A DNA stretch of 64,000 nt, from positions 39,385-103,384 of the forward strand of contig WTFU01000093.1 of assembly GCA_011523945.1 (NCBI GenBank), given 5' to 3'. The notes beneath the pieces were generated by a model. The model was not told the origin of the DNA. It did no database searches and saw only the letters and a list, made by a program, of their open reading frames with translations. The translations under genes and the position numbers were made by a program. Positions 1 through 64,000 of the stretch are shown piece after piece. The DNA comes from Mariniblastus sp. (GTDB lineage: Bacteria; Planctomycetota; Planctomycetia; Pirellulales; Pirellulaceae). Each line of letters begins with the position of its first letter. The first letter of the stretch is position 1.

Positions 1-57
1 TTTGCCAGCCTCCTGAGCCAGGGCTTCGAGTTGTTCGATAAAGAGTTCAATGGACAT
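1..57 (-). CDS. pheS: Phenylalanine--tRNA ligase alpha subunit, 5' end only (runs off the window)
   Basis: ATG at 57 reads MSIELFIEQLEALAQEAGK..., a helical N-terminus. It lies directly downstream of rpmI-rplT, matching the conserved rpmI-rplT-pheS order. The call rests mainly on synteny. Confidence 0.6.
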   Translation of the reverse strand, partial: MSIELFIEQLEALAQEAGK

Positions 58-267
58 TTCTACGGCAGGCAATTTGCCTGTTTAAAAATTGGAAGGAATT
101 GTAAATTAAAATCTCACCCGAGCCTGTTGGATCGCCCAACGACCATCCGAAGAATGACTTTCAAAAGAGAAAATGAATTTGCCTGATTCGCACATTCTTA
201 ATCATGAGGTGCCGACCGAGCTAAATTCTTTCAACAACTAATGATCTCAGCCTGGTTAGTCTCATAG

Positions 268-305
268 AAAAAGGGAGACAACCGGCCAAAGTTGTCTCCC
301 TTTTT
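268..305 (-). terminator. Intrinsic (probably bidirectional) terminator after rplT
   Basis: Perfect 15-bp inverted repeat AAAAAGGGAGACAAC / GTTGTCTCCCTTTTT with an 8-nt loop and a T-run on both strands, 26 nt past the rplT stop. Confidence 0.85.
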
Positions 306-331
306 AATATATCAAGTTCCCGAATGCTGTC

Positions 332-688
332 CTAAGCGGCCAGTGCTTCTTTGACAGATTCTACGATCACATCAAAACCAGCCGGATCGCAAATTGCGAT
401 CTCCGAGAGCGATTTGCGATCGAGTTCGATTTCGGCTTTGTGCAAACCATGGATAAATTGACTGTAACGCAAGCCCCTTTGACGGCACGCTGCGTTGATT
501 CGTGTGATCCACAATCTTCGATAGGTTCGTTTCTTGACTCGCCGATCACGAAACGAGAAAACACCCGCTCGAATCAAAGTCTCTTTCACGGTTCGCAACA
601 TATTGCGACGACCGCCACGATAACCTTTTGCTCTTTTGAAAAGCTTACGCTTTGCTTTGGTGCGAGCTGCACCCTTCGTTGTACGCAT
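332..688 (-). CDS. rplT: 50S ribosomal protein L20
   Basis: [27 protein letters not shown]...[11 protein letters not shown]...YSQFIHGL...[11 protein letters not shown] is a classic L20. Start moved to ATG 688. Confidence 0.98.
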
Positions 689-830
689 CTGATCTACCCT
701 AAATTTTGCTAAACAGGCCTCAAACAATCGTTTGAAGTTGGTTGCCCATCAAAGCACGCAAAGAACTCGTCTTTGCATTGACTCGCATCTCCTAATCCGA
801 CCAATCAGGCCGCTGAAGACGCGAATCCGT

Positions 831-1037
831 TTAGTAACTATACTTGCCGAGAGCCTTCACCACCGACTGAACCATGCACTCATCGAGGATAGTTCCACCT
901 CTAAGATTGCGAGTACGTTTGGCACTCATTCGAACATTTCGGTGGGATTTACCCGAAGCACGGTGCTTAACTTTACCGGACGCGGTCAAGCGAAAACGCT
1001 TTTTCGTGCCCTTGTGGGTTTTCATTTTGTTTGACAT
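831..1037 (-). CDS. rpmI: 50S ribosomal protein L35
   Basis: KMKTHKGTKKRFRLTASGKVKHR is the L35 signature; the gene lies upstream of rplT. Confidence 0.97.
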   Translation of the reverse strand: MSNKMKTHKGTKKRFRLTASGKVKHRASGKSHRNVRMSAKRTRNLRGGTILDECMVQSVVKALGKYSY

Positions 1038-1532
1038 TGAATCGCCGTCGTATTTCTAAAATCAAAATTGAGTCGAGGATTGTACGCGGAAACGAGTCTT
1101 TATTAAAGGGCTTTTATCCCAATCTCCCTAATTACTAAGAGAGTTTGCCAATTCCACCAAAATTCCTTGCGAAAATCAGCAAAGGCCCCGTTCATCGGGG
1201 ATTATCCCTCATTTACTTCGGAAAACTCTTGTATTTGAACGCTAAAGGACTCGCCCATTACGCACAAACGTTAATTTTCACCAACCAATTACCAAGGACT
1301 CGTCCTAACCTCGGTAAATATTGGATTTGGTTGCCAAATCTGCGGCTATGCCTTCCATCGGCAAACCGGAGTTGAGTTGGTGCATCTATCCTAACCAAGT
1401 CGCCGAAAATGTCTCAATAAATGCAGGTATTCGAGTCAAATCGCGACAAACATCGCCCGCCGAGAAAATGCATGAAAAAGACCTGAAACCAACCGGCTTC
1501 AGGTCTCGAATAGACAACTATTCTCTGTGAAC

Positions 1533-2729
1533 TTACTTGAACCGACTGAAGACACCGGAAGCCGTCTGTTCAGTCACCTGCGGAACCCCTACCGGTACTG
1601 GTTGTAGGTCACACGCAATCCCTGCTTTGGCGAGCTTTGACGGCAGAGTATACGAGCGAATCGCATTCGGTCTGCCTGGCAAATTTGCCGGCGACCCTTT
1701 GAACTTTTCGATCATCTTCACCATCTCCGGATTTTGCCGGTCAATGCCGTTTTCATCACTCTGCTTCAACCAGTCATACCCGCCGACGCAAACGTAACTT
1801 TCGTAGCGATCATGAAACTCATACGCTTCGACGCCTTGCTTCCTCAGATAGTCCGTCAGCACAGTCGCTTTTTTCGCTGCATTGACTAACTTGCTCTCCG
1901 TTTGTGCCCGATCATTCTTTTTTCGCCACGATTCCTCGGCTCGAGTTTGAGCGATTTCTTCGAGTTCCATGGTGGAATCCCCGCTGAAAGACGCAATCTT
2001 GACGGTGTAAAGACTTTTATTCTTCAACAGACTGTATTTTGAATCCCGGTTCCAACTAATAACGATGTCGTCCGTCTTCCGAGCCTGAAAATACTCATCC
2101 GGAAGCATTGGGTTCGGCATCATAAAAGCAGCTTTCATTGGCCCTTTGACTCGGTCTTCCGGGTCATCACTCTTAAGCATCGAAAAATTCCTCCAAGCAC
2201 GTAAAACGGAGGTCGAGTCCTTATCGATGCCAACCTTGTCATAAGTAATCATTGACTCAGGCTTCAAGGTCTTGATCATGGCGAGTGTTTTTTGAGCACG
2301 ACTGTCCTCGACAGACGCAAATTCACCGACCAGGACGGCGGTCTCCGTAATTTGAGATGCACTCGCAGGCTTCATTCGCTTGGGACGAAGCCGTTTTTGA
2401 CCACCATCCTCAAACACCTCAAATCCCAACCCCTGATCAGCAACAATTGGGTTTAAATCAAATTCGTGGACGTAAACATAGGTCTTCAAGCGATGCTGCT
2501 CACTTAATTCCGCAGCCAGTCGCTGTGCCTGTTGTTTACCGTCTTCACCAACAAACGAAGCGCACATGATCAACCATGGCCCGGCTTTTTTGGTCAACTC
2601 TCTCGACTCACCAGATTGCCCTTCAGATTTCTTACTTCCAAACGGGAGCTTAAACCGCTGAGCGTTGGCCGATTGAGAAAATACCGCAACGGCTAGCAAT
2701 CCAATAATAAACAGTCGAATTGTTCTCAT
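1533..2729 (-). CDS. Secreted hypothetical protein (possible SPOR-like alpha/beta repeats)
   Basis: 398-aa ORF with a signal peptide (LFIIGLLAVAVFSQSANA-Q). Two segments have a similar pattern (WLIMCASF...AQRLAAELSEQH and YTVKIASF...LTDYLRKQGVEAY). Confidence 0.75.
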   Translation of the reverse strand: MRTIRLFIIGLLAVAVFSQSANAQRFKLPFGSKKSEGQSGESRELTKKAGPWLIMCASFVGEDGKQQAQRLAAELSEQHRLKTYVYVHEFDLNPIVADQGLGFEVFEDGGQKRLRPKRMKPASASQITETAVLVGEFASVEDSRAQKTLAMIKTLKPESMITYDKVGIDKDSTSVLRAWRNFSMLKSDDPEDRVKGPMKAAFMMPNPMLPDEYFQARKTDDIVISWNRDSKYSLLKNKSLYTVKIASFSGDSTMELEEIAQTRAEESWRKKNDRAQTESKLVNAAKKATVLTDYLRKQGVEAYEFHDRYESYVCVGGYDWLKQSDENGIDRQNPEMVKMIEKFKGSPANLPGRPNAIRSYTLPSKLAKAGIACDLQPVPVGVPQVTEQTASGVFSRFK

Positions 2730-3080
2730 CTCTATCTCCTGACATTTGTGCCGCCAACGATCGCAATCCGTGCTTTATTTCAGGGCGGTTTTCATCACGG
2801 CGGGACGGTACCAAACCAGTAAAACTTGAGCCAGACCAATTTAAATTCGGAAAAAAAACAAAATCTGATGTCATTTCGAAAAGCTAAAGGGGAAAATTCC
2901 ACCAAAAAGCCAAATATTCGCTTGAAAATTTTGCATCGCGCCGTCGAATACCTTAAACTTGGGATATGAGGTGTCTAATGGACACATATTTAACATTGAG
3001 GCCTCCGCACAAGTTAGGGTGAGAATCACTCCGCTGTGACATAGACGTGCGAAGGTAACGACACTTTCGAGGTTGAAGAA

Positions 3081-4241
3081 ATGCAATACAGTTTCCGTCT
3101 CGCTGAGCTTTTAGGCCACGTTCCCGATCCAAGAAAACGCCCCGGAACCATTAAAGCGATTGTGGAGTACACCGGTCTGGATCGCCATCAGGTCGCCGCG
3201 CTTCTCAAAAATGAAGTCAAGTACATACCTTTGAAAGCGCTTTCCAGATTATGTGACTTCCTGATTGAACACGGGCACGCTACCGCAGACCAATTACCGG
3301 GGGCCTTGTTTTCTGTGGAGCCGGAGAATTTCTGGGAATTGCTTGCGAGACGTCGCCGTTTGGAAATGTGTGTGGGCGTTCGTAAAGATGTCAGTGCGGA
3401 AAATCCAGACGTGTCGTTCGTTGTTGCCTCCGACTCTGTCTTGCTCGGTGAGATTCTCAACGGGGTCACAACGCTTGGTGGAACGGCCAAATTAAGAAAA
3501 TCGGATGGAAACATGTCCATGATGACGTCGGACTCACTTCCCCACCCGGAGCACCTAAAGCAATCACTTGTCTGGAGCCCCGGTCAGGCGGACGAGCAGG
3601 AAGTCATCCGAAGGGCCTCAATGGTCTATAACGAATTCTCCGAATCAAAAGGAGATAAAGCACTCATCGGTATCGGGAGCACCAAGAGCAATCCGGTTGT
3701 TGAAATCGTGCTGTCCAAGGCGTTTAATTGTGATCCCTTTGAGAGCCAGGATAACGTCAGCGATGCCGCCCAGAGAGCACTTCCCTTTTTCATGAGATAC
3801 CGGGACAACGACCCCCACATCCCATCTTGTTTTGCCGGTTTGAATCTTAGCGAGAACAACCAAACGCTCGACGCTGGCCTCTACTATGAAAACGAACAGG
3901 GCGTTTGGAATCGCTTCGGAAGCGATAATCCAAAGGAAGAGGTCGCCTTTGTGTTCTATGTCCACCGCGAGTCTCAGGGACGTTTAGAGATGGTACTAGG
4001 TGGATTCTCTGGGCGAGCGACGCGACTTCTTGCTCGGGCTCTTGCCACGCGTGCCGAGGATTTTTGGCCGCCAATTTACGAAATGCAAGGAATTCAGGTC
4101 GGTGGATTCATGGTCAAATTTACAATGCCCACCAGTAAGAAAGAAACAGATATTTTGCGAACTGATTTGGTCGCAACGACTGAAGTTACAAAAATTCCGC
4201 GCGAGGCGTTTGTCCGACGATTAGAACGTGGCAAGTCTTAA
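3081..4241 (+). CDS. XRE/Cro-type helix-turn-helix protein with a large uncharacterised C-terminal domain
   Basis: N-terminal IKAIVEYTGLDRHQVAALLKNEVKYIPLKALSRLCDFL fits an HTH_26/XRE pattern. 386 aa, transcribed divergently from 1533..2729. Confidence 0.75.
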   Translation: MQYSFRLAELLGHVPDPRKRPGTIKAIVEYTGLDRHQVAALLKNEVKYIPLKALSRLCDFLIEHGHATADQLPGALFSVEPENFWELLARRRRLEMCVGVRKDVSAENPDVSFVVASDSVLLGEILNGVTTLGGTAKLRKSDGNMSMMTSDSLPHPEHLKQSLVWSPGQADEQEVIRRASMVYNEFSESKGDKALIGIGSTKSNPVVEIVLSKAFNCDPFESQDNVSDAAQRALPFFMRYRDNDPHIPSCFAGLNLSENNQTLDAGLYYENEQGVWNRFGSDNPKEEVAFVFYVHRESQGRLEMVLGGFSGRATRLLARALATRAEDFWPPIYEMQGIQVGGFMVKFTMPTSKKETDILRTDLVATTEVTKIPREAFVRRLERGKS

Positions 4242-4324
4242 TGTCGCAAGTCTTTACCAGACCATTCAGCCCGCCGCGGCAGCAACTTTACTCCACGTTC
4301 AATAGATACTCCCGGTAACAATCG

Positions 4325-4696
4325 ATGCTTACCCAATTTTCCGTAGGCCAAGTCTGGACCTATAAAACGCGGGACTGCGAACCCAATTCACGAATCACCA
4401 TCGTCCGACTCGATGAGGACCCCGATTTTGGCACGATCGTCCACGTCTTTGTGTCCGGTGTGTCTATTCCTAACGCACAGGCCCCCCGGGGCGTTACAAC
4501 CTTTATCGCCCACCTTCCCTACTCGGAGGAGGGACTGGAGCAATGCGTGCTCCAACTCGATAAAGAATCCACGGAGTTGCCCGACTACGAAGGCGCCTAC
4601 CAACTTTGGCGTACGGCATTTGATTCAAACGAAGCAGGCGTATTTGATGATCCCGTCAGCGAGGTCATTGCCTCAATGGCAACCTTTGCCCACTAG
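4325..4696 (+). CDS. Hypothetical protein
   Basis: 123-aa ORF with protein-like composition (FSVGQVWTYKTR...IVHVFV...HLPYSEE) that fills the gap between neighbours. Confidence 0.7.
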   Translation: MLTQFSVGQVWTYKTRDCEPNSRITIVRLDEDPDFGTIVHVFVSGVSIPNAQAPRGVTTFIAHLPYSEEGLEQCVLQLDKESTELPDYEGAYQLWRTAFDSNEAGVFDDPVSEVIASMATFAH

Positions 4697-4727
4697 CACG
4701 CACGATGGCACCCCAACCAATTGATTC

Positions 4728-5471
4728 TTACCTTGGTACCAATCGGATTCTGGTGATAATCAAATCAGAATTTGGGTCAATTTCCTTGCCAATTAGAGCT
4801 AAGGTTGAGTTATCCGGTTTACCAAGCCGCACCATCACCTGTTCGGTAAAGTCAGTATCCTGAGGCAGTGCGTAAAACGCGACCGGCCTTCGATCTCCCA
4901 GACAAATATCAAGACTACCCTCGTATTTTGAGCGATAGGTAATGAAACACCGGAAGTAACCGGTTTTTCGATCTTCGATCGCTAAATCCCACTTCGCCTC
5001 GCCAGCGCTCGACCAGTCACTAATCCCAGAGCTCTTTGCCTCACACCCCGTAACCTTCGCCAAACGGATCGGTAAATTTAGACTTCCATCAGACTCTTGC
5101 CTAACGGTTAATTTGGAGACCCTAGACTCGCCATCATCCGGCGGCACCGAATCCTCAACTGCCACTCCCACTTTTTGGGCCGGTTCATCTGCAACGACGG
5201 AGGCTTTTCCTCCCTCAAGACCCTCATCCGCTCCAACCGGATCAACTCCCACCGAACGAGTCTGACCTGACGTATTGCTTTCACCCGCCTCATCATCATT
5301 GGAAAGCAAGAGAACCGTTGCTGTCATTGCTATTACGGCAGTTGACACTAAGAACATAATGACCCGAATATCCAATAAATCATGAAACCAAGGCTTGAGT
5401 TCTATATCCAACTCTCTATCGCCAGATGAGTCTTCCTCAAGCATCCCGGGTACAGTGTGATTTTCTTCCAT
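4728..5471 (-). CDS. Single-pass membrane protein with a C-terminal beta-sandwich (possibly CBM-like) domain
   Basis: TM helix (VIMFLVSTAVIAMTATVLLLS), then an acidic linker, then a beta-rich C-terminus ending IITRIRLVPR. Confidence 0.65.
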   Translation of the reverse strand: MEENHTVPGMLEEDSSGDRELDIELKPWFHDLLDIRVIMFLVSTAVIAMTATVLLLSNDDEAGESNTSGQTRSVGVDPVGADEGLEGGKASVVADEPAQKVGVAVEDSVPPDDGESRVSKLTVRQESDGSLNLPIRLAKVTGCEAKSSGISDWSSAGEAKWDLAIEDRKTGYFRCFITYRSKYEGSLDICLGDRRPVAFYALPQDTDFTEQVMVRLGKPDNSTLALIGKEIDPNSDLIITRIRLVPR

Positions 5472-6027
5472 CCGCTTGTCTTTTACCTTCCAAATGATGT
5501 ACAGATCATTCTCTCAAGAGTTTCTCTGCTCTCAAGCAATTCCAAATAATGAAGTTGGACTCTTCTAGCATGCATCTATCACGCAATCAAAAAATGCCAT
5601 CACTCTGATTTGAATTCAATCCCCTTCGTGGGAAAGCTTCAAAGTCTAAGGGATTGATCCCCAAGGTTTACCCTCCGAACGCTTAATCAATATCGAATTT
5701 AGATCATTCCCATCCGAGAAACACCCTAAATAAGTCGATTAAATCAACGTCATCTCACTCTCAAACAACACTCAAGTCAATTCGGCTATTAGTCGAACCC
5801 CCCTCACTAAAATTCAAAATTTGGCTGCCATGATGATTCGGAGCTTACAAGTCGTTCCGATTTTAACGCTCAAAAAAAGCACGATTTGGTTTCAATTAAC
5901 GATCCTTCAAACCGTTCTATTGAGAGAGCGATTTGCTGCCGATGTACTCAGTGGGAATCAAAATAATTGAAATCCCAAACGCAAGACTCGGGTCGCTCGG
6001 CCCGAACCATCACTGACGGGGGCAAAT

Positions 6028-6312
6028 GTGTCACAGGACATCAACGTAGTAGCATTGGTAAAAGGCGAAGAACGCTACATCTTTTTGTTTAATGACAAAA
6101 AGAAGGGCGAAACACTTCGAACGCTTGGTCGCTACGCGTCAGACGGAAAGCTTAGTTTCTCTTGGTATGATGCTGCAGTCTTGAGCCAAAAAGTTCGAAA
6201 TATTCAAAAAACCGAAACCCCGACCGAACCGTCTCCCGGTCGCTTTGCAGCTCCGCATCTTGGAGATTTGTTTTCCAACGAGGATCTTTTTTCGGGGGAA
6301 GACACGTTCTAA
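6028..6312 (+). CDS. Small conserved-looking hypothetical protein upstream of xerC
   Basis: 94 aa (DINVVALVKGEERYIFLF...LGRYASDGKLSFSWYDAAVLSQKVR), with GGGG upstream of the GTG start. Confidence 0.75.
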   Translation: MSQDINVVALVKGEERYIFLFNDKKKGETLRTLGRYASDGKLSFSWYDAAVLSQKVRNIQKTETPTEPSPGRFAAPHLGDLFSNEDLFSGEDTF

Positions 6313-6392
6313 ACACGACGTGCTTTAATCGTCTCCGAGCCTGTCGAACTGTTTTGTAGGTACCGTGGTCCGAGTACAGGAGCGACCTCGAA

Positions 6393-7301
6393 TTGGAAAA
6401 ATCCATCCCCCGATTTCTGCGTTACCTGAGTGTCGAACGAAATTGTTCTGATCTGACCATTAAGTCATACCGCGAAGATCTCGAATTGCTGTATGGCTTT
6501 CTCTGCGACACGCTCCCTTCGAGCCCGAGACCCTCGAAAATTACCCCTTTAGATTTGCGAAAATATGTCTCGGCGCTTCACGAATCAGGATATGCCAAGA
6601 GTTCAGTTTCGCGACGACTTGCTTCCATGCGAAGTTACTTCAAGTTTTGCCAGCGCGAAGGACTATGCGCAACCAATCCCGCTAAGCCTTTGAGGAATCC
6701 GCGACGCGAGCGAAAACTGCCGCACTTCCTGACAGGCTCGGAAATCGGGCAACTGCTTTCAGCACCTTCAAAAAATGAACCGCTGGGAATTCGGGACCGT
6801 GCGATTCTTGAAACTCTTTATTCCGCGGGCTTGCGTGTTAGCGAGCTGGTCGGCGTAAATCTGGACGACCTCGATCTCACCGATGGTCTCGTGCGCGTGC
6901 GGGGAAAAGGTAAGCGAGAGCGTCTAGCTCCGCTCGGTAGTTTTGCGGTCAGAGCGTTGCGTCTATGGCTCAAAAAACGAACTCCAGCTCGCGGTTTAAG
7001 CAAAGAAGATTCAGCGGCGGTATTTCTTAACAAATTTGGAAAACGACTTACCACGCGAAGTGTTGCGCGAATGCTGGAAAAGTACCTCAAGGTCACTGGG
7101 CTGGACTTACGCACCTCTCCTCACACGCTGCGACACAGCTTCGCTACGCACCTCCTCGATCGTGGAGCCGATATCCGCAGTGTGCAAGAATTACTGGGAC
7201 ACAAAAGCCTCGTCACCACCCAGATCTATACCCATGTCAGCACTGCAGGTCTACGACAGGCTTACGAGAGAGCCCATCCCCGCGCGCGAAAAGACGCATA
7301 G
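6393..7301 (+). CDS. xerC: Tyrosine recombinase XerC
   Basis: Catalytic motifs RDRAILETLYSAGLRVSEL, GKGKRER, HTLRHSFATHLL, VQELLGH and TTQIYTHV; 302 aa with an N-terminal SAM-like domain. Confidence 0.9.
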   Translation: MEKSIPRFLRYLSVERNCSDLTIKSYREDLELLYGFLCDTLPSSPRPSKITPLDLRKYVSALHESGYAKSSVSRRLASMRSYFKFCQREGLCATNPAKPLRNPRRERKLPHFLTGSEIGQLLSAPSKNEPLGIRDRAILETLYSAGLRVSELVGVNLDDLDLTDGLVRVRGKGKRERLAPLGSFAVRALRLWLKKRTPARGLSKEDSAAVFLNKFGKRLTTRSVARMLEKYLKVTGLDLRTSPHTLRHSFATHLLDRGADIRSVQELLGHKSLVTTQIYTHVSTAGLRQAYERAHPRARKDA

Positions 7302-7366
7302 ACCTGTGATTGCAGCGAGCAATAAAAATCAGGCAGCGGAGTTAGCTTAATCTTCCAGCAGCCATG

Positions 7367-8419
7367 TTAGGGGCTGTTCTTCCCTCGAGTCTGGGGCAGC
7401 GAGGCACTGTCTTTTCCGGAGATTCGATCAGAGACAATCGATTTCAAATCGGTTCCTTCTTGTTGTCGCAAAGAAATCTCGTTAGGCGTCATCGCAATCT
7501 TACCGTCGCCCGTGAGCAACCAGAATGATGGTACGGACCGCACACCGTAGTCAAACAGAACGGGATGCTTCATTCCCGCAGTCATGCCATGCGAGCCTGC
7601 TAATTTGCCGGTTTCGATCAACTTAATTGCAGCCTCCGGCGTATTGTCCACATTGATCGATAACAAGCGAAGACCGTGCTTCTCTTTCAATTCCCTATAA
7701 ACTTCATGAACCCTCTGCTGATCCAACTCAACATTCTGCCTCGCCGTCGTCCAAAAATTAAGCAGTAAATAATTTCCACCAAACTGCTGAGACTGAATCT
7801 TCTTATCGCCCGAAAGGCTGGCTATTTCAAACGGCGGAGCGGGATCCCCTGTTTTCAACAAAGGAGTAATCTCTATTTGAAGGGGCGGTAATGAAACTTC
7901 ATCAACGTCTTCAAGAATTTCAATTTGAGCAAAAAGTTCAAACACATAAGTCGTCTTTTCAATTTGACGATCCAGCCTCGCCGATAGCGAGTAAGTGCCG
8001 ACCGGCACATCGTATACAACAAATTGCCCTTCCGAATCGAACTTGATATCAAAGACCTTCGCCTGTTGCATGAGTTTGTCGCGCTCGGCAAGATATTTCT
8101 TCCCCTCGTCTGATGCGAGAAATTTTTCTGACCAAGCAAGCTTGTCTTCATTATTCCAGTCATCAAATTTCTCCGGGAATGCCGGTAACGGCCATGCTAC
8201 CTGCTCCTTGAGCGTGGCTTTTAACTGGCCGAAGGGAACGGTCAACGTCAGACCATCCCAGGATTTCCGATTGGCTTTGGCATACTCAATTTTCCCGCGA
8301 ACCACCGCATCCTCAGCGGGAACGGGGGCAGCACTTAAAAACATCACAACGAAAATAACCAACAATCCTGCGCACAACTTTTGAGACACAAACCGAGTTT
8401 TTGAACGGCACAATTGCAT
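7367..8419 (-). CDS. Secreted protein with a C-terminal TlpA/redoxin-like domain lacking CxxC
   Basis: Signal peptide, then GDPAPPFEIASL...YLLLNFW...LLSINVD...YGVRSVPSFWLL, a thioredoxin-fold pattern. The WCxxC position reads WTTARQN. Confidence 0.75.
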   Translation of the reverse strand: MQLCRSKTRFVSQKLCAGLLVIFVVMFLSAAPVPAEDAVVRGKIEYAKANRKSWDGLTLTVPFGQLKATLKEQVAWPLPAFPEKFDDWNNEDKLAWSEKFLASDEGKKYLAERDKLMQQAKVFDIKFDSEGQFVVYDVPVGTYSLSARLDRQIEKTTYVFELFAQIEILEDVDEVSLPPLQIEITPLLKTGDPAPPFEIASLSGDKKIQSQQFGGNYLLLNFWTTARQNVELDQQRVHEVYRELKEKHGLRLLSINVDNTPEAAIKLIETGKLAGSHGMTAGMKHPVLFDYGVRSVPSFWLLTGDGKIAMTPNEISLRQQEGTDLKSIVSDRISGKDSASLPQTRGKNSP

Positions 8420-8753
8420 TACGAACCACCAAAAAATTGTAGAAAAATCGGAAAGGCGATGATCTTAATCAAATACGCCTTACCTTCAGGCTATTTATCG
8501 GCACCGTGAACGTCAACGAGAACCCTTCCTAATCGCTCAGGTTGATGCTTTGGTTTAACGATTTAAAGGATTAGCGTTAAATACCTTTGAAATTTGAAGG
8601 ATTTATCAGCAGATTGGCAGTTGGCAGTTGACCATCGGGCCGCCCAAAAATTAAACTCTCAAGCTTGCATGAACCGGCGTTCTTCGGTGATTGCCGATTA
8701 ACTTGCCAACCGCTTTATGAGCGGTGTTTCACTTATTGCCTGAGGAGATCAGG

Positions 8754-10082
8754 GTGCCTGGACAGTGTGTAATTGGATTGCAGTGGGGTGATGAAGCCAA
8801 AGGAAAATTGGTCGACTTGCTAACCGATGGAAAAGACCTAGTTGTTCGCTATCAGGGTGGAGCCAATGCTGGCCATACCGTCGTGATTGGAGACGATGTC
8901 TATAAACTCCACCATATTCCCAGCGGGATTATTAATGAAGGTGTCCTGAATTTGATCACCCCGGGAGTAGTGATCAATCCACCAACGATTCTCAAAGAGA
9001 TTAATTCTCTCGCCGAGCGAGGAATCGACGTCTCCTCGCGAATGAAGATTAGCCAGCGTGCCCACGTTGTCATGCCATGGCACATCCTCGAAGACAAAAT
9101 GTGGAACGAGCTTGTTTCCGGTGAAGATAACATCGGAACGACGCTGCGGGGAATTGGCCCCTGCTATGCTGACAAAATTGGCCGTAGTTTTGCAATTCGA
9201 ATCGGTGACTTGATTCAGCCCGATTTTCCGGAGCGTGTTCGAAAAATTGTTGCGGTGAAAAAGAAAGTTCTCTCTGCTGCTTCCGGTGCTGATGAAACTA
9301 CACTCGATGCCGAGGCGATTATCACGGAGTATCAGGCGTATGCCCAGCAACTAGAGCCGATGATCACCGATACCAATCGAATCTTGCTCGACGCGGTCGA
9401 TGAAAACAAAGACATCCTTTTCGAAGGAGCTCAAGGCTCGCTGCTCGACATCGATCATGGCACCTTTCCATTCGTCACCAGCAGTAACAGTTCCGGTGTT
9501 GGCATCTCGACAGGCTCGGGTGTTCCAGGAAACTGGATCGAAAAAGTAATTGGCGTTACCAAGAGCTACGCGACTCGCGTTGGCGGAGGCCCTTTCCCAA
9601 CCGAGCAGGACAATGAAAAAGGTCAACACATCCGCGACATGGGTAACGAGTACGGTACGACTACCGGACGGCCTCGCCGATGCGGCTGGTTTGATGCTGT
9701 GGCCGCTCGCTACACCGCACGACTTGGCGGTGCGACCTCGGTTGCATTAACCATGCTCGATGTTCTCAGCGAACTTGAATCCATTGATGTTTGTGTCGCC
9801 TATGAAATCGACGGGGAGCGAGTTGAACACTTCCCTGCCAACGTCAATGATCTCCGAAACTTAACGCCGGTCTACGAATCCCTGCCGGGCTGGCAAGTCG
9901 ACGTAACCGGTGCTCGCTCGTTAGACGACTTGCCCCTCAATGCCGTTCGTTACGCTCGTAAGATTGAGACATTAATCGGCCGCCCAATCGAGTTCATTTC
10001 GGTTGGACCGGACCGAGCACAAACAATCTGGATTCCCCAAGACGAATCCCTAGAAGAGTACCTAAACGCGAAAGCGGTTTGA
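8754..10082 (+). CDS. purA: Adenylosuccinate synthetase
   Basis: GLQWGDEAKGK, RYQGGANAGHT, EGAQG, GTTTGRPRRCGW. The GTG start at 8754 follows a GAGGAG SD. Confidence 0.98.
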   Translation: MPGQCVIGLQWGDEAKGKLVDLLTDGKDLVVRYQGGANAGHTVVIGDDVYKLHHIPSGIINEGVLNLITPGVVINPPTILKEINSLAERGIDVSSRMKISQRAHVVMPWHILEDKMWNELVSGEDNIGTTLRGIGPCYADKIGRSFAIRIGDLIQPDFPERVRKIVAVKKKVLSAASGADETTLDAEAIITEYQAYAQQLEPMITDTNRILLDAVDENKDILFEGAQGSLLDIDHGTFPFVTSSNSSGVGISTGSGVPGNWIEKVIGVTKSYATRVGGGPFPTEQDNEKGQHIRDMGNEYGTTTGRPRRCGWFDAVAARYTARLGGATSVALTMLDVLSELESIDVCVAYEIDGERVEHFPANVNDLRNLTPVYESLPGWQVDVTGARSLDDLPLNAVRYARKIETLIGRPIEFISVGPDRAQTIWIPQDESLEEYLNAKAV

Positions 10083-10152
10083 GTTTCCAAAACTTAAACC
10101 TTGTTATCGAATTGAAATCCACTCGCCGTTTAAAATTGCAGTTACAGGCTCC

Positions 10153-10914
10153 ATGAATTCATCCGATAGTCAATTGCAACTTGATGTGCCCTTGGAAAAG
10201 ATTCCGAGGCACGTTGCGATTATCATGGACGGGAATGGGCGATGGGCTCAGCGGCAGGAATTGCCCCGTATTCGAGGCCATCAGCAAGGCGCTAAAACCG
10301 TGCGGTTAATCACGGAAGAATGTGCTCGGCTCGGAATCAAACAACTTACTCTCTATTGCCTCTCCAGTGAAAACTGGAAACGCCCCGAGGATGAACTTGA
10401 GTTTCTTATGTTCTTGCTCTCCCAGTATATGATTCAAGAGCGAGAGACGATGATGGAGAACAACATTCGTCTTCAGATCATTGGAAGACGCGAGCGGATC
10501 CCTGCGGATGTTCAAACGGAGATGGATCAATCTCTCGAGATGACCTCGGGTAATACCGGCACCTGCCTGTGCCTTGCGATTAATTACGGTGGTCGCGCTG
10601 AGATTGTGGATGCCGTTCGACAAATCACTTCCGAAGTGATCGCCGGGAAACTTGACGCTTCTGAGATCACCGAAACCACTGTTTCCGATCACCTTTACAC
10701 CGCTGGAATGTCTGATCCTGATCTGTTGATTCGCACCGCTGGAGAAATGAGGATAAGCAATTACTTACTTTGGCAGATCAGCTATGCTGAAATGTGGGTC
10801 ACTGATAAAATGTGGCCCGAGTTCTCAATCGCAGATTTCCACCAAGCGATTGGTGATTTTTCAAAACGGAATCGACGATTTGGTGGACTCAACAGTGAGG
10901 ATCCAACGTGTTAG
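10153..10914 (+). CDS. uppS: Undecaprenyl diphosphate synthase (cis-prenyltransferase)
   Basis: HVAIIMDGNGRWA, SSENWKRP, NYGGRAEI, DLLIRTAGEMRISNYLLWQISYAE. Confidence 0.97.
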   Translation: MNSSDSQLQLDVPLEKIPRHVAIIMDGNGRWAQRQELPRIRGHQQGAKTVRLITEECARLGIKQLTLYCLSSENWKRPEDELEFLMFLLSQYMIQERETMMENNIRLQIIGRRERIPADVQTEMDQSLEMTSGNTGTCLCLAINYGGRAEIVDAVRQITSEVIAGKLDASEITETTVSDHLYTAGMSDPDLLIRTAGEMRISNYLLWQISYAEMWVTDKMWPEFSIADFHQAIGDFSKRNRRFGGLNSEDPTC

Positions 10915-11840
10915 GCCGCCGCTTAATCTCCGCTGCAGTCATCATTTCATCAATGCTGCTTCTGCTGTACTTCGATTACTCCTTCGGACAGCCTGAAAGT
11001 CTAGGGAGACCTGGTCTGTTACTTTGCGGGTTGGCTGTAATCCTCGCAGCAATGGCAGCCAGTGAATTAGTCTTGATGTTTGATAATGTCGCCTGCCGCC
11101 TCAACCACCACGTAATCGTGCTTGCCACCGTCACAATGACCTGTACCTCCTTTGTCCCGGTACTTTGGAGAGACCAACCCTTCAATTGTCCGCTGGGACA
11201 TTTTGGGTGGGCAATGGCAGGCATCGTTCTGGCAATCGTCCTCGCATTCATCTACCAAATGCGGACCTTCAATCCGTCTCCCTCTCCAGCCAATGGAGAA
11301 ATCATTGACCAACTGGGACGTTCGGCTCTGATTTTCATTTACCTAAGTATGCTCTTCGCATTCCTCGTTCCCCATCGCCTGCTTCAGGACAACAATGCAC
11401 TTGGCTTGGTATCGATTATTACCCTGATCACTTCCACCAAGCTCGCCGATTCTTTTGCCTACTTCATCGGCAAGCGATTTGGAACTGTTAAATTAGCCCC
11501 GAAACTAAGCCCCGGCAAAACCGTCCAGGGGGCCCTTGGCGCGTTCATAGGAGGATGCGTTGGCACGGCAATTGTAATTTACATCGTCGCACCAGTGATT
11601 CTATCCACCGAGGTAAATAAGCCTTGGTGGTGGTTCCTCGCCTACGGAATCTTAGTCACCAGTGCCGGCATGGTAGGCGATCTCGCGGAGTCGCTGATCA
11701 AACGCGACACCCAAACCAAAGACTCGAGTAGTTGGCTGCCTGGACTGGGCGGCATTCTGGACATCATGGATTCCCTTGTTTTCGCCGCTCCCGTCTCCTT
11801 TTTTCTGTGGATAATCGCCGACCTTCCGGCCTCGCCATGA
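10908..11840 (+). CDS. cdsA: Phosphatidate cytidylyltransferase
   Basis: Polytopic membrane protein with DSFAYFIGKRFG...KLSPGKTVQG and GDLAESLIKR...KDSS...PGLGGILDIMDS; overlaps the uppS end. Confidence 0.95.
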   Translation: MLGRRLISAAVIISSMLLLLYFDYSFGQPESLGRPGLLLCGLAVILAAMAASELVLMFDNVACRLNHHVIVLATVTMTCTSFVPVLWRDQPFNCPLGHFGWAMAGIVLAIVLAFIYQMRTFNPSPSPANGEIIDQLGRSALIFIYLSMLFAFLVPHRLLQDNNALGLVSIITLITSTKLADSFAYFIGKRFGTVKLAPKLSPGKTVQGALGAFIGGCVGTAIVIYIVAPVILSTEVNKPWWWFLAYGILVTSAGMVGDLAESLIKRDTQTKDSSSWLPGLGGILDIMDSLVFAAPVSFFLWIIADLPASP

Positions 11841-11868
11841 GCCGGCGATTTTAAGTCTCCACGACCGA

Positions 11869-13164
11869 CTACCGATCCTCATCGGTCAATTCAGAAATAT
11901 CTTTCGGAAGCTTATCATCAACGACTCCATAAGCACCCCTTCCATTGTCCCGGATGCGATTTTTTGCATCATCAACAATCGACTCGACATCGGCGTCCCA
12001 ATATAGTTTCCTTGCTACTTTGACATCGGGTGTTTTCAAAGGCCTAAGCAAACGGAAACCGACTCCTAAACCGGGTGAATCGGTGTACCACCAAGGGCTC
12101 TTCGGAAAATTCGGGTCTTCGTATTTCCACTCCTTATCATCAGAACCTAGCCGGGCAGCACTCCGACAATCCTCAGGCTCTAGCTCCCAAGAACCCCCTC
12201 GTATGACGCGCGGATACAATTTAGTTGGACGCCGCAGTGCCTCGTCAGCTGAAACAGACTTCCCAGCTTCGATGTGGTCGTAGCCATTCTCACTATACTC
12301 ATCGAGCACCCATTCAGCGACATTGCCATACATGTCGTACAACCCCCATGGATTGGGCTTCAATTCACCGACAGGGTGCCGTTCATCATCCGATGTTTCA
12401 ATGTTCCAAGCGTGATCTTCGAGATCATCTGGATCGTCACCAAAGTAAAAAGCCGTCGTTGTTCCAGCGCGACAGGCGTATTCCCACTCCGCTTCGGTAG
12501 GAAGTCGGTAAAACCCATTGGCCATTAAACTCAGCCATTTCGTATACTGCTTGGCCGCAAATTGCGTCATCGTTGCCGCAGGTTGATCGTCAGCCTCCCC
12601 AGCCGAATAGGTAAAACTCGCATCGTACAATGATGACGGCGCGGTCACGGCGTCCACTTCATTGTCGCTATCGACTTTACGAAGCCCCTTCCCGTTAAGA
12701 GCTTTGAAAACTTTGTCGAGTTGCATGTATTTTTTGTACTCGAGCCAGGTCACTTCGTACTTGCCCATCCAAAACGGTTCAACCGAAACTTCAAACTGCG
12801 GTCCTTCGTCATCGCGGCGATCATCTTCATCTTCGGGACTTCCCATCATGAACTTGCCACCGGGAATCGGCACCATTTCGAATTGAATTTCTGTTCCAGG
12901 AATAGTCGCCGTATAAGGCACCATATACCCACCTTCAATCTCAACGAATCGCCCAGACGCTGGCTTTTCTTTGACAATCCCAAGTTCATTCTCACCAATC
13001 GCCCTGGAGACAGGCACCTCATAGGAGACAGTTTGGAGCAACTCTTGTGGCGTCGAACTGGACACCGCAGTAAACGAAGCTGGCTCGGTAGTCTGAAACA
13101 TCAGAGACACCAACCAAACAAAGGCGACGGTTGTGCATGCAATACAGCTGAAAGATAACTTCAC
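11869..13164 (-). CDS. Formylglycine-generating enzyme (FGE-sulfatase/SUMF1) family protein, exported
   Basis: IPGGKFMMGS, PFWMGKYEVT, YRLPTEAEWEYACRAG, PNPWGLYDMYGNVAEW, RVIRGGSW; N-terminal signal/TM segment. Confidence 0.9.
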   Translation of the reverse strand: MKLSFSCIACTTVAFVWLVSLMFQTTEPASFTAVSSSTPQELLQTVSYEVPVSRAIGENELGIVKEKPASGRFVEIEGGYMVPYTATIPGTEIQFEMVPIPGGKFMMGSPEDEDDRRDDEGPQFEVSVEPFWMGKYEVTWLEYKKYMQLDKVFKALNGKGLRKVDSDNEVDAVTAPSSLYDASFTYSAGEADDQPAATMTQFAAKQYTKWLSLMANGFYRLPTEAEWEYACRAGTTTAFYFGDDPDDLEDHAWNIETSDDERHPVGELKPNPWGLYDMYGNVAEWVLDEYSENGYDHIEAGKSVSADEALRRPTKLYPRVIRGGSWELEPEDCRSAARLGSDDKEWKYEDPNFPKSPWWYTDSPGLGVGFRLLRPLKTPDVKVARKLYWDADVESIVDDAKNRIRDNGRGAYGVVDDKLPKDISELTDEDR

Positions 13165-13314
13165 GTTGTTAGTTTCCTAATAAATCAAAAAATACGGTCA
13201 CTCATTAAACTTGGACCGAGACAAATTAAACATCGCTCTGGCACCTTTCTTAGGATACCCGAGGCTCAACAAAAAACGGCAAAAAAAACGGGACGCAACG
13301 ATTTCACGCCAATT

Positions 13315-14337
13315 TCAGGCGGTAACGGTCGAAATTTCTCCTATGATACTGTTGCCTATCTTGTCCCTGATCTCATTCACTGAAAGATCTTGGCTAAACA
13401 GGAATTGCATCTTCGTTAAGGCTGCTTCAATGGTCATATCGCGACCGGGAATCACCCCCGCCTCGGTCAGCGCCGTGCCTGTGGCGTAACTGCCTTGCGT
13501 CATCTCACCATGCAGACACTGTGTACAGCCCAAAATCACCATACCTTCCTGAGTGGCCGCTGAGATTGCCTCCAAAAATTCGGGGTTCTCGGTCGGTCCA
13601 TTTCCATCCCCGAAAGTCTCCAGAATAATCCCCTTAAGAGGCCTTTGTAAAAGATGGTGAAGAATATCAATTGACATTCCCGGAAACAAACGGAAAGCAG
13701 CCACTTCAGTGGCTGTAATCGGTTTCACTTGTAAGCCACCCGATCGCCGCGTCGCGGGAAGGAAGTGCTCTTCAAATATCTCAATGGAAGTTCCCACCGT
13801 GGCCAAAGGTGGATAGTTAGGGGAATCAAAAGCATCGAATCGAGTAGCACTAACTTTAGTGCTACGACAGCCGCGGAATAAATGATCACCAAATAGAAGA
13901 CCGACCTCGGGGATTTGATAATTCGCCGCTAGAACCATTGCCGTTTTGAGATTCTCTCGAGCGTCATTTCGTATCTGGCCAAGCGGGAGTTGAGCTCCGG
14001 TCAAAATCACAGGCTTTGATAAGCCATCCAACATAAACGCGAGAGCGGCGGCACTATAGGCCATCGTGTCAGTTCCATGGAGAACAACAAACCCATCGTA
14101 AAGATCATGCCGCTCTGCAACATCGCCTGCGATTTTCCGCCAGATCAGCGGGGTCATGTTCGAAGAATCCACCAGCGGTTCGTACTCTATTAAATCGAAC
14201 TCGGGCATTGGTGCCTGAGACAATTCGTCCATATTCGCCATTTGGCTGGAAAGGTAGCCTGGTGATGGACGGTAACCTGTTTCAGACGGTCGCATCGAGA
14301 GAGTGCCACCGGTATTAATTACACAAATTTTCTTCAA
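13315..14337 (-). CDS. ansA: L-asparaginase type I (cytoplasmic)
   Basis: INTGGTLSM, VLHGTDTMAY, VILTGAQ, AFDSPNYPPL, DMTIEAALTK; no signal peptide. Confidence 0.93.
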   Translation of the reverse strand: MKKICVINTGGTLSMRPSETGYRPSPGYLSSQMANMDELSQAPMPEFDLIEYEPLVDSSNMTPLIWRKIAGDVAERHDLYDGFVVLHGTDTMAYSAAALAFMLDGLSKPVILTGAQLPLGQIRNDARENLKTAMVLAANYQIPEVGLLFGDHLFRGCRSTKVSATRFDAFDSPNYPPLATVGTSIEIFEEHFLPATRRSGGLQVKPITATEVAAFRLFPGMSIDILHHLLQRPLKGIILETFGDGNGPTENPEFLEAISAATQEGMVILGCTQCLHGEMTQGSYATGTALTEAGVIPGRDMTIEAALTKMQFLFSQDLSVNEIRDKIGNSIIGEISTVTA

Positions 14338-14557
14338 GGATTTTGTCCATTCAACGAGTTCAAGAACATATCCAGTGTAAACAATTTGGGACGTTCCTGC
14401 CGAAACTTTCCTGACCGTGAAATTTTACCTGACCGTCTAAAACCTTTGCGGTTATCAACTCAAACGCTGATCTAGGTTGACGGAGTCTGCTACATACGAC
14501 ATTCTTTACAAGGTCAAAAAGATTTAAAACCAGCTTTTCTTTAACGAGGCGAATTCC

Positions 14558-14869
14558 ATGGCTGAAAAAGACCAATCCCCTAACCCCCGCCCCATTACCG
14601 TTGACGAGTCAAAAACGGTCAGTTCCTACGCCAACTTTTGCCGCGTTACTGGGTCACCCGAAGAATTGATCGTTGATTTTGGAATGAACTCTCAGCCTAT
14701 GGGGCAAAACGAGAAACCCGTCGATATTTCGCAAAGGATTGTACTCAATTTTTACACAGCCAAACGTCTGCTCCATGCCCTCCACGTTTCTGTGCAGAGA
14801 CATGAAGAAGTTTTTGGCAAGATCGAAACCGACATTCAAAAGCGAGTCGTTCCGCGGGAATCTAAATAA
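14558..14869 (+). CDS. DUF3467 family protein
   Basis: SSYANFCRVTGSPEELIVDFG...RIVLNFYTAKRLLHAL...HEEVFGKIE is the DUF3467 pattern. Confidence 0.85.
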   Translation: MAEKDQSPNPRPITVDESKTVSSYANFCRVTGSPEELIVDFGMNSQPMGQNEKPVDISQRIVLNFYTAKRLLHALHVSVQRHEEVFGKIETDIQKRVVPRESK

Positions 14870-14902
14870 TTGGTTCCCGCCAATTAGTCCAGTTTAAGTT
14901 TT

Positions 14903-14931
14903 AAAAGGCCGCCCTCGGGCTGGCCTTTTTT
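14903..14931 (+). terminator. Intrinsic terminator after the DUF3467 gene
   Basis: AAAAGGCC-GCC-CTCG-GGC-T-GGCCTTTTTT hairpin with a T-run. Confidence 0.75.
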
Positions 14932-15080
14932 CTTGGAAAACGACTTACCTTTAACCTCCGCCACCGGATCACTTTCCACCCCAATCAACAAGGTGGTGGT
15001 CGCCCCTTTTTCAACCTCCGAGTCGTCGGTAAATTAGATGACTTATTAAATCTCACCCTTCGACCATTTTTGGAACCACC

Positions 15081-16268
15081 ATGGCCAAAGTCACGATCAA
15101 CGATATTGAAGTCACCAGCAAGTCCATTCTTATGCGAGTCGATTTCAACGTTCCTTTAAACGACAATCTTGAAATCACTGATGACCGCCGCATCGAGATG
15201 GCACTCCCCTCCATAAAATCGGTTGTCGATCGAGGCGGTCGCCTAATTCTCATCAGTCACCTCGGACGCCCCAAAGGCGTACCTTCTGAAAAATTAAGCT
15301 TAGCACCGGTCGCTAAGCGACTTGCGGAAATCCTCGAAAACAAAGTTTCATTTGCTACAGATACTGTTGGCCCGGATGCAGCAGAAAAAGTCAAGGCGTT
15401 GCAGGACGGAGAAATTGTCGTCCTTGAGAACTTACGATTTGACGCGAGAGAAAAATCAGGGGATGCATCCTTCTCAGCTCAATTGGCTGACTTTGCAGAC
15501 ATCTACTGCAATAATGCATTCGGCACCTGTCACCGGGAAGATGCTTCCATGTACGGTGTACCTCTGGCCATGGGGGGCAAAGCCAAGGTGGTTGGAACCC
15601 TGGTTGAAAAAGAAATTAAATATCTCAACGATGTGATCAGCAATCCCGATCGCCCGTTTGTTGCAATTTTAGGGGGCGCCAAAGTTTCTGACAAAATTAA
15701 AGTTATCGAGAACTTAATTGGTGTCTGTGATCACATTCTAATTGGCGGTGCCATGGCCTACACCTTTGCTTTAGCTCAAGGTGGAAAGGTAGGAGACAGT
15801 CTCGTCGAACCAGATAAAGTCGACCTTGCAAAAGAACTCATCTCTAAAGCAGGGGACAAACTCATTCTCCCAGTTGATACCCATTGTGGTGACGACTTTA
15901 ATTCCCAATGCAATAAACAAGTTGTTGCCGCTGGTGAAATCGCGGATGGTTTTGAAGGACTCGATATCGGTCCTGAGTCTGCAAAGCAGTTTGCCGAAAT
16001 CATTAAATCGGCAAAGACGGTGGTTTGGAACGGGCCAATGGGTGTATTCGAAATGCCTCCATTTGATGAAGGCACAAAAGTTGTTGCCCAGGCAATTGCC
16101 GATAGTGAAGCGATTAGCATCATCGGCGGAGGCGACAGCGCCGCTGCTATTGCGCAGCTTGGCTTCGAAGATTCAGTAACCCATGTGAGCACTGGCGGGG
16201 GGGCAAGCCTCGCGATGTTAGAAGGGAAAACATTTGCTGCGGTCGAAATTCTTGATGACCAAGCCTAG
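15081..16268 (+). CDS. pgk: Phosphoglycerate kinase
   Basis: [57 protein letters not shown]. Confidence 0.99.
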
Positions 16269-16338
16269 CCTTCTGCTCTCCAGCAAAATCAGAAATACCA
16301 CGTTTCTGATATTGCCTGACAACCATAAACCTAGGTTG

Positions 16339-16370
16339 ACCAGCGAGGCTTCTCCCTCGTGGGGTTTTTT
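16339..16370 (+). terminator. Possible intrinsic terminator after pgk
   Basis: CGAGG-CTTCTC-CCTCG stem followed by TGGGGTTTTTT. Confidence 0.5.
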
Positions 16371-16533
16371 GTGGTATCTTGGCAGGAACCCTTACCAGTT
16401 CTGTCTTGCTTGAGTTGCGTGGCCAGCTTCAATTCAAATAATTAATCGGCTTAAATTCGTTAACTAGCTCAATTCAGACTTAACGCAAACATTGCCGTTG
16501 ATCTGTGGCTTCCGACTCTGACATTCGTTTCCT

Positions 16534-17373
16534 ATGCTCAACAACGCACCAGTCCAGAAACTAAAACACGACGGATTAACCGTCGAAGGCTACTCACGCG
16601 CGGCAGTCCAATCCTACTGGCGAATCCCCGAACTCAAACTTGGCTTTGACCTGGGAGCCCACCCCTGGGATTTCATGGGCACGCCGACTTGGTTAATCAG
16701 CCATTGTCACCTCGATCATATTGCGGCCTTGCCGCTATACGTAGCTCGCCGCAGGCTCATGAAAATGAGCCCACCGAAAATCTACCTTCCCCAATCAAAC
16801 ATGGATGCCGTTCGGCAAATGCTCAATTCGTTTGTCAAACTTGACCGCGGCAAAATGCCTTGTGATTTGATCGGCGTTTCACCCGGAGACGAAATTGAGC
16901 TTTCTCGAGAACTAATCGTCAATGTTCACGGGACGAAGCATACTGTGCCCAGTGTTGGATATATTGTTTCTGAACGCCGAAAGAAACTGAAAAAAGAATT
17001 TCTTGACTTGAGCGGCGAAGAAATCAAGACACTCCGTAGCGAAGGAACAGAAATCACAACCGAATCCCGAATCCCTTTAATTGGGTTCACCGGCGATACC
17101 TCACCGGCAGGCCTCGATCAAAATCCTGAATTCTATGAGACAAAAATTTTGATTACCGAGATGACTTTCATTTCACCGGAACATCGAAAAGAATTAATTC
17201 ACAAGAACGGACACATGCACCTAGATGATTTCATGGCTCGTCAGGAAAAATTCAATAACGAAATCATCATCGCTGGGCACTTCAGTACCCGCTACAGCCT
17301 TCACCAATCAAAAAAACTGGTAAACCAACAGTTACCTGGAATGCTTGGAGGAAGATTGAAACTGTGGATTTAA
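16534..17373 (+). CDS. MBL-fold hydrolase, TM-type short tRNase Z-like
   Basis: HCHLDH (HxHxDH) motif, a flexible-arm-like segment [27 protein letters not shown], then GFTGDT and HFSTRY. Confidence 0.8.
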
Positions 17374-18599
17374 AGAGAAGGCATATTTCGGACGTTGCCT
17401 CCGGAAGCGATAAGGGAACACCGCCAAGCTCGACGTTTCGCCCACAGCTCAGTCACCCCCAATCAGTTTATATTCACATTCCGTTTTGCCGGCACCGCTG
17501 CGGTTACTGCAACTTCACCTTAGTTGCTGGGCGAGATTATTTAATTGATCGATTTCTCGATGCACTCGAAATTGAAATAAACTGGCTCGAGAGAAACTAC
17601 TCGCTAGAAACAATGTTTCTCGGAGGCGGCACACCAAGCCACCTCAGCCCAAAACAGCTTGACAGGCTCTCAAAAATTATCAGCCACCGATTCACATATT
17701 TATCGGATGCGGAAATAACAGCGGAATGCAACCCGAATGACCTCGATCGCGATCGGCTCAATGCACTCAGGGATTTAGGCGTAAATCGAATCAGCCTTGG
17801 TGTTCAATCATTAAACCCTGAAAAACTAAAACGACTTGAACGGGATCATTGCGAGAACGATGTTCGACTCGCCATCACTGAAACCAAAAACCTGGGCTTT
17901 GATGTTTCAATCGACTTGATCTTTGCTGCACCTCAAGAAACTTTAGATCAATGGCAAACGGATCTAAACCAGGCTGTCTCGTATGAGCCTGACCATCTTT
18001 CGACGTACGAACTGACGTATGAAAAAGGCACTCAATTCTGGAATCGACTCAACCACGGGGCGATTAGTGAGGCAAGCGAAGACCTGAGAGCAGAAATGTA
18101 TTCTTATGCCATTGAACGCTTACGGCAGGTCGGCATGCAACAATACGAAGTATCAAGTTTTGCCCGAATTGATAAAGCCTGTCGACACAATCTTGCTTAT
18201 TGGCAGGGCGATCCATTTTTTGCATTCGGACCGGGTGCAGCTAGATTCGTCGATGGTGTTCGAGAAACAAATCACCGAAGCACAATGCGGTACTTAAATT
18301 TAGTTCACTCTGGAAAATGCCCAGTGGCCGAACGGGAACATCTGTCCCCCGAACCGGCAGCGAGGGAACGATTAGCAGTTGGCCTGAGAATGATTGACGG
18401 TGTCGATGAAACCCAGTTTTATGAACGCACTGGATACTCGATAGAGGAGATTCTATGTGGTTTAGAGCAAAAACTCGTGGACAACAATCTACTTAGGCAC
18501 GACGGCAAAAACTATCAGTTAACAGAACGAGGCGTCATGCTTTGTGACTGGATCGCAGCGGAAATCGTAAATCATTCCTCGGCAAATTCAGCTGATTAA
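17364..18599 (+). CDS. hemW: Radical SAM heme chaperone HemW (HemN-like)
   Basis: [16 protein letters not shown] (CxxxCxxC), [23 protein letters not shown]. The exact start is uncertain because it overlaps the upstream gene. Confidence 0.9.
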
Positions 18600-18608
18600 A
18601 AGCAATGG

Positions 18609-20258
18609 TCACTCACGCCCGTCAGTAATCTCCGGTTCGATCTTTTTCACAACATCGCCTTGAGATTCAATTTTCTTTTTTAAGATTTGCAACTGCTCTG
18701 CAGCGACAACAACCAGTTGCCGGTAATCACGGCGCCCCGCATAGGTAAAGACAATCTCAGACAATAGGTCATGGGCGGTTGCCATCTGATCGGGCGTAGT
18801 AACATCCTTAGCCACCGCGATCATCTCACTCAACTCATTGATGTCCGTGGGCAAAGATCGTTTCTTTGACAACTCCCCCAACCTCACGACTGATTCCTGG
18901 TAGACATGACGCTCTCTTCCGTCCGGATCGATTGAAGCGACGAGTTTTGTAAATATTCTCTTTGCTGATTCATTGCTTTCGTCGAGTTGAAGTTGAACCG
19001 CCCGACCGAAATCCAAAACATTTTCCGTCTGCAGTCGCGTTACTAAACCGCGTTCAGCGTTTCGAACAAGTGACTTCCTCCGCGCCTTATAAAACAGTTC
19101 CTCTGAATTTTGTTGGACGTCTGAATCACCATCCATCAAAGGTTTTAGGAGCACTTCCGCCTCTGCCCACTGCACCGGATCTTCGGACTCCACCATGATC
19201 GCCGCTTTGGCTACCACTTCGCTGGGACTTTCTGGGATAAGGCAATAAACGATAAAACAGGCGACCGCCAAAAAGGCAACAACCTGAAAGCCGACCGTTT
19301 GGATTAGAGGCGTGTCACTTTTGAGCGTCTGCTTTTTCTTTTTCTTTTTAACGCCAAGCAACCGTCGAGCCTCGGACCTGTCAGCACCAATCGTGAGTGG
19401 ATTGAATCCGCCGGAAATCTGAGAGATTGCCGGTTTTTTTGTCGCGTCGATGTTTTTGATCTCGTCAAATGCCAAAACAATAGCGCGTGCCGAATGGGGA
19501 CGTAATTTGGCATCGGGGGACAGCATTTGGCTTATAATCTTATCCAGCCAAATTGGGCAATTCATGATATGGTTGGCGACCGACGGAACCTCCGCCTTCA
19601 TTTTCATCTTTTTCATGCGGCCGAACGTGTCAGGTGGATAAGGCAGTTTCCCGGTAAGCATCTCGAACAAGACAACGCCGAGCGAATAAAAATCTGATTT
19701 TTGAGTTGCACCATCGACGAATTGTTCCGGTGCCATGTAAGCCGCCGTATCCAGCTCTCTTCGTCGTGTCTTATCCCACCGTCGCTTCTTAGCACGGTTC
19801 AAACGCAGATCTGCAATTTTGATTCGGTGGTCACTCGTCAACAATATCTTTTCTGGCGTCAACTTCGAGTGAATCAGATCTTTACTGTGGAGGTAACGAA
19901 GAACATCAGCTATTTGCCGCCCGTACTCCACAACGAGATCGGGCGTCAGTTTGCCGCGTCTCGCAAGAACCGCTGCAAGAGATTCGCCTTCAATTAACTC
20001 ACTCGCAAAAAACACTCTCTGCTCATCTACTCCGGCACCATACACCTTAACCAGCCCCGGGTGGGCAAGGTTTTGCAACCCGACGACCTCGCGGTCGATT
20101 TTGGCGATCGCTTTCTCCCACTCCACGGTGGGAGGTAGTTTGATAAATTTTAGTGCAACTTCGCGGGCCTGTTCTGTCTGGACGGCGCGATAAACCTTCT
20201 GCCGACGACTGCCAAGTCGTTCGACAATTTTGAAGGGACCAACGTGTTTATTGACCAC
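18609..20258 (-). CDS. Membrane-anchored Ser/Thr protein kinase-like protein, predicted pseudokinase
   Basis: Kinase fold (VALKFI, YMAPEQ, DFYSLGVVLFEMLTGKLP) with degenerate catalytic motifs: HSKLTPEK in place of HRDLKPxN and DLR in place of DFG. A TM helix and a helical extracytoplasmic domain follow. Confidence 0.85.
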   Translation of the reverse strand: MVNKHVGPFKIVERLGSRRQKVYRAVQTEQAREVALKFIKLPPTVEWEKAIAKIDREVVGLQNLAHPGLVKVYGAGVDEQRVFFASELIEGESLAAVLARRGKLTPDLVVEYGRQIADVLRYLHSKDLIHSKLTPEKILLTSDHRIKIADLRLNRAKKRRWDKTRRRELDTAAYMAPEQFVDGATQKSDFYSLGVVLFEMLTGKLPYPPDTFGRMKKMKMKAEVPSVANHIMNCPIWLDKIISQMLSPDAKLRPHSARAIVLAFDEIKNIDATKKPAISQISGGFNPLTIGADRSEARRLLGVKKKKKKQTLKSDTPLIQTVGFQVVAFLAVACFIVYCLIPESPSEVVAKAAIMVESEDPVQWAEAEVLLKPLMDGDSDVQQNSEELFYKARRKSLVRNAERGLVTRLQTENVLDFGRAVQLQLDESNESAKRIFTKLVASIDPDGRERHVYQESVVRLGELSKKRSLPTDINELSEMIAVAKDVTTPDQMATAHDLLSEIVFTYAGRRDYRQLVVVAAEQLQILKKKIESQGDVVKKIEPEITDGRE

Positions 20259-20592
20259 GGGACCACCTTTGGCGTTGAGGAAGTGAGGAGGGAAGGAGGA
20301 AACGGAACGTTTCCGGGATGAGTAGTCGGGTTTAATGGTAATTGCTTTACCGAATTTTTCAAAACGAGATTCACAGCAATTTACAGCCCGATTCCGATAA
20401 ACTACGTCCTTTGGGGCAAACTGAACGACATTGAATCAATGCTCCCCCAGCCATCTTTACGAGTTACTAACGACTTAGACGGTTATTTCCGGCCAAATTG
20501 GAGACAGACTCCATCGGAAACTTAAACTACTACAAATCTAATGGCTGTATTGTTTACGCAATCTGATCGACGCGGTCACGGAATTAAAAACC

Positions 20593-21102
20593 TCACCCGT
20601 TTGGAAACTGCCGCAAATATTCGTAGACCGCCATCGTGGTTGCCGTAACAACATTGTAGCTGTAGGGCATCCCATAGACGGGAATCTCGATCACATCGTC
20701 CACCAATGCCAACTCTTCTGCACTCATGCCATGACGCTCATGCCCAATGACCAACGCCGTGCGACGCTGGTATCCATACTCATAGATTAGCTGCGAACGG
20801 TCCGTTTGCTCGAGTCCAACAATTCGGTACCCCTCACTTCTCAACGTTTTCAAAACAGGAACTAACGTTCGGCGCCTCTCAATAACAACATGGCCAATTC
20901 CATCCCTTGCAATCGTCGGATCAATTTTGGCTGCGCCGCAGGCAATAATCTTCTCTACGGCTGCACACCCTGCGAGGCGAACAATTCTGGAAAGGTTAAC
21001 CTTACTTTTGAAACTAGGACAAGCAAGAATCAGTTCCCTTGGACAGGATAGATTGGTCAGTGGTTTATGGCGGAGATGCTCAGGTGGTTGTTGGTCAGTC
21101 AT
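20593..21102 (-). CDS. TrmH/SpoU family RNA methyltransferase
   Basis: SPOUT motifs ALVIGHERHGM and IEIPVYGMPYSYNV. Confidence 0.9.
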   Translation of the reverse strand: MTDQQPPEHLRHKPLTNLSCPRELILACPSFKSKVNLSRIVRLAGCAAVEKIIACGAAKIDPTIARDGIGHVVIERRRTLVPVLKTLRSEGYRIVGLEQTDRSQLIYEYGYQRRTALVIGHERHGMSAEELALVDDVIEIPVYGMPYSYNVVTATTMAVYEYLRQFPNG

Positions 21103-21110
21103 AACATCCG

Positions 21111-23303
21111 CTACTTTACTTTAAACACTTTGACTTCAGGTGTCGTATCGTAGTTACCTGCGCAATCGAGCGATTTCGCCGTGACTCGATAAGCCCCCGG
21201 TTTCGCATTTAAGTTTACATGCCATCGCTCTTGTGCCACGCGTTTAAAAAATGTGACCTTCTCTTTCGTCCAATTCGCACCATCCCAGTACTGATTCAAT
21301 TCTAAATCCTTCAGCTCCAGTTCAACGCCTCGCATCTCGGCATTGTCACCACAAATCCCAAAGACAATAAATGGGGATTCCACTTCTGCTCCATTTTGAG
21401 GCACCCGCACTTCCGTTGTCGGTTCAATTGCATCCACGAAATACCGCCCTAGCACGGACTGCGATAACTCGCCCTTGGCGTTTTGAGAACGCGCCACGAC
21501 CTTGATACGACCGTTGTTCTCTATCTTTGAAAAATCGACCCATGTTTGCCAGTCGGAAATCAAACCACGCGGATTAGCCAATTCAGCCTTCGTCCAAACC
21601 TGCTTGGAAGACCACTGATCCTTTGCCCAATAACGATCCTGTGCCTCATCCTGTATCGAGACCTCGACTTTCACGATTGAATCATCATCCTCAGCCACTC
21701 CCGTTATGAGAGTATTCTTCGAAATCAGCTCTGGACAATCCAAAGTCACCACCGGCATATCGCCTCCACGCTTTAAAACGCGAAGCCGACTCTCGAACTT
21801 ATTTACCTGATCTTCAGAGAGAGTAGAAATTTGGTTATCCAACTGATAGGGATCACGAGAAAGATCATAGTATTCGCGCTCACCATTGCTCCATTGAGTA
21901 AAGATCCTGTGTGGCATCCTAAGTGAGGCGTAACTTGCCGGGATGAGACTACCCAACTGACTTTTCGCTTCCCAGTTCTGAATGAGTAAATCTTGGCGAA
22001 AAAGCTTATCCGCGTCCTCTGGAGGGTTGGAGAAAAGCGAATTCCAGGACTTCCCATCAAGTTTTACCGTCGCATTACCACCTGCGATCTCCAAAAATGT
22101 AGGAACCAAATCGATTTGAGCTAACAGGTGTCCTGCAACACCAGAAACTACACCAGGCCCCACCACAAACATGGGGACGACTGTGTTGCGATGATAGGGT
22201 ACTTTTTTGGCAATCATCCGATTGTGCCCGAGTTGATAACCGTGGTCACTTGTAAAAAATATGAACGTATTATCAGCGAATTCCGTTTTATTGAGCACTT
22301 CCCGAATCCGGCCCACCATATCGTCAACCGATTTCGTCGCCAGCACTCGTAACCGAAACTCCTCGTGCATCAACTTCACAGTTTCAGAAGTTAGCCCCGC
22401 CACCTGCAGATGAGGCGGCTTGTCAGCAACATCCGCCTCGTTGAAATCAGGTGTATCGGGCACCCGAATTTCTTTTCCTAACTCACGGTAATCCTCCTGA
22501 ATCATTTCCGTCTTGCCCGCCGGCTTATGAGGGGCGAGCGGTGCGAGGTACAGAAAAAACGGCTGATCAATTCCTGATTCACGGTTACGCCTATACTGCT
22601 CCTCAATCATCCAAACGGCTTCGTCAGCTTCAATCACCGTCCGGTAATCAGTTGCGCCCGTTGCCCGCCGTCGTTCAGCTTTCGGAAATCGAGTTGAATA
22701 CCTTGAGGTAGCGTAATAGTTTCCACCAAAACAAATGTGCAAATCGTCCCACCCTGGAACATCAATTGGGTTCATACGGCCGTGAAGATACTTTCCAATC
22801 ATCATCGTGCGATATCCAGCCCGCTGCATCCATACTCCAAGATGCTCCTGCTCATACCCCAATCGCTTAAACTCTTGATAGGCGCCTGTGTAGCCTTTGT
22901 TCATTGGCCCTGAAGCGACGTTGGTCTTGATCCCCGTTCGATGAGCATACTGCCCACGAAGTAAGCAAGTTCGCGACGGTCCACACAATGGCGTGACCAC
23001 ATGGCAATTGGTAAATCGCAACCCATCGCTTGCCAATTGACGAATGTTTGGAAGGTAGTTCGCTAAAATATCATCAGCGAATAAATCCACATCCGCATCA
23101 TCGAGATTAATCAGAATAATGTTGGGCCGCGCTGGAGAATTCCGCTCTCCACCTCTTTCACCCTCTACATCTACTATTTGTTTACGGCGGCTGGATTTAG
23201 ACAAGTCCAGCGAAAGATTTGATTGAGCCTCGCACCATGGCGAAAGCCAGATCACCCAACAAACCGCCCAGCAGAACCGTGGAATTTTGGATGACTCCAA
23301 CAA
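21111..23303 (-). CDS. Exported formylglycine-dependent sulfatase (S1) with two C-terminal Ig-like modules
   Basis: Signal peptide; NIILINLDD, CGPSRTCLLRGQYAH (CxPxR), GKYL, TSDHG; two beta-rich C-terminal repeats. Confidence 0.9.
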   Translation of the reverse strand: MLESSKIPRFCWAVCWVIWLSPWCEAQSNLSLDLSKSSRRKQIVDVEGERGGERNSPARPNIILINLDDADVDLFADDILANYLPNIRQLASDGLRFTNCHVVTPLCGPSRTCLLRGQYAHRTGIKTNVASGPMNKGYTGAYQEFKRLGYEQEHLGVWMQRAGYRTMMIGKYLHGRMNPIDVPGWDDLHICFGGNYYATSRYSTRFPKAERRRATGATDYRTVIEADEAVWMIEEQYRRNRESGIDQPFFLYLAPLAPHKPAGKTEMIQEDYRELGKEIRVPDTPDFNEADVADKPPHLQVAGLTSETVKLMHEEFRLRVLATKSVDDMVGRIREVLNKTEFADNTFIFFTSDHGYQLGHNRMIAKKVPYHRNTVVPMFVVGPGVVSGVAGHLLAQIDLVPTFLEIAGGNATVKLDGKSWNSLFSNPPEDADKLFRQDLLIQNWEAKSQLGSLIPASYASLRMPHRIFTQWSNGEREYYDLSRDPYQLDNQISTLSEDQVNKFESRLRVLKRGGDMPVVTLDCPELISKNTLITGVAEDDDSIVKVEVSIQDEAQDRYWAKDQWSSKQVWTKAELANPRGLISDWQTWVDFSKIENNGRIKVVARSQNAKGELSQSVLGRYFVDAIEPTTEVRVPQNGAEVESPFIVFGICGDNAEMRGVELELKDLELNQYWDGANWTKEKVTFFKRVAQERWHVNLNAKPGAYRVTAKSLDCAGNYDTTPEVKVFKVK

Positions 23304-23394
23304 TGTCTACCTCGCATCGCGTCGACCTGTCATTTCTTCAGCCGAAAACCGCAGAAGAGATCCGCCGTTTCATACCTCAAAACCAACGGGCAAA

Positions 23395-23769
23395 TTAAAA
23401 GGGAATATCGTTTTCATCATACGACTGTGAAAACGCATCGTTCGCCGATGCAACATCTGTTTGCTCACCACCGCCGCCAGACAAGACTTTGAAACTAAGT
23501 GCTTCTGCACTTAGAAAATATTTCACTTCACTGTTGGGGTCACGCTGCCATTTACGGCCGGAAAGCTTGTAACTCACCTCGACATTATCACCAACATTAA
23601 GGCCATCCGCTTTTGAGCAATTTTCTTTGATAAACTCAAGCGGAATTAAATTAGCAAACCGTCCGTCATTTTGTTCAAGCACAACCAGTCTTTTCTGAAA
23701 GCCGTTCGAACCATAGGTCTTGGTTTCTTCGACAACACTGACCACGCCTTGTACTTTTACTTCACTCAT
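23395..23769 (-). CDS. DUF3127 family OB-fold protein with an SSB-like acidic tail
   Basis: KTYGSNGFQKRLVVLE...IPLEFIKE...GDNVEVSYKLSGRKW...YFLSAEA, ending DENDIPF. Start moved to ATG 23769. Confidence 0.85.
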   Translation of the reverse strand: MSEVKVQGVVSVVEETKTYGSNGFQKRLVVLEQNDGRFANLIPLEFIKENCSKADGLNVGDNVEVSYKLSGRKWQRDPNSEVKYFLSAEALSFKVLSGGGGEQTDVASANDAFSQSYDENDIPF

Positions 23770-23974
23770 TTTATCTACTTTTATTCTACGCTTTGAAAGA
23801 CAATAAGGCCGCCTCAACGACGTCTCTTACTCACTATGATAACCGCTTTTCCGAAAACGAAAACCGACGTGAATGCCAAATACTCAAAGCACTTTCCAGG
23901 ATTCCGGCAATAAAGCTGGTGTCAACTTCAAAAAGATACCTCACGTTGCAGCAAGATCCCCCAATCTACAACCG

Positions 23975-26110
23975 CTAGAGCGAAACGATCCTGCCAATAT
24001 CAAGAAAAATAACAAACAGCATTAATCCAAGAATCATAAACAATCCGCCGTAAGTCAAAACTACCTGAACTCGCTCGCTGACGGGTCGCCGGAAGATTCC
24101 TTCGTAAGCCAGAAACAGCATATGGCCTCCATCTAAGATTGGAATAGGCAGGAAGTTAACAACCGCGAGGTTGGCACTCAAGAACGTTAAAAACAACAAA
24201 AGTCGCGAGGTACTGCGCGACGCTTCGGATGTCGCTGCCATTGCAATAGTTCCGGGACCACCAAGGTTTGTTGGTGAAATTTTTCCATTGATCAGCTTGG
24301 CAAGTGTTTTCACTACTCTCAACGCATCCTCACGAACTTGTTTTACTCCGTAACTTAACGCCGCTCCCCAAGTTTCTGATTTATAATTCCGCTGCATCAA
24401 GGTAAGCGAGATGCCTCGCTTACCCTGAAAGAATTCATCCGATGCAACGGATTGAATCGGAATGGTTAACGGGAATTGATCCGCATCATCGCGTTTGACC
24501 TTGAATTTGACTTCAGAACCAACTTCCATCATTTGCATTAAATCCGAAACCTCGGCCCAACTGGTGGTATCGTCCACAAAATTGACAACCGGTCTTTTCT
24601 TTAAGCTTGCATAAGCCTCGTCTGCGGCCTGCTCTTCGCTTAACACGTATTCGGCCGAGAACAACTCGTCACCGACTTTCAATCCGGCGGCAGCGGCGGG
24701 GCCGTCCTCGTCAATCGATTCAACGGTCAGCGTCATTGGAATCGCCACTCCCAGTGAATCAACTGCCAAAGGTTGATTAGGTCCAAGGTCAGGCGTCAAC
24801 TTAGGAACCACCGGCGTGATTACCACGTCTTCTTCTGAACCATTGACTCGGCGGAGACCTAAAGTCACCGAATTCCCGGCATTAATCGCTTGGATCATTC
24901 TCTGATCCAAAGTGATTAAATCGCCACGCGGCTGACCATTGACGCGAATAATCTCATCGCCTACGACGATCCCGGCCTTCTCAGCCGGAGAACCAATTTT
25001 AATTGCCTTAATGGGCAGCCATTGAACACTGAAACCAAACTGTCGCATTGGGTTTCTTGGAATTTTCGTAGTAATCGTCTCCGTTGGTGAATCGCCTCCC
25101 TTCGATTCGCGTTCGATGACAAATGTGGCAACTTGATCCGCATTGCGAGCCAGCGCCTGCCGAAGCTCAATGTCGTCACTAATCGGCGTTCCATTGACCT
25201 CGATTATTCGATCTCCCGCCTTTAGAGGCGGATCGGCCAATGCTGCCGCGTTACCTTTCAGTGCCCCCATTTCACCAATTACGGGAGTCAAACGCCTCGA
25301 AACCCCAATCAATGGCAAGTCCTGCGCCTGGCGGATAAATCCTTTTTGCGGCACGATAGACGCAGTGGTAACGGTGTCCTCTCCGTAGCGCTTAAACTTA
25401 ATTTCAAGTGGATTTTCGGGATCATCACCGTTGAACACCACTTCCTGAGCCATATCCATGTAGGTGAAATAACCCTGCACTGGCTTGCCGCCGATCATTT
25501 CGACTTCTGCACCCGTAAGATCGTACTGCCATGCGGGACCTCCACCGATCACATTTCCGATCACAGCCGGTTCATAATCCACACCTGACTTAAATGCCCA
25601 GGCGGCAAAAAACACCGCGAATACCAAATTAAAAATGACGCCAGCAGAAATGATCAGCATCCGCTGGATAACGGTCTTGGCAAGATAACTTCTCGGATCG
25701 AGCTTTGAACGATCGATCAAGCCTGAGGCCAGAATAGCAGACTCGCCAGATTCGCCCTCCCGAATCGAACCTTTGACCTGTTCCTCTAAATTTCCGGGGT
25801 TATCGTCCTGCCCAAGCATTTTGACATAACCTCCAAGAGGGATCGATCCAATTCCGTATTCGGTCTCCCCCCACTGCCATGACACTAATTTTCCGGGAAT
25901 GATCGTTTGTCCAAATAGCTTAATTGGTACATCAAAACCAACATAGAATTTATCGCATTTCACCCCGCATGCCTTCGCAAGTAGAAAATGTCCAAGCTCG
26001 TGCACAAAAATCACGGCGCCTAAGCCAATAAGCACCTGAAAAATTGCCCACCAATTGGAAGGTTGCAGCCAAAAACTTTTAGCCGCCAGTAACACTACGC
26101 ATTCATCCAC
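23975..26110 (-). CDS. rseP: RseP/site-2 membrane metalloprotease with multiple PDZ domains
   Basis: VHELGH (HExxH), GGYVKMLG, NFLPIPILDGGH, and about three PDZ-like repeats (AALAD...GDRIIEVNG, SPAEKAGIVVGDEIIRVNG, GPAAAAGLKVGDEL). The GTG at 26110 follows AGGAG and overlaps the dxr end. Confidence 0.9.
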   Translation of the reverse strand: MDECVVLLAAKSFWLQPSNWWAIFQVLIGLGAVIFVHELGHFLLAKACGVKCDKFYVGFDVPIKLFGQTIIPGKLVSWQWGETEYGIGSIPLGGYVKMLGQDDNPGNLEEQVKGSIREGESGESAILASGLIDRSKLDPRSYLAKTVIQRMLIISAGVIFNLVFAVFFAAWAFKSGVDYEPAVIGNVIGGGPAWQYDLTGAEVEMIGGKPVQGYFTYMDMAQEVVFNGDDPENPLEIKFKRYGEDTVTTASIVPQKGFIRQAQDLPLIGVSRRLTPVIGEMGALKGNAAALADPPLKAGDRIIEVNGTPISDDIELRQALARNADQVATFVIERESKGGDSPTETITTKIPRNPMRQFGFSVQWLPIKAIKIGSPAEKAGIVVGDEIIRVNGQPRGDLITLDQRMIQAINAGNSVTLGLRRVNGSEEDVVITPVVPKLTPDLGPNQPLAVDSLGVAIPMTLTVESIDEDGPAAAAGLKVGDELFSAEYVLSEEQAADEAYASLKKRPVVNFVDDTTSWAEVSDLMQMMEVGSEVKFKVKRDDADQFPLTIPIQSVASDEFFQGKRGISLTLMQRNYKSETWGAALSYGVKQVREDALRVVKTLAKLINGKISPTNLGGPGTIAMAATSEASRSTSRLLLFLTFLSANLAVVNFLPIPILDGGHMLFLAYEGIFRRPVSERVQVVLTYGGLFMILGLMLFVIFLDIGRIVSL

Positions 26111-27249
26111 TTGGAAATCTCCTGCCTTGCCCATTGATCCGCTGAAATTAGTTGCGGCATTGTCGGGAAAGGTTCAAAATTATGTTGGTCTAAAATACTG
26201 CGACAAATTGTCGAGATATCGGTAAATTTAATTTTATGATTCAAAAACGCTGCGACTGCTTCTTCGTTGACCGCATTTAACACTGCGCCGGTCGAACCTC
26301 CGAATTTCGCCACCTCAAAACCAAGCTCCAACGCGGGAAACTTCGTTGTATCAGGAGGATAAAAATCAAGACTCATCGCTTGTCCCAGATCTAATTTAGG
26401 ACAAGGACCCGCAACACGATCAGGATAAGTAAATGCGTATTGGATCGGCAACATCATATCGGGCGGACTCATCTGGGCGATGGTCGAGCCATCCACAAAT
26501 TCTACCAGCGAATGCACGATAGATTGAGGGTGGATTACGACTTCTATTTGAGATGCCGGGAGTCCGAACAACCACTTGGCCTCAATAACCTCGAGCGATT
26601 TGTTCATCATCGTTGCAGAATCGATGGTAATTTTCTGTCCCATATCCCACGTTGGATGGGCTAAGGCTTGCTCAACAGTGACCGATTCCATGAGATTTGC
26701 ATCCCAATCCCGAAATGGACCGCCACTGGCAGTCAGCACGATTCGATTTACTTCCTCTGGCTTTCCTGCTTTTAAAACCTGAAATACAGCACTGTGCTCA
26801 CTATCGACTGGCAGAATCGTCGCTCCACTTCGACTGGCAGAGTCCGTCATCAAATGACCGGCAACGACCAACGCCTCTTTGTTCGCTAACGCGACCGTCT
26901 TTCCGGATTCAACCGCTGCCCAGGCACTTGGCAGACCAGCCACACCCACGATCGCCGCCAAAACGATATCAACCTCTTCAAGACTTGCAATAAATTCGAG
27001 CTGTGGCTCGCCCACCAAGACTTCCGTTTTTCCTAAATCAGGAAACGTAAAATTCTCAGCCATCCGTTCATCAGCGGCCACAAGATAACGAGGCTGAAAT
27101 TCCAGCGCCTGCTCCACCAACTTCGACAAATTACTGCGTCCGGAAATGGCGAATACGTTCAGCCCGTCAACTTGGCGGACAACCTCGAGCGCGCTTTGCC
27201 CGATGCTGCCAGTCGAACCGAGGATCGTAATATTTTTATTGCGGGTCAT
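26095..27249 (-). CDS. dxr: 1-deoxy-D-xylulose 5-phosphate reductoisomerase
   Basis: ILGSTGSIG, ALANKE, LPVDSEHSA, HPTWDMGQKIT, NKSLEVIEA. Start moved to ATG 27249. Confidence 0.98.
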   Translation of the reverse strand: MTRNKNITILGSTGSIGQSALEVVRQVDGLNVFAISGRSNLSKLVEQALEFQPRYLVAADERMAENFTFPDLGKTEVLVGEPQLEFIASLEEVDIVLAAIVGVAGLPSAWAAVESGKTVALANKEALVVAGHLMTDSASRSGATILPVDSEHSAVFQVLKAGKPEEVNRIVLTASGGPFRDWDANLMESVTVEQALAHPTWDMGQKITIDSATMMNKSLEVIEAKWLFGLPASQIEVVIHPQSIVHSLVEFVDGSTIAQMSPPDMMLPIQYAFTYPDRVAGPCPKLDLGQAMSLDFYPPDTTKFPALELGFEVAKFGGSTGAVLNAVNEEAVAAFLNHKIKFTDISTICRSILDQHNFEPFPTMPQLISADQWARQEISKWMNA

Positions 27250-27822
27250 GGTGGAAAATACCGAGATCGAGTGTCCGCCTAATAACAAAGTTGCAACATT
27301 TCATACCTGGCAATCTTTACCAGTCACAAAATTAGAGCGAACCTGAACTACACCTTACACGTAATTGCCTTTGGTTAATCACAAGCAAATGTCGCAGTTG
27401 CTAAGTTAACCTGTCGTTGATCCACGTCGTTCTATTAGAAGAAACAACAACCTCCCCTCCGTGACTACGTGTTTACGTGTTTACGCAGGGCGAGGCCGGT
27501 CGGGCGGTGGATCAAAAACAAATATACAGAAAAACTCGGAATTTTACTCGCTGTTCTATTTTAAAAGGCTCGCAAAAACACCACAAGGCGAACCACACGA
27601 ACGGTAGAACAGTTAGATGTTTCTCGATATTATACGTCTAAAGAGAACGGTTATGAGGCTGCCCGGGCAATCGATTTTCTTTTCTCCCGTTTGGCGGGTA
27701 ACATACCAGAGGGTTCTTCCAAACTTCGTTTCAGGTTCATTCAGCGGTCAAAATTAAATTTTGACCAGATTTGCCGCGAATAATCGACCGAAGCCCTTAC
27801 ACATGTACTTATCTCAGGCAAT

Positions 27823-29901
27823 TTGATGGACGACAATTCTAAACGAAGCAGTGAGCCCAAAAGTAACTCCACGGTCCTGTTTGCATTGATCGTGGTGGCC
27901 GCACTCGCAGTGTCACTCTTCTTGATTTTAAATCAACAGAAAAAGACACTTGATTTTAGTGATTTCAAACAGCTACTTGAAATTACGACTTACGACGACA
28001 CTCAGGAAAAACTCGTCAGCGGTCTTACGAACAACGGGATACTGACCATCAAAGAGTCAGGTACCAACGGACGCCTGCTGGAATACAAAGAGCCCAACAA
28101 AATGGTGGTCGGTGCAACCACTATCCGTGGATACCTTAAGTTCCGCGTTGTACCGGGAACGAATCCCCAGAATACAGGTGAAGGGAAATTCGAAGTCCGA
28201 GAATTTACCTGTAACAAAGATGATTCCGAATCGACCAACGCTGATCTACAGGCATTGCTTACGAAGAGTAACGCGAATTGGAATTTTGCCAATGGTCCAA
28301 GCGCCTGGGATCGCTACGGCTTCTTCTTTATCACCATGGCGGTAATTATTGGTCTGTTTTACTTTATGCTGCGACGCCTCGGTGGAGCAGGTGGCCCCAT
28401 GCAGTTCGGTCGTAGTCGTGGCCGCTTGATGGCCGAAGACGATCTCGGAGTAATGTTCAGTGACGTCGCCGGAATTGATGAAGCTGTCGAAGAGGTTAAG
28501 GAGGTAGTTGACTTTCTACAGAAGCCAGAAAAATACCAAAAATTGGGAGGGAAAATCCCACGAGGCGTACTGCTGGTAGGCCCTCCCGGAACTGGGAAGA
28601 CACTGCTTGCCAAGGCCATCGCCGGTGAGGCAGGAGTACCATTTTTCAGCCTCTCAGGAAGTGATTTTGTTGAGATGTTTGTCGGCGTTGGTGCCGCACG
28701 CGTCCGGGACATGTTCCAACAAGCGGAAACGAAAGCTCCCTGCATTATTTTCATTGACGAACTCGATGCGTTGGGAAAAACTCGCAGTGGTAATGCGGTC
28801 GGAGGACACGACGAACGCGAGCAGACGCTCAATGCGTTGTTGGTTGAAATGGATGGTTTCAGCTCCAACAGCGGGGTCATTGTAATGGGAGCGACAAACC
28901 GCCCCGAGACCCTCGACCAGGCCTTAATGCGTCCCGGCAGATTCGACCGACATGTGCTCGTTGACCGTCCTGATGTAATGGGACGCGCCGCAATCCTTAA
29001 AGTTCATGTCAAAAATGTCAAACTCGATCCCGATGTCGACATTCAACAAATCGCGGCGATCAGCCCTGGCTTTGGTGGTGCTGAACTTGCCAATCTGGTT
29101 AACGAAGCGGCTCTACTTGCGGCGCGTGGTGGTTGCAGCACCGTTCAAATGCAACACTTCAATGAAGGTGTTGAACGGGTTACCGCAGGGCTGGAGAAAA
29201 AACAGCGAATCATGAATGCCGACGAAAAACAGCGGGTCGCTTATCACGAGGCTGGACACGCACTCGTGGCGTACAGCCTCCCCAATACCGATCCTGTACA
29301 TAAAGTTTCCATCATTCCACGTGGACTCGCCGCGCTTGGATACACAATGCAGCGTCCCACCGACGATCGATTTCTCATGACGCAAAGTGAACTGGAGAGC
29401 AACCTCCAGGTCCTCGTTGCCGGTACCCTTGCCGAAGAATTGATTTATCAGGACATCTCCACAGGTGCATCCAACGATCTCGAGCGAGCCACGGACATCG
29501 CCCGTTCGATGGTTATGCAATACGGCATGAGCTCGATGGGACGCATTAATTTTAAAGAAGATAGGAGCAGTCCATTCTTGGCCGGCGCAAGCGGTGGCAG
29601 TGGAATGCGTCAGTACAGTGAAGATACTGCTAAAAAAATCGATTCCGAAGTAAAACGAATTATTGAACAAGCCATTGAAGCGGTGCGAGAGACATTACTT
29701 GTTAGAAAGCAAGCACTCGTTGCACTGACAGAACGGCTGATTGAAGTTGAATCAGTCGACTCAACAGAGCTTCAAGAAATCATCGACGAAAATTCGCCCG
29801 GACCTTTATTGGTACCGGGAACTGATGTCGCTACCCGTAGCGATTTCCCCAAATCAGCCGCGGAAGAGGATGACCTCGACGAACGAAATGCTGCTCAGTA
29901 A
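27823..29901 (+). CDS. ftsH: ATP-dependent zinc metalloprotease FtsH
   Basis: Two TM helices, Walker A GPPGTGKT, Walker [32 protein letters not shown], and HEAGH. Confidence 0.98.
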
Positions 29902-29936
29902 CGCGAGATCAGCAACCTTTTCGCCTTCCCAAAAGG

Positions 29937-30899
29937 CTAAGCATGTCCGGCATTGCGATCTCGCATCGCCTCCCACTGCCCGCGGGCCAGCCCACTTCGA
30001 ATCATATGGCTAACCCAAACGTTTGATCTCATAAAAAATCGCTTGAGCATATACTTCCCAAACTCCGTTCGAGACTCGGTTTTCATTTTTTCGATTTCTT
30101 GATACCAGCCATTGTCATTCGCCACTAACGCGCGGCCTTGCCCCACGAAATAGTCATAAACATACTTCTGGCTCGAGCGTGAGGCTGGTATCTGGTGCCA
30201 AATCTTTGCGCCAGGTATCCACGTACCGGCATGACCATCTTCCAAAAGCCGACGAAATAAATCGAACTCATCCTCCCCCATTACGGAATCTCCGCGCCGG
30301 CCAAGCGATGAATCGAATGGATATTGCTTTTGGATTTCAGTCAAGATCCCAAAATTAGCACCATAAGGCAGCCGATTTGAATGAAAACCAAGTGGCTCTT
30401 CACCCAAGTTTCGTTCGGCAAAACAACCTTTCAACTCATTCCAGTTCTCCGAGATCCAACTCGGCATTCCTGCAGGGAATTCCGGCTCAATGACACTTCC
30501 CCAGAATGAAGACTTAGGATCGGTTGTCACAAACTCAAGATACCGCTCAAGCCAATCCTCAGAAGCAATAATATCATCATCCGTCCAAAGCATGAGATCG
30601 CCGGTTGCCGATTCAATCGCGCGGTTTCGACAAACCGTATGCCCCTGCTGAGACTCCTTCAAAACCTCAATTGAAATCCTCTCGCCGACAGATGAAGCAA
30701 ACTGTTCTAGGAATTCAGAGGTACCGTCACTTGAATTATTATCGACAACAATCACATTCGTAATCACGCCCTTGGGAATCCGCATCTTACAAAGACTGGT
30801 CAGTGCCTTGGACAACATCTCGCAACGATTCCAGGTACAGATTGCAATGTCAACATGGCGAACGATGCGATGGGGCATGCTAAATACTCGACTTCCCAA
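29937..30899 (-). CDS. Glycosyltransferase family 2 (GT-A)
   Basis: IAICTWNR, VVDNNSSDGT, CRNRAI, WTDDD, GANF, GEDE. Confidence 0.92.
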   Translation of the reverse strand: MGSRVFSMPHRIVRHVDIAICTWNRCEMLSKALTSLCKMRIPKGVITNVIVVDNNSSDGTSEFLEQFASSVGERISIEVLKESQQGHTVCRNRAIESATGDLMLWTDDDIIASEDWLERYLEFVTTDPKSSFWGSVIEPEFPAGMPSWISENWNELKGCFAERNLGEEPLGFHSNRLPYGANFGILTEIQKQYPFDSSLGRRGDSVMGEDEFDLFRRLLEDGHAGTWIPGAKIWHQIPASRSSQKYVYDYFVGQGRALVANDNGWYQEIEKMKTESRTEFGKYMLKRFFMRSNVWVSHMIRSGLARGQWEAMRDRNAGHA

Positions 30900-30959
30900 T
30901 CAACCCTGAAATACTTCAACCACAAATTGACACGGAGCAATCAACCCACTGCAGACGAC

Positions 30960-32075
30960 TCAAGACGAGCGAATGAGCTGGAGCGCTTCGGAAAAATCCC
31001 GCACGGGATCATCCGAATAACGCTCTCGAATATGCTTGCCGGCCAAGACACCCATCTCCCGCCATTGGTGCCGTTTTTGCCACGCTCGTTCAAGTGCTTC
31101 GTCCAGTAGCTCAACCGAAGTCCCCATTGCTACAAAACCTGACTCATTGTCATCCATTAGCTCTCGGTTGCGGCCAATGTCCGTTGTGATGGCGATGCGG
31201 TTACACAACATCGCCTCGATGACGACCAATGGTGCACCTTCGTAACGGGACGGCAGGAGCAAAGCGTGATTGTTTTCCCAAATCTCTTCGACGCTATCAG
31301 AAAATCCGTGAAACACTAACTGATCTTCCAATCCATGTAGTTTAATTAATTCGAGTAATTGAAGCTTGTTACCCTGGTCATGGCCATAAAAAACAATCTT
31401 CAAAGATCGCTTCCGCCATTTCGGCTGTCGCATCACATCGACAATGATATCCTGACCTTTGGATTGAAAATGCACTCGCCCCACCAAAGCAACCTGGAAT
31501 CCAGACTCAGTCTCAGGCCACGCCGGATTAGCGTCATGACTTACATTAAATGGATTCGAAATAATCTCGGCATTATCCAGTTTCAATGCGATATTATTTT
31601 CGAGTTTGAGCTGATTCTCCTCGGACACGAAATAAACTTTTTTCGCATTCCGATACCATCGCCGGTATTCCTCCAACCGATCGCCATGAATGAAAAACGA
31701 ATTGCTCGCACATTGAATATTAATTCCGTATGGAATACCTCGCCGGTAACATTCATCCGCAATGGGAATTGCATCGGGGTGATAACCCAGCGTAATTAAA
31801 ACGGCATCGGGCTTTTCTACATCAAGCCAGCATTTCTTTTGGGGGTCTGAAGAAAGAATACGATTCAACAAGGGGCGGGGCGGAGGATCACGCAACCAAA
31901 GTGATGCGCCATGGTCTTCTAGATGTTGCAATGTTGGCGCCTTATAAGGCCACCACTTAAAGTTGACAGCAACCTCATGACCTGAACGCTGAAGTAATCG
32001 CGCCGTTCTTTGCCATAGAACTTCGCTCCCTCCCCAAGGCATTCCACTCATACATGAATAAAAACCGAACTTCAC
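30960..32075 (-). CDS. Glycosyltransferase family 4 (GT-B)
   Basis: WGGSEVLW, VGRVHFQSKGQD, LLLPSRYEGAPLVVIEAM. Likely GTG start at 32075 after GGAG; the track start of 32204 overlaps the upstream stop. Confidence 0.9.
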   Translation of the reverse strand: MKFGFYSCMSGMPWGGSEVLWQRTARLLQRSGHEVAVNFKWWPYKAPTLQHLEDHGASLWLRDPPPRPLLNRILSSDPQKKCWLDVEKPDAVLITLGYHPDAIPIADECYRRGIPYGINIQCASNSFFIHGDRLEEYRRWYRNAKKVYFVSEENQLKLENNIALKLDNAEIISNPFNVSHDANPAWPETESGFQVALVGRVHFQSKGQDIIVDVMRQPKWRKRSLKIVFYGHDQGNKLQLLELIKLHGLEDQLVFHGFSDSVEEIWENNHALLLPSRYEGAPLVVIEAMLCNRIAITTDIGRNRELMDDNESGFVAMGTSVELLDEALERAWQKRHQWREMGVLAGKHIRERYSDDPVRDFSEALQLIRSS

Positions 32076-32203
32076 AAATACTCCAGTAAAAAAATCGATC
32101 CACTGCCATTGATAAGTCAACCAAAATGACAGAACAAGATCATCGAGTCCATCTGAATTGCTCTCATTGTTTATTTGATGGGGTGAGCAACCCTCCGTCA
32201 ACA

Positions 32204-32971
32204 TTAGCCAGATTCAATTACTCCATTGCCGTCCGGCGGAATCGCCGGTATCCCCTCTCCTGAAAAGTGGTAACCATCCAAGCGATAAGTGTCGACTGCC
32301 AAATCGTATACTTTTTTGAGAAGTGGATAATCCGCGTAAAACCCCTCCCGCAAACGTTCAGGAATCGGCTCGTCATAAGTGGAAACATTGACGTGAGGTA
32401 ACGACGCGGAGGCTTTGCCCAACACGCGACCTAGATTATCAATGGTGGTTTGCAGATCTTCAAAAATTCCAATGTATATAAATCGTGAGCGAATCTTCTC
32501 TTCGTAATTCTCTAACGTGACATCCTGTGGCAGGTGATCAAACAACCAATAGGGGTAAGATTTCACATAACTTTCAACATCGGGGAACTGCTTACTGATA
32601 TCGACGGCTTCCCCACGAAACCAAAAACGCCCTTCACGACTACGACCTTTTGCAAAAAAATACATCGATACCGCAAGGTCAAATGGATCCCGAAGGATAG
32701 AAAAATATTGATCGAGTTCGGGATAAAAATACGGGAGCCCATACCCCCGACCATGATTAAAATGACCATGAATACAGCGAACATTTTCCAACCAATTCCC
32801 TTGGGCATCCCGTGTTTCGACCCGCGGAAGAATAATATCGCGATGTTCGTCCTGATTTAATTTGTGATACTGATCGCCAAACCAATGCCGCAATAAACGC
32901 ACAACGCTACTACCTGCACATTTAGGAATGTGAGTGTAAATCAAAGGCTTCGATGGATCGTATTGACGCAT
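32204..32971 (-). CDS. PAPS-dependent sulfotransferase (Sulfotransfer_2-like)
   Basis: 5'-PSB loop YTHIPKCAGSS and 3'-PB motif ILRDPFDLAVSMY. Confidence 0.85.
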   Translation of the reverse strand: MRQYDPSKPLIYTHIPKCAGSSVVRLLRHWFGDQYHKLNQDEHRDIILPRVETRDAQGNWLENVRCIHGHFNHGRGYGLPYFYPELDQYFSILRDPFDLAVSMYFFAKGRSREGRFWFRGEAVDISKQFPDVESYVKSYPYWLFDHLPQDVTLENYEEKIRSRFIYIGIFEDLQTTIDNLGRVLGKASASLPHVNVSTYDEPIPERLREGFYADYPLLKKVYDLAVDTYRLDGYHFSGEGIPAIPPDGNGVIESG

Positions 32972-33094
32972 GAATAAAATTCCAGTCTCAAAATCAAGCT
33001 ACTTGCCGCATTGCTTCTAACTACTGGCTCCTGACACACCAAGCTAAACAAAAACCGTTCCAAACACGCTAAAAACTAAATAACAAACAAGTCC

Positions 33095-34435
33095 CTAACG
33101 ATCGAACTTCCCATCGTCACTCGCATTTTCACCTTCGATGGGTGGCTGCGCGGGTTCAACTCCAAATCGTTTTCTAATCGCCACGACTCGATTGTGCATA
33201 TCTTCCACCCGCTCACGTGAACGGTCTAAGGAGCGCATCAGTTTCGCGATGTATTTATTTTTTTCAGCCAATTCGCAAGGCAACTGCTCTAATCGATGGA
33301 TCGCAGCGTTCAACTCGATCTTCAACCGCCGGTTTTCGCTATCTTTAAAAAAATCATGCTCAGAGTTCAGCGACTCCGAATCAGATTCACTTCCAACCAC
33401 TTCATCTCGTCCCTCTTCAGACAAAATCTTCGACGGCAGAGTGAGGGGCACTCCCGTTTCACGTGCCAAGTGACCAGCCTCGACAAGTGTCTGAATTAAT
33501 TTCACCAGTCGCGGAGTCGCTGGTGTTCGATGAGCCAATTGATCATGGACCACATAGTTTTGAAATAATAGTTTGTGATCTAGAGGATTAACTAACTCAT
33601 TTACAACCACGTCTATTTGATCTGGGCTGCTGATAGTCCAGGCAGAAGAAATATACTGGGGCGAGTTATGAAAATCCAACCACGCCGTTGGTAGCCCACG
33701 CATTGCACTTTCAAGATAAATTGTGGAGGGCGTCGTCAAAACCGCATCGACAGAGTCAAGGACACGGGACATAGGTTCCCGATCCTCTAGGGTTATATTG
33801 TCTCCAACCCCCAGTTCTGCCTCGAGCCCATCGCTTAAACGCCAAACAACTTTCAAACGTCGCTGAGCTATACATGGGTTACGCTCGCTCCAATCCTTGA
33901 CTGCTTGAATCGAACGAAGTACCGTTTCGCGCTGAGACTCATCGAAAGCAGGCGTGGTCGCTGTCGCAACGAGGAGTCGGAATTGCGAGGATGACCGAGG
34001 TTGGCCCTTAGCCGTTTCATTCACTTGGTCAAGTCGCGGCAAGCCAACCACCTCACACTTTCCAGCGTTACCCCATGATTCAACCACTCTTGCCTGAGCC
34101 GCGCCGATACAGGCAAGTTTATGCCCGAACACGGGTTGAAAAAGTGAGCCATCCACCAAGTCAGGGTGCTCCCAGGTATTTCGGTATTCGAGAATTCCAT
34201 CGGACAAGATTAAAATTGGAATTCGGTTTTCGTTTAACACCTTTCTCAAAACCGTCAATTCTTCCCAGCGATAATGCATATGAGTGATCAGGATGCCCGC
34301 ATCCGCTGGAATTGGCCAGTCCGGCAGATACTCGTCTACGACCACAACCGGGAGTGGCGACTCTGCCATCCATGAGGTGTAAATCGAACTGGTCTTTGCG
34401 AATCGACAAAGAATGTAAGCTTTCAAATTCGACAC
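33095..34435 (-). CDS. Hypothetical GT-B-like glycan-synthesis protein with a C-terminal coiled coil
   Basis: VVGLPRLD and DAVLTTPSTIYLESAMRGLP resemble TagF/Capsule_synth-type motifs. A heptad-rich segment (ENRRLKIELNAAIHRLEQ...RVEDMHNRV) lies near the C-terminus. Confidence 0.65.
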   Translation of the reverse strand: MSNLKAYILCRFAKTSSIYTSWMAESPLPVVVVDEYLPDWPIPADAGILITHMHYRWEELTVLRKVLNENRIPILILSDGILEYRNTWEHPDLVDGSLFQPVFGHKLACIGAAQARVVESWGNAGKCEVVGLPRLDQVNETAKGQPRSSSQFRLLVATATTPAFDESQRETVLRSIQAVKDWSERNPCIAQRRLKVVWRLSDGLEAELGVGDNITLEDREPMSRVLDSVDAVLTTPSTIYLESAMRGLPTAWLDFHNSPQYISSAWTISSPDQIDVVVNELVNPLDHKLLFQNYVVHDQLAHRTPATPRLVKLIQTLVEAGHLARETGVPLTLPSKILSEEGRDEVVGSESDSESLNSEHDFFKDSENRRLKIELNAAIHRLEQLPCELAEKNKYIAKLMRSLDRSRERVEDMHNRVVAIRKRFGVEPAQPPIEGENASDDGKFDR

Positions 34436-34540
34436 GACACTTCCCCTGAAAAGCTCACCACTTCAAGATACGAACGTACTCCCGCTCGCTTTTTCACTTG
34501 CCACCTATCGCTGCAAATGAACAGAATTGACTCTCCAATT

Positions 34541-35503
34541 TTAAATCGTGTGATCGACACCCGGCTCTCGAATCATCTCTAACTTGGCGGGTAATGATTT
34601 AATCCACTCACCATCCGGTTCGTAGCCCATTTTTTTGAGTTGCTCACCGGCAAAAGCATCAAACAACTCGCCATCAATCAACGTAAAATAATTTCGCCAA
34701 TCTCCAACGATTCCTTTTCTCGCCTTGGCGGTTGGTTCTTCTTGCCCCGGCGGGCGACCTGACATTTTCTCAAACGTCGAACTCGCAACACATTGCTCAA
34801 TCACTTGTTCACTACTCTCAACTCCGATACCCGCGAAGATTCTGCCTAGAGCCCCGTGCATGTCACTCTTCATCTGCTCATAGGTGACTGAAACGTCCGG
34901 TTCTACATCCGAAAAAACATCAATTGTCTCACACCAATTTTCAGCCCACTTCTTAATGACCTTGGCATCAAAAAATCTCTCTAATTTCATTCCTGGAATC
35001 GGATTAAAATAGAACTCATGCCGGTCAGTGCCTTCTGCATCTTTCAGTAGCCAGTCGAAAGTGCCGCTAGTCAAAACATCTCTACCGTCACGGACGAGGT
35101 GAATAATTTTAGACTCCGGAAATAATCGTCGAATTTCCTCTACGACTAATCCCGCTGTCCCAGGGTAGGGCGTAATCTTATCCACGATCACATTTTTCCC
35201 TGTCCGACCGCTGGCAAAATGGCACAGGAAATTCACGAACGACTTTTTAAAGTCCTCCACAAACGAGTCATAGTTTCTATTCATGAATTGATAAAAATAA
35301 TGCATGGCAAATGCGTCGGCATACTTATCAAACGTAATCCTGGGAGATGAGCTACCATCATTGTTTTGCCAGACCTCACAAAAGTTGCCGAAAAGTCGGT
35401 GTTCAGTTCCAAAAACATCTGGGTGACCATTGAGCGCAGTCGTTAACCATGTTGACCCGCTCCTCGGCGCACTGATGATAAAATGTATTTCCGGTTTATC
35501 CAT
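34541..35503 (-). CDS. PAPS-dependent sulfotransferase (Sulfotransfer_1/3-like)
   Basis: ISAPRSGSTWL, HLVRDGRDVLTS, YEQM, RKGIVGDWRNYF; overlaps the wzt stop by 8 nt. Confidence 0.9.
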   Translation of the reverse strand: MDKPEIHFIISAPRSGSTWLTTALNGHPDVFGTEHRLFGNFCEVWQNNDGSSSPRITFDKYADAFAMHYFYQFMNRNYDSFVEDFKKSFVNFLCHFASGRTGKNVIVDKITPYPGTAGLVVEEIRRLFPESKIIHLVRDGRDVLTSGTFDWLLKDAEGTDRHEFYFNPIPGMKLERFFDAKVIKKWAENWCETIDVFSDVEPDVSVTYEQMKSDMHGALGRIFAGIGVESSEQVIEQCVASSTFEKMSGRPPGQEEPTAKARKGIVGDWRNYFTLIDGELFDAFAGEQLKKMGYEPDGEWIKSLPAKLEMIREPGVDHTI

Positions 35504-36752
35504 TGATGTTCCAGCTATGTTGGAGCTTGGTTATTCCATTTATACCGTAACCGTCTGAGTTTGTTGGAGGTCCGACTATCCGGAATACTCCACGCAGTGA
35601 GCTACGATGATAGAAATCGACTTTTTCGGGTCCAAACAATGAAATATTGAAGTGATAGGCACCAATTAAAAAGGGAATTTTGGGAATTTCCAGTGTAATT
35701 ACCCGCCCAGGAGGGTCTACGTCGAATTGAATTCCCTGATACGGCGAAGAAACTGAGGTCAAAACTCCATGCACTGGCGAGCAAAGAGCAACAACCAATC
35801 GCGCATCTTTGATTGTTTCCCTCGCGTTTATCTGAATTCTTAGCCGAACCGTTTCTCCCGTTTCAAATTCAGCCTGTGGCTCCATTGCCTCATTATAAAT
35901 CTCGACGGAGCCAATCTCTCCAATGCGCCCCGGCGCCTCTTTCTTTTTTGCACGTACCCGGTCGCTCGCTCCAAGCATTTCCTCGTAAATCGTGCAACCT
36001 GTTTCCAGATCCCCATCATGGACGATCTTGCCCTGACCAAAGACGACCGAACGTGTTGCCACGCGCTGCAGCATACCAACGGCATGAGTCACCAGTACGA
36101 TCGAGACACCTTGCTTCACAAGTTCATTAAGATGTGCAAAGCACTTCATTCGAAACCCGACATCACCAACTGCTAACACTTCATCCATTAGCAATAACTC
36201 AGGACGCAAATTAGCGGCAATTGAAAATCCAAGCCGCACACGCATGCCCGAGCTATAGGTTTTGATCGGGTCATTAATGACGTGACCAAGCTCGGCGAAC
36301 TCGACAATCTTCTCCATCAGGCCGTCAACTTCTCGTTTCCGAATCCCCAGCACCGCCGCGTTGATGTAGATATTTTCCCGACCAGAGAGAATTGGGTTAA
36401 ATCCTGTTCCCAATTCAATCAAGGCTCCAATTTTCCCAGAAATTTTGATGGAACCCGAATCTGGTTTAATCAATCCGTTTATCATCTTCAGCATGGTGCT
36501 CTTACCGGCACCGTTAGGACCGATCATCGCCAAACATTCACCTCGGCGAACCTGAAAACTCGCATCACTGATGGCGAAGAATTCTCCTGAGCGAAGATTA
36601 TGATGACTGCGATCACGCCCCCCGCCCAAAATCTCACGCCCCACATCTTTGAGGCCGTACCACATTGCTCGTTTTAGATTTCTACAATAAACCTTCCAAA
36701 CATGATCTACGTCGAGAATAAGATCACTTGATGACGAATGAGGTAAATTCAT
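35496..36752 (-). CDS. wzt: Polysaccharide ABC exporter ATP-binding subunit with a C-terminal Wzt_C-like domain
   Basis: GPNGAGKST, YSSGMRVRLGFS, LLMDEVLAVGD, plus about 150 aa of Ig-like C-terminal extension. Confidence 0.9.
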   Translation of the reverse strand: MNLPHSSSSDLILDVDHVWKVYCRNLKRAMWYGLKDVGREILGGGRDRSHHNLRSGEFFAISDASFQVRRGECLAMIGPNGAGKSTMLKMINGLIKPDSGSIKISGKIGALIELGTGFNPILSGRENIYINAAVLGIRKREVDGLMEKIVEFAELGHVINDPIKTYSSGMRVRLGFSIAANLRPELLLMDEVLAVGDVGFRMKCFAHLNELVKQGVSIVLVTHAVGMLQRVATRSVVFGQGKIVHDGDLETGCTIYEEMLGASDRVRAKKKEAPGRIGEIGSVEIYNEAMEPQAEFETGETVRLRIQINARETIKDARLVVALCSPVHGVLTSVSSPYQGIQFDVDPPGRVITLEIPKIPFLIGAYHFNISLFGPEKVDFYHRSSLRGVFRIVGPPTNSDGYGINGITKLQHSWNING

Positions 36753-36762
36753 AAAATCTCCC

Positions 36763-37734
36763 TTACGCCGTCATGCGTTCAATTAAAACTGGAATCGAGA
36801 CGCGGTAGACCACTAAAGCAATCAAACAAAGGGGAATTGCCGCTGCGGCAAATCCCAATCCAATCGCAAAGTGGTTTGTTGTTCCCAGCAACAACCAATC
36901 GCGAGCGAGTAACAACAGAGGACTCGCTGGGTTTAACCAATTCAACAATGAACCAGGAAAGGTCGTCAACGGCACATAGATAATGGGAGTGATGATCATC
37001 CAAAACGGAAGCACCATGGCAATGAACCGGCCAACATCCTGATAGAGGGAGCCAATTGGCATCAGTAATAGCCCCAAGGATGCACCGATCAAAACCAAGC
37101 CCAAAATTGCTATCGGTGCAAAAAGGATACTTGTATGCACGGGTACTTGAAAAATCAGAAAGGCTGGAATCAAAAGTAGCAGACGAATCAGAAGATCAAA
37201 CAAAACTTCACCGATGCCAACGAGCAACAAAGATTCGCGAGGAAAATTGAGTTTGCTTATCAAATTTCGATTTTTGTTTATCATCGCCAATGGCATTTGA
37301 AAGGCATCGATGAATGCTTGCCAAAGTATCATTCCCGTTAAGATATAGACCGTGCCATCTACCTGCGTATCTCCCATCGAAAAAACATTCGCTTGCCGTA
37401 GAAAAATCCAAATAGCCGTATTCGCAATGGGTGGAAGAAAAGCCCAAAACAAACCGAGCAACGTCTGACGGTAGAGGCCTCGAATGTTTCGAAGAAAAAG
37501 CCGCCACGCCAACTCCCGCCCCAACCAAAAATCCGCGAAAATATCCCGCATCAACTGCCAGGGATTTCGAATCGACGAACGCGCGGAATAGGTGGTAATG
37601 CCGGTCGAAGCGTGACCAACCATTTCCAATCCATCAAAATCCATATGGGTTGCAACTTCAGGAACTCGGCGAGCCACAGTAATTGGCGTTTCACTCTTTC
37701 CAGCTGGTTTCGACTTTTCGAATTCGGTTTCCAT
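36763..37734 (-). CDS. wzm: Polysaccharide ABC exporter permease
   Basis: RGLYRQTLLGLFWAFLPP, six TM helices, ITPIIY, LNP; directly upstream of wzt. Confidence 0.88.
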   Translation of the reverse strand: METEFEKSKPAGKSETPITVARRVPEVATHMDFDGLEMVGHASTGITTYSARSSIRNPWQLMRDIFADFWLGRELAWRLFLRNIRGLYRQTLLGLFWAFLPPIANTAIWIFLRQANVFSMGDTQVDGTVYILTGMILWQAFIDAFQMPLAMINKNRNLISKLNFPRESLLLVGIGEVLFDLLIRLLLLIPAFLIFQVPVHTSILFAPIAILGLVLIGASLGLLLMPIGSLYQDVGRFIAMVLPFWMIITPIIYVPLTTFPGSLLNWLNPASPLLLLARDWLLLGTTNHFAIGLGFAAAAIPLCLIALVVYRVSIPVLIERMTA

Positions 37735-37740
37735 ATCAAC

Positions 37741-38769
37741 TCAAGCTAAACCGACACGAATTAAATCATGCAAATGAACCACGCCAACCAGCTTGCCTGA
37801 GTCGCAAACCGGCAAGATTGAGATCTCATGATTCTCCATAACCCGCAGTGCTTCTGCCGCCAGAGCGGTGCGGCCAATGGTCTTGGGCGCCTTCGACATA
37901 CGCTCAGACACAGGTTCATTCCAAAAGTTCCCCAGTGAGTCTGCCGAGCTAGAATCAATCAGTCTTCTCAAATCACCGTCCGTGACAATACCGACAATCG
38001 TCTCGGATTCGTCGACGACAAATACGGCTCCCAATCCTTTTTCCGAAATGACACCAACAGCGTCCTGAAGGGTTGCCTTCGTATTTGAAACAAGAGGAAT
38101 CGTGGAATCGACATGCATGATATCAGAAACTTTGATCAGTAATTTTCCACCGAGATTGCCGGCAGGATGGAAAATTGCAAATTGTTCCTTCGTAAATCCT
38201 CGACGATCCATCAAAGTAATTGCGAGTGCATCGCAAATTGCCATCGCAACAATGGTACTACTGGTCGGCGCTAAAGATACTGAATCAGCCTCGGACTCAA
38301 CTCCGGAATCGATGACAACATGACAACGCTTAGCAAGTGTACTGCGAAGATTGCCCGTCAGTCCAATCATTGGAATTCCAAGTCGCACCATATGTGGCAG
38401 TAGACGAATGACCTCGCGAGTTTCACCGCTATTGGAAAGGGCGAGGAACACATCTTTTTCCGTGACGACTCCAAGATCTCCATGGACCGCTTCACCTGGG
38501 TGAAGAAAAACAGCTGGCGTACCTGTACTGCAAAACGTTGCCGCTGCTTTTCTTGCAATGCACCCCATCTTACCCATGCCGGTTACGATCACTCGCCCCC
38601 GACATTGATGTAGATATTGAACGCCTTCCTCAATGGAGGTATTGACGCGTTCGGCCGTTCGCAGGATTGCAGCCGACTCTTTTTTTAATACTTCAACGAT
38701 CCGACGCACTGCGTCTGAGTCGGTGATAGAAGACTCCGTTCCTTCCGTTGTTTGGTTGTGCTGTGTCAT
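37741..38769 (-). CDS. kpsF: Arabinose-5-phosphate isomerase, KpsF/GutQ (KdsD) family
   Basis: SIS domain (VTGMGKMG, HPGEAVHGDLG, SNSGET, APTSST, FHPAGNLG) plus a CBS pair. Confidence 0.92.
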   Translation of the reverse strand: MTQHNQTTEGTESSITDSDAVRRIVEVLKKESAAILRTAERVNTSIEEGVQYLHQCRGRVIVTGMGKMGCIARKAAATFCSTGTPAVFLHPGEAVHGDLGVVTEKDVFLALSNSGETREVIRLLPHMVRLGIPMIGLTGNLRSTLAKRCHVVIDSGVESEADSVSLAPTSSTIVAMAICDALAITLMDRRGFTKEQFAIFHPAGNLGGKLLIKVSDIMHVDSTIPLVSNTKATLQDAVGVISEKGLGAVFVVDESETIVGIVTDGDLRRLIDSSSADSLGNFWNEPVSERMSKAPKTIGRTALAAEALRVMENHEISILPVCDSGKLVGVVHLHDLIRVGLA

Positions 38770-39379
38770 AGGTTCGCTCCGTCTGACATTGTATCATCTC
38801 GCTAACAAGATGACTCACATGCAATCACCACCTTCGCAAATTACCAATTTTAACGATCATTAGCTTGCCCCTATGCCCCAGCGGCTATACCCATTCATTC
38901 TTTTCAGCACAAATGGGTTATTTACAGCGGCCTGTGATCCCGCCCCATCTCCTCCACAGCGAGGTCCCGCTGCATTTCAAACTCAAAAAAACGACACGTA
39001 AAATAAAAAACACGGCCAACGTTTTGTTGTCGACCGTGCTTGAAGTGCACTCCGTGATTACATTTTAATCATCCAATCCACATATTGAGTTTTGGTCGAT
39101 TATGATTCCGCAAAATAAAGATCTGGGAATAATGCTCACGATTCTGCACGAAACTATTTTGTATTGCGACGGACCTAAACCGGAGACATCGTCTTACCGT
39201 TTTCTGTTGCCGAAAATCAATAACTACCGCAACAAGCCACCGTCCGATTGTTATTTGTCGTCACTATTCGGCTTTAAGTTAACGTCGATTTGACGTTCGT
39301 TCAAAGAAATCACGACTGGCGTCCTGCAAAGATCCAGAATCTACCAACAGTACTCACAACCGAACGACCGCAGTAATTA

Positions 39380-39847
39380 CTACCAGCGATGAAAAGCTAA
39401 GTGATCCGATTTAACAGCAACAAAAGTCCCGAGACACCGCGCTGTCACTTCACCGCGGATGCCAATCGTTCCTTCAACAACGGCTTTTCTGGCCGATGAA
39501 TCCACTACCCAAGCTTCCAGCTGCAGCTCTGTTTCAGAAGGGGTTGGTTTTTCAAAGGTCACCTCGTATTTCGCCGTGACGCAACACGGGGGCACTGCCA
39601 ATTGATTGCGATTCATAAGATGCCAAACGGCGGTCCAATTTAAATGGCAGTCCAGCAAAGTGCCAATGATGCCGCCGTTGACCATCCCTTCAAATGCCAA
39701 ATGATACGGCTGAGGCTTGTAGGTTGCGATAAGTTTATCGCCTTTGACAAAACTCTTAATCTGGAGGCCTTGTTCGTTTGCAGGACCGCACCCGAAGCAA
39801 ATCAAATTCGGAGCAAATTGATCCTGCAGACTTTTTGTTTCATCCAT
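39380..39847 (-). CDS. PaaI/hotdog-fold thioesterase
   Basis: CFGCGPANEQGL, VNGGIIGTLLDC, FEKPTP. Confidence 0.88.
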   Translation of the reverse strand: MDETKSLQDQFAPNLICFGCGPANEQGLQIKSFVKGDKLIATYKPQPYHLAFEGMVNGGIIGTLLDCHLNWTAVWHLMNRNQLAVPPCCVTAKYEVTFEKPTPSETELQLEAWVVDSSARKAVVEGTIGIRGEVTARCLGTFVAVKSDHLAFHRW

Positions 39848-39920
39848 TTAACTTGCAAACCCCACCAAATCTCTAAAAAACCAATCGCAAAACAAATCTT
39901 TTATTTGCCTGAAAGAGATA

Positions 39921-40895
39921 CTATTTCTTGCGTAACACCAAGACGGTCTGCCGAACATGATGACCGGGAAGGATTTCTTCTATCTCAAAAAACCGTCCCC
40001 ATACCTGTTGCAAATAATTATTCGAATGAAAGACTTGAGCTCGATAAGGACCGGACTGAGAAAACCGGTAAACCGTTCTCGTATCCGGTAGGGGGCCCTG
40101 CAAGGCCTCGCGAACCGTTGGGTCAATACGCAACATCGATTGAACAAGTCGATTCTTTTCATTATCGACCTCATCGCGAATTAAATCCCATGTGTCTTCA
40201 TTGTGAACCGTTATATAGGCTAGTCCGTCATCAGTCATGATGCGGCGTAACTCAGCTAACCAACAAGTTTCAAAGGTATCAATATGAGTGAAGACAGAAA
40301 AAGCAGAGATCACGTCGATTGACTTATCGGGAATCGGCAGTGTTGGAATACAATGATTAAAAATCGGTTTTACCGTATGCGGCATATTTTCATAAAGCCA
40401 GCGAACATGCCGAGCATTGATGTCACTACCCCAAATCTCAGGAATTTCCGTCTGTGCTGCATAATGGCGAATCAATCTTCCCGATGCACAGCCAAAATCT
40501 AAAACCGCTTTGGGATTTACTGAGTATTTATTAACAGCATGCATGATTTTCAGGTAATCTTCAAAACCACTAAGCCAATAGACTCCGTCAAAACCCGGTG
40601 AATAGCCTTCACGATCTTCAGCGCACGGAATTGGGTAAGTGTCCCGAGCAACATACTCGCTGATGTCTTTTGTCCCAATCAAGGATTCAATTGCGCCTAA
40701 CCGGTTGGGGGTGTCAAATGCCGAGGACTCCAACTCGCTGGGAGAATCTAAATTTTCAAAAGGCTTGGTGTCTAACGTATTGCGGGAAATATCCTCCTCC
40801 CACGCTACGGGACGACTTCCCTGGAGCCTCAGTGTAATCAATTCATTAATTTCTTCGGTAGAAAGATTCTGCTTGGATTCTTTTGATTTCAGCAT
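39921..40895 (-). CDS. Class I SAM-dependent methyltransferase
   Basis: VLDFGCASGR, WGSDIN, DVISAFSVFTH, ELRRIM. Start moved to ATG 40895. Confidence 0.9.
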   Translation of the reverse strand: MLKSKESKQNLSTEEINELITLRLQGSRPVAWEEDISRNTLDTKPFENLDSPSELESSAFDTPNRLGAIESLIGTKDISEYVARDTYPIPCAEDREGYSPGFDGVYWLSGFEDYLKIMHAVNKYSVNPKAVLDFGCASGRLIRHYAAQTEIPEIWGSDINARHVRWLYENMPHTVKPIFNHCIPTLPIPDKSIDVISAFSVFTHIDTFETCWLAELRRIMTDDGLAYITVHNEDTWDLIRDEVDNEKNRLVQSMLRIDPTVREALQGPLPDTRTVYRFSQSGPYRAQVFHSNNYLQQVWGRFFEIEEILPGHHVRQTVLVLRKK

Positions 40896-40983
40896 TTTTA
40901 AACTGCCTTGGGGCTTACGCAGATGTGAAATTTGGCATAGATGAACAACGAATCCTAGCCAATTAAACAAGCAAAATGCAACC

Positions 40984-41274
40984 TCAATCATCCACCGCAA
41001 CAAAAGGATTGGGCAATTGCCTCAATTCGTCTGAATAATTTGAACAAACCGCTCCGTCGACGCATGGACTTTGATTGCGCTGACACTCATTTTCAATAGC
41101 GCACTCTACCGATTCATCAAGCGTTGAAAACGACACCTCTCCACAACGTACGTCTATGGAATTGGGAGAACGGATACCAAGCCGAACCGAATCAGTATCC
41201 GCATTCAAAATTTCAAACTCAATACATCCGTCAATTACGAACGTCTCTCTGTTCTTTCGACTAAGCACCGGCAT
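40984..41274 (-). CDS. csrA: Divergent CsrA/RsmA-family protein
   Basis: MPVLSRKNRETFVIDGCIEFEIL...VRLGIRSPNSIDVRCGEV aligns by eye with the CsrA consensus MLVLSRK...VRLGIEAP...VHREE. 96 aa from ATG 41274. Confidence 0.7.
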   Translation of the reverse strand: MPVLSRKNRETFVIDGCIEFEILNADTDSVRLGIRSPNSIDVRCGEVSFSTLDESVECAIENECQRNQSPCVDGAVCSNYSDELRQLPNPFVAVDD

Positions 41275-41689
41275 TACATTGCTCCTGGTCTCGATCAAAC
41301 AAAAGCCATCCAACGATAGCTAAAACTCTGTTCCAAAACTCAGTCCGGAAAGTCAGGTAGACCTGACAGGGTTCTGGGAGAGAAACAACTTTCTCTAATT
41401 ACCATTTTGTCCGGGTTCTAAACCAGTATCGCAACGCCCTCGACACGTTCGGTCACCCACCCAAACGAATGATCGAAATCTGTTGTATCTCCATCGGTGT
41501 CCTTAGAATGCTAGCGGTTTGTATTAAACTTTGCGGATTTTGAGGATAACTCTGCCTCCGTTTTCGTTCTCCGGTGGGGATGTATCGGTTTTACTGAGTA
41601 GACGGTTCCGTTTGTTCCGATTGTCAGAATTGTACACCCCGGTCAAATGGGGCAGGTTTCCGCTGTTTGCGTTTCAAAGTACGGTTTTC

Positions 41690-42601
41690 ATGGCACGCTT
41701 TACTCTTTCAATCTTGTTTTCCTTGCTCGCTGCAGGTCTTTGCGATCTGTCGTATGGACAGGACGTAAAGCAACTCAACGGTCACCCCATCACAGCGGAA
41801 GACCAAGTCACCGAACGGCTGGAACAGACTCCCCAACCAAAGACGATCTCAAACGCCTTCACACGTTCAGCATCCACGGATTCGCCGCATGCTTCGGATA
41901 TCGAAACGCGTGTCGAGACCTCCCAACCAACCGCTCGCAAACATGCGAGAGCCTATTACGAACCCGACGCAACTTATTCTAATCCGGGTCTCAAACCGTT
42001 ACTCAGCCCGTTTCCTCGAACGCGTTCCCCTCGAACCATTGTCAGGTTCGATCAAAAATCGAAACAGGAAATCGTTAACAACCTAGATTTCGAATTTGGC
42101 ACTGTCATGACATTCCCAGCCGTCACTGGAGAAACCGCCAGCTTCAGCAATCCATCGAGTTTCAACCTTGCCTCAACCCCTCTCCATCGATCTTCGGACG
42201 CAGTTAAAACAAAAGTAATTGAAATTTCAGCCGACACTCCGACCTCGCTACTGCCCAATCAACCTAACCTCTTTGAAATCAAGGTTCGAAATCCCTCTGC
42301 ACATAACGCGACCAATATCATTGTCCAAATGCAAATTTCCAAGAACCTTATGTTAACTGGATTTGATCGCGTGAGCTGGATCGATGAAGGTCAAAGAACA
42401 GTCTCTTGGAAAATTGACAACCTGAGTCAGGAAACGGAAACGATTATTCGATTCCGAGCTCAATCCAACGCAATTGGCCGAGAGACGCACCTGATTACAG
42501 CGGGGATGGAAAATCAATTTCAAGGAAAATGTGAACTTGTGACTGAGGTAGTCACAGCGGTCGATGAAAAGCCGCATAAAAACGCCCTTCGCAACAACTA
42601 A
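41690..42601 (+). CDS. Secreted protein with a C-terminal DUF11/Ig-like domain
   Basis: Signal peptide from ATG 41690. C-terminus FEIKVRNPSAHNATNIIVQMQI...VSWKIDNL...IRFRAQ fits DUF11. Confidence 0.75.
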   Translation: MARFTLSILFSLLAAGLCDLSYGQDVKQLNGHPITAEDQVTERLEQTPQPKTISNAFTRSASTDSPHASDIETRVETSQPTARKHARAYYEPDATYSNPGLKPLLSPFPRTRSPRTIVRFDQKSKQEIVNNLDFEFGTVMTFPAVTGETASFSNPSSFNLASTPLHRSSDAVKTKVIEISADTPTSLLPNQPNLFEIKVRNPSAHNATNIIVQMQISKNLMLTGFDRVSWIDEGQRTVSWKIDNLSQETETIIRFRAQSNAIGRETHLITAGMENQFQGKCELVTEVVTAVDEKPHKNALRNN

Positions 42602-42655
42602 TTATCTTCAAGAACTGAATTTCAATTCCATCTTACTGGAACTGTGGAAATTAAA

Positions 42656-44188
42656 ATGTCAATTTGGACGAAACCTCTTGCACTCACCCTTGTATCGGCC
42701 TGCTTCATCCTAGCCGTTTCGCCCCCCAACGGTGCTTTTGCTCAGTCTCCGAAAACGGCGGTCTTACTAACCGGTGCAACCGAATCTCTGCCCCAAGAAG
42801 AAGCGGGGACAACAGCGAAGCTAATCCAAATCTCACCCGCCAATGATCCCAAAACAGCTCCTTCCAAGCCGCATCACGTCGTCAATCATCTTGCCAACTT
42901 CAATGAGACAACAACAGCCCCACCAACTGTAGCAAGCCTCCCACCAAGCGAACCAATTGCTGCCCCAACAACGACTCCGCTACCGACCAACTCAAAGACT
43001 GCGTTACCTACAGTTATTGTCCGTCCACCTGCGGAAGGATTTTTCGAAGGAGACGGTGTTTTAGTTGACGTGGATCGGACGGACGGGAATTCAGCCGATG
43101 AGTTCGCAGTAAAGCTTCGCGTTCCACACTCAGTTAAAATCATTGAAGTGACGCCGATTCAAAATGGTTCAGTGGATCAGAATTATAAAATTCGACTAAC
43201 TCAAAAACCAGACGAACGTCACATCACTTCCGAAATTACTCAATTACTTGAGAAGACACCGGGGGAGCTTGTCTCCAATCAAATCAGTGACGTATCGCCA
43301 AAACTGATGGAAACCAGCCCTGGATTCCAGCGAAACCCATTCTTTAATACCCAGACTCCCCCTCCAATAAAACGAATGGTGAACGAACGAACTGCCAAAG
43401 CACGAGTTGCCGAACTTACAGATAGCGTTCGAGAGAGGGAAACCACGGTCGCTCAAACCATTTCCGTCAAAAAGACACCCAAGCCCTCCGCAATTCCGAA
43501 ACAGCGGGCAACTCAAGCGGTTTCTCCGGCTGCCTCGGTTTTGACCAAAGAAAGTGCGGCTCATCTAAGCAAATCGAAAACTGAATTGAATTTCACGCAG
43601 TATGCAACTCCCACTCTGGCCGAGCCTGCCCCAACCGAAGTTAGGAAAACAAATACAGTTCCGCCGATCGTTTCTTCGAGCCAGGCAAACTCAGCCGAAC
43701 AGGCGATCTACAAAGCGGCTTCTGGTCAAGCAAGATCCTTTGAAATGCTCGAGGGCGTTGTATTCAACTCTGCCGACTCATCCATGCCCAGTCAAGTTCG
43801 AGTAAATTCAAAACTGGTAGGTCCGGAGACAATGGGCTTGAACGATGTTTGTGAATTCCAACTGGAGCTTCACAACCCCGGTAACGATCCGGAGGAAAAT
43901 CTGAGTATTCAAATCACGCTTCCTCTAGGTCTTGAATTCTCGTCGAATAACGATCTTCCTCAAAACGGCACGCAAACTCAAACCTGGAACCTGCCTAGAC
44001 TCGCTGCACAGGAAACACAGATCATCCAGTATTGGGTAAAATCGACGTCAGAGGGCTCCAAGACACAAAAACTTTGGATTAGTTCGAAGGGGAATGCTCC
44101 TCAGGCTCGCCAACTCGACACGATCGTAGATCTCGAATTTGAAACCGACGACGCTCCGATGCTTCCTTTTGAATCTGAAATCGAATAG
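42656..44188 (+). CDS. Secreted Pro/Thr-rich protein with a C-terminal DUF11/Ig-like domain
   Basis: Signal peptide, P/T/S-rich linker, then GPETMGLNDVCEFQLELHNPG...ITLPLGLEF...WNLPRLAAQE. Confidence 0.75.
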   Translation: MSIWTKPLALTLVSACFILAVSPPNGAFAQSPKTAVLLTGATESLPQEEAGTTAKLIQISPANDPKTAPSKPHHVVNHLANFNETTTAPPTVASLPPSEPIAAPTTTPLPTNSKTALPTVIVRPPAEGFFEGDGVLVDVDRTDGNSADEFAVKLRVPHSVKIIEVTPIQNGSVDQNYKIRLTQKPDERHITSEITQLLEKTPGELVSNQISDVSPKLMETSPGFQRNPFFNTQTPPPIKRMVNERTAKARVAELTDSVRERETTVAQTISVKKTPKPSAIPKQRATQAVSPAASVLTKESAAHLSKSKTELNFTQYATPTLAEPAPTEVRKTNTVPPIVSSSQANSAEQAIYKAASGQARSFEMLEGVVFNSADSSMPSQVRVNSKLVGPETMGLNDVCEFQLELHNPGNDPEENLSIQITLPLGLEFSSNNDLPQNGTQTQTWNLPRLAAQETQIIQYWVKSTSEGSKTQKLWISSKGNAPQARQLDTIVDLEFETDDAPMLPFESEIE

Positions 44189-44442
44189 TCTTTCAACGCG
44201 GCCAACATCTCCTCATAACGATAAAATACGGCTGGCAATCCCTTTTTTTACGATGCTAACCTGTTAAGGACTCTTTCTACACTTCTATTCCGCAGTCCTG
44301 ACAGTGAGGACGATTCGAGAACGCTATACCGCTCAATGTTTGGATTGACGCTTTAGCGCTTGATAATTTCGAACTATCGGCAACTAATATAGATAACGCG
44401 TATCACTCCGGCCAAACAACTCGCAACCTTTGCTGATCAAAC

Positions 44443-47400
44443 GTGGACTCTCCGATTCCTTCTCTCGAAACTCAAATATCCTCCGCGATGTTGCGCGATC
44501 AGTTTCGACTAAAGCGTGAACTTCAAAGACTCCGAAACGCAAAACTTGCCGACAAAGACACTCAAGTGGTATTGGAATCGTTGCGTGAACGACTTGACCG
44601 TTCCATTGCCAAGCGACGTAGTCGAGAAGAAAATTTACCAAAAACCAATATTGACCCAACGCTGCCGATCTTCGAGCGTCACGATGAGATCATCGAAACC
44701 ATACAGAAGAACCAGGTCGTTATTATAAGCGGCGAAACTGGAAGCGGAAAATCGACGCAACTGCCGCTGATGTGTCTTCAGGCAGGATTCGGTACGGGCG
44801 GAATCATTGGGCACACACAACCCCGTCGAATCGCTGCAAGAGGCGTTGCATCACGCATCGCCCATCAGATCAAGCGTCCTCTTGGAGAAGAGGTTGGATT
44901 CAAAATTCGATTCGCAGATCAAACACAAGATCGAACTTACATTAAATTAATGACCGACGGAATTCTCTTAGCGGAGACGCAAAGTGATCGGTTTCTTGAA
45001 CAATACAGTCTGATCATTGTCGATGAAGCTCACGAACGCTCCTTGAATATCGATTTTTTACTCGGTTATTTAAAGAAGGTTCTCACCAAACGAAAAGATC
45101 TCCGTCTGATCATTACCTCCGCGACCATCGACACTCAGCGGTTTGCCGACCACTTTACTCAAACAGTAGATCATCCGGTTCCGATTATCTCGGTAGAGGG
45201 CAGGACTTTCCCAGTCGAAATCCGCTACCAGCCTCCCGAAGAAACAAGTGATCTCGGCCGAGAAAAAACTGAAATCGAAGAGCATACGGTGCGCGTGTGT
45301 CGCGAATTAGCTTCGCTGGACGATGGAGACATGCTCGTTTTTCTACCAACAGAAGGGGACATCCGTTCGCTCAATAAAAAACTTCGAGCAGCACATCTAC
45401 CCGGTCGCCAAACTGAAATCCTTCCTCTTTACGCACGGCTTTCAACCGACCAACAGAATCAAATCTTTCAACCCGGAAAAAAAAGACGCATTGTTCTTGC
45501 AACCAACGTGGCTGAATCATCAATCACCGTACCCCGCATTCGTTATGTGATCGATTCCGGAACCGCAAGAATGAGTTTTTATGCTCCGCGAAGTAAAGTT
45601 CAGCGATTGCCGATCCAAGCAGTATCGCAAGCCTCAGCTAATCAAAGGGCAGGGCGGTGCGGAAGAATTGGGCCGGGAATCTGTGTTCGTTTGTATAGCC
45701 AAGAGGACTATGAAGCTCGGCCGCATTTCACCACCCCTGAAATCAGACGCACCAATCTTGCATCGGTAATTCTTCAAACGCTCGCGCTCAAACTTGGAAA
45801 GATCGACGAATTTCCATTTCTTGATCCACCGCGAATCGAAGCAATCCGCGACGGATTCAAAACGCTATTCGAACTTGGGGCAGTCAACGAGCGACGCCAG
45901 CTAACTCCCCTCGGCAGGTCGCTTGCCCGGATGCCTGTCGACCCCAGAATCGGAAGGATGATTTTTGCAGCCGACAATGAAAATTGCCTAAGTGAGATCT
46001 TAATTATTGCCGCTGCATTGGAGATTCAGGATCCGCGTGTTCGCCCCCCGGAAAGACGCCAAGCGGCCGACACACAACACGAAAAATTCCGGAATGAAAA
46101 GAGTGACTTCCTCAGCCTCTTAAAGCTCTGGGATTATTTTCACCAACTCAAAGAGGATCTCTCCCGTCCGAAATTAAAACTAGCGTGCCAACAGAATTTC
46201 TTTTCCTACTCACTGATGCGGCAGTGGCAGGACATTCACCGCCAACTTCGGTCAATGGCCAGCGACCAGGAATTGAAAACCCGCGCTCGCAAAGACGACT
46301 ACAATGCGATTCATCGAAGCCTATTATCCGGATTGCTTTCCGGAGTTGCTCTCGCAGGCGATCGTCACGAGTACACGGGGGCGGGGAATATTAAATTTCA
46401 TCTTTGGCCGGGATCAGGGATTTTCGAGTCGAAACCCCAATGGATCGTTGCAGCGGAAGTCGTAGAAACCTCTCGCCGATACGGTAGAACCATTGCAAAG
46501 ATCTCCCCCGAGTGGATCGAGCCACTAGCAGAGCATCTCGTCAAGCGACGCTACTCTGACCCTCACTGGAGCAAAAAAAAGCAAACAGTTCTCGCCTCTG
46601 AACATGTCACACTCTTCGGACTTCCCATCGTCGCCGGCCGACTGAAAAATTACACGAAAATTGATCCGGAATTATCTCGAGATCTGTTCATCGAGCGTGG
46701 ACTCGTGGGCAACGAATTTGAGGATTCTCAAAATTTCTATCAGCACAATCAGTGGCTGCTTGAAGAAGTAAAATCCGAAGCTGCCAAAACGCGTGACCGC
46801 AATTTGATTGTTGACAACGACGATCTCATTAATTTTTATCAAGAAAAATTACCCGAATCAGTTGTCGACCGATTCAGTCTAAAGCGGGCAATTAAAAATT
46901 CGCCGGAACTCGATCAACGCCTGCGAATGACACGGGCGGACTTGCTTCCCTCTTCTGAAATCACCGATGTTGGGCAGCAATTTCCAGATCAGGTGCAAGT
47001 CGGATCGATGCAAATCCCCATTCAATACCGGTTCTCGCCTGGAGCCAAAGATGATGGGGCAACGATTAAACTACCTCTCGAAGGAGTCGGCCAACTCGAT
47101 GATGCTCAAACTGGATGGTTGATTCCAGGCCTACTTGAAACTCGAATAATTTCGCTAATTCGAAGTTTACCAAAATCGGTACGTCGGAACCTCGTTCCTG
47201 CTCCAGACACGGCCAAAAGAGTAGCAAAGGAAATCAACTTTGGGCAGGGAATCTTCCTCAATTCTGTTGCGCAGGAACTGTCCAAAATTGGCGGAATTCC
47301 CATTTCTTCCGAGATGTTCAAAACTGACAAAATGGAAGATCACCTAAAAGTAAACCTGCAAGTTCTAGACGAAACTGGAGCGGTTGTAGCCGAAGGTCGG

Positions 47401-48345
47401 TCCATCGCCGAAATTCGCGAACAACTCGGCGATGAGTACAAGAGTAACATTGTTGAAATTGAAGATTCCAACTGGAATCGTGATGGGCTTCAGAATTGGT
47501 GCTGGCAAGATTTCCCAAAGGAAATCACCATTCAACGGGGAGCGACAAAGTTAGCATCTTACCCAGCTATTCTAGATCAAAAGGACGGGGTGGGTTTACG
47601 ACTTACTGACTCAACCAATGCCAGTGACAAAACCACACGTCAAGGACTCGTACGGCTCTTTCGAATCACCAACCGAAAGTCGATAAAATCACAAGTGAAT
47701 TGGCTACCCGATTTAAACCGGCACGCCATCCCACTGTCAAAGATCATCCCCTCCGGCGAATTGAGCAATCAATTATCTGATTTGATAGCCCGAATAGCAT
47801 TTGTTGACCGGAACAAAATCCCAAGATCCCGAGTGGAATTTGACACGCTTCAGTCAAACGCCGTTGAGCGAATCAGTATTGCCAGTCAAAGTGTTGCCAA
47901 ATGGCTACCCAAACTCGCAGATGCTGTCCATGAGCTGCACCTAAGGTTGGAGAGTATATCTTCTCGGTACACCGAGACAAAAAACGATATTTCATCACAA
48001 GTCAACGAATTGAAGGCTGGCGGTTTTCTTTCAGAAACACCATGGCCGTGGCTTGAGCAATACCCTCGTTATTTCGAGGCGATGAGCTATCGATTGGAAA
48101 AACTCGATTCGACTTCAACCGAAAAAGAACACGCCAATACAAAGGAAATTGCCTATCACTGGGAACGCTACCAAGCCGAGACTGCGCTGCACTTGAACCA
48201 CGGCATTGTGGATCCGGAACTTGAAACGTACAGGTGGATGATCGAAGAGCTAAGAGTCTCTCTGTTTGCTCAACCCCTGGGAACCATGGTGAAAATTTCA
48301 CCGCAGCGAATGGAAAAACAATGGAGTCGCATCAGGCACACTTGA
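44443..48345 (+). CDS. hrpA: ATP-dependent RNA helicase HrpA
   Basis: GETGSGKST, TQPRRIAA, DEAHERS, SAT, ATNVAESSIT, QRAGRCGR, and a HrpA-type C-terminus (WMIEELRVSLFAQ). Confidence 0.96.
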   Translation: MDSPIPSLETQISSAMLRDQFRLKRELQRLRNAKLADKDTQVVLESLRERLDRSIAKRRSREENLPKTNIDPTLPIFERHDEIIETIQKNQVVIISGETGSGKSTQLPLMCLQAGFGTGGIIGHTQPRRIAARGVASRIAHQIKRPLGEEVGFKIRFADQTQDRTYIKLMTDGILLAETQSDRFLEQYSLIIVDEAHERSLNIDFLLGYLKKVLTKRKDLRLIITSATIDTQRFADHFTQTVDHPVPIISVEGRTFPVEIRYQPPEETSDLGREKTEIEEHTVRVCRELASLDDGDMLVFLPTEGDIRSLNKKLRAAHLPGRQTEILPLYARLSTDQQNQIFQPGKKRRIVLATNVAESSITVPRIRYVIDSGTARMSFYAPRSKVQRLPIQAVSQASANQRAGRCGRIGPGICVRLYSQEDYEARPHFTTPEIRRTNLASVILQTLALKLGKIDEFPFLDPPRIEAIRDGFKTLFELGAVNERRQLTPLGRSLARMPVDPRIGRMIFAADNENCLSEILIIAAALEIQDPRVRPPERRQAADTQHEKFRNEKSDFLSLLKLWDYFHQLKEDLSRPKLKLACQQNFFSYSLMRQWQDIHRQLRSMASDQELKTRARKDDYNAIHRSLLSGLLSGVALAGDRHEYTGAGNIKFHLWPGSGIFESKPQWIVAAEVVETSRRYGRTIAKISPEWIEPLAEHLVKRRYSDPHWSKKKQTVLASEHVTLFGLPIVAGRLKNYTKIDPELSRDLFIERGLVGNEFEDSQNFYQHNQWLLEEVKSEAAKTRDRNLIVDNDDLINFYQEKLPESVVDRFSLKRAIKNSPELDQRLRMTRADLLPSSEITDVGQQFPDQVQVGSMQIPIQYRFSPGAKDDGATIKLPLEGVGQLDDAQTGWLIPGLLETRIISLIRSLPKSVRRNLVPAPDTAKRVAKEINFGQGIFLNSVAQELSKIGGIPISSEMFKTDKMEDHLKVNLQVLDETGAVVAEGRSIAEIREQLGDEYKSNIVEIEDSNWNRDGLQNWCWQDFPKEITIQRGATKLASYPAILDQKDGVGLRLTDSTNASDKTTRQGLVRLFRITNRKSIKSQVNWLPDLNRHAIPLSKIIPSGELSNQLSDLIARIAFVDRNKIPRSRVEFDTLQSNAVERISIASQSVAKWLPKLADAVHELHLRLESISSRYTETKNDISSQVNELKAGGFLSETPWPWLEQYPRYFEAMSYRLEKLDSTSTEKEHANTKEIAYHWERYQAETALHLNHGIVDPELETYRWMIEELRVSLFAQPLGTMVKISPQRMEKQWSRIRHT

Positions 48346-48386
48346 TAATAGTCAATTCGCCGAGACACAAAATCTATTAAGCTCCA

Positions 48387-50621
48387 TTACTTTTGATCCG
48401 CTGGATTAAAATTGGGGGCAGAAAAGGCGGGCATCTTAAATCCCCCGGTCTTCGATGCTTCGTTTCCGCTCTCCTCAGCGCCATTCTCTCTGATTGGCTG
48501 AAATCCGCTTGGACGAAATGGCTTAGTCTCTGGAGGGGCGTCTGACCTAAAATTTTCACTAAGCGGTTTGGAAAATTGTTTAACCTGAGCAGGCGGTGTC
48601 ATTTTGAAACCGGCCGGGGGATTGAATCCACTCGTCACGGACGCTGCCTTCGAGTCGGTGGAATTCATAACCGGTGGCTTACTTGCCGGCGACAAGGAAA
48701 AACCTGGCCCCGACTCAACAGCCTTGGGGAGAGGTGCCGGCTGCGCCGCAATACCACTGCCCGAAGGTGGGCGCCGGTTAGATATCAAGTCTGACTCCGG
48801 TGGAGAGAGGATGTCCTGAATCCGAGCTTCTTGCTTTTCCTGCAATACCGATGTCGTTCCCGCCTGCGCATCGCCTACGGCTGATCCAGCATTAAAGTCG
48901 GGAGCCCTGGCGATACTAACCGTCGGCGAATCAACGCTGCCAATCACCGAAGTCGGAGCATTACTTAAATTCGATGCGACGGGTGGAGTTTTCGCTGGAA
49001 TCACACTTGTTGCAGCCACGTCGGCCGGAATGACCGTAGGCAGAGTTGATTTTGACGAGAGTCCATTTTGCGGTCTTGATGTAACAGGGACTTTAGCAAT
49101 CAACATCTCAACCACCTCTACAGCCGACTTGGGCTGGGTAGCGACGCTTAGGGCATAATCTCCGATAGTTCGGTTATAACTCACAACCGATGTGATCAAG
49201 TCACGCTCCGCCGCATATAAAACCTTCCCAGCTTCGAGCGCGGTGAGCAAATGTGTTTCTTCAGTTGGGTCAAGGATTCGATCAGCTGCAGATTTCGCAT
49301 ACCCCACTGCTTCGGCGCGTCTTTCAATGAGAGCGAGCATTTTCGGCAGCACCAAATCAATCCCCCGAAACTTAGATGGTACAAGCTGCCGGGAAAAATA
49401 AAGCTCATAGTTTGTATTGTATCGTTGAATCAACGGCAAGTCATTTGGAATTGGACTCACCGAATCCTGACTTAAAACAGGCCAATACTGAGCGAGCGCC
49501 GCCTGTGATTTCACCAACTTAATTTCCGCAGCCATCACCTCATTAGCAACGACTGCCTCGACGGCAGTCAACAACGCCTGCTCCGAACTTGAAGGGGGAA
49601 CCGGCACTTGTTTTAACCACTGGCTGTATTTCTCAGAGGCAACATAGTTCGCCCAGTCACTGTAGGTCGTCCAATACTGCTGTACCAAATTACTTCGGCG
49701 TTCAAGCGTAAGCGGTTGGCGGAAAAAATCTACGAGATTCACTGGCTTGCCTGGCAGAGGATTCTCATACTGCTCAAGCGAATATCTTAAGATCAACTCT
49801 TTTGCGGTCGCCGGTGTGAACTTAGTTTTTTTATAAACAGCTTCCGAAAAACCGGCGAGCTGTACTGCGTTTGCCTGCCGATCAGGAGCAAAAGCGTTCG
49901 CTTCATCAGGCGTGTGAGTTGGAATCTCGGATGCGGTCAACACTTCTCGAATCGGTTGATCCAAGGGTGGCGCTACCTGAGATCCTTGCGATTCCGTCTG
50001 CTCTTTTTTCAAAACCGGTAGAAAATCCGACCGTAAATTATCAGCGGTAAATTTAGGTACAGACTGTTGAGCTCGCACAACATCGTCTTGAATCGGCATA
50101 AACGAACCACCGGTAGAGAGGGGGGATTCTTCAATTGCCATTTCTGCCTGAGCAGGAACAACACTAGGGTCTGGCCTTCGCGAAACCGCTTCCGCTCTTA
50201 AATCATTCACAAGGGGAGCCCCAAAGCTCTTTACGTTCGGCCCAGCCGGCATCAATAGATCTCTTGGTGGTTCAGGCGTTCCAATTGCCTCCAATAAAAC
50301 TTCTGAATCCGCATCCTCCTCGGCTTTGCCGATCGAAAGAGATGAAACCAGACCGGGGGCTGAAACGTGCTTTTTGCTTAACTTTTGATGAAAACCGGTG
50401 CCTGTCCCATCCCCTTCATTGGAATTTGAACTGACAACCCTGCTGGGAAGCGGTGGCGCTGAAAAGCCAAACTCACTCTCCTGAGCAAACCCTAAAATGG
50501 GAAATCCGAGTACCAACAAGACAATGATCGATTCAAGCTTCTGCTTAATCAGCCCAAAACAATCTTCGATTAATTGCGATACCAAAATGAGCATCCGTGC
50601 ACCTCTGGTTAGTGATTTCAT
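48387..50621 (-). CDS. Exported hypothetical protein with a central TolC-like helical region and Pro/Ser-rich flanks
   Basis: Hydrophobic N-terminal segment. The central helices (LVQQYWTTY...AEIKLVKSQAAL...ERDLITSVVSYN) resemble outer-membrane efflux protein helices; recognised by eye only. Confidence 0.6.
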   Translation of the reverse strand: MKSLTRGARMLILVSQLIEDCFGLIKQKLESIIVLLVLGFPILGFAQESEFGFSAPPLPSRVVSSNSNEGDGTGTGFHQKLSKKHVSAPGLVSSLSIGKAEEDADSEVLLEAIGTPEPPRDLLMPAGPNVKSFGAPLVNDLRAEAVSRRPDPSVVPAQAEMAIEESPLSTGGSFMPIQDDVVRAQQSVPKFTADNLRSDFLPVLKKEQTESQGSQVAPPLDQPIREVLTASEIPTHTPDEANAFAPDRQANAVQLAGFSEAVYKKTKFTPATAKELILRYSLEQYENPLPGKPVNLVDFFRQPLTLERRSNLVQQYWTTYSDWANYVASEKYSQWLKQVPVPPSSSEQALLTAVEAVVANEVMAAEIKLVKSQAALAQYWPVLSQDSVSPIPNDLPLIQRYNTNYELYFSRQLVPSKFRGIDLVLPKMLALIERRAEAVGYAKSAADRILDPTEETHLLTALEAGKVLYAAERDLITSVVSYNRTIGDYALSVATQPKSAVEVVEMLIAKVPVTSRPQNGLSSKSTLPTVIPADVAATSVIPAKTPPVASNLSNAPTSVIGSVDSPTVSIARAPDFNAGSAVGDAQAGTTSVLQEKQEARIQDILSPPESDLISNRRPPSGSGIAAQPAPLPKAVESGPGFSLSPASKPPVMNSTDSKAASVTSGFNPPAGFKMTPPAQVKQFSKPLSENFRSDAPPETKPFRPSGFQPIRENGAEESGNEASKTGGFKMPAFSAPNFNPADQK

Positions 50622-50780
50622 GCGTGCCCCGTTTAAAATACAGAACCGCCATCACTGAATTTGTCCCGTATCAAATTATTAGTCAATGCTGATTATGTTT
50701 AAGCCCCAAACCACACCACCACCAACCCAACCGGCCCAAGCTACCGATCTTACTTTCCTCACTCACTTGATTATAAAAAA

Positions 50781-52166
50781 ATGCCCCCGATAATTACTCT
50801 GGGGGCACTTATGCAAAGCATAAAAGCGTTGAACAGTTTTAAAAGCACTTACAGATTCGTCTCGAGGAACCGTTGTATAACACCACGTGGACTACGACTC
50901 TTGTATGTGACAGCACTTTTGATTCTGTCGAATGCTACTGCGGAAGCTTGCCAACTCCTCAGTCTTCCTGCGCCCCCCCTCCCAACCAATACGGAGAAAT
51001 CCGTTCAAGCATTCTTGAACGAGTATTGGAATCGTTCTCCACAGAATGCTCTCGCCTCTGAGACTTTTTATAGAGATCTTAAATCGCCTTCAGCCATCGT
51101 TTCGGTTGCCTACGCAGTAAATCGTCTTCAACAAAACAAAACCAATGAAGCAAAAGTTGTTGCGGAAAAAATTACCGCGACCTTTCCAGAGAATCTCGAC
51201 GGATGGATGTTGATTTCGTGGTTGAATGCATTGGAAGATAAATTTGATAGTTCGCTCGTCTCCATTCAGTCCCTAAATCGCCAACTATTGGCTAACGCTG
51301 ACCTTTCGATGGAATCCAGATCCTCCATTTATTCTAGATTAGGGAGGTTGATCGGTTACCTCGAGGGGCCAGTTGCCCATCGCGTCAATCAGAATTTACT
51401 GCTCACGACGACCCAGATGATTACGAGGACTGCGCCTCCAAAAAACCTTCACGACTTCAATTTGGGGCGCGCGAGGGTGTCGGACAAATACGCTGAAATC
51501 AAAAACAACCAAACGCAAAAGAAAAACGAAGAACTCGCAAAAGTTGCACAACGCGATCAAAAAATAGAGCAGATTCTAATTCGGGAAAACGAAAGTTTGT
51601 CAGATTCAGAACAAAGACTTTCCGAGGAAATTGCCAGCGTCAGGCAGGACGCCAACGCCAGAATTTCAACACTTGAAAATCAAGGCTCTGAAATTGAGCA
51701 GGAACGAACAGCTACCTCGTTCGAAATTCAAAACCGCCAAAACAGACTTCTCTATCTCTATGAAGAACTGGCCCTGTTGAACCTAGGTCCAGTCAGTCGA
51801 TTTTGGGCTTATGATCCACGGATTGAGATTCGAAATATTGAATTTCAACTATCGCAAAAGCGAAGCGATTGGAATGGCTACTCATCTCAATTGCAAAATA
51901 TCAATAATGAAATATCTAGGATCCAAGTCTTCGCCGAACAAAGAACCGATACGCTTACCAAAGAATTAAAAAAAATTAATGGCTCAAGACGTCGTAATCT
52001 CGGCAGACTCAAACGCATTGCTTCGGGGCCTCAGATAGCCGATGGCAAAAAAAATGCAATGAAAATCCGGTTAACATCGCTGGCCACCTACGATGAAATT
52101 TCAGAAGAACTTTATCGCCAAGAAATCCTCAACCAATTTCCTCGGAACCCAAACCTTAAAAATTAA
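50781..52166 (+). CDS. Hypothetical TPR-like/coiled-coil exported protein
   Basis: 461-aa ORF: hydrophobic signal-like segment, helical repeat region, long coiled coil. Start uncertain. Confidence 0.7.
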   Translation: MPPIITLGALMQSIKALNSFKSTYRFVSRNRCITPRGLRLLYVTALLILSNATAEACQLLSLPAPPLPTNTEKSVQAFLNEYWNRSPQNALASETFYRDLKSPSAIVSVAYAVNRLQQNKTNEAKVVAEKITATFPENLDGWMLISWLNALEDKFDSSLVSIQSLNRQLLANADLSMESRSSIYSRLGRLIGYLEGPVAHRVNQNLLLTTTQMITRTAPPKNLHDFNLGRARVSDKYAEIKNNQTQKKNEELAKVAQRDQKIEQILIRENESLSDSEQRLSEEIASVRQDANARISTLENQGSEIEQERTATSFEIQNRQNRLLYLYEELALLNLGPVSRFWAYDPRIEIRNIEFQLSQKRSDWNGYSSQLQNINNEISRIQVFAEQRTDTLTKELKKINGSRRRNLGRLKRIASGPQIADGKKNAMKIRLTSLATYDEISEELYRQEILNQFPRNPNLKN

Positions 52167-52183
52167 TCTTGAAATGATCGGGC

Positions 52184-52777
52184 TCAGTTCATTTCTAATA
52201 GTTCACCAATCCATTCCTTGAGTCGCTCAATCGGCAAGCCGACAACATTTGATTCGAGCCCGCTCTCAAGACGGAGCCAACTGAGACCATCCTGATACCC
52301 AAAAGCTCCGGCCTTACCGATCCAATTGTCCGTATCAAGAATTTCTTGTAACTGTTGGCTCTCGAGAAGATCCATCGTCAACACCGATTGCTCCAAGTGA
52401 AGCAAGTGGCAATCACTCGGTTTTTTCCACAGACACACTCCGGTTAGTACGCGGTGCTTTTTTCCACTCATTAACATCAGCATTTTCTCCGCATGTTCTC
52501 GATCAACCGGTTTACCAAGAATCTCTCCCTGGCACTCCGCCACAGTATCAGCAGCGAGTATGACTCCGGAATTATATTTTGGAGCGATGGCACGTGCTTT
52601 GAGAAAGGCTGATTGCAAGACGAGATCTTCGGGTGAGCACTTTGAACAAATACCTCTCTCCACCGAATCGTCAGGGGCATCAGTGATGAATTGAAATCCT
52701 GCACTTTCCAAAAGCTTCGCGCGACGCGGCGATTGGCTTGCAAGGATGAGGGAGAACTCAGTGGTTTGTTTGGTCAT
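52184..52777 (-). CDS. maf: Maf family nucleoside triphosphate pyrophosphatase
   Basis: LILASQSPRR, ILAADTV, ILGKP, GKAGAFG, NVVGLP. Confidence 0.95.
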   Translation of the reverse strand: MTKQTTEFSLILASQSPRRAKLLESAGFQFITDAPDDSVERGICSKCSPEDLVLQSAFLKARAIAPKYNSGVILAADTVAECQGEILGKPVDREHAEKMLMLMSGKKHRVLTGVCLWKKPSDCHLLHLEQSVLTMDLLESQQLQEILDTDNWIGKAGAFGYQDGLSWLRLESGLESNVVGLPIERLKEWIGELLEMN

Positions 52778-52841
52778 ACCGGTTTAATGTGCTAGTCTTG
52801 TGAAATTGTCATCTCGTACAGCGGCCAGTTAAATTTTGTGA

Positions 52842-53564
52842 TTGAAAATAATGCGGCCAAGACCGGAAAAACTAAATGTCCTGTTTGAAGACAATCACTT
52901 ACTGGTTGTTAACAAACCTGCATTATTGCCAACGATGGGCGTTAAGGAAGGCGAGTTAAGCTTGCTCAGCCAATCTCGGCAATATATTAAAGATAAATAC
53001 GACAAACCCGGGAATGTGTACCTTGGGATCGTTAGCCGCCTCGACGCGTTTGTGAGCGGCGTAATCGTCCTTGCAAAAACCTCAAAAGCAGCCGGTCGGT
53101 TATCCGAGCAGTTTCGAAACCGTTCAGCCAACAAGACTTACTGGGCGATCGTTCCGGACGCTTTAAAGCAAGAAAGCGGAAAACTGGAAGACTGGGTAAT
53201 TAAAAATGAATCGCTTCACCGCATGACGGTCGTTCCCAAAGGGAAAAAATCCCCCGCTGGAGCGAAGGTTGCCCGCTTGAATTACAAAACCATAGGTATC
53301 GAGAGTTCCAATCGCCAAGCACCCACAAAATTAATCGAAATTAAGCTCGAAACAGGTCGAAAACACCAAATTCGCGTCCAACTTGAAAACGCAGGCGCCT
53401 CCATTGTGGGGGATCGGAAATATGGAAGCGATCTTCCCTTTAAGCGTGGAATCGCACTTCATTCCCGTGAACTCTCGATCGAGCACCCCACCAAACGGGT
53501 CATACAATCGTTTCAAGCGGAAACACCATCTTGGTGGAACATTCATCGGTATTCGTTATCATAA
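52842..53564 (+). CDS. RluA family pseudouridine synthase
   Basis: VVNKPALL, SRLDAFVSG (catalytic Asp), TGRKHQIRVQL, IVGDRKYG, LHS. Confidence 0.93.
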   Translation: MKIMRPRPEKLNVLFEDNHLLVVNKPALLPTMGVKEGELSLLSQSRQYIKDKYDKPGNVYLGIVSRLDAFVSGVIVLAKTSKAAGRLSEQFRNRSANKTYWAIVPDALKQESGKLEDWVIKNESLHRMTVVPKGKKSPAGAKVARLNYKTIGIESSNRQAPTKLIEIKLETGRKHQIRVQLENAGASIVGDRKYGSDLPFKRGIALHSRELSIEHPTKRVIQSFQAETPSWWNIHRYSLS

Positions 53565-53647
53565 AAAGTGTTCCTAGTTCCCCAGCAACGCTTTTTTCTC
53601 ACCCATAATATTCGGTCGATGGTTGCGTTTAAAGCATTGAGTTTTGT

Positions 53648-55027
53648 ATGAACACCACCCAAACAAATTTTCGCGAAACTGCGCTCGCCAGTGAACTGGT
53701 GACCGAAGAGCAATTGCGGAATGCAATGAACGAATTAGCGAAAACGCAAGATGGCGATTCGTCGGGTTCAGCAACACTTAGTGAAAAGAGAATCGCTCAG
53801 CAACTCGTTGAAATGAAAGTGATTTCTGCCTATCAGGCGGATCAATTACTAACCGGTCGAACAAAACTCAACCTTGGTCCTTACATCATCACCGATTGGA
53901 TTGGTCAAGGTGGAATGGGACAGGTCTTCAAAGCCGTTCACGAAATGCTCGGCCGAGAATCTGCCGTCAAAGTATTACCACTCCACAAGACGACCCCTGA
54001 GGCAATCGAGAACTTCCGGCGGGAGATTCGAGCTCAGGCAAAACTGGATCACCCCAATCTTGTCCGAGCCTTCGATGCGGGTGAAGATGGAAACGTTCAC
54101 TACCTCGTAGTCGAATATATTCCGGGCACAGATCTACGGCGACTCGTTCGCTCAAAAGGGAAACTCTCGGTCCAGCAAGCAGCTAACATTATCAAACAAT
54201 CTGCCGAAGGGCTCGCTCATGCACATGAACGTGATTTGATTCATCGCGATATTAAGCCCGGCAACATCCTTGTCACCCCCGATGGAGTTTCCAAACTATC
54301 TGACCTTGGACTGGCGTTTTACCTTAACGACGCCACCGATCCGAGAGCGGGAAAGATCGTCGGCACCGCTGACTACCTCTCGCCAGAACAAATCCGCACT
54401 CCGCAACACATTACCAGTGCCAGTGATATTTATTCGCTTGGCTGCACCCTGTACTACGCAGTTACAGGGAAAGTCCCTTTTCCAGGCGGCACCCCCAAAA
54501 GTAAAGCCAGGAGACATTTGGAAGAAACACCGTGGCATCCAAGACGGTTCAACGAAGAAGTCAGTGATGACTTTGTCGACCTGATTGGTGACATGATGGA
54601 AAAAGATCCCAAAGAACGAATTCAGTCCGCTGAAGAAGTCGCCGAACGTCTCGCTCCATGGGCGGCTGACGATAGCCCGCTTCTGCGAGAAGACATGGGC
54701 GACCGACCTCGCTGGATGCCCGAACCGATTGGGTCACCGGATGCTCAGGACACCGATCCCGATGACGCCGTTACTGAAATGGCGATGCACGAAATAAGCG
54801 ACACTTCGCAAAGCAGCATCCACGGTACAATGTCTGATGACAATTCGATCTCAGGCCAACACAACAAACCCCCACCACCGCTTTCGACGGTCGAACAGTA
54901 TAAAACTGCGGGTAGGCTTGACGATGCGATCACCTTCTCTTTATCAGCACTGTTCGTCACGGCCGTCGTATGCCTCTCCATCGGTATTCTTGTCGGCTTC
55001 ATCGCCGGCTTCTTGATGGCGAAATAA
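53648..55027 (+). CDS. Ser/Thr protein kinase (intact motifs) with a C-terminal TM helix
   Basis: IGQGGMGQVFKA, AVKVL, HRDIKPGNIL, DLGLA, YLSPEQ, DIYSLG. Confidence 0.95.
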   Translation: MNTTQTNFRETALASELVTEEQLRNAMNELAKTQDGDSSGSATLSEKRIAQQLVEMKVISAYQADQLLTGRTKLNLGPYIITDWIGQGGMGQVFKAVHEMLGRESAVKVLPLHKTTPEAIENFRREIRAQAKLDHPNLVRAFDAGEDGNVHYLVVEYIPGTDLRRLVRSKGKLSVQQAANIIKQSAEGLAHAHERDLIHRDIKPGNILVTPDGVSKLSDLGLAFYLNDATDPRAGKIVGTADYLSPEQIRTPQHITSASDIYSLGCTLYYAVTGKVPFPGGTPKSKARRHLEETPWHPRRFNEEVSDDFVDLIGDMMEKDPKERIQSAEEVAERLAPWAADDSPLLREDMGDRPRWMPEPIGSPDAQDTDPDDAVTEMAMHEISDTSQSSIHGTMSDDNSISGQHNKPPPPLSTVEQYKTAGRLDDAITFSLSALFVTAVVCLSIGILVGFIAGFLMAK

Positions 55028-55058
55028 CACTGACTTAACCAATCACAATGGCATGAAC

Positions 55059-56270
55059 TTAATACTGTCCTAATACGGGGATAACCTCTGTTTGCAGTCC
55101 GCCAGTGACATTTACCTGTGAATCCGCGTCGATAAACACATTGATTTCGCTACGTATTCCAAATTTCTCCAGGTAGATCCCCGGCTCAATCGAGAAGCAC
55201 GTCAGCGGGAGAACGAGACGGTCTTCCTTTGTTTCTAAGTCATCCATATGGGCACCGTTGCCGTGGGTTTCCGTCCCAATATTATGGCCTGTTCGGTGGA
55301 TAAAGTACTCCCCGTATCCGGCATCTTCAATTACCTGGCGCGTCGCGCGATCGACTTCCCACCCCTGCAACTCTCGACCTTCGGCAAAAGCACTCCTCGC
55401 ACAATCGATTCCCGCATCACGGGCGGCAGCTACGATGTCAAAGATCTTTTTGTATTCTTCTGGAACACTCTCTCCCATGAAACCAACCTTCGTGAGATCG
55501 CTGTAAACACCTTCGGGAACATCCATCTTCGCCCACATGTCCAGCAACACAAAATCCCCTACTTTAATTTCAGCATCGGCTCCATGTGAAGGACAATAAT
55601 GTGGATCGCCGCTATTTGCATTGACGCCGACAATTGGCGGGTGGTAGGTCGTCATACCATGCTCGGCATAGTAATCCATCACGTAGTCTTGCACCTCAGC
55701 TTCGCGAATCGCTTTGCCACTGCGAAGACTTTCGGCGATCAACTTCCAAGCTTCATCAAATGCCGCACGATTCAATTCATCAGCCCGCAAATGAAGGTCC
55801 CACTGCTTGTCCGTCCATCTTGCTTCAAAATTCTGAATTAGATTTCCGGAGCTTACCACCTCGACACCTAGTCCCCTTACCAACTCCACGGTTCCTGCGT
55901 CCACCCTCGAAATATAAGGATTGGCATTATCTGGAGAATACTCCATCGCAACTTGCCCACACTCTCCAACCATTTCCTTCAAACCGTCGTGCAATTCCTG
56001 CCAAGTCAGATATACAATTTTTTTCCCCAGCAAGTGATCCAATGCAGACGATTCAATACGATGCACGAGCTTTACGGGCTCACCCTGAGCAGGAATAAAG
56101 TAAAAGAACCGTCGCGAACCTTTCTCTGATTCAGAGATCCCTAAAACATTTAGCGCTAAAGGATTCAAGCCACGAAAATCGTATAATAGCCAACCGTCAA
56201 AACCAAAATCCCGGATTGAGTCTTGGATTGAATTCAGTTGAAATTTCCGACTAGATTTTGAATTTGTCAT
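55059..56270 (-). CDS. M24 family (Xaa-Pro) aminopeptidase
   Basis: LLDMWAK...SDLT, HRTGHNIG, FSIEPGIY, GIRSEIN. Confidence 0.92.
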   Translation of the reverse strand: MTNSKSSRKFQLNSIQDSIRDFGFDGWLLYDFRGLNPLALNVLGISESEKGSRRFFYFIPAQGEPVKLVHRIESSALDHLLGKKIVYLTWQELHDGLKEMVGECGQVAMEYSPDNANPYISRVDAGTVELVRGLGVEVVSSGNLIQNFEARWTDKQWDLHLRADELNRAAFDEAWKLIAESLRSGKAIREAEVQDYVMDYYAEHGMTTYHPPIVGVNANSGDPHYCPSHGADAEIKVGDFVLLDMWAKMDVPEGVYSDLTKVGFMGESVPEEYKKIFDIVAAARDAGIDCARSAFAEGRELQGWEVDRATRQVIEDAGYGEYFIHRTGHNIGTETHGNGAHMDDLETKEDRLVLPLTCFSIEPGIYLEKFGIRSEINVFIDADSQVNVTGGLQTEVIPVLGQY

Positions 56271-56459
56271 ACGAAAGCTCTTTCGAAACCATATTTTTTT
56301 TTGAATAATCCAAGCTACTTTACCCCATCTTAATAGAACGCGGTAAAATCAGGCTGTATTACTTAAACGATGAAACTCTGGCTCCACAAAAAAATCGTGA
56401 GTACGAACCGTGGAGTTCCCATCCAACTGCGAATCCTGAAATTTCCACCTAGGTAAGTC

Positions 56460-57530
56460 ATGAAATTCCGTTCAATTAAACCGCACCAATTTATTGGCCT
56501 CGTAATAATAACTTCTATGCTTCTTACTGCGAACACCGGTAAAGCCCAGGAGGATGCCGGAACCGCGACCGAATCGGGGAACCGAGCGAAGCCTGCCGAA
56601 CAGATACCCGGCAATTTCATTCGATTTCACATGTGGGACGGATCGATTGTTGCGGGGCAAGTAACCATTGACGTTGTCTCGATAAAAACGGAGTTCGGAG
56701 TCCTTGAAGTTCCGGTAGCCCGAATTAAGAAACTGTTTCCCGGTTTAAATAGCTTTCCGGAACTGGACAAGAAAATCAAAGACCTCATCACTCAACTGAG
56801 CGATAAAGATTTCGCTATGCGGGAAACTGCCCAGCGCGAATTGACGAATATGGGACTTCAAATTAGAGAACAACTTGCAGAAGTTAGTTCCGACGGGGGT
56901 GCCGAGCAAAAAAAGCGATTGGCAGAAATTAGACAAGCAATCGAGGAAGAATTCGAAGACGCTGAAGAAAATGGAGAAAGCTCGGAACGGGCATTGATTC
57001 GAGGGGACTCAATCGATACTCCGGAATTTAATATTGTCGGAAAAATCTTGCAGGAAACCTTCACCGTCAACAGTAAATTTGGACAACTCACAGTCGAGCT
57101 AAGCGACGTTAAAATGGCGGATCGCCCGGTTCTGGAAAAAAAATCCGCGACTAAGAAAAATGTGAAAATTGAATCCGATGCGTTCTTCCAGCGAACACCA
57201 GCCAACACACGTATCCGAGTCACCAAAGGAGACAAGATCTCCATCAAAGCCGATGGAGTCGTGCAATGGACTAACTGGAGTACCTCATCTACGCCAGAAG
57301 GATTGACCAACCAGGGGCAATTTCAGGGAATTCAAAGCGGCACGCTGTGCGCGAGAATTGGTTCTTCAGGAAAGATATTTAAAATTGGAAAAGCGTATAC
57401 CGGGGTAGCCAAGCAATCAGGAACGCTCTATCTGGGTATCGCGATACAAGATTCTTATGTTCAGCAAAACTACCGATGGACTGGAAATTACAATGCTAAA
57501 ATTCGCATCACACCGCCTGAGGCAGAATAA
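56460..57530 (+). CDS. Secreted hypothetical protein with a HEAT-like helix pair and a C-terminal beta-sandwich (LecA/PA-IL-like?)
   Basis: Signal peptide; SDKDFAMRETAQREL; C-terminus KGDKISIKADG...GTLCARIG...GTLYLGI. Confidence 0.7.
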   Translation: MKFRSIKPHQFIGLVIITSMLLTANTGKAQEDAGTATESGNRAKPAEQIPGNFIRFHMWDGSIVAGQVTIDVVSIKTEFGVLEVPVARIKKLFPGLNSFPELDKKIKDLITQLSDKDFAMRETAQRELTNMGLQIREQLAEVSSDGGAEQKKRLAEIRQAIEEEFEDAEENGESSERALIRGDSIDTPEFNIVGKILQETFTVNSKFGQLTVELSDVKMADRPVLEKKSATKKNVKIESDAFFQRTPANTRIRVTKGDKISIKADGVVQWTNWSTSSTPEGLTNQGQFQGIQSGTLCARIGSSGKIFKIGKAYTGVAKQSGTLYLGIAIQDSYVQQNYRWTGNYNAKIRITPPEAE

Positions 57531-57556
57531 GACAACCACAATCAGCTAGATATCTC

Positions 57557-58690
57557 TTACCTGATTTTTGGTAATGCGAGCGGTTCTGTTGCATTGGCAG
57601 GGGGAGAATCTAAGGGCATTTCCAACTCCTCGTCGTTCCCCGTGGCTTTTCGCTTCACGGTGATTCGAATTGTTTCGCCTGCCTCGAATCGATTGATGAG
57701 CTGTTTCAATCGCAGCATATCGTTGACCGGATTGCCATTAATACTTAGGAGAATGTCTCCCTCTTTTAATTCCAATCGGCTCGCGGGAGATTTAGGATTC
57801 ACCTTGTTCACAAGGATTCCATCACCCTGTGGATTGGGACCGGATTGAATACCTATAAATGCGGGACGAATATAATCGCCGGCCATCAATCGCTCCAAAA
57901 GTTCATTCGCATTCGCTAGTGGAATAGCAAAACCGATTCCCGAGTCATACCACTCCACTCCCGCCGCTACGGCCTGAGACTGAGGATTCATAGGCACGCA
58001 AATGCCAAGCACGCGTCCCTCGATATCGACCAGAGGTCCGCCGTAATTGGCGGGACTGATATTGGCATCGGTTTGAATCGCGCGACCGCCAATTCTATTC
58101 TTTGCACTAATAATTCCCGTGGACATTGCTGGGCTGGTATCGCCATAACCAACCCCTAGCGAAATTGCCCATTGACCAACCTTGATCTTGGACTCATCCA
58201 ACATTTCCGGAACGGGTAAATCCGTCTTTCCATCAATTTTCAACAGACAAATTTTTCGGGTGTCATCGCGGCCAACCAGTTTGGCAAAATGACGCTCACC
58301 GTCTCCCAGAATAACTGAGATTACCGGCGGCCTTTGAATGAAATTAAATGTGCTTGTAAGAATGTATCCATCTGGAGAAATAACGATTCCGGTTGTATTC
58401 CCCTCTCCCTGCTTTCGAATACCTCCGATCCGTCCTTGAACTGCTGAAACTCCGCCGTACGATTCAATAGTCACCAAGGATGGTGCAACTCGACCAGCCG
58501 CTTTGCGAAAAGCCCTAGAGGTAAGCGCCATTGCTTCTATCAACTCCACTTCGGATAGCTCAGAAGCCGCCGAATCAGATTCATCAATCTTCCATTGATC
58601 GTTGTCGTTTTGAGCAAGCGCGAACGCGAATGGATTAAACAACAGCCCAAACAAGCCGCCAACGATCAAGTACAAAATTTTACCAGGCAT
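57557..58690 (-). CDS. HtrA/S1C trypsin-like + PDZ protein, predicted catalytically dead
   Basis: Trypsin fold with all three triad positions substituted: ILTSTFN, DTRKICLLKI, SPANYGG. One PDZ domain. Confidence 0.85.
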   Translation of the reverse strand: MPGKILYLIVGGLFGLLFNPFAFALAQNDNDQWKIDESDSAASELSEVELIEAMALTSRAFRKAAGRVAPSLVTIESYGGVSAVQGRIGGIRKQGEGNTTGIVISPDGYILTSTFNFIQRPPVISVILGDGERHFAKLVGRDDTRKICLLKIDGKTDLPVPEMLDESKIKVGQWAISLGVGYGDTSPAMSTGIISAKNRIGGRAIQTDANISPANYGGPLVDIEGRVLGICVPMNPQSQAVAAGVEWYDSGIGFAIPLANANELLERLMAGDYIRPAFIGIQSGPNPQGDGILVNKVNPKSPASRLELKEGDILLSINGNPVNDMLRLKQLINRFEAGETIRITVKRKATGNDEELEMPLDSPPANATEPLALPKIR

Positions 58691-58735
58691 ACACCTCTAC
58701 TCCATCTAAGGGACTCATGTCGCTCTACCGAAGAG

Positions 58736-59752
58736 TCATTTCTTCAAACGCGGAGCAATCCTAACACGCACCATTTCAACACCGCGTTTCACAATCATTA
58801 ATACCTCCTCTTCAGGGCGTAAAGATTTAAGAGACTCAGCGTAATCTTTTAAATTGCCAATTTTCTCACCGGCAATCGATACGATCATGTCGTCGCTCTT
58901 TAGTTTGGCTTGGGCTGCAGGTGATCCGCGAACGACTCGATCAATATAGGCAGGATTATTCCTCCCACCAAGCTTGAACAAGACGATTCCAAATTCAACG
59001 TCCTGCCGCTCCATGACCGGCTTAACATCGCTGGTCACGCTCGCTTTCCCATCTACAAATGCCTTGAGCACTGGACTTGGCACGGCATAATTGAGTCGCG
59101 TGTTGGTCTCCGAACTATTGATAATCTTGCCTACGATCCCAACCAACTTCCCGTCAGGCGTTACTACCGCGCCACCCGATGCCCCAGGATTACTGGTAAT
59201 CGCATCAATTAGAATCAACTCCCCGCGATAGGCCACATCTCGTTTGGTCAGTCGGGCCTCCATCGTCGTCCGCAATGATATCACGCCCAGCATTGCCGAA
59301 ACCGGTTCATCTTTATCAGCCACCTTAAACGCGTTACTTAAGGCAATTACCCAGTCTCCCTTTTCACCAACGGATTCTGCTGAAAGCTCAAAAAAATTAG
59401 GCGTATCTGCTTGGATCTTCAGCAACGACAACTGTGTCTCTCGATCACGTTTTAGAATGGTCGCAATATGCTCCGCACCGTCAGCCAGTACCACTTTAAC
59501 CTGCCTGCCATCGAGAAAAACACCCTGCGAAGAAAGGATTAGCCCGTCCTTCGAGACAATAATCCCGGTCGCAAACCCCTCAACTTTTCCAGCCGAAGCC
59601 CCGAATACCTTGGCCATTTTTGGCTGTGACTTCGATATCGCTCGGTTAACAAAACTAGACTGACTTTTCTGCTGTGCGACAGCAAGTTGGTTGCCGGTTA
59701 TCTGCAACGCACAGCCAACCAAAATCGCTATCCGCCAACCGAATCTATTCAA
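58736..59752 (-). CDS. HtrA/S1C trypsin-like + PDZ protein, predicted inactive or atypical
   Basis: ILSSQGV (no His), ETQLSLLKI (no Asp), NPGASGG (Ser kept); one PDZ domain. TTG start after GAGGAG. Confidence 0.85.
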   Translation of the reverse strand: MNRFGWRIAILVGCALQITGNQLAVAQQKSQSSFVNRAISKSQPKMAKVFGASAGKVEGFATGIIVSKDGLILSSQGVFLDGRQVKVVLADGAEHIATILKRDRETQLSLLKIQADTPNFFELSAESVGEKGDWVIALSNAFKVADKDEPVSAMLGVISLRTTMEARLTKRDVAYRGELILIDAITSNPGASGGAVVTPDGKLVGIVGKIINSSETNTRLNYAVPSPVLKAFVDGKASVTSDVKPVMERQDVEFGIVLFKLGGRNNPAYIDRVVRGSPAAQAKLKSDDMIVSIAGEKIGNLKDYAESLKSLRPEEEVLMIVKRGVEMVRVRIAPRLKK

Positions 59753-59806
59753 TTTAGTTTCTCCTCAAAACAACCGATGCACCCTAAACTATGTTCCTTA
59801 AGGCAT

Positions 59807-61666
59807 TCACTTCGTTTGGGCATTCGCGTAAAACAAATCATCTGGCACAGTCTTCAGCCACTCGAAATCCGAATCGATCACTTGCCGTTCGACACTTTCC
59901 TCAAGTCCAAAAACTCTCTGACGTTTGAGCGGCAACTGCACAGGTCCGACCTGTGTCCACGATTCAAAAGTAGTGCCTCCACCAATCAAGCAGTCTCTCT
60001 CAAAAGAAGATTTGACCAAATTAATGTTTGGTTTCCCGTCGAGGTCAAACATGGAAAACCAGCAGTACATTGAGTCACCCTCGGATGGATCGACCTTAAA
60101 GCGATAAGCATTTGCGCCAATGGCTTTATCACTTCCATCTATCAGGACTTTCCCAAATAAGTCAAACGGCTTCTGCCGAAAAACAGCGCTCATCATTAAT
60201 GCCTGATCAAAGCCCCACTTTGACTGTGATTCACGCAAAGACAATTCTGACGTCTTACCTTCCTCGGTCAGCCAAAAAGAATCGCCATCGTACTGATAAA
60301 CAACCAGTTGACCGTCAATGGTCTGGTCGACACGAATCCGACCGTCCGAAGCCAGCCAAGTCTCTTGAGTTCCCTTTACTTTGCCATCCTCTAAAATTTC
60401 ACCTGCCAACTTTACAACGCCGATAGAAAATTCTTGATGAATACGTTCTTTCCACTGCTTGAGGATTTGCTGAGCGTAGCCTCGATTAATTTCTGGGTAA
60501 CGGATATCACCAGGATTTGCTGACAGCAGCGCAATCATCTCTCGCTGACGTTCCAGTTGCTTCTTTTTTTCCGGATCTTTCTCCTCTTTACCACCCTGTC
60601 CGCCGCGAACGCGAGGCTTGGCATACGGGAGACCAAACGTCCGCACCACGATTTGATGTTCAGTTCCATCTTGTTTTCGAATCAAAAGCTCGGTAGGCCA
60701 ATCTTCGGGCAATGTACAGATTAAATTAGTAAACTGATTGGCGTTTTTGACCTTCTCCCCTTCGAACTCCAACAGCTCATCTCCCAGATCAAGCCCCGCT
60801 GCTGCGACTGGAGCGTCTCGATTTAATTTTGAGCAAACAACTTTTCCTCCGCGATCAGAAAAACTCGCATCGAGTGTCGCATGCTCCACTAACTTGGTGG
60901 CTAATAGATCAGGAATAAAGTTCTTTATTTGGTTCGCAGAAATAGCGTAACCCAATCCAACATTCACTCGGCCCCGTTCCTTAAAACTCCCTCGTCCATT
61001 AATTCCAATCACTTCGCCATTGAAATTGAACAATGGACCGCCGGAATTCCCCGGATTGATCGATGAGTCCACCTGGATGCAGTTACCGTAAACCAGTTGA
61101 TTCTTCCCCGCTCCCGGTTGATAGCGCTTCACGCCACTTACAATTCCCAGCGTAACAGTAGGAACTTGATCTTCCGTCAATATAAAAGGATTGCCCATAG
61201 CTAGAGCCCAATCGCCCACCTTGACCTTATCGGAGTTCCCGAGAGGAGTTGCGGGAAAGACGGACTTTCCTTCCAACTGAATGATGGCAAGATCCCCGCC
61301 CGGATCCGTTCCGATCAATTTCCACTTGTACAATTCGCCATCGGCGAGTCCACCCCATCCTTTCACACCCGCTCCCATGATGACATGGTGGTTGGTTAAA
61401 ACGATACCGCTGGGATCGATAATCACACCCGAACCACCGCCCTGGCGATCTTCGTCATAGATGGCAACGACACTTTGGATCACTCGATTGATCGCTTGAA
61501 TCCGGTAACGCTCAATCGCTGCGACGCGCTGTCGGTCTTGCAGACTCAAATCGTCGTCAGCATTCAGGTAGCAAAGGGGAGCAATTAAAATGCACACGAG
61601 CCAAGAAAAAACAATACGAACCTCGAGGTGCTGCTTGATCATAATTTCACTTATCCATAAAGCCAA
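59807..61666 (-). CDS. HtrA/S1C serine protease with intact triad, PDZ and an extra C-terminal domain
   Basis: LTNHHV, GGDLAII, SINPGNSGGPL, PDZ, and about 250 aa of beta-rich C-terminal extension. Confidence 0.9.
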   Translation of the reverse strand: MALWISEIMIKQHLEVRIVFSWLVCILIAPLCYLNADDDLSLQDRQRVAAIERYRIQAINRVIQSVVAIYDEDRQGGGSGVIIDPSGIVLTNHHVIMGAGVKGWGGLADGELYKWKLIGTDPGGDLAIIQLEGKSVFPATPLGNSDKVKVGDWALAMGNPFILTEDQVPTVTLGIVSGVKRYQPGAGKNQLVYGNCIQVDSSINPGNSGGPLFNFNGEVIGINGRGSFKERGRVNVGLGYAISANQIKNFIPDLLATKLVEHATLDASFSDRGGKVVCSKLNRDAPVAAAGLDLGDELLEFEGEKVKNANQFTNLICTLPEDWPTELLIRKQDGTEHQIVVRTFGLPYAKPRVRGGQGGKEEKDPEKKKQLERQREMIALLSANPGDIRYPEINRGYAQQILKQWKERIHQEFSIGVVKLAGEILEDGKVKGTQETWLASDGRIRVDQTIDGQLVVYQYDGDSFWLTEEGKTSELSLRESQSKWGFDQALMMSAVFRQKPFDLFGKVLIDGSDKAIGANAYRFKVDPSEGDSMYCWFSMFDLDGKPNINLVKSSFERDCLIGGGTTFESWTQVGPVQLPLKRQRVFGLEESVERQVIDSDFEWLKTVPDDLFYANAQTK

Positions 61667-61727
61667 CTGCTCATTTCACCAAGATTCGATGAACCAACTT
61701 TCAAATGATCGGAGAGTGCAATCAACC

Positions 61728-63047
61728 CTATTTAGTTTTTAAAAACCGAGCTTCGCCCCAGTTGGCATGATCGCCCAAATCAAACTCCGCTCCAGGAGAC
61801 ACCACCAGAACGATCTCCTTAATTCCCTCAATATCAACATCTATTTCCAAGGGACCTCCACCGCCGGTCACTCGTTCAGACCAGAGTTCGATTCCATCAC
61901 CACGAACAATCATTTGGCAATCGCCGCGCCCATTGGTTTCAGCGGCAATTCCCGCAATCGCAGAGAATCGGTCAAAACCTGATTCATTTGCAAATACCAG
62001 CCTTGACGAGGCCTGCACTCCTAATCCTTTTTTGAATGTTCTGACTTCCTCAGAATCCTTCAGTCGTATCTCAAGTGGATTACCCGCAACACTCAAGTTC
62101 CTCTTCCAAGGCCGTTGAAAGGCAAAGACCGCCTTCTCTTGAACCTCAAGCGGTTCCTGTTCGGAGAGATACCTCAACCGATCTGACTTAATCGTGATCG
62201 AACTAACGTTTCCCGCCAAAACTTCAATCGTATTTCCTGCTGCGACTCCAACTTGGAAAACTCCACCCTCCAGTTCAAGGATTTCACCGACCATTCGAGA
62301 ACCATCCACTAGCTGGATCAAAGCGATCGTTTCTGTTGGTTTTTCAAGGCCTAGATCCGCTGTGATAATTGCTTTCACTTTCTCAAGACCAATCTTCTTT
62401 GACTCACCTTTGTACTCAAGCCTCACAAATTCTGAATCAACCGCTTCCAGTATCCCCTCAACCATCCTCTCGCCAGAGGAGGTGTTTACGACCACAGTAT
62501 CAAAGTCAGCAGAGGGATTTTTAATTTTTCGATCGACCAATGGCGAGTTCGTCCAAACAATTGCACGTAACAATTCGAGCGGCAGTTCACGCGATTTAAG
62601 AGACGAAACCAATTCAAGTTTTTCATCCTCCATCGAAACAGAGCTTACCCACAATTCTCCTCCCCCGACCAATTTTAAATTAGCACCATCAGCTGGAGTG
62701 TCGCTAGTTTTCCTTGCGGTATTGATGGACAGCACCTGCTGGACATTTAAGTCTGGCGGTAATTTATCTCCCTCAATCTCGCCCCCCGATGCAATCGCCT
62801 TTATCGAAGAATTGATGGTTTTGCCGTTAATCAATTCGATAGACACTCGGCCTAGATCGTTATCCTGTGTCGATGCGGTTGCAGGAGCAACAAGCCAATT
62901 TCCGCAGAAACCTTCTGACGAAATAAAATCACCTAGGCAAACACCAACCAGAATCCCCGTCCAAGCCAGTAACCTATTGGAAGAGAAAAAACAGCCGTTC
63001 AGATTATTGTTTTGCAGTCGAATCTTCATGCTGTTATTGTATCTCAC
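61728..63047 (-). CDS. Secreted NPCBM/NEW2 domain protein
   Basis: C-terminal FKKGLGVQASSRL...FSAIAGI...VRGDGIELW...IDVDIEGIKEIVLVV...DHANWGEARF is the NPCBM pattern. Confidence 0.85.
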   Translation of the reverse strand: MRYNNSMKIRLQNNNLNGCFFSSNRLLAWTGILVGVCLGDFISSEGFCGNWLVAPATASTQDNDLGRVSIELINGKTINSSIKAIASGGEIEGDKLPPDLNVQQVLSINTARKTSDTPADGANLKLVGGGELWVSSVSMEDEKLELVSSLKSRELPLELLRAIVWTNSPLVDRKIKNPSADFDTVVVNTSSGERMVEGILEAVDSEFVRLEYKGESKKIGLEKVKAIITADLGLEKPTETIALIQLVDGSRMVGEILELEGGVFQVGVAAGNTIEVLAGNVSSITIKSDRLRYLSEQEPLEVQEKAVFAFQRPWKRNLSVAGNPLEIRLKDSEEVRTFKKGLGVQASSRLVFANESGFDRFSAIAGIAAETNGRGDCQMIVRGDGIELWSERVTGGGGPLEIDVDIEGIKEIVLVVSPGAEFDLGDHANWGEARFLKTK

Positions 63048-63085
63048 ATTCGATTAAATGTCTTGAGAGCAAGAGACCAAGACAC

Positions 63086-63122
63086 AATAAAAAACGGCAC
63101 TCCCCACATTGGGCAGTGCCGT
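63086..63122 (-). terminator. Intrinsic terminator after the extended TPR gene
   Basis: Minus strand ACGGCACT-GCCCAATGTGGGG-AGTGCCGT-TTTTTATT: an 8-bp stem plus T-run, 30 nt after TAA 63153. Confidence 0.8.
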
Positions 63123-63152
63123 ATTAGTTATCTCAACTGACGAAAATAGCAG

Positions 63153-63998
63153 TTATTTTTCACCTTCGCCGTTCGCAGCCTCAGTGTATCTTTCTACAAT
63201 GTCACGATACCTCGCCGGTAATTTTTCCTTTACAGCGTTGTTCGCTGGATCTCGACTGCGATCTCTCAGCCGACTCCAAGGACTCGCCGGGGAATCATCG
63301 TACGACTTTTTCACAACCTGACCGTTGGGATTACTACTCGACCCACCCTTTTGGCTTTTCTTACTTTGGCTTGGCTTCGACTGAGCTTGCTTCTGACCAG
63401 AAGCTTTTTTACTCGCCTCTCAGGTACCGCCTTGTTTACAGTTTGAACTGCACTCTTTTTTCTCTTCCTCTTTGATAAGTTTCGTCAGCATGTTGACGAT
63501 TTTATCCTGCTCTACTTGCGTGACCTCATCGGTTTCCACCAATTCTAAACGCCGCCGCGAATAGTCCATCCTCTGGTAAACGTCATCTAGTTTACCTTTC
63601 TGAATCGATTGAATTTGCTGGACTTGCCGCCAAGCACTCACACGCAGGCGTTCCGGGGCATTCGGATTGAACTGAAGGAATCGCATCAATGATTCAATGG
63701 CTTCCTGATTCTTTAACAACCCCGCCTGGGCAACTCCGAGATAATACTGGGCACTACCCTGATGTACTGTGTAACCGCTGAGATCACCAACCAAATTCTC
63801 TAAACATGGCATGGCTTCCTCAAAACGCTCTTCATTCATTAACGTTCTTGCGAGATAAAAACTTGCGTCCCCAGCTAAGTATTTATCGTCAGACTGCTGC
63901 AATGGCGAAAGAAGCTCAATCGCCTGTTCGTACCCACCATTTACATCTGATGCTGAAATTGCATCTGAATATTTTGGGTACATCAAAATAAGCGACTC
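63153..63998 (-). CDS. TPR-like protein (5' partial) with an in-frame UGA at 63420-63422; candidate selenoprotein
   Basis: The frame is open from the window edge through TPR-like helices (ASFYLARTLM, AQYYLGVAQAG) to ECSSNCKQGGT-TGA. It then runs 88 more sense codons (EASKK...WSRLRDRSRDPANNAVKEKLPARYRDIVERYTEAANGEGEK) to TAA at 63153-63155. The confidence value is for the readthrough call; the CDS itself is near-certain. Confidence 0.7.
63389..63404 (-). promoter_or_regulatory. Candidate bacterial SECIS element
   Basis: Minus strand GCUUCU-GGUC-AGAAGC: a perfect 6-bp stem with a G-initiated 4-nt loop. The stem starts 15 nt after the UGA and the loop 21 nt after it. Confidence 0.65.
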
Positions 63999-64000
63999 AG

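Follow-up and report, generated by a model that had tools for sequence, protein, structure and literature searches.

The stretch of DNA analysed here, a window of 64,000 nucleotides from a Mariniblastus sp. genome, ends inside a minus-strand gene that public gene calls stop at an in-frame TGA, for example as 'tetratricopeptide repeat protein [Mariniblastus sp.]' of 267 aa. As the initial annotation had claimed, the frame runs open beyond this codon for a further 88 codons, to a TAA. The whole gene has 356 codons with the TGA as codon 268 (U268; G000:C20:102540-103607), and its start lies 223 nt past the end of the window (Table 1). The peptide around the UGA reads ...EEEKKE-C-SSN-C-KQGGT-U-EASKK..., which bears out the cluster C-x3-C-x5-U proposed at the outset, and the C-terminal tail past the UGA contains the stretches SYDDSPASPWSR and DPANNAVK. 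A separate 53-aa ORF starting at GTG 63314 is present in the downstream frame.

The strong terminator described initially, a hairpin and U-tract, does lie past the second stop only. It is absent from the output of a consensus scan on account of the one internal mismatch in its stem. The same scan flagged the SECIS-type hairpin within the gene as a plus-strand terminator look-alike, which is caused by an A6 run on the coding strand; no plus-strand gene is found there, and we take that reading to be a coincidence.

Table 1. Features at the locus, in window coordinates unless another contig is named.
Feature	Position	Strand	Details
Predicted selenoprotein gene, in-window part	63153..63998	-	282 of 356 codons + stop TAA 63153-63155
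True start ATG	window-equivalent 64221-64223 = G000:C20:103605-103607	-	
TPR domain, in-window part (protein residues 29-228)	63540..63998	-	AF2 pLDDT above 90
Long helix, residues 233-263, ending in Cys pair	63435..63527	-	Cys258 TGC 63452-63450; Cys262 TGT 63440-63438
Low-complexity Q/K/S/G linker, residues 265-312, predicted disordered	63288..63431	-	AF2 pLDDT below 50
Predicted selenocysteine codon, in-frame UGA, residue 268	63420..63422	-	Kept in 8 Mariniblastus lineages; 3 other lineages have it at the same motif
SECIS-type upper hairpin GCUUCU-GGUC-AGAAGC	63389..63404	-	Loop 63398-63395; spacer 63405-63419
Conserved C-terminal module, residues 313-356 (~45)	63156..63287	-	Alignment
Intrinsic terminator after true stop	63088..63122	-	8 + 4 bp stem, one mismatch, then U6; z = -4.75
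Downstream NPCBM-domain gene, conserved neighbour, then three HtrA-like genes	61728..63029	-	

In the full-length product a signal peptide is followed by a TPR domain and a long helix; Sec268 stands where a linker begins, and a C-terminal module, whose invariant residues include W316, R318-L319-R320, D325-P326-A327-N328 and R340, closes the protein. With Foldseek the TPR part matches best to the TPR domain of YbgF (TMt 0.87, rmsd 2.1). Pfam TPR_2/TPR_6 reach 23 bits, which is under the gathering cut-off, and tandem TPR repeats are present in the protein as modelled. No thioredoxin-type Pfam domain was matched, the AF2 model is all-helical and Foldseek returns TPR proteins only. On the predicted structure, the host of the Sec residue is a protein that has neither a thioredoxin fold nor an enzyme domain.

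Among 401 genomes of the same family, N-terminal part and tail share a single uninterrupted frame in about 90 orthologues, with matches that span residues ~30-353, and the tail is never a gene of its own in these relatives. Frame and length (1071 nt) are the same in five species, and no further stops or frameshifts occur past the TGA. In this downstream part the five species differ by 25-33 synonymous versus 2-3 non-synonymous codon differences, and purifying selection begins right after the UGA, covering the 36 codons ahead of GTG 63314. Comparison of the orthologous frames shows that the TGA is internal to one gene and that the downstream tail, to judge from its codon differences, is translated.

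The TGA is kept in four other Mariniblastus species (five species genomes in all, at 89-92% amino-acid identity) and in three further metagenome lineages (66-70%). It is neither specific to one strain nor an assembly error, being carried by the five species genomes and by independent metagenome assemblies. Three other Pirellulales lineages also have it, namely G023/G059, G409 and the genus g141 (three times), in the motifs GGT-U-KGC (G023), GGA-U-QGC (G059), GS-U-PGC (G409) and C-GT-U (g141). By sequence comparison, these are independent occurrences in classic UxxC/CxxU motifs, and the family tree requires at least three state changes. Across the five species, the 48-nt segment that holds the UGA and the hairpin is the least variable of the whole gene, with 2 variable sites versus a mean of 13.8 (sd 4.7), a pattern beyond what chance would give.

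A perfect hairpin past the UGA had been pointed out from the start, and it is found at 63404-63389, with a stem that begins 15 nt and a GGUC loop that begins 21 nt after the UGA; the RNAfold MFE structure includes it. Published criteria for bacterial SECIS elements (PMC13188914) are a loop of 3-9 nt, a stem of 4-16 bp, a G in the first two loop positions, a spacing of 16-37 nt and an MFE at or below -7.5, and the element lies inside these limits with its 6-bp stem, GGUC loop, 21-nt spacing and -11.2 kcal/mol for 48 nt. The upper hairpin is weak by itself (-5.6 kcal/mol), and the folding energy of a 71-nt segment is nothing unusual against shuffles (z = -0.18); the case for the hairpin therefore stands on conservation, and energy is left out as support. 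GCUUCU-GGUC-AGAAGC does not vary among all eight TGA-bearing Mariniblastus sequences, and in the four closest non-TGA relatives it is broken. A SECIS-type hairpin 19-21 nt downstream is present in 15/15 TGA-bearing genes versus 4/44 non-TGA orthologues, for each of which 15 anchor codons were tried. The hairpin of g141 has the same geometry and loop on a stem of unrelated sequence. The CUGAG/CUCAG lower stem that had been suggested is present in this strain but does not hold across the wider TGA-bearing clade: it is found in the G000 group and is unconserved in L096, L097 and L100, and we do not count it as part of the element. An Rfam search at E up to 10 gave nothing relevant.

The source genome encodes selA (588 bits), selB (370), selD (259) and tRNA-Sec (67), all over curated cut-offs, and the Sec machinery is likewise present in other TGA-bearing genomes, with selB and tRNA-Sec in every one checked. 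Similar hairpins accompany at least 11 further selenoprotein genes of the genome; the Sec genes include FdhA (C88), deiodinase-like (C36), DsbD-Trx, HMA, ArsC, Prx, AhpD and FG-GAP/UnbV. Their loops are of the GGUC type and lie 17-24 nt past the UGA, and the deiodinase-like gene has a stem and GGUC loop at exactly 21 nt. TGA was initially described as an ordinary stop elsewhere, and genome-wide this is so, since of the 1614 open frames that are 400 codons or longer it terminates 411; reassignment of the codon is thereby ruled out.

A Cys cluster at this place is common to most orthologues, and the remainder of the mature protein is nearly without Cys. The motif holds no Cys/Sec residue in 17 orthologues, at least two in 45 and exactly one in 2 (n = 64). 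Rhodopirellula-type orthologues carry ECNCKGGG, and in the C-x2-C-x5-C types the third Cys falls within one residue of the U, in a region that is of low complexity and has indels. The motif of the window's own gene, C-x3-C-x5-U, is unlike UxxC/CxxU. In lineage L096 the Sec has no Cys in its vicinity, and given also the 17 orthologues that lack Cys altogether, the cluster is dispensable for core function.

The residues aligned to Sec give a divided picture. The nearest non-TGA relatives have Ser or Lys there, instead of Cys, an outcome that the initial annotation had named as refuting and that is thus seen in part, whereas T-U-K-G-C-G-S-G of G023 aligns with N-C-K-G-G-G-S-G and so places Sec opposite the second of the two Cys in the ECNCKGGGSG type. 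Ser or Lys opposite Sec is atypical for selenoproteins and, on the alignment, would count against the Sec reading. We read these residues as a probable secondary loss in the nearest non-Sec relatives, and in that case as no argument against Sec, because the Sec of G023 aligns with Cys and because indels occur in this Cys cluster of low complexity.

The gene is the last of a MoxR-DUF58-BatA-VWA (Bat-like) operon. This layout was read at the G377 locus, where the members are a MoxR (AAA_3) ATPase and DUF58, BatA_N-domain and VWA proteins. In G000 the same operon genes are on contig C15, which they leave at its start, in the direction of the C20 end, and the fragment of the upstream gene matches. 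Most of the operon neighbours are without a family in Pfam and NCBIfam, and the Cys counts of the upstream coiled-coil and downstream NPCBM proteins bear no relation to the motif class in what is a crude test. A function in repairing or reducing proteins of the periplasm has been proposed for the Bat operon, with the Bat proteins forming a periplasmic complex that handles oxidised proteins, and in Leptospira an oxidative-stress role of Bat was unsupported (PMC3557215).

The reading that we favor, with a probability of about 0.88, is that the UGA is decoded as Sec by the standard bacterial route, which would yield a single exported 356-residue TPR protein at the end of a Bat-like operon. Sec insertion, as first proposed, is strongly supported by the conservation of the UGA and the hairpin, by the translated tail and by the Sec machinery; that Sec is actually incorporated, and that it has a redox or metal role, is what we infer from these observations.

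An alternative is that the UGA is leaky and is passed by SelB-independent readthrough or serves in regulated termination, so that isoforms of 267 and 356 aa are made, a standard amino acid such as Trp, Cys or Arg is inserted and the hairpin merely stimulates the process. Such a mechanism would accommodate a tail that is clearly translated, a position that tolerates residues other than Cys in close relatives (Ser/Lys) and an upper hairpin of modest stability (-5.6 kcal/mol). It is improbable in view of the SelB-type geometry and GGUC loop that genuine selenoprotein genes of this genome also have, the recurrence of that geometry in g141 on an unrelated stem sequence, the return of the UGA in CxxU/UxxC motifs of independent lineages, and the occurrence of selB and tRNA-Sec in every TGA-bearing genome checked. 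A short isoform may be made as a by-product of inefficient recoding.

Less probable still is that the UGA is a true stop that ends a 267-residue TPR protein, and that the downstream frame is untranslated or forms a separate gene of 53 aa from GTG 63314. The public calls that end at the TGA and the presence of the GTG ORF fit this explanation, but linker and tail are fused in one frame in all non-TGA orthologues, purifying selection sets in straight after the UGA and takes in the 36 codons that precede the GTG, frame and length are identical in five species, and the terminator follows the second stop only. For a recent nonsense mutation (a pseudogene) or an assembly or sequencing error nothing speaks beyond how often such events occur a priori, and we regard its probability as close to negligible: the same TGA is found in five GTDB species genomes and in independent ENA, NCBI and JGI assemblies, to 66% identity, and the downstream frame is free of stops and frameshifts.

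If the UGA is indeed read as Sec, the GCUUCU-GGUC-AGAAGC hairpin would recruit SelB with Sec-tRNA(Sec) to the codon. The TPR part may serve as a scaffold of the periplasmic Bat-like complex, and the Cys/Sec cluster, carried on a flexible arm, may form an exposed paired redox center (disulfide/selenylsulfide) or, as another possibility, a site for a soft metal. The cluster would then act on or link to a periplasmic partner, and Sec would raise its reactivity. A more speculative possibility, which we offer tentatively and hold to be rather unlikely, is that this is the first selenoprotein to be hosted by a non-enzymatic periplasmic TPR scaffold of the Bat-like MoxR-DUF58-VWA system, with the Cys/Sec cluster on the flexible arm as the redox-sensing or redox-transferring element of that complex, or as a selenylsulfide that tethers it covalently to a partner, and with selenium supply deciding whether the scaffold is made in truncated (267-residue) or full-length form. 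Such switching is conceivable because the UGA precedes the linker and the C-terminal module. If this possibility were true, it would bring testable redox chemistry to the long-unexplained Bat/MoxR-VWA operons.

Canonical genes with a SECIS element inside the ORF, such as E. coli fdhF and this organism's own FdhA and deiodinase-like genes, likewise have a UGA, an immediate 3' hairpin and a GGUC loop at 17-24 nt. In contrast to these genes, the host here has no oxidoreductase fold in the predicted structure, and Sec is placed by the model at the boundary of a helix and a disordered linker rather than in a structured active site. The thioredoxin-fold UxxC/CxxU selenoproteins of Planctomycetota are also exported, and the sister lineages G023, G409 and g141 share UxxC/CxxU with them, whereas the present protein is all-helical, is without a thioredoxin domain and has its own motif, C-x3-C-x5-U. 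TPR proteins of Bat or MoxR-DUF58-VWA operons (BatB/BatC/BatE-type), to which the protein is likened by context, similarly combine a signal peptide with TPRs and an operon-end position; the coiled-coil, the Cys/Sec cluster, the Q/G/S linker and the C-terminal module are not among the features described for Bat proteins. Sec in a flexible or terminal segment, exposed and outside a fold, is familiar from the GCUG tail of thioredoxin reductase and from eukaryotic SelK and SelS. These proteins are eukaryotic, or the enzyme to which the Sec belongs has a defined redox relay, and we know of no homology of this family to the thioredoxin reductase tail, SelK or SelS.

Kim et al. 2016 (PMC4807772, Table S9) listed a 'hypothetical' selenoprotein candidate from planctomycete P1, with a SECIS element and with a Cys-bearing protein of Rhodopirellula sallentina as the closest hit. 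The present gene resembles this candidate by description only (UGA, Rhodopirellula Cys homologue, predicted SECIS), the candidate being given by IMG gene numbers and no sequence. The NCBIfam r20 selenoprotein models gave no match, with weak generic TPR hits far under cut-off, and a 2026 catalogue review (PMC13188914) has no TPR, tetratricopeptide, Planctomycet, MoxR or von Willebrand entry. Both checks agree with the initial suggestion that a TPR scaffold falls outside the known selenoprotein families, and a selenocysteine TPR protein was found in none of the selenoprotein catalogues checked.

Because public annotation truncates the protein at the UGA, neither the linker nor the conserved C-terminal module is annotated in any of the Sec-bearing lineages seen. 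Catalogued bacterial selenoproteins are almost all of oxidoreductase-type folds, and Sec on the disordered arm of a TPR scaffold would broaden the range of hosts. Sec on this arm appears to have been gained and lost repeatedly within one order, and family members with about 0, 2 or 3 Cys, some with Sec and some without, make up a natural series in which the exchange of these states can be studied. With at least 12 Sec genes in this genome alone, planctomycete selenoproteomes are apparently under-catalogued. The position of the gene at the end of the operon ties selenium to a widespread Bat-like cluster of unknown biochemistry, and suggests for that cluster a redox role that can be tested.

Conservation of an in-frame UGA and of the hairpin that follows it, selection on the downstream tail, and the Sec genes of the source genome (G000, Mariniblastus sp.) strongly support the proposal in the initial annotation that selenocysteine (Sec) would be inserted at this UGA in the TPR protein gene at the end of the window. 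As described there, the frame stays open for 88 codons past the TGA to a TAA. The window spans positions 39385-103384 of G000 contig C20; the gene starts 223 nt past the window end and encodes 356 residues, with the UGA as codon 268. The peptide flanking the TGA is EEEKKE-C-SSN-C-KQGGT-[UGA]-EASKKASGQK, and in public databases the protein ends there, as a 267-aa "tetratricopeptide repeat protein [Mariniblastus sp.]". One alternative is that the tail is a separate gene. When 100 and subsequently 400 genomes from the same family were searched in six frames, about 90 orthologues were found that span query residues ~30-353 in a single frame with zero stops, and thus the linker and tail are part of the same protein. 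Among five species, synonymous versus non-synonymous pairwise codon differences were 25-33 versus 2-3 after the UGA and 83-108 versus 20-36 before it (leaving out the closest pair, 37/10), a pattern that indicates translation of the tail in the UGA frame. Codon reassignment is not the explanation either, since TGA is an ordinary stop in G000, where it terminates 411 of 1614 long open frames. A terminator, consisting of a strong hairpin and a U-tract (z = -4.75), is found only after the second stop.

The hairpin described from the mRNA (a 15-nt spacer after the UGA, then GCUUCU-GGUC-AGAAGC) is present, and its local folding energy is nothing special relative to shuffled sequences (z = -0.18), so the argument must rest on comparison with other sequences. 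Over the whole gene, 66% of codons vary at the third position, and the 48-nt stretch between UGA-11 and UGA+37 contains two variable sites, the lowest of 1024 windows (mean 13.8, sd 4.7). The 16-nt hairpin is unchanged in all eight TGA-bearing Mariniblastus sequences, whereas the equivalent 16-mers in the four closest non-TGA homologues (GCUGCGGAAGAAAAGC, GAGGCUUCCGGAGAGA, UCUUCUGGGCAGAAGC and GCUCCUGGUCAGAAGC) fold at -0.5, 0, -2.7 and -1.1 kcal/mol, respectively, versus -5.6 for the Sec forms. The hairpin in g141, a genus in another Pirellulales family, shares the 15-nt spacer, 6-bp stem and GGUC loop of Mariniblastus but differs in stem sequence (GGCUCC/GGGGCC), and three other genomes (G023, G059 and G409) have stems of 5-7 bp with loops that start 19-20 nt after the UGA and carry a G among the first two positions. 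A rule specifying a stem of 5 bp or more, no more than one G-U pair in it, and a loop of 3-7 nt that has a G within its first two positions and starts 16-26 nt after the codon was satisfied by 15 of 15 TGA-bearing genes. With 15 anchor codons tried in each, 4 of 44 non-TGA orthologues matched the rule, and just two of the four reached -4 kcal/mol. The element also satisfies the bSECIS constraints quoted in a 2026 catalogue review (PMC13188914). Judged by these comparisons, the hairpin behaves like a SECIS. The additional CUGAG/CUCAG lower stem suggested in the initial annotation is present in the G000 group but is not conserved beyond it. Read on the plus strand, the hairpin and an adjoining T6 resemble an intrinsic terminator, and no plus-strand gene ends there.

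Coordinates of features in the window (W) and elsewhere in G000 (contigs C7 to C198)
Feature	Position	Strand	Remark
UGA, predicted Sec268	W 63420-63422	-
SECIS-type hairpin	W 63404-63389	-
Terminator look-alike	W 63389-63404	+	followed by T6
Second stop, TAA	W 63153-63155	-
Terminator hairpin	W 63122-63094	-
NPCBM-domain gene and three HtrA-like genes	W 57557-63047	-
selD (L002)	C78:7323-8231
Deiodinase-like	C36:67272	+	Pfam-confirmed
Deiodinase-like	C166:3062	-	motif only
FdhA	C88		loop GGUCU 18 nt after UGA
DsbD-type thioredoxin			W-U-P-T-C
HMA domain protein			M-T-U-G-G-C
ArsC-like protein
Prx/BCP
AhpD/CMD protein			C-F-Y-U
FG-GAP/UnbV_ASPIC (three)			DL-U-SC; C148 confirmed
Strand-specific positions of the genes listed from FdhA to FG-GAP/UnbV_ASPIC	C148:9649, C148:12559, C181:20026, C183:19844, C80:1124, C115:179592	+
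Strand-specific positions of the genes listed from FdhA to FG-GAP/UnbV_ASPIC	C88:21697, C198:22011, C7:5090	-

G000 encodes the Sec machinery (selD 259, selB 370, selA 588 and tRNA-Sec 67 bits, all above curated cut-offs), and selB and tRNA-Sec were found in the remaining TGA-bearing genomes tested. The G000 selD lies within a 740-residue open frame, fused to a large N-terminal domain, and may be an Ndh-SelD fusion of the kind described for marine metagenomes (PMC2398784). G023 has one full-length selB on each of two contigs (C124 and C278) in a 14-Mb assembly with 5% contamination, which may point to a mixed bin or to genuine duplication. A genome-wide scan of G000 for a UGA plus hairpin inside long frames identified at least 11 other selenoprotein genes whose UGA stands at the position of a canonical redox Cys, and eight of them were confirmed by Pfam. 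In these genes the distance from the UGA to the loop start is 17-24 nt, with loops such as GGUC, GGUCU, AGUUC and CGUGA, and a deiodinase-like gene has a GGUC loop at exactly 21 nt.

Four further Mariniblastus species, with 89-92% amino-acid identity, share this single TGA and have a CDS of identical length. Metagenome relatives with 66-70% identity have annotated ends at ...ECSSNCKKGGT, and their DNA continues with TGA and an in-frame tail. In one metagenome contig (L096, JGI 3300000948; P0022) the JGI gene call read the TGA as Trp, in the manner of genetic code 4, and thus the database entry is full length and carries W in place of Sec. The Sec of this lineage is without neighbouring Cys (EASSSAKKGGT-U-EAGK). 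Outside the genus, single in-frame TGAs occur at the matching position in several lineages, including G023 (EKKGGT-U-KGCGSGPCG), G059 (ERKGGA-U-QGCGSG), G409 from another family (EAGS-U-PGCQG) and three species of g141 from a third family (EGCGT-U-PNGG). These sites are G-[T/S/A]-U motifs in a UxxC or CxxU setting.

In a maximum likelihood tree of 64 orthologues, drawn from genome samples that are subsets of their groups and in which related genomes are non-independent data points, the Sec forms occupy two well-separated parts and at least three changes of state are needed. One Mariniblastus clade (support 97/96) contains 8 Sec and 3 non-Sec sequences, consistent with one Sec gain and losses afterwards. 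The non-Sec sequence of a metagenome contig (L104, ENA ERZ17293926; P0003, 86% identical) is nested within the Sec clade on a branch longer than its sister's, and its changes (C to V, C to V and U to S) look like a coordinated loss of the whole Cys/Sec cluster. The initial annotation named orthologue residues other than Cys or Sec at the UGA position as a refuting outcome, and the closest non-Sec relatives have Ser or Lys there. We weighed these residues as a probable secondary loss in a low-complexity region, since TGA to TCA or TCG is one step and the hairpin decays along with the UGA, and since the G023-type Sec aligns with a Cys of ECNCKGGGSG-type sequences.

An AlphaFold2 model built with 46 sequences (mean pLDDT 78.6) predicts a signal-peptide helix followed by an all-helical TPR domain, modelled with confidence at residues 29-228 (pLDDT above 90). 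Next come a long helix (233-263) with Cys258 and Cys262 at its end, a disordered segment (265-312) whose start lies just ahead of Sec268, and three short helices at residues 315-350. Foldseek matches were TPR proteins only, the top one being the YbgF TPR domain (TMt 0.87), and TPR matches in Pfam were below threshold. The Cys/Sec cluster is the sole Cys-rich spot, as there are 0-2 Cys elsewhere in the mature sequence. Among the 64 orthologues, the cluster has two Cys in 21, three Cys in 11, two Cys plus Sec in 8, one Cys plus Sec in 5, exactly one Cys or Sec in 2, and neither residue in 17. Such a pair-wise and nearly all-or-none distribution would be expected of a disulfide/selenylsulfide couple or of a chelating site. 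The cluster is accessory, given the 17 orthologues that lack it and the Ser or Lys of the closest non-Sec relatives. Most Pirellulaceae genomes also contain a paralogous family (six-frame matches with E 1e-8 to 1e-23, e.g., L045-L051) of the same architecture, with a helical domain, poly-Q/G linker and a DGWGNLPPAER...LPTHYREAIEAYFRKLA module at the C-terminus. This paralogous family lacks a Cys cluster and probably belongs to the other MoxR-DUF58 clusters.

In the complete genome of a relative (G377), genes for MoxR (AAA_3), DUF58, a BatA_N/CARDB protein, a 260-aa protein, a PQQ_2/TPR protein, a VWA-like protein, a 583-aa protein, a Q/G-rich coiled-coil protein, the TPR selenoprotein-gene orthologue, an NPCBM protein and three HtrA-like proteins follow one another on one strand. 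The same upstream genes in G000 run off the start of contig C15, and the coiled-coil gene is represented by a C-terminal fragment directly upstream of the TPR selenoprotein gene at the end of the window's contig, C20. The assembly breaks inside this coiled-coil gene just beyond window position 64000, and C15 (MoxR-DUF58-BatA-PQQ/TPR-VWA-...) and C20 evidently adjoin. Four more MoxR-DUF58 clusters occur in G000 (on C128, C41, C53 and C189). The downstream NPCBM and HtrA-like genes are conserved neighbours in other genera (G377) and metagenome contigs, and the terminator stands between them and the TPR selenoprotein gene. These genes make up a MoxR-VWA cluster of Bat-like type (Bat, Bacteroides aerotolerance). 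For Bat proteins, a periplasmic complex has been proposed whose task would be to reduce oxidised proteins or to export reducing power, and a Leptospira study did not confirm a role in oxidative stress (PMC3557215).

The 2026 catalogue review (PMC13188914), which gives selenoprotein families with Pfam/NCBIfam models, has no TPR, tetratricopeptide, Planctomycetes, MoxR or VWA entry; no model in NCBIfam release 20, which covers most catalogued families, matches the TPR selenoprotein; and the new deep-Sep families differ from it. We therefore class the protein as a new selenoprotein family, so far uncatalogued, with a known recoding mechanism. It might be the same family as the one unnamed "hypothetical" planctomycete candidate of Kim et al. 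2016 (PMC4807772), which has a Rhodopirellula Cys homologue.

Taken together, the comparative data strongly support SelB/SECIS-type recoding of UGA268, which would yield a full-length exported TPR protein. A 267-residue product without linker and tail would be expected alongside it, since recoding is never complete. We infer that Cys258, Cys262 and Sec268 may form an exposed centre, either redox-active (selenylsulfide/disulfide) or for a soft metal, on a flexible arm, and that the protein bearing it may serve as a scaffold in a Bat-like complex. The selenoproteome of G000 is a large one for a planctomycete, and the TPR protein would be an unusual member, its host of Sec being a scaffold protein and not an enzyme.
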